From Candidatus Baldrarchaeum yapensis (GTDB lineage: Archaea; Asgardarchaeota; Baldrarchaeia; Baldrarchaeales; Baldrarchaeaceae), in assembly GCA_016840465.1 (NCBI GenBank), contig JAEOSH010000014.1, positions 1 to 32,000 of the forward strand: a stretch of DNA of 32,000 nt, in the 5' to 3' direction. Positions within the stretch are counted from its first letter, which is position 1. Each line of letters opens with the position of its first letter. The notes below the pieces were generated by a model. The model was not told the origin of the DNA. It made no database searches and saw only the letters and a list, made by a program, of their open reading frames with translations. This document shows positions 1 to 32,000 of this stretch, in pieces. Both the position numbers and the translations under genes were made by a program.

Positions 1-663
1 CTTTACGAAGATGATAAAGACATAAGAGTGGTTGTCTTCAAGGGAGCGGGAGATAGGGCGTTCTCCGCGGGAGCGGATGTCACCGCGTTCAGGTTCCAGC
101 CGCCAGCGTTTAACACCGCAGTGTTCACATTCAAGATGCACAGGCTCACCCAGAAGATAGAGTGGTACCCGAAGATAGTGATCGCCGCAATCAACGGGTA
201 CGCCCTCGGGGGCGGACTGGAGCTCGCGATGGCCTGTGACCTCAGAATTGCGAGCGACAAGTCCCAGCTCGGACAGCCCGAGGTGAACCTCGGAATAATT
301 CCCGGATGGGGCGGAACCCAGAGGCTTTCCAGAATAGTGGGCCCCGCCAAGGCCAAGGAGCTCTGCCTCCTTGGCGAGAGAATCCCGGCGGAGGAGGCTT
401 ACAAGTTAGGGCTCGTCAACAAGGTCGTCCCGGCGGAAAAGTTCGACGAGGAAGTGAGGAACTTCGCGATGAGGATAGCTGAGGGGGCGCCGCTCGCCCA
501 GCGCGCGATAAAGTACGCGGTGAACTTCGGATGGCAGGCGCCCATAACCACGGGCCTCATGCTTGAGGCAATGGGCCTGGCCCTGGCGGCGAACACGAAG
601 GACGCGATAGAAGGAGTCACAGCATTCCTCCAGAAGAGAAAGCCGAAGTTCAAGGGAGAATAA
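1..663 (+). CDS. Enoyl-CoA hydratase/isomerase (crotonase) family protein, 5'-truncated by the window edge; may be the C-terminal domain of a larger fusion
   Basis: Frame is open from base 1 (LYEDDKDIRVVVFKG). Crotonase motifs FSAGADV, GGGLELAMACD, GQPEVNLGIIPGWGGTQRL and C-terminal EGVTAFLQKRKPKF. TAA at 661-663. Confidence 0.93.
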   Translation, partial: LYEDDKDIRVVVFKGAGDRAFSAGADVTAFRFQPPAFNTAVFTFKMHRLTQKIEWYPKIVIAAINGYALGGGLELAMACDLRIASDKSQLGQPEVNLGIIPGWGGTQRLSRIVGPAKAKELCLLGERIPAEEAYKLGLVNKVVPAEKFDEEVRNFAMRIAEGAPLAQRAIKYAVNFGWQAPITTGLMLEAMGLALAANTKDAIEGVTAFLQKRKPKFKGE

Positions 664-674
664 GAACTAGAAGG

Positions 675-2093
675 TTATACGTTCAGGTACGTGTATATCT
701 CCACTGGAGTCGTGTACATTTCTATTTTTCTGCACTCTTCCCTTTTCACTTCGATGTACGTTTCTAAGAGTTCCTTGTTCATGACGGGCTTCAGGAACTC
801 GTTATCGCACTCCAACTCGTCGAGCGCATCCCACAGGGTTCTGGGGAGTTCCTTTATTCCGAGCTGTCTTCGCTTAGATGCGGGCATCAGGTAGATGTTC
901 TCGTCCACGGGGTCTCCTGGATCTATCTCTTTCTTTATTCCATCCAGACCTGCGGCAAGTATTGCAGCGAATGCCAAGTACGGGTTCGTTGCAGGGTCTG
1001 GGGGTCTGTATTCAATCCTTTTGTCTCTGGGATCTCCCCTGTGGTACACGGGAACTCTCACTATTGCGCTTCTGTTACCTTTGCTCCATGCAATGTAAAC
1101 GGGAGCCTCGTACCCAGGTACCAGTCTCTTGTAGCTGTTAGTCGTGGGTGAAACTATTGCACTCAATGCCCGCGCGTGCTCCATCAATCCTCCGATGAAG
1201 TACCTTCCGAGTTGGCTCAACTCCGCATACCCGTCATTTGGGTCGTAGAACAGGTTTGCTGTCACGTTTCTATTCCACAAACTCACATGAGTGTGCATTC
1301 CACTTCCGTTATCTCCGTAGATGGGTTTCGGCATGAATGTAATGGTGTGATCGTACTTTTTCGCAATGTTCCATGCAACATACTTGAAAGTTACAACTCT
1401 ATCGGCCGTCTCGACAAGTCCCCCGTGCCTGAAGGTTATCTCCCCTTGCCCCGCAGTCGCAACCTCATGGTGGTAGGCTTCGATGGAGAATCCGAAGTGG
1501 TCCTCGAGGGTCTCCGCGATTTCTTTCCTTATTGTGAGGACTATGTCGAAGGGGGACGTTACGTGGTATCCGTGCTTGCAATCGATAACCCCGCCGTTGC
1601 AGCTCCATGGGGCCTCATCGCTCTCTATGATGTAGGACTGCTTGTATCGTGGGTCGGAGAGGTCGACTTTCACCCTCCTAAATATGAAGAACTCGATTTC
1701 GGGGCCCCAAAAGCTAATATATCCGTTGTTGAGGGCATACTCTTCTGCTTTTTCGGCGCATTGACGTGGATCCTTTTCGAACCTGCCCATACCATAGCTT
1801 CTGTAAACCTTACAAAGAAATCGCGCCGTTTTTCCTTTGCCATTGCTCTCCCAAGGAACTATTGCGAAAGTTTCCTCCACAGGCACCAGTACCATGTCGC
1901 TCTCGTGGATTTCCACGAACCCCACGACGCTACTTCCGTCAAGCTTCCCGATACCATCCTCAAAGACCTTCCTACTTATGTTTGATGAGGAAACGGTGAC
2001 CTGATGTAACCTTCCGATAAGATCCACGTATTGGAAGTGTATCCACCTGATCGCATTCTCGGATATCATTTTCAAAATTTGTTCAACTTCCAT
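675..2093 (-). CDS. glnA: Glutamine synthetase type I
   Basis: 472 aa. Motifs [77 protein letters not shown]. Confidence 0.97.
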
Positions 2094-2226
2094 GCCATCA
2101 CCGTTTAACTTTCACAAACACTCGAAGAAAACCGCATTAATATTTTTAAGCATAACGCTCATATTGTCAAGTAATGTTCAATTTGTCATAAATACTCTTT
2201 GAACAATATTCAGCAGATTTAATAAT

Positions 2227-2248
2227 GTGGGTAAAACTACTTAACCAC
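2227..2248. promoter_or_regulatory. Imperfect inverted repeat upstream of glnA, candidate operator
   Basis: GTGGGTAA-aactac-TTAACCAC (8-bp arms, 1 mismatch), about 135 bp upstream of the glnA ATG. Confidence 0.3.
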
Positions 2249-2335
2249 GCGTTTCGGATGGGACGGAAGGACGGGAAGGGTGATATTAATGTAACGGGAT
2301 TTCTGAGAGTAGGGGCATCCAAATCCACATGATCT

Positions 2336-3004
2336 TTATTTCAGGCTCTTTATCCGGTAATACTTCTCGCCCCGTATCTCAGTTACGAACTCCACGTTCT
2401 CATATTCGAGTGATAAGTTGAGCAATCCGACCTCCTCAGCGACTCTTCCACCGTATCTCGCACAGAGGTTTATCAGGGCCTGTGAGATCCTCCTCGCCCA
2501 TCCCTCAAACTTTCCCTCATCCATCGATTTCAACTTTACACGTAACTCCTCCTCGGCCCACTTTCTTCTCTCCCCCGCCGTTCTGGCAATAGTTGCGGCC
2601 GCAAGAGCGATAACCGCGAGCCACGCAATTGTGATCACGTAGAGTACTAGGGTTTGTAACTCACCCAGAAGATGTGACGTTACGATTATTATGACGGGTG
2701 CGGAAAGCATGGTGGCCACCAGCAAGGAAACGTCCCTCAGCGTCAACCCGAACTCTATCCTTCTAAGAGTCTCAAATAGATTGTCGAGATCCTCTCCTGC
2801 CTCCTCAACTGCGTGCCGCAACTCGTCATCGAACTCGGATAGTTCCATCAGCCCGTAGTATATCTCATCTGCGATGCTACCGGTCGCCCACACAAGATTA
2901 TCATACTTACCCGCGGCGAGTGAGTCAAATAGCAGGATGAGGTCACCTCGGAACAGCAACCTAAGCATCTGATGCGGTGGTGGGGGTTTCCGTCTCGTGC
3001 TCAT
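2336..3004 (-). CDS. Hypothetical membrane protein with two central hydrophobic helices
   Basis: 222-227 aa ORF. Hydrophobic stretches VSLLVATMLSAPVIIIVTSHLL and TLVLYVITIAWLAVIALAAATIA. ATG 3004 has GGTGA 8 nt upstream; alternative GTG start at 3019. No family recognised. Confidence 0.75.
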   Translation of the reverse strand: MSTRRKPPPPHQMLRLLFRGDLILLFDSLAAGKYDNLVWATGSIADEIYYGLMELSEFDDELRHAVEEAGEDLDNLFETLRRIEFGLTLRDVSLLVATMLSAPVIIIVTSHLLGELQTLVLYVITIAWLAVIALAAATIARTAGERRKWAEEELRVKLKSMDEGKFEGWARRISQALINLCARYGGRVAEEVGLLNLSLEYENVEFVTEIRGEKYYRIKSLK

Positions 3005-3112
3005 GGACAGTTTCACCACTCCCTACGAGGATCTCCTCCACACCATTAATTAATTCTTCGGTTCTCTCGTCTATTATGGATAGCACGTGTGGAGGTTGTC
3101 GGTGTCGCGGCC

Positions 3113-4324
3113 ATGGAAGTGACGTTTGAGGAAAAGAGGGCACGGGACCTCATACACCCGATAGACCGCACTTGGGAGATCTGGAGGTACTGCCCCCATA
3201 GGTTTGCGGCGAACATATACTTGGGGTGCTCCCACTCCTGTGCCTATTGCTTCGCCCGATCCATGAGGGTTGACTACAACACCAGGATAATAGTAAGGGT
3301 TAACGCACCGGAACTCGCGCGCAGGGAACTCTCACGGATGAAGGGGAGGATCCAACCGGTGGACTTGGGGTCGGCATCCGACCCCTATCAGCCAGCGGAG
3401 CGAAAGTATATGCTTACGAGGAGAGTGCTTGAGGTCTTCAACGAAATGAACGCACCGTGTTTCATAGTGACAAAATCGGACCTCGTGCTTAGGGATGTAG
3501 ACCTGATATCCGAAATGCACGAAAAGGGGCTATGCACCGTCGCAGTGACGATCACAACGCTGAACAGGGGGATAAAGAGGTTAATCGAGCCGTACTCTTC
3601 CACAACGGACGCAAGACTTAAGGCAATAGAGGAACTGAAAGACGCCGGTGTGAAGGTTCCGGTTAAAATCCAGCCCATACTTCCATTCTTGACCGACGAC
3701 GAGGACGAACTGAGAGAACTGGTGGACGCTGTTGCTGATGCGGGGGCCGTACACGTCACATCGATGGTCCTTAAGGTCTCCGATACCGTGTGGAGCAACA
3801 TGAGATCTATCTTTGAGCGGAAGTTTCCCGACCTCCTACCAAAGTATGAGGACCTTTACTTCAAGAGAGGGGAGGAGGATCTTTCGGGGTATAGAAGGGC
3901 GCCTGCCAATTACAGAAGGCGAGTTCTCGAAATCGTGGCCGACCAGTGTAAAAAGCGGGGATTGACATTTGGAACATGCAAGGAGGGATTCTTTGACCTG
4001 CACACGGACGTGAGGTGTAGTGGCATTCACCTGAAGGGAAGATACGTTCCGACCATTGAGAACTACTGGAGGGAACTCACATTAAGGGGCGTGCTGAGGA
4101 TCGAGGACGCGGAGGAAATTGCAAAGGGATATAAGGTTCACAAGAAATACCTCCAAGAATTAAAGCGGATATGGATGAGCGGAAAATTGTTCTCGGGAGT
4201 CCCCGGCGTTCTTGTGGAGAGAGCAGATGGGGAAGTCGTTTATAGGTTGTGTGAATCAGCCCTCCGTGGCTCGTCATCCCAACAGGTCTGTGCTGGTGGC
4301 AGTCATCATCTTCAGCAGGTATGA
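3113..4324 (+). CDS. Radical SAM protein, spore-photoproduct-lyase-like family
   Basis: CxxxCxxC motif (NIYLGCSHSCAYCFAR), GSASDPYQPAE, IVTKSDLVLRD, IQPILP. ATG 3113 preceded by GGTG; ORF is open from GTG 3089. Confidence 0.88.
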   Translation: MEVTFEEKRARDLIHPIDRTWEIWRYCPHRFAANIYLGCSHSCAYCFARSMRVDYNTRIIVRVNAPELARRELSRMKGRIQPVDLGSASDPYQPAERKYMLTRRVLEVFNEMNAPCFIVTKSDLVLRDVDLISEMHEKGLCTVAVTITTLNRGIKRLIEPYSSTTDARLKAIEELKDAGVKVPVKIQPILPFLTDDEDELRELVDAVADAGAVHVTSMVLKVSDTVWSNMRSIFERKFPDLLPKYEDLYFKRGEEDLSGYRRAPANYRRRVLEIVADQCKKRGLTFGTCKEGFFDLHTDVRCSGIHLKGRYVPTIENYWRELTLRGVLRIEDAEEIAKGYKVHKKYLQELKRIWMSGKLFSGVPGVLVERADGEVVYRLCESALRGSSSQQVCAGGSHHLQQV

Positions 4325-4441
4325 TCCTGCTCTCACAACCATCTCTCCTGACAAATTTCATAAACTATTCGGAAGTGTTTACGGTGGACAGAATACCAAT
4401 TGCCGTTATTAGTACCCGTCCGGTTTTTCGGAGCAGCCCCA

Positions 4442-5575
4442 TTACAGTGCACGCATCTTTACTTCCCTCTCGAAGTCGGGCCTCAGCGCAACTCTTCTGA
4501 TGACCGGATCCGCTATCTTGTACCTATCGTCGACCTTCTTCATTAACCCGCGTTCAAGAAGGTATTTGAGATACGTGATCGCGGTGCTCGGAACCTTACC
4601 AATTATGCGTGCCGCTTCCGACACGGAAATTTCCCCCATTTCGGCCGCGTATCTCAGAATTCGCAAATACGAGGATATTCTCCTCCTTCCGTACAGTGCG
4701 CGAGCAACTTCCCCGTATATCATCGCCGCGGCCTCTTCTTCCATCTTGCCGATAACATGATCAAGGGTGGTATCCTCGCCCCTGAGGCGCATCAGAACGT
4801 ATGTCCTACCAAAGTGGGTGAGCCACCCCGGGAAGCCTCCGAGCCTCAGTGCAGCATCCTCTATTATTTCCCGAGAAACGGACACTCCGCACTCATCAAA
4901 GCCCGCTTCGAGCATCTTAATAGACGTGCGCTCATCAAACGGCTTAAGGACTATTTCCTCCCCAATTCTGCCGTATAGTGGAAAGGACTCGTGGCGCTCC
5001 AGTACTCGTTTAAGCGATGCTATTGAGCCCAGAAACACCACTGACATCCGTGGTGCTAGGATGTCGTGAAGGGCTGCTAGGTACCTGAATGCCTCAGGGT
5101 ACTTGAGCAACTCTTGCACCTCATCCAATATGAGCACCACCCTATTCCTCCTGCACAGAGTTTTTAACGCCTCAGTCATGCTTATGCGGGCCTTTCTCTT
5201 CATCTCGACCGTCACGCCCAGAAAGGAAATCTTCTCTATCATGTTTAGAACTCTGCGTATTCCACGGCGCTCCGTGACGGATGCCACCGCGTTTTTGAGC
5301 ATCTCGAAATACACGTCTAAGGAGAGGTTCTCGATGGGGGCCTCCCACATATTTACGTATATCGGAATCAAATCCAGAGATTCCGCGATCGACCTCACAA
5401 GCGTGGTCTTCCCCGTCCTACGCAGACCCGATACCACAAACCACTCCCCACTCCTCATTAAAAACTCTATCGCCCTTTTTTCTCGCTCAAAATTGAACAC
5501 TGATGAAAGGGGTTTCACAGTGGTCCGCGCAAATATTCCCTTCTCAAGGCAGGGAGGAAGTGTCATGGGCTCCAC
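4442..5575 (-). CDS. Archaeal AAA+/STAND-like ATPase with C-terminal winged helix (COG1672-type)
   Basis: Walker A GLRRTGKTT, Walker B VLILDEVQ, LYGR motif, GGFP, C-terminal HTH (SVSEAARIIGKVPSTAITYLKYLLERG). ATG 5566 is a likely alternative start. Confidence 0.9.
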   Translation of the reverse strand: MEPMTLPPCLEKGIFARTTVKPLSSVFNFEREKRAIEFLMRSGEWFVVSGLRRTGKTTLVRSIAESLDLIPIYVNMWEAPIENLSLDVYFEMLKNAVASVTERRGIRRVLNMIEKISFLGVTVEMKRKARISMTEALKTLCRRNRVVLILDEVQELLKYPEAFRYLAALHDILAPRMSVVFLGSIASLKRVLERHESFPLYGRIGEEIVLKPFDERTSIKMLEAGFDECGVSVSREIIEDAALRLGGFPGWLTHFGRTYVLMRLRGEDTTLDHVIGKMEEEAAAMIYGEVARALYGRRRISSYLRILRYAAEMGEISVSEAARIIGKVPSTAITYLKYLLERGLMKKVDDRYKIADPVIRRVALRPDFEREVKMRAL

Positions 5576-5580
5576 ATACC

Positions 5581-5614
5581 ATTCGAGTTATTCGAATATT
5601 CGAGTTACTCGAAT
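5581..5614. repeat. Two tandem 17-bp palindromic repeats in the divergent ATPase/glycosyltransferase promoter
   Basis: ATTCGAGTTATTCGAAT (5581-5597) followed by ATTCGAGTTACTCGAAT (5598-5614). Each is an inverted repeat. TATATAT lies at 5617-5623. Confidence 0.75.
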
Positions 5615-5667
5615 ACTATATATCTCATGTCATCGACATCATCGTGACGCCGCATGTGGTGAGGATC

Positions 5668-6354
5668 ATGAGCGTCAGCGTCATAATTCCGACTTACAAA
5701 ACAGATCCGACACTTCTAGAAAAGACGCTAAGATCCATTCCAAGGAAGGTCGGCGATGCGGAGGTCGAAATAGTAATTGCGACAGAAAAAGATGATAGAA
5801 ATGCGTTCAGCATCGCTGAAAAATTTCGAGTGAGGGCGATTGCTCCGGAAAGACGGCTAGGAAAGGGTCATGCTATGGAAACAGCGTTCAACGAGTGCGA
5901 AGGAGAGTTGATAGTGTTCTTCGATGCCGACATAAAGAATGTAAACGAGGACATGATGAGATCCCTGATCATCCCCCTCATTGAGGGAGCGGAGGTCACA
6001 AGAGCAAAATACGAATATCAAGGAAACATGAACTTCGACCCTGTTAGCGAACTCGTTGCCCGTCCACTCTTATCGCTGTTCTTCCCCGAAATCAGGGTTA
6101 AGCAACCCCTCACCGGACTATCGGGTTATAAGAGATATGTGCTCGAGAGGTGCCTGCCCTTCGAGAAAGGATGGGGCGTCGATGTGGGCCTGCTGATAGA
6201 TGTAACGATGAAGGCCTGTGAGATTGTGGAGGTGGATATAGGGGTCATTGAACACGAGTTCAAGCCTTGGGAGGAGCAGTTCAAGGTTGCACACGAGGTC
6301 GCTAGGACAATCCTGAGAAAGGCGGTAGCGTACGCAAGAATATACTTCATATGA
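5668..6354 (+). CDS. gpgS: Glucosyl-3-phosphoglycerate synthase-like GT-A glycosyltransferase
   Basis: VSVIIPTY start, GKGHAM, DxD motif FFDADI, ELVARPLLSLFFPEI..KQPLTG, PFEKGWGVDVGLLID resembling GpgS/MpgS. ATG 5668 follows GGTGAGG. Donor and acceptor specificity not determinable. Confidence 0.75.
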   Translation: MSVSVIIPTYKTDPTLLEKTLRSIPRKVGDAEVEIVIATEKDDRNAFSIAEKFRVRAIAPERRLGKGHAMETAFNECEGELIVFFDADIKNVNEDMMRSLIIPLIEGAEVTRAKYEYQGNMNFDPVSELVARPLLSLFFPEIRVKQPLTGLSGYKRYVLERCLPFEKGWGVDVGLLIDVTMKACEIVEVDIGVIEHEFKPWEEQFKVAHEVARTILRKAVAYARIYFI

Positions 6355-6688
6355 AGGCAAAGGCGTATAGCAGCATGTCGGCAAACTCTCTGTCCATCAC
6401 GAGCCAAATCTGTAGCAAGGGGTCATACTTCGCCTCCTTGATCATCGGAATTCTGAAATCGGAGAAAAAAGATGGAAGAAAAGCCTGATGGATCACAACA
6501 GTATCGCTATTCCTCCCGCTCCATGAGACTCTTCCTGACCGGAGATGCCTCAATGTGAGGTCGTACAGTATGCAGTCCCTCATGGAAACGTGGACGCCAA
6601 TTTCGTTCCTGAATGCACATATTCTCAGCAACCCTCTCTTGATGACATCGAAAATATCGAAAATGAAGGTGTGCAGAGCGTCTTGCAA
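6347..6688 (-). CDS. Possible small hypothetical protein
   Basis: 113-aa ORF (TTG start; ATG alternatives) filling the gap between gpgS and ade. Its stop overlaps the gpgS stop by 8 bp. No motif recognised. Confidence 0.35.
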   Translation of the reverse strand: MQDALHTFIFDIFDVIKRGLLRICAFRNEIGVHVSMRDCILYDLTLRHLRSGRVSWSGRNSDTVVIHQAFLPSFFSDFRIPMIKEAKYDPLLQIWLVMDREFADMLLYAFAFI

Positions 6689-6785
6689 ATATTACGAACC
6701 GGGGCCGCAATATTGTTCTTTATAGACGTACTACTACAACTTCCGCCAACTCGGCACAAAATTAAAATTAATATGAGTGCGTGAG

Positions 6786-8576
6786 TCACTCGGCAATAAC
6801 ATTTATCCTTCTAAACTTCACGGTATCGATGAGCCCCTTGTCCGTGATCCTCAACTCCGGTAAAACGGAAAGTGCCAAGAGCGACATCGTCATGAACGGT
6901 GAAATTAACTCGCAACCCAGAGCCCGCCACGCCCTCTCCAGACCCTCCACCTCCTCACAAACCTCTTCCAGACTCTTATCTGACATGAGTCCGGCGATCG
7001 GCAATTCCACCAGTCCCAGAACCTCCTGATTTCGTACGGCGATCATTCCACCCCCCGCCTCTATCAACTTACGCGCGGCGAACGCCATGTCTTTCTCGTT
7101 CATGCCAACCACGAGGAGGTTGTGACTATCATGCGCAACCGTTGACGCAACAGCCCCCTCCTTAAAACCAAACCCTTTAACAAATCCAACACCGATATTC
7201 CCGGTCGCCCTGTGCCTCTCTATCACCGCAACCCTCGCAACGTCCTTCTCAACACTCGGCATGACAACGCCGTTGACCACGGGAAGCTCTTCTATCAGGT
7301 GCTTGGTGACGACCTTCCCCTCCACCACGCCTATGACGTGAACCTTCACCTTCTCCCTATCCGGAGAAGTCCTAACTAGGAAGTCCTCCGGCTCGGGAAC
7401 CCTTTTCACTCTTATCGTCTTCTTTGCATCCTCCGGGTACTCCATCTTCTCTATCTTGACAACTAACTTTCCATCCCTGGCAACGACCTCGCCGTCCGCA
7501 ATTACGGTATTCACCTTGACCTTCGTCAAACTGTCAAGTATCAGCATGTCCGCAAACCTTCCCGGTGCAATTCCCCCCACATCTCTCTCAACGCCGAAAT
7601 GCTCCGCAGTGTTCAGTGTCGCCATCTGGATCGCCCTCACCGGATCCACTCCCTCCTCTATCGCTCTCCTCACGACAAAGTCCATGTGACCCTCCCTAAC
7701 TATATCCTCCGGGTGCCTGTCATCCGTGACGAGAATAAGCCTCCTGCTGTCGATCTTGCCCTCCGTGTAGCACTTTATCACTTCCGCAAGATCCCTCCAC
7801 GCCGACCCCTCCCTTATCATTGCGTACATCCCCAACCTCACCCTCTGGATTCCGTCTATCTTCCTAGTAGACTCGTGACACGAAGTTATCCCAGCGGCGG
7901 CATACGCCGCAAGTTGCTCATCTAGGATCCCATCCGAGTGTCCCTCCACAACCTTGCCCGCCCTCAGCGTTGCATTTATCTCCCCGAAGACCTTCTCATC
8001 TCCTGCTAGAACCCCAGGGTAGTTCATCATCTCCCCCAGTGCAACAACCTCCTCCCACTTCATCATCTCCTCCACGTCCTTTGGCCCTATCTCCGCGCCC
8101 GCCGTTTCAAACTCCGGAAAAGATGCAGGGACGCATGAAGGCACACATACGAAGACCTTCAGCGGAACCCTCTTTGCCTCCTCTATCATGAGTTTTATGC
8201 CGTAAACCCCCAAAACGTTGGCTATCTCGTGAGGGTCTATGAAAACTCCGGTCGTCCCCCTCGGTAAAACCCCACGCGCAAACTCGGCCACCGTGACCAT
8301 GCTACTCTCTATGTGAACGTGACCATCCAGAAAACCGGGGCACAGATATCTCCCCTCCGCGTCTATCACCTTCGTTTTATCCCCGATCGTGTGGTCCGCT
8401 TTGCCAACTAACGCTATCCGATCGCCCTTCACTGCAACATCTATTCCCTCTAGGATCTCCCCACTGTAGACGTTAACAAGAGTCGCATTCTTGACAACAA
8501 GATCGGCTTTCTCTTTCCCGAGTGCGGTAAATACCAGTAGCCTGTTAACTTCCTCCAAGCGGCTCCGCCTTCGCAC
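6786..8576 (-). CDS. ade: Adenine deaminase (amidohydrolase superfamily)
   Basis: PGFLDGHVHIESS, DPHEIANVLG, ALGEMMNYPG, CHES, REGSAW, VTDDRHP, STVAHDSHNL, LELPIAGLMS-like tail. GTG 8576 follows GGGGTGGT; ORF is open to 8627. Confidence 0.95.
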   Translation of the reverse strand: MRRRSRLEEVNRLLVFTALGKEKADLVVKNATLVNVYSGEILEGIDVAVKGDRIALVGKADHTIGDKTKVIDAEGRYLCPGFLDGHVHIESSMVTVAEFARGVLPRGTTGVFIDPHEIANVLGVYGIKLMIEEAKRVPLKVFVCVPSCVPASFPEFETAGAEIGPKDVEEMMKWEEVVALGEMMNYPGVLAGDEKVFGEINATLRAGKVVEGHSDGILDEQLAAYAAAGITSCHESTRKIDGIQRVRLGMYAMIREGSAWRDLAEVIKCYTEGKIDSRRLILVTDDRHPEDIVREGHMDFVVRRAIEEGVDPVRAIQMATLNTAEHFGVERDVGGIAPGRFADMLILDSLTKVKVNTVIADGEVVARDGKLVVKIEKMEYPEDAKKTIRVKRVPEPEDFLVRTSPDREKVKVHVIGVVEGKVVTKHLIEELPVVNGVVMPSVEKDVARVAVIERHRATGNIGVGFVKGFGFKEGAVASTVAHDSHNLLVVGMNEKDMAFAARKLIEAGGGMIAVRNQEVLGLVELPIAGLMSDKSLEEVCEEVEGLERAWRALGCELISPFMTMSLLALSVLPELRITDKGLIDTVKFRRINVIAE

Positions 8577-8832
8577 ATTACCACCCCAATGCAGTAGAGG
8601 TGCACTAAAAGAGGCCGCATCATGCATAAGAATCCCCAGTAATACTAATTAACTGTTCCGACACCACCTCAACGCTTCCACACATATGTGATTACTTTAG
8701 GCATATGATTCCCATATGATAAACACATTTGTGGGAAATTACGTGACCGCGAGCACCCATCATCCACCTAGATTCGCTGTAAACGGAAAACAAAGAACCC
8801 TCAGCGGAGAAAAATCCTCAGAAAAATGGATG

Positions 8833-9309
8833 TCAATCCAGAAGGGGATCAACTTGTACCCTTACCGGAATTCCAGCGCGCACACTCTCGGTAACCGTGC
8901 AGTACTTCTCAAAGATACCAATGCACCTCTCAAGCTTGTGCCTATATTTCTCCTTAATCCTCGGTCTTAGAGTGACGTTCACCTCCTTCACCCTAAGAAA
9001 GCCCTCCTCGTTCCGTGCAACCGTGCCCGAAACCTCTGCACTTATGTCCTCGATCTCAACCCGATGTATCATGAGACAGTAGGCGAGGGAAGCAATCAGA
9101 CAACCGGCAATCGACGCCGCAAGGAGCCTTGTCGCGTTTACTCCTGCTCCTTCACTTAGCGGATGATGGGGCGGCTCATCCATGTGCAGTTCGTGCCCGG
9201 TGTCAAACTCAACCTTAAATTTCAGCTTCCCGGCCCACTTTATCGAAAAGGTGAAAACGCCTCCCTCATACCGATGCCGGATCCGTCCAGATGATCCGTC
9301 CGCTCGCAT
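8833..9309 (-). CDS. OsmC/Ohr-like family protein
   Basis: DEPP..GEGAGVNATRLLAASIAGCLIASL and KYCTVTES contain the two conserved Cys. ATG 9309 is the likely start; ORF is open to 9372. Confidence 0.88.
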   Translation of the reverse strand: MRADGSSGRIRHRYEGGVFTFSIKWAGKLKFKVEFDTGHELHMDEPPHHPLSEGAGVNATRLLAASIAGCLIASLAYCLMIHRVEIEDISAEVSGTVARNEEGFLRVKEVNVTLRPRIKEKYRHKLERCIGIFEKYCTVTESVRAGIPVRVQVDPLLD

Positions 9310-9391
9310 ATTATATCGAATGACCGGAAGACTTTTCAAATATGCCCTCTGGCATGACGTTATAATGTGCAATCGTTAGTGGTGTATCAAA

Positions 9392-9853
9392 ATGGGTGCG
9401 GAAGAAAAACTGGCAAAATTGGGAATAAGGCTCCCTGAGCCGCCAAAACCAGTTGCGGCATACGTTCCCGCTGTAAGAGTTGGAAACCTGATCTTTGTAT
9501 CCGGGCAGATCCCCATGGAGCAAGGAGAACTAAAGTTTAAGGGGAAAGTCGGAAAGGACCTGAACGTAGAGCAGGGTTATGAGGCGGCGAGGCTCTGCGC
9601 AATAAACGCGCTTAGCATAATAAAGGGGTTGGTAGGATCCCTAAATAAGGTCAAGAGGGTCGTCAGAGTGACCGGCTACGTCAACAGCGCCGATGGGTTC
9701 TCCGAACAACACAAGGTGCTGAACGGGGCATCCGAATTCCTCAGAGAAATTTTCGGGGAAAAGGGATTGCATTCCAGAGTTGCAGTCGGCGTCAGCGGAC
9801 TCCCACTGGATGCGGCAGTCGAGGTGGAAATGATAGTCGAGGTCGAGGATTAA
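9392..9853 (+). CDS. RidA/YjgF/UK114 family protein
   Basis: LPEPPKPVAAYVPAVRVGNLIFVSGQIP, VLNGASEFL, HSRVAVGVSGLPLDAAVEVE. Confidence 0.93.
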   Translation: MGAEEKLAKLGIRLPEPPKPVAAYVPAVRVGNLIFVSGQIPMEQGELKFKGKVGKDLNVEQGYEAARLCAINALSIIKGLVGSLNKVKRVVRVTGYVNSADGFSEQHKVLNGASEFLREIFGEKGLHSRVAVGVSGLPLDAAVEVEMIVEVED

Positions 9854-10156
9854 CCCATTTTATTATATGTGAGCTCGCCGTTTGTCCCTACCGTCTCATT
9901 TTATTTAAGACCGTATCGATTTGCATCGACGGTAGGAATTTTCTCCCTACACTGGTGGCACGGCCGTCTCTCCGGACTAGGGTCACTGGGCATCGGAGCG
10001 AACGGCACGCGTCTCCGTGGAGGGGCTTTTCTCCGATGCAAAAAGACGCGGTTTGGAGTATTTAAACGTTTCTGCCCTGGGGCGCCGGGTTGCCGTAGAG
10101 AGATATATTAAGGAGGAGGGGTGATTTTTATCATAAAAACCAAGGGATAGAGCGAA

Positions 10157-11584
10157 ATGGAGAGGAAGATTCGTATTTTAAATTGTTTGGACAAATTGTT
10201 TAATCCGAAGTCTGTGGCGGTTATTGGAGTTTCAGAGGAGCCGAGAAAACTCGGGTACCAATGCCTTAAGGCTCTCCTCATGGATGGTTATGAAGGGAGG
10301 ATCTATCCCGTTCATCCACGCCTCAAGCAGCTGATGGGACTAAGAGTTTATAACAGTTTGGACGAGATAGAGGATGAAATAGATCTTGCGGTAATAGCCG
10401 TATCTGCCCCTAATGTGCCCGATGCGCTCATGAGTTGTGCGAGGAAAAAGATAAAGTGCGCCATTGTGATATCATCCGGGTTTAAGGAAATAGGGGGCAT
10501 GGGCGAGGATCTCGAAAGAAAAATCAAAGAGATCGCCGAAAAACATAAAATATGCATAGTGGGACCAAATTGCTTCGGAGCAGCCAATTTGAAGGCAAAA
10601 TTAAATGCCACATTTGGTCCGGGAGTTCTTAAACTGAAACCCGGAAACATCTCGATAATAAGTCAAAGTGGGGGCATGACGGGGGCTATTCTTTACCATG
10701 CACTCGATCTGGATGCCGGAATCGCGAAATTCGTGAGTGTAGGAAACAGGTGCAACTTGGACTTTGCAGACTACATAGAGTATTTTTACCATGACCCGGA
10801 CACCAAGGTGATAGCTATCTTTCTAGAGGGAACCGAGGACGCGAGAAGATTCATCGAAGTGGCAAAACGTGTAACGAAATCGAAGCCCATACTTGTGTAT
10901 AAGGCAGGAAAAACAAAAACGGGAACGGTTGGTGTAAAAAGCCATACCGGATCTCTTGCTGGGAAACCTGAACTTTACAGTGCTGCATTTAAGCAGGCGG
11001 GGATAATAGAAGTTCAATCGATAAGGGAACTCATCGAGGGAGCAAAGGTGCTCTCGATAATGAAACATCCACCACGTGGTAACCGCGTGGCGGTAGTGAC
11101 CCACACGGCTGGCCCCAGCATTGTAGTGAGTGATATACTTGAGTCTAGAGGATGTACCATCGCGAATCTCTCGGATAAAACAATAGAAGAGATACGAAAG
11201 CTTCTCCCCTTCCCGATTCCGATATCAAATCCCGTAGACCTTTTAGGATTTGGGTATGCACTTCCTGAACTTTATGGAGAGACCGTAAAGAGAGTGCTGG
11301 CAGATGAGAATGTCGATCTACTGATAACAATTTATACACCCTCATTCCAGCCCGAGATTAGAGTTCCCGCGAAGGAAATGGTCGAAGCGGTCAGGGAGTA
11401 TCAAAAACCACTAATTGCGGTGCTAATTGCGCCACTCAGCATGAAACCAGAGGAAGTAGAATACCTAGAAAATGCTGGAATTCCCGTGTTCTTCGACCCA
11501 GAAAGTGGAGCAAGAGCCGCCACCATTGCAATACATTACTACACTAGGATTTTGAAGCGTAGTGGCGTTGTTAACGGTACCTAA
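10157..11584 (+). CDS. acdA: Acetate/acyl-CoA ligase (ADP-forming), alpha subunit
   Basis: CoA-binding N-terminus (LFNPKSVAVIGVS), IVGPNCFG, ISQSGG, SVGNRCNLD, catalytic His in KSHTGSLAG, NPVDL. No beta subunit in this window. Confidence 0.92.
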   Translation: MERKIRILNCLDKLFNPKSVAVIGVSEEPRKLGYQCLKALLMDGYEGRIYPVHPRLKQLMGLRVYNSLDEIEDEIDLAVIAVSAPNVPDALMSCARKKIKCAIVISSGFKEIGGMGEDLERKIKEIAEKHKICIVGPNCFGAANLKAKLNATFGPGVLKLKPGNISIISQSGGMTGAILYHALDLDAGIAKFVSVGNRCNLDFADYIEYFYHDPDTKVIAIFLEGTEDARRFIEVAKRVTKSKPILVYKAGKTKTGTVGVKSHTGSLAGKPELYSAAFKQAGIIEVQSIRELIEGAKVLSIMKHPPRGNRVAVVTHTAGPSIVVSDILESRGCTIANLSDKTIEEIRKLLPFPIPISNPVDLLGFGYALPELYGETVKRVLADENVDLLITIYTPSFQPEIRVPAKEMVEAVREYQKPLIAVLIAPLSMKPEEVEYLENAGIPVFFDPESGARAATIAIHYYTRILKRSGVVNGT

Positions 11585-11755
11585 TGCAAATATTCTTATT
11601 CTGTCAAAAGAGCCGTTAAAACGAGACGCTAAGAGAGTTGGAATCATCATACAGAGCATTTAGAACTTTTTTCCGTAATGGTTTTCATACTACTATCAAA
11701 ATATATTTCTAGCGGAGGGATTAAGACGTGCGCTTTGGAAAATATTGACGTAATA

Positions 11756-11896
11756 TAGTACTTCTGAAACTTTCTGAAGAATGAACGTTTCTCATCTATT
11801 CTTCATTCCCATCATCTCCGTACATAGTGAAACGTGCACCGGCGAACCTCTCAATGAATCTTTCGCCTTCTCCGAGAAGAAGTTTCAGGAGTACTA
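11756..11896. mobile_element. Candidate MITE-like element or long RNA hairpin bounded by 17-bp inverted repeats
   Basis: TAGTACTTCTGAAACTT (11756-11772) vs AAGTTTCAGGAGTACTA (11880-11896): 16/17 complementary, the exception being a T-G pair. Inner stem ACGTTTC/GAAACGT (11785-11791/11829-11835). Non-coding, between convergent genes. Confidence 0.4.
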
Positions 11897-11954
11897 ATAA
11901 GGAATCAAATATTTACGTGAGTAGGAGAATGAAGTTGGTAAAAATCAACAGTGG

Positions 11955-12782
11955 TCAGTCGTTGGTGGGCTTTGAGGGGAATCTTATTTCAGCGGCGGGC
12001 ATATGGTACATCATTCCCTCTTCGTACTTGCCCTCGATCACTATTCCCTTGCTCTTAAGTTTTTTTAGTATGGCGATGGCCTCGTCCACCGTTTTGAACA
12101 TGTGGGGCAATCTTATCATGATGTCGGTCGGCGTGAGCCTCCCTCCCATTTCATAGAAGAGGCGAACAACCTCCAGCTCCTTGGTTGAGAGTTCCAGCCC
12201 AGGGGAGACGTAGAGATTATCCCCTATCTTCTTCAAATAGCCTCGCTTCACGAGTTTCTTTAGCACGAGGTTTATGTCGTCAGATGTCACCAGTTTCCCG
12301 TCTATTTCACCGATGTCAACCAGTATCCTTCCAGGGGAGATGACATTCCCATACCTGTACGCCAGCTCCAAGATCCTCTGTTCAAGGAGGGTGTAGAATC
12401 GCTTCTTGAGCCTTCTACCCTCCAATATCCTGCGCAGAAGCCCCATTTTCTTACTATTCTCCTCTGTGGACACCTGCACTTTGGGCATTTCCTTCGCTTC
12501 CTTCTCCAATTTTACCTCTTCGCGCCTCTCCACTTCAGTAGGCTTTTCTTCCTCACTCTCTCTCATTCTCTCTTCACTTGTGCCCTCCTTTGGTATTTGG
12601 AACGCTGGCGGCTGTATTAGCGGTGGTAAAACGTGAGGAATTGGCGGTTGTTGCATATAAGGCCATCTATGGTGTTGCCATCTGAACCATAGAGGTGGTG
12701 GCAACCATCGAGGCGGTGGGAAAGCGCGCCTGCGCGTCTTTCCTCTACGGAACCTAAACCTGCGCCACATGGGGTTCACCAT
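11955..12782 (-). CDS. Tandem winged-helix protein resembling ESCRT-II subunits (EAP30/Vps22-Vps36-like), with an Arg/Pro/Trp-rich N-terminus and a Glu/Lys-rich linker
   Basis: 275 aa from ATG 12782. WH1: FYTLLEQRILEL..GNVIS..VTSDDINLVLKKLVKRG. WH2: ELSTKELEVVRL..GGRLTPTDI..DEAIAILKKLKSKG..YHMP. The CDS is secure; the ESCRT-II assignment comes from by-eye alignment with recalled Vps22/Vps25 sequences. Confidence 0.6.
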   Translation of the reverse strand: MVNPMWRRFRFRRGKTRRRAFPPPRWLPPPLWFRWQHHRWPYMQQPPIPHVLPPLIQPPAFQIPKEGTSEERMRESEEEKPTEVERREEVKLEKEAKEMPKVQVSTEENSKKMGLLRRILEGRRLKKRFYTLLEQRILELAYRYGNVISPGRILVDIGEIDGKLVTSDDINLVLKKLVKRGYLKKIGDNLYVSPGLELSTKELEVVRLFYEMGGRLTPTDIMIRLPHMFKTVDEAIAILKKLKSKGIVIEGKYEEGMMYHMPAAEIRFPSKPTND

Positions 12783-12806
12783 TTTTGAGATATTGCACAA
12801 AATATC

Positions 12807-12821
12807 TTTATAAGTTTTCGA
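12807..12821 (-). promoter_or_regulatory. BRE/TATA promoter for a probably leaderless transcript of the tandem-WH gene
   Basis: Minus strand reads cGAAAAc-TTATAAA, centred about 28 nt upstream of ATG 12782. No RBS before the ATG. Confidence 0.6.
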
Positions 12822-13050
12822 TTACGTGATGATGAGGGTCATGCATCTACTGACATATTACGTATTTTGGTACAAAAAATTGTATATGCGAATTATTCGG
12901 TTGCATCTTTGTGAATTTTCGTAAAATGGATGTTTTGAGGCGTTTGCATCCGGTCACTTGACAAACGTGAGAAACGTTGAGAACAATCACGCAACTTCCG
13001 ATAAATTTGGAGATTCCCTGTATTCATGCTTTACAGATCCTTCGGATGTG

Positions 13051-13145
13051 GCTCGGGGGTTGCCCCGAAAGGGGGCGAGCCCGGAAAGGGTGATGTGCCC
13101 CAAGGCGGATGTTTGCTCACTAATGCGGGCATCCGCTGAACCCCT
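13051..13145 (+). ncRNA. Candidate structured non-coding RNA, family not recognised
   Basis: 62/95 GC versus 67/180 GC in 12841-13020. Closing stem GGGGGTT/AACCCCT, two GC hairpins with GAAA-containing loops, and a 12-bp stem (13105-13116/13125-13136) with three U-G pairs that indicate the + strand. Confidence 0.55.
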
Positions 13146-13190
13146 CAATTCAGATAATGCATGAGTAATCTCGCAGTCTGGGATCCGAAA

Positions 13191-13553
13191 TTAAAGTTTA
13201 GTTTCTTCCTCTTCGCCCTCCTCCTCTTTCAAGAAGTACCTAACTTCTCTTCTGATCCTTTTCTTCGTGACCTTACCCATTCTGAAGAGTTCATTAAGAA
13301 TTCCGGAAGCGTGGCTTCGAGAGATTTGAAGCCTCTGTGCGAGTTCCCTTGCGGTTACGCCCTCAGGAATGTTCTTTAACTCCTTCAGCGCCAGTGAGAG
13401 TAGGGACTCGACGTCAGCCCTTCCTCCACGGATTACCATCAACTCCTCTCTTCTCTCTATCCTTTCCCTCATTAGGCTACACAGTTCCTCCAGCGTGGAT
13501 TTCAACTCCTCCAAGATCCTCTCTATCCGCTCAAGCCTTTCCTCGACGGACAT
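13191..13553 (-). CDS. Coiled-coil plus winged-helix DNA-binding protein (putative transcriptional regulator)
   Basis: Heptad-rich N-terminus (VEERLERIERILEELKSTLEEL), wHTH GVTARELAQRLQISRSHASGILNELFRMGKVTKKRIRREVRYFL, acidic tail. ATG 13553 follows GGTGA; other ATGs at 13559 and 13565. Confidence 0.85.
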   Translation of the reverse strand: MSVEERLERIERILEELKSTLEELCSLMRERIERREELMVIRGGRADVESLLSLALKELKNIPEGVTARELAQRLQISRSHASGILNELFRMGKVTKKRIRREVRYFLKEEEGEEEETKL

Positions 13554-13617
13554 CGCCATCACCATTTCTTCGACACCGACAACATCAAATAGAAGGACAT
13601 CCTGAGGGATATAAAAT

Positions 13618-13637
13618 TTTCTGATGATCATCAGAAA
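13618..13637. promoter_or_regulatory. Perfect 20-bp palindrome over the BRE of the wHTH gene promoter, candidate operator
   Basis: TTTCTGATGATCATCAGAAA, next to a minus-strand TATA (TTTTATAT, 13609-13616). Confidence 0.65.
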
Positions 13638-13891
13638 CAACAATCTGACAGTCTGCTCCCGCGGGTTCTGTCATGTTTTCAGTCTTTCCATCAGCAGGTC
13701 AACGTACCGCTCCGGTTGTGCCTCCCTTTCTATTATTAAAACTCCGAATAAGTCCCCGAACCTCGCATGAGGATCTTGGGGTCCTCGGTCTCTATAAGGA
13801 ACGTCCTCTCGGCAGGCACTGCTCACGATGCTTATGAGGGAGGAGAGAAACTCGGGCGTTACTACAAGTAAAAAGTAAGGAATTGGACTGG

Positions 13892-14131
13892 TTACGTGCA
13901 TATTAGCGTTTCAGTGTGCTCTATCCCGTCGATTCGCCTGATCGCCGTGACCACCTTGTCAAGCTCCTGCATGCTCTGCACCTTTATTTTCACGATCATG
14001 TCCCAGGAGCCGTAGGTGACCCTCACCTCCTCTACGCCCCTCATGCTCTTTATTTTCTCTCTGACGTCGTGCTCCATCCCTATCGACACTATGACCAGCA
14101 CGTACGCCTCTATTTCCTCACTCAAAACCAT
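13892..14131 (-). CDS. Stand-alone Lrp/AsnC ligand-binding (RAM) domain protein
   Basis: About 79 aa. AYVLVIV..GMEHDVREKI..GVEEVRVTYGSWDMIVKIKVQSMQELDKVV..IRRIDGIEHTETLI. No HTH domain. Confidence 0.92.
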   Translation of the reverse strand: MVLSEEIEAYVLVIVSIGMEHDVREKIKSMRGVEEVRVTYGSWDMIVKIKVQSMQELDKVVTAIRRIDGIEHTETLICT

Positions 14132-14403
14132 ACCCCCATATTGCAGTCCGACCATCAATTAGTACCTTATAATTAAAAACTTCCGGATGACGGCGCCTTT
14201 CGAGCATCTCCATTCGCGTTGCGGCAGTTCATGCTGAAGGTATGAGAATTGCAGTGCATGGGCCTCGGAGAACTGAAGCCGAAGCCACGTGATCCCTCAG
14301 CCTCTCCGGCCTCTAAAAAGATAAAGGGTCTTCCGATAAGTAAAGGTATAAATGTCTCCCCCTTTAATGGCACAGACCCGCGTGGAAACAAGGGAGTAGG
14401 AAT

Positions 14404-15609
14404 ATGAAGTACGACGACGTTCTGCTCAGAGTGATGAGGCGGGAAGAAAGTAGGGAGATCGAGGCAAGGGAGAGAGCGAGGAAAATCGAGGAGTTTGCGG
14501 AGAGTTTGGGACTCAACGGGTTTGTTAGGGAAATGCGGAAAAATCGCACGATCCTCACAACCTACGTACAGGATTACGATGTTCAGAGGAGGCTCTACGC
14601 CTCATCTGCGCGCGACGCTAGGGGTTCAAAGGAGGGGGATGAGGAGAATCTCGCTCTCTTCAGGGATGTGCTGATGCTCCTGATGGGAGAGCAGGAACAA
14701 ATTCACCCGGAGGCCGCGGAGAGGTTCAGATGGCGCCCTCCTGAGTTCTTCATAAGAAGGATGTCGTACGACGATGCCTACGTGGTAGTGATGAGGGACG
14801 AGGACTCCCCCTTCTACATATTCTCGGTGCTTCGCGCGGGTGAAACCCTCGCAACCGGGGTTCTTGATCAGGCAGATGCGTACCTGATCTTCTGGAACAG
14901 GGTTCCGCCGGAGGTCGTAATCGCATCCGCATACATCCATGTGAGGTCGCTGGTGACCGAATTGCTGGATGCAATGCCACGGGAACTTCTCACGGCCACG
15001 GGGATAAGGTCGATAGAGGTCCGTGAACACATGAAGTTTCCATACCTGAGAGTTCACTTCTCCGATGGGAAGAGCGTTGATATTGGAATAAACCTAGAGG
15101 ATCTATCCTTACTGCTGAATGGAATGAGAAGAAGCGTGGCGCAGGAAATAGTATGTCGAGCGGTGACGGAGCGAGGACATGTGGAGGTTAAGGGACAAAA
15201 CTATAGGGTGGAATTCAAAAGGCGGGATCATGGCTGGCTTGTTCTCCTAACGATGCCGGGAAGGTCCGTAGAGGGAGTCTTGAACTGTAAATTCATAGAC
15301 GGGGATCTGCTGTTCTCCGCAAGTAGGGGGCTGGAGGACCTCGCGTTAGACCTAGTAGATCTACTACTAAGGGTGGGGGGAGTGATTCAGGCAACCGACG
15401 GCACCGAAATAGAGGTGGACATTTCCGCACATGTACCCTGGTGCTTCATCAGGTTGGACATCGGCGGGATGATGCTCGAATACAAGGCCGTGGCATCGGG
15501 TTTTGGGAGAAAGAACGTAATGAACGTGCTGAAAGAAATACTGCTCGGAAACATCACAAGATCTTCCATCCCGAAGATACTCTCGAGCCGCGGTTTTTCA
15601 AGAACCTGA
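14404..15609 (+). CDS. Hypothetical protein (401 aa)
   Basis: Long ORF with RBS-like GGGAGTAGG and upstream TATAAA near 14346-14351. Charged helical N-terminus followed by alternating beta/alpha segments. No family recognised. Confidence 0.8.
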   Translation: MKYDDVLLRVMRREESREIEARERARKIEEFAESLGLNGFVREMRKNRTILTTYVQDYDVQRRLYASSARDARGSKEGDEENLALFRDVLMLLMGEQEQIHPEAAERFRWRPPEFFIRRMSYDDAYVVVMRDEDSPFYIFSVLRAGETLATGVLDQADAYLIFWNRVPPEVVIASAYIHVRSLVTELLDAMPRELLTATGIRSIEVREHMKFPYLRVHFSDGKSVDIGINLEDLSLLLNGMRRSVAQEIVCRAVTERGHVEVKGQNYRVEFKRRDHGWLVLLTMPGRSVEGVLNCKFIDGDLLFSASRGLEDLALDLVDLLLRVGGVIQATDGTEIEVDISAHVPWCFIRLDIGGMMLEYKAVASGFGRKNVMNVLKEILLGNITRSSIPKILSSRGFSRT

Positions 15610-15694
15610 ACCGGAGTTCTTAGGGAGCGCCGCCGCTACACTTATGTCAATAATCATGTCACATATATCATAGCGTAACTGAAGGTGTCATCTC

Positions 15695-17083
15695 ATGAGA
15701 CGAAATATATTTGTGAACAGAAGACGCGAACTGGAACTTCTAGAAAACCTCTGGCGGGGCCGGAACTTCTCACTTGTCATAATTTACGGGAGAAGGCGTG
15801 TCGGAAAAACGAGATTAATATTGGAGTTCGCAAGGGGGAAGAAATGTATCTTTTATGTGGCAGTGGAGTCATCCTATGATGCAATATGCAGGGAGTTCTC
15901 GGAATGCGCTAGAAGGACGCTGGGATTTCCAGTCTCAGGAGATATTATCGAAGTACTTGATGCGGCTCCCAACTTGACAGGGGAAAAACTGCTCGTGGTG
16001 CTCGACGAGTTCCAGTACATAGTGGAGGCGGATCCAAGCTTCCCATCGCGCCTTCAGAGACTGATAGACTCCAAACTGTCGAGACAGCAGATGATGATAA
16101 TCCTGTGCGGCTCGGCTGTGTCATTCTTCGAAGAAAAACTTCTAGGATACAAAAGTCCACTCTTCGGAAGAAGAGAAGCCTCTCTAAAACTGAGCCCGCT
16201 CAGGTTCTTCCAAATACGTGAGTTCTTCCCGAATTACCGAATCGATGAGCTAATAACAGTATATGGAGCAGTAGGCGGAACCCCCGCGTACCTCCTAAAA
16301 CTGGACCCCTCCAAGAGCGTCACCGACAACATACGCTCCATAATAACTCCCGGAAGCTACCTATACGACGAGGCTCTGAACATACTACGGCAGGAGGTGA
16401 GAGAGCCAAGAACATACCTGAGCATACTGGCCGCTATCGCGGAAGGAAAAAACTCTCCCGGCGAGGTCGCGTCCGCGGCGCACGTCGACGTGAGGACAAT
16501 TACAAAGTACATCTATCTGCTGGAGGAACTCGACATCATCGAAAGGGTGCGCCCACTCGGCTCCAAAAAGCCCGTAAAGCTACGTTTTAGGGACAACTAC
16601 TTCAGGTTCTGGTTCAGATACGTTTACAAATTGAGATCGTTGCTGGAGACGGGCCTCGTCGAGGAAGCCCTCTCCCACATAACGGAGTCCCTCAACCAAT
16701 ACCTCTCACAGGTATTTGAGGGCGTGGTCGCCGAACTAGTGCCGCTCATGTACAAGGTGGGAGCCCTGAAGACGAGACCCGTAGAGGTCGGAACCTGGTG
16801 GTACAAGGACATGGAGATAGACCTGATCGCCCGAGACCCCGGAAAATCTTCAACATTTGTCGAGGTAAAGTGGCGTGAAATGGACCTCAAAAGCGCTATT
16901 GGCACGCTAAAGGATCTAGAACGGAAGGCCGCGCGTAGCGGACTTTCATCCCCGGAAAACGAGTACGTGCTCGTAATCAGAAGGTTAAAAGGTGAAGAAA
17001 CACCAACCGAGCCGGATGAGCACCGCAGGATCCTAGATCTACAAGCAATAGAGAGAATTATCGAGGACAATAGAAGAAAATGA
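15695..17083 (+). CDS. Archaeal ATPase with winged helix and C-terminal DUF234/PD-(D/E)XK-like domain
   Basis: YGRRRVGKT (Walker A), LDEFQY (Walker B), SPLFGR, GGTPAYL, DNYFRFWFRYV, WWYKDMEIDLIA..FVEVKW. Confidence 0.92.
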   Translation: MRRNIFVNRRRELELLENLWRGRNFSLVIIYGRRRVGKTRLILEFARGKKCIFYVAVESSYDAICREFSECARRTLGFPVSGDIIEVLDAAPNLTGEKLLVVLDEFQYIVEADPSFPSRLQRLIDSKLSRQQMMIILCGSAVSFFEEKLLGYKSPLFGRREASLKLSPLRFFQIREFFPNYRIDELITVYGAVGGTPAYLLKLDPSKSVTDNIRSIITPGSYLYDEALNILRQEVREPRTYLSILAAIAEGKNSPGEVASAAHVDVRTITKYIYLLEELDIIERVRPLGSKKPVKLRFRDNYFRFWFRYVYKLRSLLETGLVEEALSHITESLNQYLSQVFEGVVAELVPLMYKVGALKTRPVEVGTWWYKDMEIDLIARDPGKSSTFVEVKWREMDLKSAIGTLKDLERKAARSGLSSPENEYVLVIRRLKGEETPTEPDEHRRILDLQAIERIIEDNRRK

Positions 17084-17094
17084 GAGAAAGGTAC

Positions 17095-18198
17095 CTAGGT
17101 AACCACGCTGCCGAGCGCCTCTTTCTCTATAGCCTCCCGTATCTCTATCGCTATCCTCCGCCCCATGCTGATCGGCTCACCAAAGTAAAACTTGCTGTAC
17201 TGACTGCCAACGCCCGCGTAGATGTTGGTGCCCCCACCGATCCGAAACGCCACGTCCACAACGTAGATCTTCAAATCGGAAGTAACTATCGATTGAAGGG
17301 TAAACGGACCAATTATCCCGGGAGGATACAACTCCTTAGCCGCCCTCACAAACGCATCCCCCATCTCGAAAACCTTCTGGAGTTGCGACTCCCTTATCGT
17401 CGCCGGCATGTGCCCTATCTCCACATTACGCACAACCACGTCCAAGTCCATCTGGATGAACGCTGGCAACCTGACGAGCCCGTGAACGTTCGTCTGCAAC
17501 CTCCTATCTATCCCGTGAAACTCAACATCGCCTCTCACAACCGAGTGGAAATAATTGAAGTTGAAATCGACACCCACCACAAACTCCTCTATCGACGCCC
17601 TCCTCAACTCCTCCTCTTCCAGTAAACCCCTCTCCATGAAGTCCCTCGCCTTCCTCCAGAAGTCCTTCGAATTCCTCGCAATGAAGAACGCCCTCTCCAC
17701 AGAACCGGCCGCCATGGCCTTCACGATGACCGGTCTGTCTATCTCATCGGGAGACTTGAAGGTCTTGGGCCTGAGAATTCCGGCAGCATCAAGTATCTTG
17801 TAGTAGTTGACTTCCCCGTACCTCTCCTCCGCCCTCAATAACTGACGAGACCCGAAAATCGGAACGTAGAACTCCTCCTCTATGCTCTCGTACCCGACGT
17901 ACACAGAAAAACTTCTGTTCGGAACGAAAATCGTGTTCAGCTTCCTCAACTTGTCCTGAACGTTCTCCCTTATAATGTCCCGGAACCTCTCCAAAACTAT
18001 GACCTCGTCCGCAAGCCTCCTAAACCTGAGGTACGGAAGCTCCCTCCCCTTCTGGCAAATAACAACAGTCTTGAAACCCTCGTCCTTCGCTCCGTCCAGA
18101 ACGTCGAGCGCCGAGTGGCTTCCCAGCACCCCTATGTGTATGTTCTCCCAATCGTATTCCTTCTCCACAAGGGCCGCCATCTCACGGGGGGAAATCAT
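17095..18198 (-). CDS. PurP-like ATP-grasp formate ligase, divergent paralog
   Basis: GVLGSHSALDVLDGAKDEGF, VPNRSF (where canonical PurP has PHGSF), VERAFF, RRLQTNVHG, IRESQL, GPFTLQ, RIGGGTN, ISMGRRIA. Confidence 0.88.
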   Translation of the reverse strand: MISPREMAALVEKEYDWENIHIGVLGSHSALDVLDGAKDEGFKTVVICQKGRELPYLRFRRLADEVIVLERFRDIIRENVQDKLRKLNTIFVPNRSFSVYVGYESIEEEFYVPIFGSRQLLRAEERYGEVNYYKILDAAGILRPKTFKSPDEIDRPVIVKAMAAGSVERAFFIARNSKDFWRKARDFMERGLLEEEELRRASIEEFVVGVDFNFNYFHSVVRGDVEFHGIDRRLQTNVHGLVRLPAFIQMDLDVVVRNVEIGHMPATIRESQLQKVFEMGDAFVRAAKELYPPGIIGPFTLQSIVTSDLKIYVVDVAFRIGGGTNIYAGVGSQYSKFYFGEPISMGRRIAIEIREAIEKEALGSVVT

Positions 18199-18207
18199 AA
18201 AACCACC

Positions 18208-19227
18208 TCACGTGAGCACCTTATCGAGCATCCCATGCTCCTCCGCCATCCTTATCTCGCGCGCAATCCTCCGGCCCATGCTCATCGGCTCATCAAAATA
18301 CAGCCAACTGTAGGGGGAACCGTTGATATAAAGGTTGGTGCCCGCAACTATCCTGCCTGAAAACTCAAAAATAACAATTTCGAGATCGCTCCGGCATACT
18401 CCCTCCAGACAGAAGGGACCAATAACGCCCGGCGGCACAAGTTCCTCTGCTGCCCTTACAAATCCTTCGCCGTACTCGAACACCTTTACGAGGAGGGACT
18501 CCCGAACGACAAGAGGTATGTTTCCGACAACCGTAAAGGTGGGCTCACTCAAACTATCGGCATACGGAACGGGCACCCTTCTCAGCCCATCCACATCACT
18601 CTCATACCTTATATCGCACCCTAAAAGCTCTAGGCGTTTCATAACAACCGAGTTAAAGTACTGAAAATACATGGGCGTGCCAATCACAAACTCCTGAATT
18701 ATGCACTCATCCGGCGAAATGCCAAGACTTTTGCACTTCGAAATAACCTCCTCCGGAGACCTCGCAAGAAAGTATCCTCGCCCACCTTTCGCCCCGTGCA
18801 TCTTAACAATTACGAGCCGGTCCACCTCCTCCGGAGACCTAAAAACCCTGGGCACCTTCACACCAGATCGCTCCAGCATTCTCATCTTGAGAAACTGATC
18901 CGCCTCCCAAATCATAAGCCGCCTGTTACCGAAGATCGGAACATCCAACCTCTCAAGACCTTCAACACCAATGTACTCAACAAAACTGCCATGCGGAACT
19001 ATAACTGCGCCCTCCTCGTTTAACCTCCTGATGGCCTCATCGCTGCAAACGTCCCCCATCCCATCAATCAACACAATATCGTCAATGAAGTTCAAAAATC
19101 GAGAATACAGCGAAACTCTATCCCTAGGACACAAAACTATGGTCTTAAAGCCCTCACTCTTCGCACCCCTCAGTATCTGCAATGCACTGTGGCTCGCAAT
19201 CGTCGCAATACTCCGCACTTCCCGCAT
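18208..19227 (-). CDS. purP: FAICAR synthetase (formate-dependent AICAR formylation)
   Basis: ATIASHSALQIL, VPHGSFVEY, GAKGGRGYF, RYESDVDG, GNIPLVVRESLL, GPFCLE, RIVAGTN, MSMGRRIAREI. Confidence 0.92.
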   Translation of the reverse strand: MREVRSIATIASHSALQILRGAKSEGFKTIVLCPRDRVSLYSRFLNFIDDIVLIDGMGDVCSDEAIRRLNEEGAVIVPHGSFVEYIGVEGLERLDVPIFGNRRLMIWEADQFLKMRMLERSGVKVPRVFRSPEEVDRLVIVKMHGAKGGRGYFLARSPEEVISKCKSLGISPDECIIQEFVIGTPMYFQYFNSVVMKRLELLGCDIRYESDVDGLRRVPVPYADSLSEPTFTVVGNIPLVVRESLLVKVFEYGEGFVRAAEELVPPGVIGPFCLEGVCRSDLEIVIFEFSGRIVAGTNLYINGSPYSWLYFDEPMSMGRRIAREIRMAEEHGMLDKVLT

Positions 19228-19759
19228 AACTTACACCTTTTTCTTATTGCCACCGCACGCAAATTTAAACTTTTGTGATAACATACGCTCAATAACAACA
19301 CGAAAGTTGCTAAAATTATGCGTAAAAAGAAGAACACCCTTATCCTCTTTATCCTCACCTCACGACCACAGTGCCAAAAACAACAAAAGTATTGTTTCGA
19401 TGCTGATAAACAATCTCCAAAGCTATTTGTCGAAAAATTGATAATTTTGAATTTTCATGCGTAATACCACTTCCAAGAAGAAATAAATAAATAGATAATC
19501 GATTCTGTCACTTTTTATCACACTCCCAGCGTTAAAGAATTTCATCAGCACACTTGCGAAGATAAACAGTCCATATGTAATGATGTACCGCCTTAAATAT
19601 TATCTAGATCATTAGCACTTAACAACGGAATTTTTCGTCAAAAATTATTAGAATAAATGAAATTGTCAAACACGTCTTCAACAAATATATGCTAAATTTA
19701 TCACATATTGGTCCCTCATTTTTTATACTTTTATGTGTACTGGTTCTAGGGTGTGAGCA

Positions 19760-20518
19760 GTGCGCCCGAAAGTATTACAGTTGATAACTGAAGGCAAGAC
19801 CAAAAAGGTGTGGGAAACCGAAAATCCCGATCTTGTCATCTTGGAATTCAAAGACGATATCACTGCGTTTGATGGAGCAAAGCATGATGTCATCAGCGGA
19901 AAAGGCGCAATAAACGCCGCAATTTCAGCCAAAATTTTCGAACATCTGAACAAAAACGGAATTCCAACACATTTTGTCGAGTTTGTGGCACCCCGCTACC
20001 ACGTCGTAAGACGACTAGAAATGATACCACTCGAGGTGGTATGCCGAAACATAGCCACCGGGCACCTCGTGAAAAGACTACCCATGATAAAGGACGGAAC
20101 GCGCCTCGAGTTCCCGGTACTGGAGTTCTACCTCAAAGATGACAAACTCCACGACCCCCTCATAAACGACCACCACGTCGTCCTGCTAAAGCTGGCATCT
20201 TGGAAGGAAATAGAAGAAATGAAAAAGATAACACTCCGGGTAAATGAAGTGTTGCGCACGTTCTTCGAGGAAAGAGGGCTTATTCTCGTAGACTTCAAAC
20301 TCGAGTTCGGAAGAGACCGCAATGGAAAACTCCTCGTGGGCGACGAACTGAACGGAGATGCAATGCGGATCTGGGACATGTACACCGGGAAGATACTCGA
20401 TAAGGACGTGTACCGGAAGGGATACCCCCTCGACGAAGTGCTCGTGCGATACCGCGAATTTTACAGGAGAGTGGTGGGCGCAGACTTTCCGGGGGAGGAA
20501 GTATGCCTCGCTACATAG
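19760..20518 (+). CDS. purC: SAICAR synthetase
   Basis: EGKTKKVW, FKDDITAFDG, MIPLEVVCRN, EFYLKDDKLHDP, LVDFKLEFG, GDELNGDAMRIWD, DKDVYR. Confidence 0.97.
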   Translation: MRPKVLQLITEGKTKKVWETENPDLVILEFKDDITAFDGAKHDVISGKGAINAAISAKIFEHLNKNGIPTHFVEFVAPRYHVVRRLEMIPLEVVCRNIATGHLVKRLPMIKDGTRLEFPVLEFYLKDDKLHDPLINDHHVVLLKLASWKEIEEMKKITLRVNEVLRTFFEERGLILVDFKLEFGRDRNGKLLVGDELNGDAMRIWDMYTGKILDKDVYRKGYPLDEVLVRYREFYRRVVGADFPGEEVCLAT

Positions 20519-20769
20519 TCGAGGTCCTCATTGAAAACAAGAAGACAATACGGGATCCCGAGGGCGAAACCATCTGCCGGGAACTCATCAATAAGGGAGG
20601 ATACGACAGCATAAAGTCCGTAAGGGTCGGCAAACTCCTGAGGATGGAAGTCGAGGGATCCAGCGAGGAGGAAGTGAAGGAACTCGTGACCAGAATGTGC
20701 AACGACCTCAGAATCTACAACCCCGTCGTCCACTCCTATAGGGTGGAAATCAGAGGGATCACACGGTGA
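20503..20769 (+). CDS. purS: FGAM synthetase subunit PurS
   Basis: RDPEGETI, VRVGKLL, IYNPVVHSY. Lies between purC and purQ with overlapping ends. Confidence 0.95.
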   Translation: MPRYIVEVLIENKKTIRDPEGETICRELINKGGYDSIKSVRVGKLLRMEVEGSSEEEVKELVTRMCNDLRIYNPVVHSYRVEIRGITR

Positions 20770-21470
20770 GAGTCGCCGTTATCCGGTTTCCCGGATCAAA
20801 CTGCGACCTGGACACAGTATTCGTCCTCAGGAAGGTAATAGGCGTGAAAGCCGACCTCGTGTGGCACAAGAACTTCAAAGGAGACTACGACGCAGTGATA
20901 CTGCCAGGCGGTTTCTCGTACGGGGATTACCTGCGTGCGGGAATCATCGCGGCCCACAGCCCCGCAATGAAGTACGTCAAGGAAATGGCGCGTGAGGGAC
21001 TACCGGTTCTGGGCATCTGCAATGGATTCCAAATACTGATAGAGGCGGGACTTCTCCCGGGAGCGCTGATAAGAAACACGACACTGAAGTTCATATGCAA
21101 ATGGGTTTTCCTGAAGGTCAAAACCACGCGCACCGCCTTCTCCAACCTCATGAAAAGAGAGCAGGTTCTGAAGATGCCGATCGCGCACAACGAGGGGAGG
21201 TACTTCATAGACGAGAAGGGGCTGAGGGAACTCATGGAGAACGACCAGATAGTCTTCACATACGTTGATGGGGAGGGCAACGAGACCCCGAACGCGAACC
21301 CCAACGGTTCCGTTGCAAACATCGCCGGGGTCTGCAATCTAGAGGGAAACGTCGTAGGGCTGATGCCACACCCCGAAAGGGCCTCGGAAGCCATCCTGAG
21401 CCCCTACGGAAGCGACGACGGAAAACTTCTGTTCCTTTCCATGAAAAACTTTCTCGAGAGGTGGATGTGA
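20766..21470 (+). CDS. purQ: FGAM synthetase glutaminase subunit
   Basis: FPGSNCD, LPGGFSYGDYLRAG, LGICNGFQIL, PIAHNEGRY, GLMPHPERA. Confidence 0.97.
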   Translation: MRVAVIRFPGSNCDLDTVFVLRKVIGVKADLVWHKNFKGDYDAVILPGGFSYGDYLRAGIIAAHSPAMKYVKEMAREGLPVLGICNGFQILIEAGLLPGALIRNTTLKFICKWVFLKVKTTRTAFSNLMKREQVLKMPIAHNEGRYFIDEKGLRELMENDQIVFTYVDGEGNETPNANPNGSVANIAGVCNLEGNVVGLMPHPERASEAILSPYGSDDGKLLFLSMKNFLERWM

Positions 21471-23710
21471 TGATAGTAGAGCGGCCCGACATGCAGGTTA
21501 AGGTCAACCTCACAAGGGAGGAGCTGGAAAAGGCAAAAGAGATGCTCGGGCGGGAACCCAACATTGTCGAACTCGGAATGATAGACATCATGTGGAGCGA
21601 ACACTGCTCCTACAAGTCCTCCCGGGAAGTCCTGAAAATCCTGCCTAGGGAGGGGGAACACGTAATCATAGGGCCGGGACAGGACGCCGGCGTCGTGGAT
21701 ATAGGAAACGGGCTCGCGGTAGTTTTCAAGATAGAATCTCACAACCACCCCTCTGCGGTGGACCCCTACAACGGAGCCGCAACCGGAGTTGGAGGAATAA
21801 TAAGGGACATCCTCTGCATGGGCGCCCGCCCCATCGCCCTCGTCGACTCCCTCAGGTTCGGATTCCCCTCCAGCCCCCACGCCAGGTGGCTGTTCAGATA
21901 CGTCGTTAAGGGAATCGCAGATTACGGAAACTGCACCGGGATTCCAACGGTAGCAGGTCAGGTGGAGTTTGACCCCTCCTTCGAGAGAAATTGCCTTGTC
22001 AACGTCGGCTGCGTGGGAATTGCAAGGAAAGACAGAATAATGCCAAGCGTTGCCTCAAACCCTGGGGACGTCCTCGTCCTCGTCGGGGGCTCCACCGGAA
22101 GAGATGGAATCCACGGCGTCACCTTCGCATCCAAAACCCTCAGCGAAAAATCCGAGGAGGAGAGGTCCTCCGTACAAATAGGAGATCCCTTCATGAAAAA
22201 ACTGGTGATCGAGGCGACGCTGGAGGCCGTGGAGACGGGATATGTAAGGGGACTGAAGGATCTGGGAGGCGGAGGACTGACGTGCGCAACTTCCGAGATG
22301 GCCGCAAAGGGCGGAACCGGGGTGGAAATAGAACTTTCTAAGGTCCACCTCAGAGAGGAGGGAATGACCCCCTACGAGATAATGCTGAGCGAGTCGCAGG
22401 AGCGCATGCTCTTCGTTGTAGATCCAAAAGGTCTCGATAAAGTACTGTCGGTGTTCGAAAAGTACGAGATTCCGTACTCAATAATAGGAAGAGTCACCGA
22501 CACCAGAGAGGTCGTCGTCAAACTGAACGGAAAAGTGGTGGCGCGGGTTCCGGCAAAGCTACTTGCCGAAGCCCCCCTTGCAAAGCGCACATCTAAAAAG
22601 CCAGCATACGTCGAGAAGTTGCGTGACATACCACCTCCGCCAATGCCGGAAAACCTCGAAGAAACCCTTCCTCAACTCCTCTCATCACCTAACATTGCAA
22701 GTAAGGAGTGGGTATACCAGCAGTACGACCACGAGGTCGGAATAAGAACCGTAGTAAAGCCGGGACAGGCAGATGCAGCCGTCCTCAGAATCATAGAGGA
22801 AGATGGAGGAAACAGGGGAATCGCAATAAAGGCTGACTGCAACTCGAGGCATATGTATCTGGATCCGTTCAACGGCGCCGCCGGTGCTCTGGCAGAATGC
22901 TGCAGGAATATAGTTGCAGTTGGAGGAAAACCACTGGCCTTTGTCGACTGCGCAAACTTTGGCAACCCCGAAAAACCCGAAATATTCTGGCAGTTCGAAA
23001 TGGCAATCAAGGGTCTCGCATACATGGCCCGAGGTCTGGGAATACCATGCGTGGGCGGAAATGTCAGCTTCTACAATGAAGATGAAACCACAGGGAGGGC
23101 GGTGAAACCGAGCACCGAGGTCCTAGCAATCGGGCTGGTTGAGGACCTCAAACACGTGACAACAATGGCATTCAAATCTGCGGGAGACGTAATCGTCGTG
23201 GTGGGTAAGACCTTCAGAGAGGTGGGCGGATCGGAATACTACTACATAGTCCACGGGATAGAGGGAGGAAAAGTACCCGCTGCCGATCCGAATAGGGAGA
23301 AGTCCTCCATGAACGCCGTTTTGGAGGGAATAAGGCGCGGATACGTCACCGCTGCTCATGACATTTCGAGAGGGGGATTTGCGGTCGCGCTCGCAGAAAT
23401 GGCAATCCAAGGAGGAAGAGGAGCGGAGGTCTTCTTGGACAATATGCCGCGGGAACCCATGCGCATCGACGAACTCCTCTACTCGGAGAGCAACGCAAGA
23501 TTCATCATCACGGTCGAGGAAAAAAACCTCGATAACTTCATATCACTATGCCGCAACACCGGCGCACCCTTCGGGATAATTGGAAGGGTTTCGAGAAGTA
23601 ACAGGCTCATTCTCAGGTACGAGAGCCTTGTTCTCGAGTATGATGTCCACCACCTGGAGAAAGCTTGGAAGATGCCAATATGGGAGTACATGGAGGGGCT
23701 GCGCTCGTGA
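21470..23710 (+). CDS. purL: FGAM synthetase large subunit (small-type PurL)
   Basis: MWSEHCSYKSS, KIESHNHPSAVDPYNGAATGVGG, DLGGGGL, MLSESQERM, WVYQQYDH, GGNVSFYNE. ATG overlaps the purQ TGA (TGATG). Confidence 0.97.
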   Translation: MIVERPDMQVKVNLTREELEKAKEMLGREPNIVELGMIDIMWSEHCSYKSSREVLKILPREGEHVIIGPGQDAGVVDIGNGLAVVFKIESHNHPSAVDPYNGAATGVGGIIRDILCMGARPIALVDSLRFGFPSSPHARWLFRYVVKGIADYGNCTGIPTVAGQVEFDPSFERNCLVNVGCVGIARKDRIMPSVASNPGDVLVLVGGSTGRDGIHGVTFASKTLSEKSEEERSSVQIGDPFMKKLVIEATLEAVETGYVRGLKDLGGGGLTCATSEMAAKGGTGVEIELSKVHLREEGMTPYEIMLSESQERMLFVVDPKGLDKVLSVFEKYEIPYSIIGRVTDTREVVVKLNGKVVARVPAKLLAEAPLAKRTSKKPAYVEKLRDIPPPPMPENLEETLPQLLSSPNIASKEWVYQQYDHEVGIRTVVKPGQADAAVLRIIEEDGGNRGIAIKADCNSRHMYLDPFNGAAGALAECCRNIVAVGGKPLAFVDCANFGNPEKPEIFWQFEMAIKGLAYMARGLGIPCVGGNVSFYNEDETTGRAVKPSTEVLAIGLVEDLKHVTTMAFKSAGDVIVVVGKTFREVGGSEYYYIVHGIEGGKVPAADPNREKSSMNAVLEGIRRGYVTAAHDISRGGFAVALAEMAIQGGRGAEVFLDNMPREPMRIDELLYSESNARFIITVEEKNLDNFISLCRNTGAPFGIIGRVSRSNRLILRYESLVLEYDVHHLEKAWKMPIWEYMEGLRS

Positions 23711-23721
23711 TTTCTAAATGC

Positions 23722-25140
23722 ATGGAGAAATGCGGCGTCATAGGAGTATATTCTAGGAACGCCGGAGACTCTCAGTGTGCCAGGAGAATATATGAGGGGC
23801 TCGTCGCACTGCAACATAGGGGGCAGGAGAGCGCGGGAATCTACATGTTTAGCGGAGATGGGAGGATAGCGGGGATCAAGGGATCGGGGCTCGTCACGGA
23901 GGTATTCAGCGCCAAGAGCCTAGAGTTGCTAAAGGGATCAGTGGGAATAGGACACGTCAGATATAGCACAACGGGTACCGGAACCACCGATGAAATCCAA
24001 CCGTTCTTCGTGAGAGAGGGAAGGTTCTCATTCGCCCTCGCGTTCAACGGGACGATTACGAACTTTGCAGAAGTGCGGAAGTGGCTCAGAAATCAAGGAT
24101 TTTACTTCAAAACCAACACGGACACCGAGGTGCTTGCAAAAACAATAGCGTTCTATCTCTCCGAAGAGGGCTATGACTACTTCGCGGCACTCGAAAGAAC
24201 CATGGAGGCGCTGGACGGGGCTTTCTCGGTAGTGCTTATCAACGAGAAGGGAGAGATGCTGGGGATGAGAGATCCCAGGGGATTCAAACCTCTGTGCCTC
24301 GGAGCAACATCGGATCCAGAAATGTACATCTTAGCTTCCGAGAGCGTCGCAATAGACGCCCTGCATGGTTTCCTCCTCGGCGACGTCTACCCAGGTGAGA
24401 TTATCAGAATATCGGACGGCGTTGTCGAACGAAAAGTTGCGTGCAAGTCAGAAAAACACTCCCACTGCATGTTCGAGTACGTCTACTTTGCAAGGGAAGA
24501 CTCCATAATCGAGGGGATCCATGTATACAATGTCAGGTGGAGACTAGGAGCTATACTCTCAGAACTGTATCCCACCGACGCAGACTACGTAATACCCGTT
24601 CCGGACACGGGAATAGTCCCCGCCATAGGATTCTCCCAAGCCTCAGGAATTCCGCTGGCTTACGGCCTCGTGAGGAACAAGTACGTTGGGCGCACGTTCA
24701 TAATGCCACAGCAACAGATGAGGGAGGGAGCGGTCCGGGTAAAACTCGGGGTCATAAGATCAGTGGTTTCGGGGAAAAGGATGGTGGTCGTCGATGACAG
24801 CATCGTCAGGGGAACCACCTCCAAGTTCATCGTAGAACTCCTGAAAAGCTTCAACGCGGCAAAGGTGCACCTCAGAATCTGCTGCCCGCCCATAGTCTCC
24901 CCGTGCTACATGGGAATAGACTTCCCATCCCATAAGGAACTCATAGCATCCAAGATGGACGTGGAAGGTGTCAGGAGGTTCATAGGAGCCGATTCCCTTG
25001 GCTACATGACAATAGACGGGCTTGTCCGCGGAATCGGACTTCCAAAGGGAGAGTTGTGTTTGGCGTGCCTCACCGGGGAATACCCGCTAAAGCGCCCGGA
25101 GGATGTCGACAAGCTGGAGGAGATATTCAAGAGGGGGTGA
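23722..25140 (+). CDS. purF: Amidophosphoribosyltransferase, catalytic Cys intact, Fe-S type
   Basis: MEK-CGVIG, LQHRGQESAG, GHVRYST, AFNG, TDTE, CMFEYVYFAR, VVDDSIVRGTT, Fe-S Cys in PCYMGID and CLAC. GTG 23707 is an alternative start. Confidence 0.96.
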   Translation: MEKCGVIGVYSRNAGDSQCARRIYEGLVALQHRGQESAGIYMFSGDGRIAGIKGSGLVTEVFSAKSLELLKGSVGIGHVRYSTTGTGTTDEIQPFFVREGRFSFALAFNGTITNFAEVRKWLRNQGFYFKTNTDTEVLAKTIAFYLSEEGYDYFAALERTMEALDGAFSVVLINEKGEMLGMRDPRGFKPLCLGATSDPEMYILASESVAIDALHGFLLGDVYPGEIIRISDGVVERKVACKSEKHSHCMFEYVYFAREDSIIEGIHVYNVRWRLGAILSELYPTDADYVIPVPDTGIVPAIGFSQASGIPLAYGLVRNKYVGRTFIMPQQQMREGAVRVKLGVIRSVVSGKRMVVVDDSIVRGTTSKFIVELLKSFNAAKVHLRICCPPIVSPCYMGIDFPSHKELIASKMDVEGVRRFIGADSLGYMTIDGLVRGIGLPKGELCLACLTGEYPLKRPEDVDKLEEIFKRG

Positions 25141-25144
25141 TGTT

Positions 25145-26479
25145 TTGAGCGGGATTTTCGGAATTTTCGCGTTTGATGAGATATGGCGCGTTTCCAAATT
25201 CGTATATTACGGACTCCTGGCCCTCCAAACAAGAGGCCAGGAGGTTTGTGGAATAGCGTGTGGAGGATCGGACGGAATAGTAACATGTGCAAAGAGGGGC
25301 TACGTCGATCAATCCTTCAAGGAGAATGAGTTAGAAGGAATAGGCGGATGGTACGGCATCGGCTACGTGGGCGCGGACCCCCAAAATGTACAACCCGTGA
25401 CGGTCCGCCATAACGGCATCACCGTTTCCGTCTGCTATTCCGGGAGAATATTTAACCTGCGGGAGCTCACGAAAAGGTACAATCTCCCGGAAAAGGAAAA
25501 CGAAAGCATACTGTTTGCGAAGATTCTGGCATCGGAAGTTAGAAAGAGTGGTCCCATGAACGCCGCCGCGCTTCTGATGGAAGAACTTGAGGGTGTGTAC
25601 ACGGTGCTGGCAATAACAGACCAAAAGGAGATGGTTGCCTTCAGAGATTCACATGGCGTGAAGCCGCTGACAATCGGGAGTTATGGATTCGATTATGGAG
25701 CAATAGCATCCGAAAGCGCAGGACTAGAAGTCATAGGCGCCGACTACAAGTCCGACATCATGCCAGGCGAGATATACCTCTTTACAAGCTACAGCATAGA
25801 AAGAGAGCAGGTGAGAGCTCCACAACCGAAATACTGCGCATTCGAGTACGTGTACTACGCCCGCCCCGACTCCATAATAAACGAGAAGTCGGTGTACGAT
25901 GTAAGGGTGAAAATAGGCGAGTACCTCGCAAAGGAGAGCCCCGTTGACGTGGATGTTGTCGTAGGTGTGCCTGAAACGGCAATACCCTTCGCAATGGCGT
26001 ATTCAAATGCCACCGGAACACCCATAGCCATGGGATTCATGAGAACGGGGCGCCACACAAGAACCGCAATAAAGCCCACGTACTTCGAGAGACTCGTGGG
26101 GGTGCAGCTGAAGCTTAACCCCATAAAGAGCGTGTTCTCCGGCAAAAGGGTCCTGATAATCGACGACAGCGTCGTGAGGGGAACCACAATGAAGAACGTA
26201 ATACACCTTCTCAGAAACAAGATGGGGGCCAAGGAGGTGCATGTGAGGATCGGTAGCCCCCGACTCGTGAACCCCTGCCCCTACGGAACCGAGGTCCCCA
26301 CCCGCGACGAACTGATAGCCGCAAACCTGAGCGAGGAGGAGGTCGCAATAGTCACCGGCGCGGACTCCTTCAAGTGGCTCTCGATAGACTCCCTCATCAA
26401 AGCGATCGGATTTCCACGCGAGTACCTCTGCCTTAGGTGTTTTGGAGGTGATGGGGATGAAGGTCCTACTCATAGGTAG
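25145..26479 (+). CDS. purF: PurF paralog lacking the glutaminase catalytic residues
   Basis: TTG start after GGGGTGA gives M-S-G-I-F-G (Ser instead of Cys1). QTRGQ, GYVGA and YSG replace QHRGQ, GHVRY and FNG. PRPP motif IIDDSVVRGTT and Fe-S Cys (CAFEYVY, PCPYG, CLRC) are retained. Confidence 0.88.
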   Translation: MSGIFGIFAFDEIWRVSKFVYYGLLALQTRGQEVCGIACGGSDGIVTCAKRGYVDQSFKENELEGIGGWYGIGYVGADPQNVQPVTVRHNGITVSVCYSGRIFNLRELTKRYNLPEKENESILFAKILASEVRKSGPMNAAALLMEELEGVYTVLAITDQKEMVAFRDSHGVKPLTIGSYGFDYGAIASESAGLEVIGADYKSDIMPGEIYLFTSYSIEREQVRAPQPKYCAFEYVYYARPDSIINEKSVYDVRVKIGEYLAKESPVDVDVVVGVPETAIPFAMAYSNATGTPIAMGFMRTGRHTRTAIKPTYFERLVGVQLKLNPIKSVFSGKRVLIIDDSVVRGTTMKNVIHLLRNKMGAKEVHVRIGSPRLVNPCPYGTEVPTRDELIAANLSEEEVAIVTGADSFKWLSIDSLIKAIGFPREYLCLRCFGGDGDEGPTHR

Positions 26480-27932
26480 TGGATCACGTGAGCACGCAAT
26501 TGCGGACGCCCTTGCCAGAAGCGTGCATGAGCCGAAGATTTTCGCAGTAATGTCAAATAGAAATCCCGGCATTATCAGGATCTGTGAGAGCACGGGAGGA
26601 GAGTACTTCATCGGAAAGATCACAGACCCCCAATTTGTCAGAGAAATAGGAGAAAGAGTATCCCCCGACTTCGCGTTCATCGGACCGGAAGAACCCCAGT
26701 TCCATGGAGTATCCGATGCACTTGAGGAGGCGGGCATTCCGTGTGTCGGCGCAAGGGAGAAACTTAGTGAGATAGAGAGGTCGAAGGCATTCATGAGGAG
26801 GCTCATGTGGAAGTACAGGATACCCGGAAGGCTAAGGTTCAAAGCATTCAAGAACGTGGAGGAGGCGATCGCCTACATCAAGGAGTACGCCGAAAGCATC
26901 GCACTAAAGCCGGCAAGGCAGGCGGGAGGCAAGGGAGTCAAGGTGATCGCGGACATACAGGCGTACCTCAGGAGGGAGAGGACCGAGGTCAAGGAGAAGC
27001 ATGCAAAGAAGATCTACGAGGAGCACATGAAACCGTACGACGACATAGAGGACAAAATACTGATAGAGGAGAAGGTCGACGGGCCGGAGTACACCCTCCA
27101 GTGCTTCACCGATGGAAGGACGGTGCTCCCCCTGCCCCTGGTCCAAGACAATAAGAACGCCTTCGAGATGGACATAGGGCCGGAAACCGGCGGGATGGGG
27201 TCGATATCGGGGAAGGGCTTTCTACTACCATTCATTGAGGAGGATGAGTTCCGAGAGTCAGTGAAAATAGTGGAATCCGTGGTGAGGGCCCTAGAGAAGG
27301 AGTTCGGCATGAGATATCACGGCGTGATCTCCGGTCAGATGATGCTCACCGCCCTCTGGGGACCCACGATCATAGAATTCTATTCCCGGTTCGGAGACCC
27401 CGAGGGCGTGAACGTCCTCCCGATACTCAAAACCGACCTCGTCGAAATATCCGAGGCAGTAATCTCGGAGAAACTCCACAAGATGAAGATAGAGGTGGAG
27501 GAGAAGGCAACCGTCGTCAAGGCAATAGCCCCTCAGGGATACCCCAACAGGAGAGATCTCGCAAAGGGGCACCCGATAGCCGTGGACGAAAGGGCAATAG
27601 AGGAGCAGGGAGCAAGGGTCTTCTACGGCTCCGTGAACGTCGATAACGGAAGGTTGATAACTGGTGGCTCACGCGCCGTGGAGATATTCGCATGCGCCGA
27701 AACAATAGAGGAGGCGAGCAAGATCGTGGATAAATGCGTTAAGTACGTTAGATGCCTGGACGGATGGGGGCTCTTCTACAGAAGTGACATAGGCTCGAGC
27801 ACCCTCCTGCACAGGAGAATGGAACTCGCAGAGCTGGTGAGGAACGTCTACCGCTACAGGAGGTCCAAGGGCATCATCGGGATCAAGATAGACTGGATTC
27901 CCGGAGTTGGAAAAATAGTGTACGAGAGCTGA
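26457..27932 (+). CDS. purD: Phosphoribosylamine-glycine ligase
   Basis: MKVLLIGSGSREHAIA, IGPEEP, KPARQAGGKGV, EEKVDGPEY, QDNK..GPETGGMG, EFYSRFGDPE. ATG 26457 follows GGAGGTGA. Confidence 0.96.
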   Translation: MKVLLIGSGSREHAIADALARSVHEPKIFAVMSNRNPGIIRICESTGGEYFIGKITDPQFVREIGERVSPDFAFIGPEEPQFHGVSDALEEAGIPCVGAREKLSEIERSKAFMRRLMWKYRIPGRLRFKAFKNVEEAIAYIKEYAESIALKPARQAGGKGVKVIADIQAYLRRERTEVKEKHAKKIYEEHMKPYDDIEDKILIEEKVDGPEYTLQCFTDGRTVLPLPLVQDNKNAFEMDIGPETGGMGSISGKGFLLPFIEEDEFRESVKIVESVVRALEKEFGMRYHGVISGQMMLTALWGPTIIEFYSRFGDPEGVNVLPILKTDLVEISEAVISEKLHKMKIEVEEKATVVKAIAPQGYPNRRDLAKGHPIAVDERAIEEQGARVFYGSVNVDNGRLITGGSRAVEIFACAETIEEASKIVDKCVKYVRCLDGWGLFYRSDIGSSTLLHRRMELAELVRNVYRYRRSKGIIGIKIDWIPGVGKIVYES

Positions 27933-27943
27933 GGTGCGTGGCA

Positions 27944-29026
27944 ATGGCTAAGGATAGGGTTAGGGTTGCAGCGATCCAGATATACATGCACGGGGTCCCG
28001 AGCGAGGAGAGGTGGAGAAAGCACATCCACTGGATGAATGAGGCGGTGAGGCTCGGTGCGGACCTCATATGCACGACGGAGTTTTTCCTGGGAGGCGAAA
28101 CTTACTGGAGAAAGGAGAGAATAGAGTTCTTCAGGAACTTCTGCAAAGAGAATGGGGTGTACGTCGCGGCGCACTCCTACCAGAGGGTCAAGTTGGATGG
28201 AGACAAGCGGGTGACCAAGAGCAGAATAATATTCTTCGCCCCCGGTGGCGAAATCATCGGAACCTTCGACAAAGTGCATCTCTACCCCACCGATGTCCAC
28301 TTGGCACGCGCGACGCAGGGTACCGACTTCCCGGTGTTCGACACCAAAATTGGAAAAATAGGGTTTGGGGTCTGCGAAGACCTCATGATCCCGGAACACA
28401 TACGATGCCTCAGGTCAAGAGGCGCCGAAATAGTGATAATCCCGAGCAGAATGCCGGGGAACTATCTCGTCTGCTGGAAGGATGTCGCAGTTGTGAGGGC
28501 AATAGAGAGCTGCGTCTACATAGTGACAATAGGGGAGGCGGGAATGCACGCGGTGGGGACCCTCGCGGTGAGCCCGCGCCTCGATAATCCAATAGTTGCC
28601 GAAATGGGTCCCCACGAGGGCGTGATGATCGCAGACCTGGATCTCGCATGGCTCAGGTCCGAGCGCAATCGGAAACCAGTACTCGATCAACTCAGGAAAA
28701 AGGAGGATGTCGAGGAACTTTCCGTGAAGACGAAGGTCCACGACTTCGTTTTTAGGCTTGAGGACTGGCAACCTGAGCTGTACATTCCGGTGTACGCGGC
28801 GGCAAGCATCGACAAGAGGGTCAGGATGTTTTCGGAGAAGGGGATATGGGTCGAAAGGGAGGTTGTGGAGAGGTTGCTGGACACCTACAGCCGACTGATG
28901 ACTGTGGTAGCCCAAATAGAGGAGATCGCTGACGAGAACCTCAAGGTGCGGCTGCCATCGATCGCGGTAATAAAAAGCGATTTTGAATTCTTAAAACGCC
29001 TCTTAGAGGTGCTGAAGGGTGAGTGA
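27944..29026 (+). CDS. Carbon-nitrogen hydrolase (nitrilase superfamily) with C-terminal extension
   Basis: RVAAIQ start, catalytic triad Glu (CTTEFF), Lys (FDKVHLY), Cys (GVCEDL), [23 protein letters not shown]. About 66 extra C-terminal residues. Confidence 0.9.
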
Positions 29027-29465
29027 GGAGATAGAAGTCGCAATAGTAATGGGAAGTAAAAGTGATGAGCACGTTGCCAAAAAGGCGGCTGACGCCCTTT
29101 CTGAGTTGGGGATAAAGTACGAAGTTAAGATCCTTTCCGCCCACAGAAACCCCGATGAACTGCGTGAATACATCAGAAAATGCAAAGCTAAGGTTTTCAT
29201 CGCAATAGCCGGGCTTTCGGCACACCTTCCCGGATTCATAGCATCACACACCGATAAACCGGTGATAGGAGTCCCCGTTAACGTACAACTCGGCGGACTC
29301 GATGCCCTTCTTTCCATGGTCCAGATGCCCCCGGGTGTGCCAGTAGCGACCGTGGGAATAGACAATGGCAGAAACGCCGCACTTCTCGCCGCAAGAATAC
29401 TCGCATTGTTCGATGAAAGGATAAAGAGAAAGTTGGAGGAGGCGAAAAGTGAGAGGAGAGGGTAG
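29019..29465 (+). CDS. purE: N5-CAIR mutase / AIR carboxylase
   Basis: [65 protein letters not shown]. Confidence 0.97.
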
Positions 29466-30531
29466 CGGGTGGACGTACGCAAAAGCGGGTGTCGATGAAG
29501 GGAAGGTTTCCAAAGCCTTATCCGGAGTTTGGAAGATGCTCATAGAGACCTTTGATTTTAGAAAGGGAAGAAAAGCTCACCCCTTGAACGTGATAGGGCA
29601 CTACGCTGGACTATTAGATGTGGGAACGGACGTCCTGCTGGCATTGCACGTAGACGGAGTGGGCTCAAAGGTTCTAGTGGCGCAAATGCTGAACAAATAC
29701 GACACGGTGGGTATAGACCTCGTGGCGATGCACGCAAACGACCTCATATCGATAGGGGCCGAGCCGGTGGCACTCGTAGATTACCTAGCTGTTAAGGAAC
29801 CCGACGAGCAACTCATCCAAGAAGTCATGAAGGGAGTCGTGGAAGGGGCAAAGATCGCGAGAATGTGCGTGATAGGAGGAGAAACGGCGGTATTGCCAGA
29901 CGTAATCACCGGATACGAGAGCGGCAAGCCATTTGACCTTTCGGGGATGAGCCTGGGCGTCGTTGAGAGGGATAAGGTCATACTGGGAGATAAGGTCGAG
30001 GTGGGAGACGCCGTGATAGGGCTCGCGAGCAGTGGGATCCACTCCAACGGTCTCACACTTGCAAGGAGGGTTCTCTTCGAGGAGGCGAAAATACCACCCT
30101 CCGCGTACATTGAGGAGTTGAGGAAAACACTAGGGGAGGAGTTACTCACTCCCACGAGGATATACGTTGACGAGGTGCTGAGCATTTTAGAAAGCGGAAT
30201 AGAAGTTCACGGGCTGGCGCACATAACGGGTGGCGCGTTCACAAAGCTGAAGAGGATCTCGAGAGGAAGGGTCAGGATAAGGCTGGATAAGATGCCGGAG
30301 CCTCAGCCGATATTTAAGATGATACAGCGCCTGGGAAATGTCGAAACGGAGGAAATGTACAGGACGTTCAATATGGGAATCGGATTCGTAATAGTGGCGC
30401 CGCGGCGGGAGATTGAGAACATATCATCGGTACTGGAGGAAAAGAGAACTACATACTACGTCCTTGGCCGAGTTGAAAGCGGATCCGACATCGTCATAAG
30501 AGCGTATGATGGAACCCTCATTGTTTTCTGA
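29449..30531 (+). CDS. purM: AIR synthetase (phosphoribosylformylglycinamidine cyclo-ligase)
   Basis: [64 protein letters not shown]. Confidence 0.97.
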
Positions 30532-30548
30532 CAATCCTCCAATATCCT

Positions 30549-30587
30549 CTTTATTTGCTTTTTACAAATAATTCGCCTTTTTGTAAA
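30549..30587. terminator. T-rich tract and small inverted repeat between convergent genes, possible terminator
   Basis: CTTTATTTGCTTTTT after the purM stop; TTTACAAA/TTTGTAAA arms at 30561-30568 and 30580-30587. Confidence 0.35.
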
Positions 30588-30636
30588 TGAGAAAAGAAAT
30601 GAATGGAAGTTTTGCTAAGCAGCTCCCAATCTGTTT

Positions 30637-30825
30637 TTACCAGAATAATGGGTACACCGCTATTCCCGCTAGGATTATGAACACCACTATGACCGTTGCC
30701 GCCGCAAGTATTCTCTTCCTTCCCTTAAACGCGCTCAGGAAGCCCTGCATCCAATAAAGCAGTATGAGGAGGATGCCGCTGCACACCATCAAGATCCATA
30801 GAGCGATGCACAGCACCAGATGCAT
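30637..30825 (-). CDS. Small two-TM membrane protein
   Basis: 62 aa, two hydrophobic helices separated by the basic loop KGRKR. Starts 15 bp after the upstream gene on the same strand. Confidence 0.7.
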   Translation of the reverse strand: MHLVLCIALWILMVCSGILLILLYWMQGFLSAFKGRKRILAAATVIVVFIILAGIAVYPLFW

Positions 30826-30840
30826 CCTACCACGCCTCTA

Positions 30841-32000
30841 TCAAATCTCGATGTTGGTATTGTTGAACTCCACGATCGCCCAGCGGTCCTCGACCTTGAT
30901 CGCTACTAGGTGCACCTTATCTCCCGGTTTCGTCAGCAGCAACTCGTACCACTGGGTGACGTTCAGATCCTGAGCGGTGGCTTCCACAAAGTACGTTTCG
31001 GTGCCGCTCACGTTTTTCACGTAGAGAACCACATGCGTCTCCCCATCGCTGATGTAGCTTGTGACATTGAGCACCTCGAAGTCTCCCTCTATCCTGTTCT
31101 GATATCCCACCCCGACGGCCCTCGCTAGGACCCTCTTGTAGCCCTCTACAACCCTCGCCACGAAGTCACTGCCGTGCTCGTTCTCCTCAATTTCCGCCCA
31201 GTAGAAGTAGCTTATATTGTGCGCGTTTATCAAAACCAGCCCCTTCAGGAGGATCGTCGCCTCCTTTCTCCAGTAAATCGGAACGTACCACGTCCACACG
31301 GTCTCGTTCGTTATCGGATGCTTAACGGGGTACAGCATCCCCATGGTTGCAAAGTACTCGCCAACCGCCGGCTTCGGGAACAGAGACTCAGCGTAGTCGT
31401 GAGCAACCCTTCCACTTATGAGACCAAGCCTGCGGAAGTCGTGGAACACGATACCCTCCTTGCTGATCCTGAAGATCCCCGCAAGCGTCCTATCATTCCC
31501 CAAGGGGTGCACGTGTATGAACGCCTCGACCCTCATGGTGTCCGGGTTTATTATGTACCTCGTGTCCTCGGACATCTCGAGGCGGTCCATCGACGCCGGA
31601 ATCGTGAGGAATCCCCGGGCGAAGAAGTCTATCGTCCCGTTCCTGTAATACTGCCCGATGTTGGAGACTATCGACTCTATCAGGTCCTCATCGCATATCT
31701 GGGGGATCCAGTCGGGCGCATCCGCTGGCTCGTATCTCCCAACAATCCTCCCCTCACTGTCAAATACGAGAATCTCCCCGGGAACGTCATACAGGTAAGG
31801 CGTCACCTCCACCCTCATCAGGACAAGCACAATCTCCCCCTTGTCGTCAAAGGTGAAGTACGCCCTCGACGCGGTTATGCTCGTGTCCTCGAGGAAACTC
31901 TTCAGGAAAACCTCTCTCCCTCCTAGCAAAACGTTGCCCACGTAGAACCTCTTCTTTATGAGATCTGGAGGCCTGAGAGGGTCATTTGCATGCACGACTA
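30841..32000 (-). CDS. Hypothetical, probably extracellular or membrane-anchored glycoprotein, 5'-truncated by the window edge
   Basis: Frame is open to the edge (>384 aa), beta-rich. Seven N-x-S/T sequons (NGT, NET, NIS, NVT, NVS, NVT, NNT). Confidence 0.8.
   Translation of the reverse strand, partial: VVHANDPLRPPDLIKKRFYVGNVLLGGREVFLKSFLEDTSITASRAYFTFDDKGEIVLVLMRVEVTPYLYDVPGEILVFDSEGRIVGRYEPADAPDWIPQICDEDLIESIVSNIGQYYRNGTIDFFARGFLTIPASMDRLEMSEDTRYIINPDTMRVEAFIHVHPLGNDRTLAGIFRISKEGIVFHDFRRLGLISGRVAHDYAESLFPKPAVGEYFATMGMLYPVKHPITNETVWTWYVPIYWRKEATILLKGLVLINAHNISYFYWAEIEENEHGSDFVARVVEGYKRVLARAVGVGYQNRIEGDFEVLNVTSYISDGETHVVLYVKNVSGTETYFVEATAQDLNVTQWYELLLTKPGDKVHLVAIKVEDRWAIVEFNNTNIEI

Follow-up and report, generated by a model that had tools for sequence, protein, structure and literature searches.

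The open reading frame at 11955..12800 on the minus strand of the window (the whole 32,000-nucleotide stretch of DNA analyzed here) encodes a rare paralog of the ESCRT-II subunit Vps22 that is limited to a narrow Baldrarchaeota-type Asgard lineage. Its last 160 residues form a genuine, though divergent, tandem winged helix (WH) of the Vps22/EAP30 type, and on balance we favor a reading of this divergent paralog in which a conserved basic, Trp-rich tail binds membrane and a pair of PPxW motifs within the tail is a species-specific elaboration. The gene and its product are laid out as follows:

12806..12820, minus strand: putative archaeal promoter, read from the sequence as a purine-rich BRE-like CGAAAA followed by a TATA-like box, TTATAAAG
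12776..12780, minus strand: Shine-Dalgarno-like GGTGA, likewise read from the sequence, with a 5-nt spacer to ATG 12770
11955..12770, minus strand: most likely coding sequence, 271 aa from ATG 12770 (M11), with the stop codon at 11955-11957
12648..12770, minus strand: polybasic Trp-rich tail, residues 11-51, by composition free of acidic residues and holding all Trp of the protein
12687..12722, minus strand: PPxW motif FPPPRWLPPPLW, from the translation, residues 27-38 counted from TTG 12800
12465..12647, minus strand: Pro-rich then Glu/Lys-rich linker, residues 52-112, predicted to be disordered (AF2 pLDDT <50)
11958..12464, minus strand: basic helix including KKMGLLRRILEGRRLKK and Vps22/EAP30-like tandem WH domains, residues 113-281

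The first-pass annotation of this DNA held that the chain bears Vps22-like WH domains, and profile and fold comparisons with their controls bear this out. Comparing an alignment of the family's C-terminal part with 30 Asgard Vps22 sequences in hhalign gave a probability of 96.5% (E 8.2e-10) over 140 columns covering the helix and both WH domains, while the same query reached 17% against 31 Asgard Vps25 and 0.6% against 20 HVO_0163-type tandem-wHTH regulators. The best Foldseek matches in the PDB were to human EAP30 (2zme_A and 3cuq_A, E 6.5e-5, 25% identity), with yeast Vps22 also among the top matches (1u5t_A, TM 0.35/0.44), and VIA-align gave 3cuq_A a Z of 9.6 over 155 residues. SNF8 was the nearest structural cluster in the ESM-Atlas, where a feature search yielded sub-threshold leads (0.75) and a search with the N-terminal part alone returned no usable match. 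By tblastn the protein matched a canonical Vps22 gene in genome G028 (E 8e-4). The Pfam EAP30 model PF04157 (cut-off 26.8 bits) matched neither the protein nor its orthologs at E up to 10, and a whole-genome scan with it at E up to 1 did not list the ORF, so that assignment to Vps22 depends on fold and profile-profile comparisons; BLASTP against the canonical Vps22 of the same genome likewise found nothing significant, the relationship appearing only at the profile level. A PDB sequence search returned nothing relevant (the best match, a designed ankyrin at E 0.025, was judged noise), as did scans of the window with Rfam at gathering thresholds and for tRNA.

Similarity to Vps22 begins at template column 108-111, and residues 1-106, unrelated in sequence, are modelled as disordered by AF2, which gives residues 107-250 a pLDDT of 70-90. 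The linker (residues 52-112) is not conserved in sequence when orthologs are aligned. The protein would fall into three parts: a basic aromatic tail of ~45 residues, a variable disordered linker of ~60 residues, and a basic helix with two WH domains. The family is small, consisting of the source species and two or three Baldrarchaeota-type relatives: only 4 representatives were found at E 1e-3 or better with 1.84 billion searched, P0011 being additional, and an ortholog's genome carries the name Candidatus Baldrarchaeota. A word-indexed protein search returned nothing besides the protein itself, and look-up of a 233-aa variant (P0005) found no contig. A canonical ESCRT cluster with UEV, Vps28, Vps22 (89 bits) and Vps25 (38 bits) lies on a separate contig, C44; the neighbors of the ORF in the window are an acetyl-CoA synthetase-type ligase, small regulators and purine genes, with no ESCRT linkage. 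Gene neighborhoods differ between this locus and those of the orthologs, with none conserved to suggest function. We considered the upstream coiled-coil wHTH gene (13191-13565) as a conserved partner and rejected it because its homologs in relatives lie on other contigs.

Translation of the ORF, which includes RRRAFPPPRWLPPPLWFRWQHHRW, confirmed the paired PPxW motifs that the first-pass annotation had placed in an Arg/Trp/Pro-rich N-terminus and mapped them exactly to 12722..12687. The motif FPPPRWLPPPLW is composed of two hexapeptides, PPPRWL and PPPLWF. We scanned the genome (2.27 Mb) in stop-to-stop frames of at least 100 aa (4,979 frames, 1.04 million residues) and found PP.W..PP.W once, in this ORF; the looser PP.[WYF]..PP.[WYF] likewise occurred in this ORF only. 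Among 200,000 composition-preserving shuffles of the N-terminus, the pair was recreated at a frequency of 2.4e-4 (45 residues) or 5.2e-4 (72 residues). Underlying the pair is an 18-nt tandem repeat at 12685-12719 (1.9 copies, 88% matches, TRF score 56), so that one six-codon duplication could have made it, and the pair probably arose by duplication of a hexapeptide. As proof of a recent event we rejected the repeat, since 11 of its 15 identical bases are already dictated by the identity of the amino acids. Five further public assemblies of this species carry an identical motif region, and the sole N-terminal coding difference among them is a synonymous TTT to TTC change at 12756. Conservation of PPxW-xx-PPxW among homologues, on which the first-pass annotation had staked its proposal, failed: three orthologous sequences have QPWALWW or NPWMLWW at this position and no PPxW pair. 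The best reading of the pair is a species-specific Pro/Trp elaboration of a conserved basic, Trp-rich tail.

That proposal would also have fallen if the true start lay downstream of the motif. In-frame alternatives to ATG 12770 are TTG 12800, ATG 12782, ATG 12656 (M49) and ATG 12566 (M79), and public gene calls disagree, using four different starts. The TATA-like box of the promoter that we infer at 12806..12820 stands 43 nt before ATG 12770, with a genome-wide peak of TATA-like sequence near -44 from well-defined starts, and GGTGA stands 10 nt before the same ATG, within the genome-wide peak of Shine-Dalgarno-like sequence at -14 to -10. An ortholog has a promoter-like box, TTTTATAT, about 36 nt before its own MRRRGY start. 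On these BRE/TATA and GGTGA elements and the open frame of the orthologs, the motif most likely lies within the translated protein, translation probably starting at M11 so that the N-terminal tail is made as protein with the motif in it. That M49 or M79 is the start codon, with the Arg/Trp-rich reading an untranslated leader open by chance, is very improbable. Four of the six public gene calls do begin at one of these codons, downstream of the motif, and codon usage over residues 7-48 is atypical, with a log-likelihood of -0.25 per codon where the 1st percentile of real genes is +0.08; over the N-terminal 40 codons, values of -0.25 to -0.34 were obtained for the true frame and of -0.18 to +0.16 for the +1 frame, which is without a start and closed by stops. 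A GGAGG is present upstream of M79, but it lies 22 nt from that ATG, outside the -14 to -10 peak, whereas both upstream elements suit ATG 12770. Against a leader, moreover, both ortholog lineages retain an open frame with the same chemistry, 5/5 Trp and a promoter-like box directly upstream, every other frame is closed across the region, and the sole polymorphism in the stretch is synonymous. No public RNA run that we searched is listed as holding the locus.

What orthologs do keep at the N-terminus is its chemistry. Residues 7-51 carry a net charge of +12 with 11% Trp and 18% Pro; in all three sequences the tail has a net charge of +9 to +12 and 11-13% Trp, and Trp is found nowhere else in the protein. 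The best 19-residue Wimley-White interfacial window is -5.9 kcal/mol here and -5.9 to -6.8 kcal/mol over the three sequences, and few windows in the genome reach such interfacial energy. Across the two ortholog lineages 5/5 Trp codons are kept, at a pN/pS of 0.54 in the tail versus 0.15 in WH1. The traits of a polybasic aromatic anchor (charge, lack of acidic residues, Trp/Tyr/Phe content and interfacial energy) are thus present and kept across orthologs. The equivalent ortholog segment is modelled as a short helix (residues 12-22, pLDDT about 50-63), and the source species has a proline-broken version of this short, predicted helical Trp-rich segment, PW-x-LWW. Of the first-pass annotation's N-terminal proposals, the polybasic, aromatic character stands as the sole feature kept in orthologs, and the binding to membranes or nucleic acid that was attached to it is something that the tail could do; on our best reading the tail would bind membrane, or possibly nucleic acid.

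The same annotation proposed that PPxW-xx-PPxW is a Vps25-like docking peptide carried on one chain with its receptor, allowing homo-oligomerisation. Spelled out, the segment would be a proline-rich peptide for a Vps22-type WH2, either that of another copy of the protein or that of canonical Vps22, leading to self-assembly or to a plug-in to ESCRT-II. In yeast Vps25, PRM-I is followed by two residues and PRM-II, with Phe10 directly before PRM-II and Tyr14 ending it, and the motif abuts WH1, which adds to binding through Arg83 (PMC1579232). The 2-residue spacing claimed for the pair agrees with this layout (PPRW-LP-PPLW) and is identical to that of yeast PRM-I/PRM-II. Its form fits the genome's own Vps25 (LPEW-VEY-PWMY) and an Asgard consensus of lPxW-vxx-PWM[YF], in which PRM-I ends in Trp like the first motif here, and the domain that would serve as receptor is genuinely of the Vps22 type. 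The pattern P.W[VILM]..P..[YFW], defined after both sequences had been seen, matches in the genome nothing but Vps25, this ORF and one unlikely frame, and its frequency among composition shuffles is 0.4-0.6%; being otherwise almost unique to real Vps25, it keeps the docking idea alive. Orthologs retain a PWM/PWA element reminiscent of PRM-II and score 3.2-4.4 bits against a profile of the Vps25 docking region (shuffle p about 0.025-0.05, uncorrected). The N-terminus of the source species, however, scores -9.7 bits against the Asgard Vps25 docking profile, with 1,956 of 2,000 of its own shuffles equal or better, and the pair is missing from all orthologous sequences. Before the second motif stands a Pro, where yeast has Phe10 and the genome's own Vps25 a Tyr as the aromatic filling the pocket of Vps22/Vps36, and FRWQHH follows in place of the conserved continuation xxP...SW, seen as P-WM[YF]-xxP....SW in an alignment of about 30 Asgard Vps25. 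Between the motif and the WH domains there is also a stretch of ~80 residues with predicted disorder. When residues 1-62 were submitted to complex prediction with residues 100-275, the outcome was 'no answer' (score 0.00), which speaks neither for nor against binding. With the pair unconserved, the pocket aromatic missing and the profile score negative, same-chain docking of the Vps25 type and a one-gene ESCRT-II-like scaffold are not supported, and we consider the docking reading improbable. We give similarly little credence to the joint proposal that the Pro/Trp segment mimics the organism's own Vps25 docking peptide or that the paralog is a missing Vps36-like partner. If a mimic, the tethered paralog would either take the place of Vps25 on canonical Vps22 or link up in chains through its own WH2, and so serve as a built-in regulator or as an ESCRT-II-like scaffold made by a single gene; if Vps36-like, it would supply a membrane-binding partner for Vps22 in a lineage whose Vps22 perhaps does not homodimerise, a partner of the kind that Hatano et al. 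suspected for Odinarchaeota (PMC9192718).

Nucleic acid could just as well be the ligand of an Arg/aromatic-rich tail, and an alternative that we regard as unlikely has the tail and the basic helix contacting DNA or RNA, with the tandem WH serving as a winged-helix regulator and not in membrane remodelling. At Z 9-11, single-WH matches by structure were found to Z-alpha domains, the Rpa2 WH and many wHTH regulators, the closest Atlas models count tandem-wHTH regulators of archaea in their number, and in this species the tail has a net charge of +12 and the WH region one of +8. The gene also stands alone behind its own putative promoter, beside small AsnC-type and coiled-coil wHTH regulators. 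Profile comparison weighs the other way, at 0.6% for tandem-wHTH regulators versus 96.5% for Vps22, and in orthologs the WH region is almost neutral (+1 and +2). Rich in Trp and wholly without acidic residues, the tail resembles membrane-interface peptides more than it does classical arginine-rich motifs.

Under the membrane-tethered Vps22 paralog that we favor, the tail would lie in the anionic membrane interface, with its Arg bound to head groups of the lipids and its Trp residues interfacial, and would thereby tether the WH module to the membrane. The module may then engage a protein partner, perhaps Vps25 or Vps22; both membrane binding and any partner are predictions of the model. Such a tether has precedents: the N-terminal basic helix of EAP30 binds phosphoinositides (PMC12203935), transmembrane-anchored EAP30-like paralogs occur in sister genomes, and a diversity of Asgard ESCRT-II paralogs has already been described (PMC10936438). 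We found EAP30-like paralogs with two N-terminal hydrophobic segments in genomes G003, G004 and G008, and a search of the source genome with a transmembrane-anchored EAP30-like paralog as query found none.

Asgard ESCRT-II is the closest prokaryotic model for the origin of eukaryotic ESCRT through tandem winged-helix duplication. In the paralog described here the pairing region has been swapped for a basic Trp-rich tail, and sister genomes hold transmembrane-anchored versions, which suggests that the lineage has repeatedly tried ways to attach a Vps22 module to the membrane. In eukaryotes, the Vps36 GLUE domain and the basic helix of EAP30 provide the membrane attachment. The protein would be a simple analogue of Vps36 should its tail prove to bind membrane and its WH module Vps25 or Vps22.

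Compared with known systems, the protein shares with Vps22/EAP30/SNF8 of ESCRT-II (PF04157; Asgard cog.002769) the layout of a helix followed by two WH domains and, with EAP30, a basic N-terminal part. It lacks the N-terminal helical/steadiness-box region through which canonical Vps22 pairs with Vps36 or with Vps22, and has the disordered Trp-rich tail and linker in its place. The transmembrane-anchored paralogs of sister Asgard genomes (L006, L008 and L010) have Vps22-like C-terminal WH domains as well; they match EAP30 weakly (19.9 bits), this protein at E 1e-3 to 6e-7 and canonical Vps22 at E 1e-7. Their N-terminus is a membrane-association device, built of two hydrophobic segments of ~20 residues where the protein here has a basic Trp-rich tail. 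Like PRM-I/PRM-II of Vps25, the pair consists of two Pro-aromatic motifs six residues apart, the first ending in Trp, but it is without the aromatic before motif II, the xxP...SW continuation and the adjoining WH1. The tail itself, which we take to be a physico-chemical analogue of cationic Trp/Pro/Arg-rich membrane-interface peptides such as indolicidin and tritrpticin, shares with them, by analogy and not homology, a high Arg/Trp/Pro content, the lack of acidic residues and a favorable interfacial energy. Indolicidin and tritrpticin are secreted peptides, whereas the tail is the N-terminus of an intracellular 271-aa protein with a predicted role at the membrane.

The window encodes an ESCRT-II paralog of an Asgard archaeon in which the N-terminal device is new: Vps22-type winged-helix (WH) domains follow an Arg/Trp-rich beginning that carries two PPxW motifs. 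Translation of the ORF puts these motifs, with the residue letters read in the first-pass annotation, at exactly the positions below (residues are counted from TTG 12800).

11955..12800, minus strand: window ORF, 281 codons from TTG, with an Arg/Trp-rich beginning
12722..12687, minus strand: PPxW pair FPPPRWLPPPLW, residues 27-38 of the ORF, mapped exactly from the translation
12820-12806, minus strand: BRE-like CGAAAA and TATA-like TTATAAAG, read upstream of the ORF
12780-12776, minus strand: Shine-Dalgarno-like GGTGA, 5 bases ahead of ATG 12770 (M11)

The pair is no common accident. In the 2.27-Mb source genome, which has 4,979 stop-to-stop frames 100 aa or longer (1.04 million residues), PP.W..PP.W matches this ORF only, as does the looser PP.[WYF]..PP.[WYF], and shuffling recreates the pair in 2.4e-4 of permutations of the N-terminal 45 residues and 5.2e-4 of those of the N-terminal 72. 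The motif region is identical in five further public assemblies of the species, and within the N-terminal coding part these differ only at 12756, synonymously. The motif DNA repeats in tandem with an 18-nt unit (12685-12719, 1.9 copies, 88% matches), and a single six-codon duplication (PPPRWL then PPPLWF) could thus have yielded the pair without selection for it; the repeat is itself no proof of recent duplication, since of the 15 identical bases 11 follow from the common amino acids.

Doubt about the true start, raised at first pass, is fair, as the public gene calls disagree and place the start at M7, M11, M49 or M79. Several lines of evidence favor a start upstream of the PPxW pair, so that the motif would be translated. 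The 432 well-defined starts of the genome have a peak of Shine-Dalgarno-like words at -14 to -10 and a small one of TATA-like words near -44; ATG 12770 has GGTGA at -10 and a TATA-like box at -43, and the GGAGG of M79 is 22 nt away, beyond the -14 to -10 peak. In a sister genome (G004), TTTTATAT lies about 36 nt 5' of the MRRRGY start of the ortholog, and the purine-rich word GGAAGGA falls between the two. Two ortholog lineages align without gaps over the first 42 codons and keep five of five Trp there (chance of five unchanged TGG codons ~0.006 at 29% nucleotide divergence, a post hoc estimate), with a pN/pS of 0.54 versus 0.15 in the first WH block, and no other open frame spans the N-terminal region. 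Codon usage of residues 7-48 is atypical, hence the inconsistent gene calls and a small doubt on the start; a search of public RNA runs for the locus turned up none.

The presence of Vps22-like receptor domains on the same chain as the motif was confirmed at both profile and fold level. AlphaFold2 predicted disorder for residues 1-106 (numbered from M7) and a long helix with two WH domains for residues 107-250, at pLDDT 70-90. The top Foldseek matches in the PDB were human EAP30 (2zme_A and 3cuq_A, E 6.5e-5, 25% identity), and yeast Vps22 (1u5t_A) was also among them. VIA-align covered both WH domains on 3cuq_A (Z 9.6, 155 residues), behind top rows of single generic WH domains, and the cluster nearest to the ESM Atlas's own model was SNF8, followed by archaeal tandem-wHTH regulators. 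To separate Vps22, Vps25 and tandem-wHTH options we ran hhalign on alignments built from related genomes, and obtained 96.5% (E 8.2e-10, 140 columns) against 30 Asgard Vps22 sequences versus 17% (E 0.0014) against 31 Asgard Vps25 sequences and 0.6% (E 0.092) against 20 HVO_0163-type tandem-wHTH regulators; canonical Vps22 against Vps25, a scale control, gave 6.4% (E 0.0058). The C-terminal module thus derives specifically from the Vps22 lineage.

The family is very small. Pfam gave no match for the protein and a PDB sequence search returned nothing meaningful. When 1.84 billion representatives were searched exhaustively with phmmer, only four proteins reached E 1e-3: besides the window protein, these were P0008 (an ortholog of 265 aa), the fragment P0009 and a remote WH-repeat protein. 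P0011, an ortholog of 254 aa from Guaymas-type sediment, came from a profile search. The sole clear ortholog in 61 related genomes is in G004 (Candidatus Baldrarchaeota, same order as the source species), its gene divided between two contig ends.

The three family N-termini have their chemistry in common and not the PPxW pair. Their first 45 residues carry a net charge of +9 to +12, 0-2% acidic and 22-29% aromatic residues (of which Trp 11-13%), and their best 19-residue windows have Wimley-White interfacial energies between -5.9 and -6.8 kcal/mol; Trp is confined to the tail in all three proteins. By eye, a run of basic residues behind the start Met, P(x)W then LW[WF], and [YH][YH]RWxY can be followed across all three, with PPPRW-LPPP-LWF of the source species replaced by QPW-A-LWW and NPW-M-LWW in the orthologs. 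In the P0011 model this QPW/NPW-type segment is a short helix (residues 12-22, pLDDT ~50-63), which the proline-rich version cannot form. The pair, the Pro-rich stretch that follows it (QQPPIPHVLPPLIQPP) and the acidic linker are specific to the source species. On a comparison of three lineages the pair is thus not conserved among homologs; this counts against a docking role, which fails the conservation check proposed with it at first pass. Only seven long frames of the source genome, mostly unlikely genes, have a window as basic and Trp-rich. Three near-identical, extremely Arg/Trp-rich frames of 105-137 aa on contigs C1 (+82359), C86 (-75) and C67 (-224), reading PPRRRRGCRTWRW..., are probably off-frame readings of a repeated element and composition look-alikes only.

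The Vps22-like gene stands alone, and its neighbors differ among three lineages: an acetyl-CoA-synthetase-type ligase and small regulators in the window, nitroreductase and UbiA genes around P0011, and a hydrogenase-type large subunit upstream in G004.

13191-13565, minus strand: coiled-coil and single-WH protein, 124 aa, directly upstream of the Vps22-like gene
13892-14158, minus strand: AsnC-type ligand-binding-domain protein, adjoining the 401-aa ORF
14404-15609, plus strand: 401-aa ORF with no Pfam family and a coiled-coil match at noise level only

The 124-aa protein resembles MarR/TrmB-type HTH models, and the last WH of EAP30 (E 1e-3), at sub-threshold level; it was considered as a conserved partner and rejected, its homologs lying on other contigs in relatives. 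Within the 390-nt AT-rich spacer upstream of the Vps22-like gene is a GC-rich island (13040-13155) that folds on the plus strand into two long hairpins (-53.5 kcal/mol, z -2.55; minus strand z -1.0), has no Rfam match at gathering thresholds and might encode a small RNA read in the opposite direction from the genes on either side. On the Guaymas-type contig (L013, 1187-3053), P0011 is flanked by a complete nitroreductase gene (169 aa) on one side and a nitroreductase-like fragment of 69 aa on the other, which could reflect insertion into, or beside, a duplicated gene.

A normal ESCRT set lies apart from the window contig, on contig C44 (L001, L011), where a UEV-type protein, a Vps28-like protein, a small helical protein and Vps22 (89 bits) cluster on one strand and Vps25 (38 bits, docking region FALPEWVEYPWMYIRP) is ~4.5 kb away. 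Of 81 genomes of the phylum, 71 have EAP30-like genes above the Pfam cut-off, frequently as multiple copies, in agreement with the ESCRT-II paralog diversity already described by Makarova et al. (PMC10936438). EAP30-like proteins of ~285 aa in sister Asgard genomes (L008 952-1818 in G003; L010 1066-1917 in G004; a minus-strand 290-aa frame of L006 in G008) have two hydrophobic, transmembrane-like segments in the N-terminus, followed by Vps22-type WH domains, and look like a membrane-anchored Vps22 paralog family; that query found no such protein in the source genome.

The reading with the best support is that a conserved polybasic, aromatic tail, which would bind an anionic membrane interface, carries a Vps22-type WH module through a flexible linker. 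Three observations point to the membrane: abundant Arg, abundant Trp/Tyr and a lack of acidic residues together form the sole conserved tail feature, the N-terminal basic helix of eukaryotic EAP30 binds phosphoinositides (PMC12203935), and the sister-genome paralogs carry their transmembrane-like segments N-terminally. Nucleic acid binding by the tail is the main alternative. Both had been proposed at first pass, and a basic N-terminus that would bind one or the other is the part of that interpretation which comparative data favor. For the WH module, the obvious candidate partners would be Vps25 (through WH2) or Vps22. Because Hatano et al. noted that Odinarchaeota Vps22 did not homodimerize and that an undiscovered partner might be needed (PMC9192718), a Vps36-like role for such Vps22 paralogs would be conceivable and worth testing. 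The protein's modest interest would rise if binding experiments revived the docking or Vps36-like ideas.

Under the docking idea, one chain would carry both a Vps25-like docking peptide and its receptor and so self-assemble. Yeast Vps25 does have two PPxY motifs, as stated at first pass; Phe10, directly before motif II, lines the Vps22/Vps36 pocket, and Gln17 and Arg83 also add to binding (PMC1579232). The source genome's own Vps25 reads FALPEW-VEY-PWMY-IRP and the Asgard consensus lPxW-vxx-PWM[YF]-xxP....SW (31 sequences). Because Asgard motif I ends in Trp, as does the first motif of the window protein, the PPxW likeness is more apt than the yeast comparison implied. In this genome the loose pattern P.W[VILM]..P..[YFW] is confined to Vps25, the window ORF and one unlikely frame, and it arises in 0.4-0.6% of composition shuffles, a lead and no test because it was defined after both sequences had been seen. 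A profile HMM of the Vps25 docking region scored the window N-terminus at -9.7 bits, below 98% of its own shuffles, and gave the orthologs only 3-4 bits. Together with the lack of conservation, this leaves docking and self-assembly unsupported, as do three differences: unlike Vps25, the window protein has Pro before motif II, misses the conserved Asgard continuation after it, and has ~80 disordered residues between its motif and the WH module, where Vps25 packs the motif against WH1. Compared with Vps22, it is without the part upstream of column 108, the helical/steadiness-box part used for pairing.

Follow-up and report, generated by a model that had tools for sequence, protein, structure and literature searches.

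The structured island and its surroundings

The window analysed here is a stretch of 32,000 nucleotides from Candidatus Baldrarchaeum yapensis (contig JAEOSH010000014.1, positions 1 to 32,000 of the forward strand). Two of its open reading frames, 11955-12800 and 13191-13643, both on the minus strand, enclose a spacer with a GC-rich island, which lies ~235 nt upstream of the start of the former and ~45 nt downstream of the stop of the latter. The island occupies the 5′ intergenic region of the divergent Vps22-like ESCRT-II paralogue gene, while the frame on its other side encodes a 150-aa winged-helix protein with sub-threshold matches (winged-helix MarR_2, 4.6e-5, TrmB and IclR; EAP30/Vps36, E 1e-3). 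The G+C fraction is 0.64 across 13050-13149 compared with 0.30-0.43 in the surrounding spacer, and the plus strand of 13040-13160 folds at a calculated –53.5 kcal/mol with z = –2.5 relative to dinucleotide shuffles, whereas by the same reference the minus strand is unremarkable (z = –0.9).

An initial annotation, made from the letters of the sequence, had described a GC-rich island with a strand-specific, multi-branched structure, a candidate RNA transcribed opposite to both flanking genes. The base composition (64% against 30-43%), the difference between the two z-scores, the conservation of the fold in 66 homologues and the minus-strand orientation of both neighbours next to a plus-strand element all agree with that description, and each of the four helices it listed is present in the window and conserved in the same 66 homologues. 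Its limits have to be revised, as the element begins at ~13036 and not at 13051, and ends at 13144 rather than near 13145. Likewise, the closing helix holds for 13056-13061/13139-13144 but not for the additional G13055-U13145 pair, which lies partly beyond the end of the repeat at 13144, and the terminal hairpin does contain three U-G pairs that can form on the plus strand only but is 13 bp long instead of 12. The features of the locus are:

13000..13008 (+): TATA-like A/T-rich string GATAAATTT, ~30 nt upstream of the element, recognised by eye only
13036..13144 (+): truncated tnpB 3′ end plus transposon right end, type 1, from homology and the 99.1-bit score with covariance model R1
13037..13047 (+): small 5′ hairpin AUCC-UUC-GGAU over the NLR codons of tnpB, predicted in the minimum free energy (MFE) fold
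13050..13139 (+): remains of tnpB, its last 29 codons and the stop (TGA at 13137-13139), from tblastn
13056..13061 (+): 5′ strand of helix P1, GGGGUU, with its partner at 13139-13144, from RNAalifold and pair counts
13063..13074 (+): hairpin A, CCCC-GAAA-GGGG, from pair counts
13075-13077/13094-13096 and 13079-13082/13088-13091 (+): helix 3 and hairpin B with loop GGAAA, from pair counts
13097..13103 (+): single-stranded junction GCCCCAA, with columns nearly invariant in alignment A1
13104-13116/13125-13137 (+): terminal 13-bp hairpin with three U-G pairs and loop 13117-13124, from pair counts
13139..13144 (+): 3′ strand of P1, AACCCC, and right-end boundary of the element, after which all copies diverge
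13145..13164 (+): position that a guide would occupy, flank DNA TCAATTCAGATAATGCATGA, placed by known architecture (PMC10097598, PMC10691335)

All 30 pairs of the consensus structure can form in the window sequence, at –46.4 kcal/mol versus –53.5 kcal/mol for the MFE fold. The small hairpin at 13037-13047 comprises the first homologous bases of the window copy and its CCUUCGG is kept in type-1 copies, and the GCCCCAA junction (13097-13103) also codes for a conserved SQG/PQG. The second GCCCC (13097-13101), put forward in the initial annotation as a competitor for GGGGC, is part of this junction. The string GATAAATTT could drive a plus-strand transcript; it is not significant in the AT-rich spacer DNA and has no homologue in the other copies, and such a promoter is possibly fortuitous.

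The initial annotation had recognised no known RNA family by eye, and the Rfam comparison is in line with this. Rfam 15 gave no match at gathering score over the whole window, chance-level matches only (E 3.9-7.8, including RAGATH-11 at E = 6) at a permissive threshold over 12800-13400, and nothing covering the element in three homologous loci (L049, L057 and L031). ARAGORN found no tRNA or tmRNA.

Copies of the element and the 3′ end of tnpB

The island is not a single-copy sequence. Searching the organism's own 2.27-Mb assembly (100 contigs, 96% complete) by BLAST with 13030-13160 and with R1 yielded eight copies, among them those on contigs C27, C80, C16 and C52, which by BLAST are 84-91% identical to the window copy, and 3′-half copies on C6 and C96; the R1 score of 99.1 bits places the window copy among the best of the type-1 copies. 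A degenerate pattern of the terminal hairpin matched 21 stretches in GTDB species genomes, belonging to Asgard, Archaeoglobaceae, Desulfurococcaceae and Methanobacteriota MAGs as well as unclassified archaeal MAGs, and a hairpin A pattern matched more than 120 JGI metagenome contigs. The initial annotation had favoured an independent RNA of unrecognised family and had itself named a dispersed DNA repeat as the observation that would count against this; such a repeat was looked for and found, and with eight copies in its own genome, more than 120 matching public contigs and an overlap with tnpB the proposal of an independent RNA does not hold.

Ca. Asgardarchaeum abyssi (G008) carries about seven gene-less copies of ~245 nt that are similar in their 3′ half. 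These elements (e.g. L031:165-~410 (–), L032, L033, L035, L036 and L043) form a sister subfamily of ~245 nt with a sharp left boundary, GCCYTCCGAAACAGTTAAATATTTT, which contains a TATA-like box, a right end in ...GAACCCC and a covarying 9-bp stem, GCARUGUCC/GGACAYYGC, in their 5′ part.

In the copies on C27 and C80 the TnpB zinc ribbon (Pfam Cas12f1-like_TNB) directly adjoins the element. The open frame on C27 contains ...CKKCGSVLDRDVVAVLNLRMWG..., runs across the element and terminates with the TGA of GCUGAACCCC, reading in full ...CKKCGSVLDRDVVAVLNLRMWGLGAAPKGGEPEKGDAPQGGCPLTNVDIR*, and the tail encoded in the window is 76% identical to this C-terminal TnpB fragment over 29 aa (13050-13136, tblastn E 3e-8). 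We then surveyed tnpB open reading frames in the 86 unique copies pooled from all sources, counting 380 aa or more as long. A frame of 391-446 aa ends inside the terminal GCUGAACCCC in 18 of the 86, with TGA as the stop in 14 and TAA in 4, while 9 copies are cut by contig ends, 56 have a short frame or none and 3 have frames of intermediate length. OrfB_IS605 and Cas12f1-like_TNB were both detected in all three of the frames scanned (L057, 400 aa; L046, 446 aa; L049, 415 aa). At the right end, ...GAACCCC is common to all copies, and the bases right after it differ and similarity ceases, which in the window is at 13144. Since a tnpB frame runs through the element and similarity ends at GAACCCC, the element represents the 3′ end of tnpB together with the right end of the transposon. 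It is made up of the last ~30-45 tnpB codons, the stop and the transposon right end, that is, the omega RNA (reRNA) scaffold, where the omega RNA label is a putative one given by position and analogy to a family that has no curated Rfam model.

The relatives differ in what accompanies tnpB. In the type-2 loci L046 and L049 an IS607-type serine recombinase-like ORF precedes it (confirmed as Pfam Resolvase for L049), and type-1 elements such as L057 have no transposase beside tnpB and are in this respect IS1341-like. A search for a Y1 transposase returned no PF01797 match in the 96%-complete own assembly. An IS200/IS605 element moved by Y1 TnpA was considered and rejected, given the absence of a PF01797 match and the Resolvase-domain ORF in type-2 relatives.

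Several other TnpB-related features were observed in this genome. In C55 (L065:106-2277) and C96 (L064:129-2221, –) a type-2 tnpB is split by an ORF with LAGLIDADG/HTH domains. The insert in C55 encodes 257 aa with a LAGLIDADG_3 match at E 2.6e-21; it begins on the stop of a 371-aa N-terminal part of tnpB, and behind it come the zinc-finger/RuvC-III part and the omega RNA tail. The insert in C96 is a 212-aa HTH ORF with a weak LAGLIDADG_3 match, located between the ...NLYLRM and MWGF codons. This insertion point coincides with the start of the omega RNA tail and with the junction where the homology of the window copy begins, and both inserts may stem from the invasion of tnpB by a homing-endonuclease gene. 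Solo remnants of the TnpB C terminus make up a second family, which occurs in 13 places (C28, C27:9262-9453, C57, C55:10106-10225, C89, C39, C92, C11, C71, C82, C69 and twice in C76), each 49-78% identical to residues ~340-400 of a reference, the 437-aa TnpB at C96:26819-28129. Finally, C48:~8870-9236 joined to C27:11264-11023 (–) holds a tnpB remnant consisting of the last ~70 codons with mutated zinc-finger cysteines, in frame behind an ORF that by eye resembles an aspartic protease, and the sequence of this junction is found again in metagenome contig L115.

Conservation of the RNA fold

The initial annotation had suggested collecting homologues and testing them for covariation, and we did so with alignment A1, which holds 66 non-identical copies and was built with MAFFT, and is thus not fitted to any structure. 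RNAalifold applied to A1 recovers P1, hairpin A, helix 3 with a variable hairpin B, and the terminal hairpin. Over 27 pairs 96.7% of the cells in the 66 sequences are paired, and 12 of the pairs show compensatory changes. Changes on both sides of a pair occur in 149 cells compared to 44 ± 8 in shuffles, with none of 500 shuffles reaching the observed value, and the covariation score of 0.300 compares with at most 0.114 when the partners are slid by 1-3 columns and is likewise reached by 0 of 500 shuffles.

The helices contribute unequally to this signal. P1 (13056-13061/13139-13144) is paired in 99.5% of its cells with columns that are almost invariant, and hence carries no covariation signal, and hairpin A is paired in 99.2% with C-G to U-G as the sole changes; covariation can therefore confirm neither of the two. 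Helix 3 with hairpin B (94.6% of cells paired) shows compensatory changes in 4 of 7 pairs and the terminal hairpin (95.6%) in 8 of its 10 counted pairs. Other subfamilies have the apical hairpin B swapped for stems that are 15-40 nt longer, a pattern characteristic of RNA helices rather than of protein-coding constraint. Part of the sequence conservation is explained by the conserved protein tail that the element also encodes. The frequent G-U pairs in A1 columns (e.g. 50-102, 52-99 and 112-145) would become C-A mismatches on the opposite strand, which places the structure on the tnpB-sense (+) strand. The window copy is a member of this family and has its conserved fold. The alternative pairing GCUCG/CGAGC (13051-13055/13076-13080) to which the initial annotation pointed does exist in the window copy and is part of its own MFE fold, but it is not a conserved switch. 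With 38.9% of the family's cells paired, it was rejected as a family feature both in the form of a switch and in that of a true (stem-1-type) pseudoknot.

For comparison, the omega RNA of ISDra2 from Deinococcus radiodurans overlaps tnpB to position –10 and its functional scaffold extends from –116 to –1 (~116 nt), with a pseudoknot in which –6..–2 pairs with –102..–106 and a hairpin just 5′ of the upstream segment (PMC10097598). As in ISDra2, the scaffold of the family described here sits at the 3′ end of tnpB, overlaps the coding sequence of the C-terminal tail, ends at the right end with the flank in the position of the guide, and measures ~110-140 nt. Both also have a terminal hairpin followed by a short 3′ strand; in ISDra2 this strand makes the pseudoknot, in the family it is predicted to pair likewise, with a segment ~85-100 nt upstream, and the ORF stops shortly before the end (–10 in ISDra2, –8..–6 here). 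By analogy, P1 would match the guide-proximal pseudoknot helix of ISDra2, and the terminal hairpin at 13104-13137 may be the counterpart of stem 4 of its omega RNA. In contrast to ISDra2, the family shares no sequence similarity with it, has no Rfam model and is hosted by archaea of several phyla. Its predicted long-range helix closes a nested four-way junction, whereas that of ISDra2 is placed in the stem 1 loop; the stem needed for a true ISDra2-like pseudoknot is not conserved, and the window copy itself lacks tnpB.

Elements of the IS607 family with tnpA (serine recombinase) and tnpB have a reRNA as well, e.g. a RAGATH-18-derived one (PMC11061315), and the type-2 relatives, with their 415-446 aa TnpB following a Resolvase-domain ORF, resemble them. 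However, no RAGATH model matched at E up to 1 in the loci of three relatives, and around the island none did at E up to 10 save the chance-level RAGATH-11 (E = 6). In archaea, ncRNA transcripts overlapping the 3′ ends of IS1341-type tnpB genes in sense have been described (Gomes-Filho 2015, as cited in PMC10097598), and circular omega RNAs occur (PMC12558985).

Origin and state of the window copy

Homology between the window copy and the others starts at ~13036, at the NLRMWG codons. Upstream of this position tblastn with four TnpB proteins found no tnpB remnant, so that the last 29 codons are all that is left, and BLAST of 12801-13060 gave nothing beyond chance against the genome and the G008 elements, the 235 nt left of 13036 being unique in the genome. 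Alignments of this flank to the left ends of G008, L118 and L129 do no better than chance, with 177, 469 and 494 of the 500 shuffles scoring as well, and a left-end resemblance seen by eye, CTTCCGA...TAAAT, was dropped because of it. With a unique left flank and no upstream tnpB the copy is therefore a solo, 5′-truncated right end and not a complete mini-element, an assignment that its 109 nt of homology suggest. The window copy also lacks the covarying two-tier upstream hairpin that the gene-less type-1 derivatives L118 and L129 retain. Elsewhere this hairpin lies in the zinc-finger CxxC coding region, ~145-190 nt before the right end (L057:~6340-6385, L074 and L121), and takes the form CCUGYCCNN...NNGGRCAGG around GGCAG-AUUAU-CUGCC, GGUCGC-AUG-GCGACC and similar. 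Since the gene-less L118 and L129 keep it, this hairpin probably belongs to the omega RNA as a 5′ module.

The would-be guide at 13145-13164 has no second full match in the genome, only chance 14-15-mers, as expected for a guide derived from the flank. The other four type-1 copies of the genome are decayed or cut by contig ends, and this assembly holds no fully assembled intact type-1 tnpB. On contig C88 (4721-5305) a frame that is open to the contig end is 67% identical to residues 17-218 of the L057 TnpB, and in view of this half the real genome may contain an intact type-1 tnpB that was not assembled. Given this type-1 half and the two type-2 tnpB genes of the genome that have the same 3′ core, a partner nuclease is possible.

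We consider it highly probable (roughly 0.9) that 13036-13144 is the solo relic of the right end of an IS605/IS607-superfamily TnpB element, carrying its omega RNA scaffold. On this reading the segment spans the last ~30 tnpB codons, the stop and the 4-5 nt that separate it from the right end. When the element is intact, transcription of this piece would run in the sense of tnpB, and the RNA is predicted to fold into a junction of four helices, which GGGGUU/AACCCC closes directly in front of the guide. If the mechanism described in the literature applies, TnpB would bind the scaffold, the flanking DNA beyond ...GAACCCC would act as the guide and the nuclease would cut matching TAM-flanked sites, aiding persistence of the transposon. 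The copy in the window would have lost tnpB and the left end, becoming a solo relic.

What could make the island a host feature instead is its lack of an Rfam match, its strong strand-specific structure and the presence of the strings GUGAUG and CUGA, in which the initial annotation had seen a resemblance to C and D boxes. The strings are there, but their pattern of variation contradicts the resemblance. CUGA is the context of the tnpB stop codon, and it is replaced in 14 of the 66 homologues, in 8 by CUAA, where the stop is kept and the GA lost, and in 6 by CCGA or UCGA, all of them copies without a long ORF; the stop itself is kept in 18 of 18 intact ORFs. UGAUG supplies the 3′ side of helix 3, which has a small internal loop, and the column pair 50-102 is GU in 55 sequences of A1 and AU in 11; the change from G to A at column 50 thus leaves the pairing with U102 in place, as fits a Watson-Crick/wobble pair and not a sheared G-A pair. 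Of the features of an archaeal box C/D sRNA, neither C′/D′ boxes nor a C/D model match were found on the element. Considering also that in intact copies the sequence is the terminus of a multicopy mobile element inside the tnpB ORF, an independent host small RNA of a new family, be it box C/D-like, a riboswitch or a ribozyme, is scarcely credible. The hairpins could also act in the DNA, as single-stranded right-end signals read by a transposase. The ends of IS200/IS605 elements have subterminal top-strand hairpins, and DNA hairpins of this sort tolerate G-T pairs; the terminal hairpin here, ~8 nt from the end, would fit this type. Nevertheless, the genome yielded no Y1 transposase, the serine recombinase of the IS607 type carried by type-2 relatives uses no hairpin ends, and a junction of four helices that covaries and includes a GNRA loop as well as a long-range helix exceeds what a transposase hairpin would call for, leaving this reading with very little to recommend it.

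Accepting the omega RNA scaffold, the window copy could still be a working stand-alone gene, expressed from GATAAATTT as promoter, served by TnpB in trans and guided by 13145-~13164. Its core is intact, at 99.1 bits and with all consensus pairs formable, and the 109 nt retained correspond in extent to the functional ISDra2 scaffold (–116..–1) and its overlap with the coding sequence of the C-terminal domain (–109..–10). Moreover, stand-alone omega RNAs that act in trans are known (PMC10691335), 56 of the 86 unique copies of the family lack a long ORF, and candidate partners exist in the type-2 TnpB proteins with the same 3′ core and the open N-terminal half of a type-1 tnpB on C88. The stand-alone omega RNAs of OMEGA systems, mobilised units in the account of Altae-Tran et al. 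(2021) given in PMC10691335, share with the window copy a scaffold with a flank guide, no adjacent nuclease or transposase and TnpB genes in the genome, but the window copy, unlike these, has no recognisable left end and looks like a deletion relic. Against a working gene, the TATA-like string is not significant and is absent from the other copies, the covarying upstream hairpin of gene-less type-1 derivatives is missing, no further target of the guide was found in the genome and the other four type-1 copies are decayed or truncated by contig ends; we regard it as unlikely. A complete miniature non-autonomous element of the MITE/PATE kind would need a promoter and an omega RNA between a left and a right end. 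PATE/MITE derivatives of IS200/IS605 keep their ends and a structured RNA without genes. The 245-nt sister elements of Ca. Asgardarchaeum abyssi have a TTAAATATTTT box ~44 nt before the ATGTGG codons, and in the window ATAAATTT is similarly spaced. However, the flank to the left of 13036 is unique, no second copy has the same left part, the left-end alignments do not rise above chance, and the presence of both ends, repeated as a unit between different flanks, was found for the G008 copies and not for the window copy, which makes this reading very improbable. There is also only a slim chance that the relic has been kept by the host as a promoter-driven orphan guide RNA, which a surviving or nuclease-dead TnpB would take up in trans and which would act on DNA or expression near the Vps22-like ESCRT-II paralogue gene; if this were true, an Asgard archaeon would be using an omega RNA for regulation in the manner of TldR.

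With the solo relic as the preferred reading, the island should be annotated as the remnant of a TnpB/omega RNA transposon and not as a new host RNA, so that mobile-element debris lies in the ~390-bp spacer upstream of the Vps22-like paralogue. Both stand-alone omega RNAs and IS605/IS607 derivatives without genes have been described before (PMC10691335), and the general picture of how TnpB systems function is unchanged. What A1 and R1 define is a family of omega RNA scaffolds for which Rfam has no entry. It is common to TnpB elements, both IS607-like and IS1341-like, from hydrothermal archaea of several phyla, and most of its copies are gene-less. R1 could be used to mask such elements in screens for Asgard ncRNAs, and the family supplies ready scaffolds for tests of thermophilic archaeal TnpB.

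Follow-up and report, generated by a model that had tools for sequence, protein, structure and literature searches.

A nitrilase-superfamily amidase gene at the purD/purE junction of an Asgard archaeal purine operon, with a possible role at GAR formylation

The window analysed here, a stretch of 32,000 nt from contig JAEOSH010000014.1 of Candidatus Baldrarchaeum yapensis, contains a purine biosynthesis operon in which a gene designated NIT lies between purD and purE (Table 1). The host genome, an Asgard MAG of 96% completeness that occurs in hydrothermal sediment samples, was the only representative of its family and genus in the comparison. NIT starts 11 nt downstream of the purD stop codon (nt 27930-27932), preceded by a Shine-Dalgarno-like motif, GAGGTG, that spans this stop, and its own stop codon TGA (nt 29024-29026) falls within the start region of purE (GTG at nt 29019), a start backed by the homologous N-terminus MS..(V/L)AI..GSKSD in genome G042. 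With an 11-nt spacer on one side and an 8-nt overlap on the other, NIT is operonic and translationally coupled to both purD and purE. The likely start of the purF' paralogue is a TTG codon directly after the purF stop. An initial annotation had described NIT as operonic with its own ribosome binding site, had pointed to a Cys-less PurF' and two PurP-family ligases, and had noted that NIT belongs to no canonical pur step; all of this was borne out, with Ser replacing the Ntn Cys in PurF'. The order purL-F-F'-D-NIT-E-M was identical in a separate assembly, ERZ27227320, and seven copies at least 99% identical were obtained from separate sources, so the locus is not an assembly artefact. The presence of NIT between purD and purE in an Asgard pur operon is thus confirmed.

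Table 1. Positions of NIT, its parts and the surrounding pur genes in the window, and of selected genes at other loci
Feature	Position	Strand	Remarks
NIT (P0001)	27944..29026	+	360-aa nitrilase-superfamily (CN_hydrolase) protein
purD (GAR synthetase)	26457..27932	+	upstream neighbour of NIT
purE	29019..29465	+	downstream neighbour of NIT
purM	29449..30531	+	
purF' paralogue	25145..26479	+	TTG start at 25145, MSGIFG, Ser replaces Ntn Cys
purF	23680..25140	+	canonical, Cys retained
purC, purS, purQ, purL	19760..23710	+	purC at 19760-20518
Two tandem PurP-family formate-dependent ATP-grasp ligases	17095..19227	-	367 and 339 aa; divergently oriented upstream of the operon
purD-NIT spacer	27933..27943	+	11 nt; GAGGTG ribosome-binding motif spans the purD stop
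NIT stop/purE start overlap	29019..29026	+	8 nt, GTGAGTGA
NIT catalytic alpha-beta-beta-alpha core	27962..28660	+	contains Glu46, Lys110, Asp117 and Cys144
Glu46	28079-28081	+	triad residue
Lys110	28271-28273	+	triad residue
Asp117	28292-28294	+	replaces the second Glu of the superfamily
Cys144	28373-28375	+	triad residue, motif VCEDL
NIT C-terminal tail	28799..29023	+	residues about 286-360, ~75 aa, three predicted helices
HAD-like and PfkB pair	L067:9429-11454		genome G005 (family f3)
HAD-like and PfkB pair	L070:10836-12937		genome G060 (family f20)
HAD-like and PfkB	L068:11783-12889 and 13842-14783		genome G041 (family f15)
Small GTPase-type ORFs near NIT homologues	L019:2929-3465; L018:3339-3866; L017:5880-6413		

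The NIT protein matched Pfam PF00795 (CN_hydrolase) over residues 7-239 (94.6 bits, E 8e-27, gathering cut-off 23.2). Its AF2 model (mean pLDDT 85.9, core mostly above 90) has a four-layer alpha-beta-beta-alpha sandwich, and the best 50 Foldseek matches in the PDB were all members of the nitrilase superfamily (probability 1.0). These matches were generic, comprising D-carbamoylase, N-carbamoylputrescine amidase, Nit2, Nit3 and amidases, and the look-alikes in the protein atlas were generic CN_hydrolases. In a 60-sequence alignment, Glu46, Lys110 and Cys144 occupied columns conserved in 60/60, 58/60 and 59/60 sequences, respectively; the E-K-C triad, with its nucleophile in VCEDL, is therefore intact, as had been read from the DNA at the outset. 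The superfamily's fourth catalytic residue is a second Glu in the Lys+7/+8 loop, hydrogen-bonded to the catalytic Lys. No Glu was found at residues 111-125 of NIT; Asp117 aligns there with Glu120 of the P. abyssi nitrilase 3IVZ and, in the clade described below, with the PWE-motif Glu. According to a passage of PMC6699081 citing Weber 2013, the equivalent change in the G. pallidus amidase, E142D, inactivates the enzyme, so that standard hydrolysis by NIT is not assured.

The residue following the catalytic Cys is Glu solely in NIT among the 60 aligned sequences and Tyr in most homologues, and within NIT's own clade it is Q, H, N, I or E. Because of this variability, CEDL is not a NadE signature, and the initial proposal of a NadE-type motif was not upheld; with the NAD+ synthase model NF010588 the score was 24 bits (cut-off 479). 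None of the other NCBIfam equivalogs was approached either: best scores were 20-55 bits against cut-offs of 250-500, with 21.2 bits for formamidase NF009803 (cut-off 406), 55.5 and 51.8 bits for the Nit1/Nit2 models NF033621 and NF043013 (355 and 500), and 43.5 bits for N-carbamoylputrescine amidase (AguB) TIGR03381 (410). The best NCBIfam E-values stayed modest for the 59 nearest relatives of NIT as well. NIT is a stand-alone protein, unfused and unpaired, in which no synthetase domain was found. Long HMMER matches of 500-690 aa were considered as possible NadE proteins. Only about half of them have the Lys-Cys active-site pattern, in some cases C-terminal to the middle of the protein, and none furnished a NadE-type reference for CED.

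When 1.84 billion cluster representatives were searched exhaustively with HMMER, only four proteins reached E<1e-30; the top one had 38% identity, and the C-terminal tail was covered by none of them. The tail, modelled by AF2 as helices 277-299, 305-328 and 338-359 with lower confidence than the core, matched no Pfam family at E<=10; no paralogue of it was found in the host genome and no homologue elsewhere, the sister clade included. The possibility that the tail is a relic of a displaced PurT C-terminus was rejected, given a BLASTP E of 0.21 and the lack of DNA similarity past the purE start. Relatives of the NIT locus were sought in metagenome contigs and genome contigs, and none was found.

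The best PDB sequence matches were the Pyrococcus abyssi nitrilase 3IVZ, the P. horikoshii amidase PH0642 (6YPA), mouse Nit2 (2W1V) and yeast Nit3 (1F89), with E values of 1.7e-14 to 3e-12. NIT shares with them the fold and the Glu-Lys-Cys triad but is only 20-24% identical, has Asp in place of the second Glu, adds the roughly 75-aa helical tail and resides in a pur operon. In the maximum-likelihood tree NIT fell within a 12-member archaeal clade (support 100/100), as sister to P0009 (97/89). The other members belong to an uncharacterised group of CN_hydrolases, here called PWEP (P0003, P0007, P0008, P0009 and P0011-P0015), that groups with NIT at 100/100 and shares the motifs K-x-H-L-F-P-W-E, SRMP and LDL-x-WLR...H-x-F...RP-x-LY with it up to residue about 285. 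These proteins, of 273-357 aa, are at most about 38% identical to NIT, and none is encoded beside pur genes; they keep the second Glu at Lys+7, except for the divergent P0012, and none possesses the NIT tail.

No homologue with 42% identity or less adjoins pur genes. More distant clade members adjoin unrelated genes, namely those for Ras-like GTPases, ABC transporters, thiolase, URO-D and gamma-glutamyltranspeptidase. A Ras-family small GTPase gene lies immediately upstream of the homologue in G057 (f15) on the same strand, another lies about 3.5 kb from that in G027 (f17) on the opposite strand, and an unannotated ORF of similar size precedes the one in G049 (L018). In the sister clade, P0009 and relatives 83-84% identical to it are followed 7-14 nt downstream by a PfkB gene (L052, L072 and L073), and in L052 the P0009-type gene is preceded by that for a 349-aa protein homologous, via a protein of G041, to the HAD-like protein found after purD in other operons (see below). 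Five genomes of f3 and f20 have a PfkB in the pur operon that shares 39-47% identity with the linked PfkB and is its best match there, the other PfkBs of those genomes reaching at most 29%. As both the PfkB and the HAD-like types match occupants of the purD/purE slot, the sister clade of NIT keeps company with genes of the same slot.

Seven related Asgard operons with the arrangement purC-S-Q-L-F-F'-D-E all proceed without NIT. Six relatives from four families have purC-S-Q-L-F-F'-D followed directly by purE where the contig continues, and in G012 (f10) purN fills the slot after purD. The closest operon relative, in G042 (f19), has the order purD-purT-purE-purM-purP2-purP1, joined across two contigs, with a Ser-type PurF' and tandem PurPs that share 60-74% identity with those of the host. 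A divergent paralogue of Ftr, the formylmethanofuran-H4MPT formyltransferase, is encoded directly after purD in G015 (f13; L069:5688-6746) and after purD with one HAD-like gene between in G041 (f15; L068:12882-13841). Both paralogues score under the NCBIfam cut-offs, and both genomes lack PurN and PurT; the same extra copy is present in G025 and G057, no more than a few kb from purF, and a canonical Ftr is encoded elsewhere in all four genomes. The Ftr-like paralogue is put forward as a candidate for the missing archaeal GAR formyltransferase. In f3 and f20 the slot, here between purD or purF and purE, holds a HAD-like (SerB-like) protein of 350-390 aa and a PfkB resembling ribokinase and ribose-1-phosphate kinases; in G041 (f15) a homologue of the HAD-like protein occurs with a more distant PfkB. 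Genomes with this pair in the pur operon lack PurN, PurT, PurH and PurO.

NIT lies immediately after purD, as do purT, purN and the Ftr-like genes, to which it is unrelated in sequence and fold, having neither an ATP-grasp nor a folate-binding domain. The purD-NIT arrangement occurs in only one species-level lineage and one contig fragment, and NIT is a lineage-specific insertion at the purD/purE junction. Several features of the compared loci were recorded in passing. The purL ORF of G041 (L068:14796-17819) encodes 1007 aa, about 250 aa more than usual, which suggests an N-terminal fusion. An ArgE/DapE-family M20 deacylase gene follows the Ftr-like gene downstream of purD in G015 (L069:4378-5667), and its host homologue, 47% identical, is on contig C23 outside the pur operon. 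Comparison of L041-L047 revealed that PurF' is not uniformly Cys-less: the Cys is present in f8, f18 and f10 (e.g. EKCGVFG) and Val in f4, the Ser type (MSGI..) occurring in f19 and the host.

In the host genome, no PurN, PurT, PurH, PurO or FTHFS was found, nor a second Ftr copy, and the HAD-like protein and the slot type of PfkB are absent from it; PurB is present, and formate could already come from a PFL-like glycyl-radical enzyme that the genome encodes. A weak PurT-like tblastn match on contig C38 proved to be a LysX/RimK-type ATP-grasp gene beside argH, and an ATP-grasp gene on contig C19, next to an unannotated 355-aa ORF, was also rejected as PurT. From the slot survey and the missing enzymes, it follows that NIT occupies the slot used by relatives for GAR formylation, and that no GAR transformylase is recognised in the host genome. 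PurT was present in 1 of 61 genomes. Families f3, f13, f15 and f20 have PurF and PurP genes and lack PurN, PurT and a close NIT homologue; NIT is therefore not generally required, and another solution to step 3 must exist in these families. In G001-G004, the four other genomes of the host's order, which are 82-91% complete, no PurF, PurP, PurN or PurH was detected. The host operon is most like that of family f19, and it may have been acquired or differentially retained.

The fragment with the same junction is a 598-nt metagenome contig from ENA, L051 (ERZ584659 NODE_209725), from a diverged relative. Its PurD C-terminus is 86% identical to that of the host, 53 of 73 N-terminal NIT residues are identical, and the spacer is 10 nt long with the same ribosome-binding motif. 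Between the host and L051, pS was 0.78-0.89 (saturated), as against a pN of 0.07 for purD and 0.12 for NIT, and NIT matches the pur genes in GC, GC3 and codon usage. The conserved junction, the saturated pS beside a low pN and the matching codon usage show that the insertion is old and that NIT is under purifying selection. The last roughly 60 nt of this contig (L051:540-598) are Nextera adapter sequence, and the called 88-aa protein P0010 is consequently chimeric at its C-terminus. The initial annotation had held that a recent passenger gene should have homologues that are never pur-linked; homologues at 42% identity or below conform to this, the 73%-identical L051 fragment with its purD-NIT junction does not, and an old insertion is at odds with the recency of such an event.

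PurF', duplicate PurPs, PurU within pur clusters and the missing GAR transformylase are already known (PMC3261824; PMC9012536), while no nitrilase-family gene in a pur operon is reported in the literature on archaeal purine genes. GAR formylation in archaea without PurN and PurT, and the source of formate for PurP- and PurT-type ligases, have been described as unsolved (PMC3261824; PMC9012536). In some archaea using formate-dependent ligases, PurU is encoded within the pur cluster (PMC3261824).

We consider it most likely, though with a probability of only about one in three, that NIT is a recruited thiol amidase serving the formylation of GAR, for which it would release formate and/or ammonia from a small amide. 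The Baldr-type Asgard lineage would have taken a divergent thiol amidase into the purD/purE junction of a conserved purC-S-Q-L-F-F'-D-E-M operon. Cys144 would attack a small amide (the likeliest substrates being an N-formyl compound or a formamide-like donor) to give a thioacyl enzyme from which formate plus an amine or NH3 would be released, and the formate would feed the two formate-dependent PurP-type ligases, which must perform the formylations because the host has no PurN, PurT or PurH. NIT might then be a functional analogue of PurU, the formyltetrahydrofolate deformylase of other pur clusters, which is likewise a formate-releasing hydrolase but has an unrelated fold and a folate substrate. 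Formate supply, and substitution for a step missing from the cluster, were among the roles suggested initially, and both are plausible: the position of NIT is the slot of purT (f19), purN (f10) and the Ftr-like genes (f13 and f15). What weakens both is that other Asgard families with PurP and without PurN or PurT do without NIT.

Almost as likely is an amidase unrelated to purines, serving Nit1/Nit2-type metabolite repair or nitrogen scavenging, that entered a recombination-prone junction and was kept since co-expression with pur genes was harmless or mildly useful. The nearest solved relatives by sequence, Nit2, Nit3 and the Pyrococcus amidases, are consistent with such an origin, as are the varied non-pur contexts of clade members, the many different genes that the purD/purE junction takes across families and the other Asgard genomes that manage without PurN, PurT and NIT. 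However, the tight two-sided translational coupling has been kept across synonymous saturation, the slot is otherwise filled mostly by pur-related genes (PurN, PurT and Ftr-like), and the sister clade is linked to the PfkB type of pur operons. This last link, and the HAD-like - NIT - PfkB arrangement of the sister clade, would also fit an accessory module linked to ribose or nucleosides, in which NIT together with the HAD-like protein and PfkB would act on a ribosyl-amide or ureido substrate to yield pentose phosphate or nitrogen. The HAD-like and PfkB pair does occupy the purD/purE slot of f3, f20 and f15, and this PfkB resembles ribokinase and ribose-1-phosphate kinases; but the host has neither partner, so NIT would have to act alone here, and the connection is a two-step one whose sister-clade side is a single lineage at 83-84% identity. 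We regard such a module as improbable.

Nitrilase-fold glutaminase domains occur in NAD synthetases, in which a Cys nucleophile delivers NH3 to a partner site. Together with the Ser in place of the Ntn Cys in PurF' and the location of NIT two genes downstream of purF', this would fit an ammonia donor, a glutaminase or amidase giving NH3 to the Ser-type PurF' or to a non-enzymatic or PurF-independent formation of phosphoribosylamine upstream of PurD. A glutaminase feeding PurF' had been the first proposal for this gene, and it fared poorly. A Ser-type PurF' occurs in f19 (G042) without a close NIT homologue, PurF' orthologues occur without NIT in 10 other genomes of five families (f4, f8, f10 and f18 among them), and the paralogue keeps its Cys in f8 and f18. 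A canonical, Cys-bearing PurF is encoded next door, the C-E-D motif is not diagnostic in NIT's clade, given the variable residue after the Cys, and the score with the NAD+ synthase model is low. Co-folding of NIT with PurF' gave an ipSAE of 0.01, which speaks neither for nor against an association. We regard a role as ammonia donor as unlikely.

Acyl transfer instead of hydrolysis is known for aliphatic amidases and Lnt. The title of a reference cited within PMC6699081 also points to acyl-transfer activity in nitrilase-superfamily amidases. NIT might accordingly replace PurT directly by non-orthologous displacement, as a thioformyl-enzyme transferase that would take formyl from an amide donor and pass it to the GAR amine. 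It lies exactly where the closest operon relative has purT, in a genome without PurN, PurT or a second Ftr copy, and Asp117, the Glu after the Cys and the new tail together suggest changed chemistry. However, no such enzyme is known, several Asgard genomes lack PurN, PurT and NIT alike (a PurP paralogue or the Ftr-like protein may serve there), and the NIT tail is not derived from PurT; of the alternatives considered, we hold this the least likely. In a broader form, NIT would be either a new kind of GAR-formylating enzyme or a formyl-handling partner that a PurP ligase requires, working through a thioformyl-Cys144, with purT displaced in situ, to which we give a small chance.

Recruitment to GAR formylation as a formate- or ammonia-releasing amidase thus remains our preferred reading. 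A near-identical operon carries purT in one family and an amidase, NIT, in another, a clean natural experiment, and no GAR transformylase is known from the NIT-bearing genome. Comparing the occupants of the slot added further candidates beside NIT, namely the Ftr-like paralogues and the HAD-like and PfkB pair. Should NIT prove unrelated to purines, it would still be a naturally occurring Glu-to-Asp change of the fourth catalytic residue in the nitrilase superfamily. If it were a formyltransferase or a PurP partner, it would solve the long-standing problem of the missing GAR transformylase in this lineage. NIT is a testable lead on purine synthesis in archaea that have neither PurN nor PurT.
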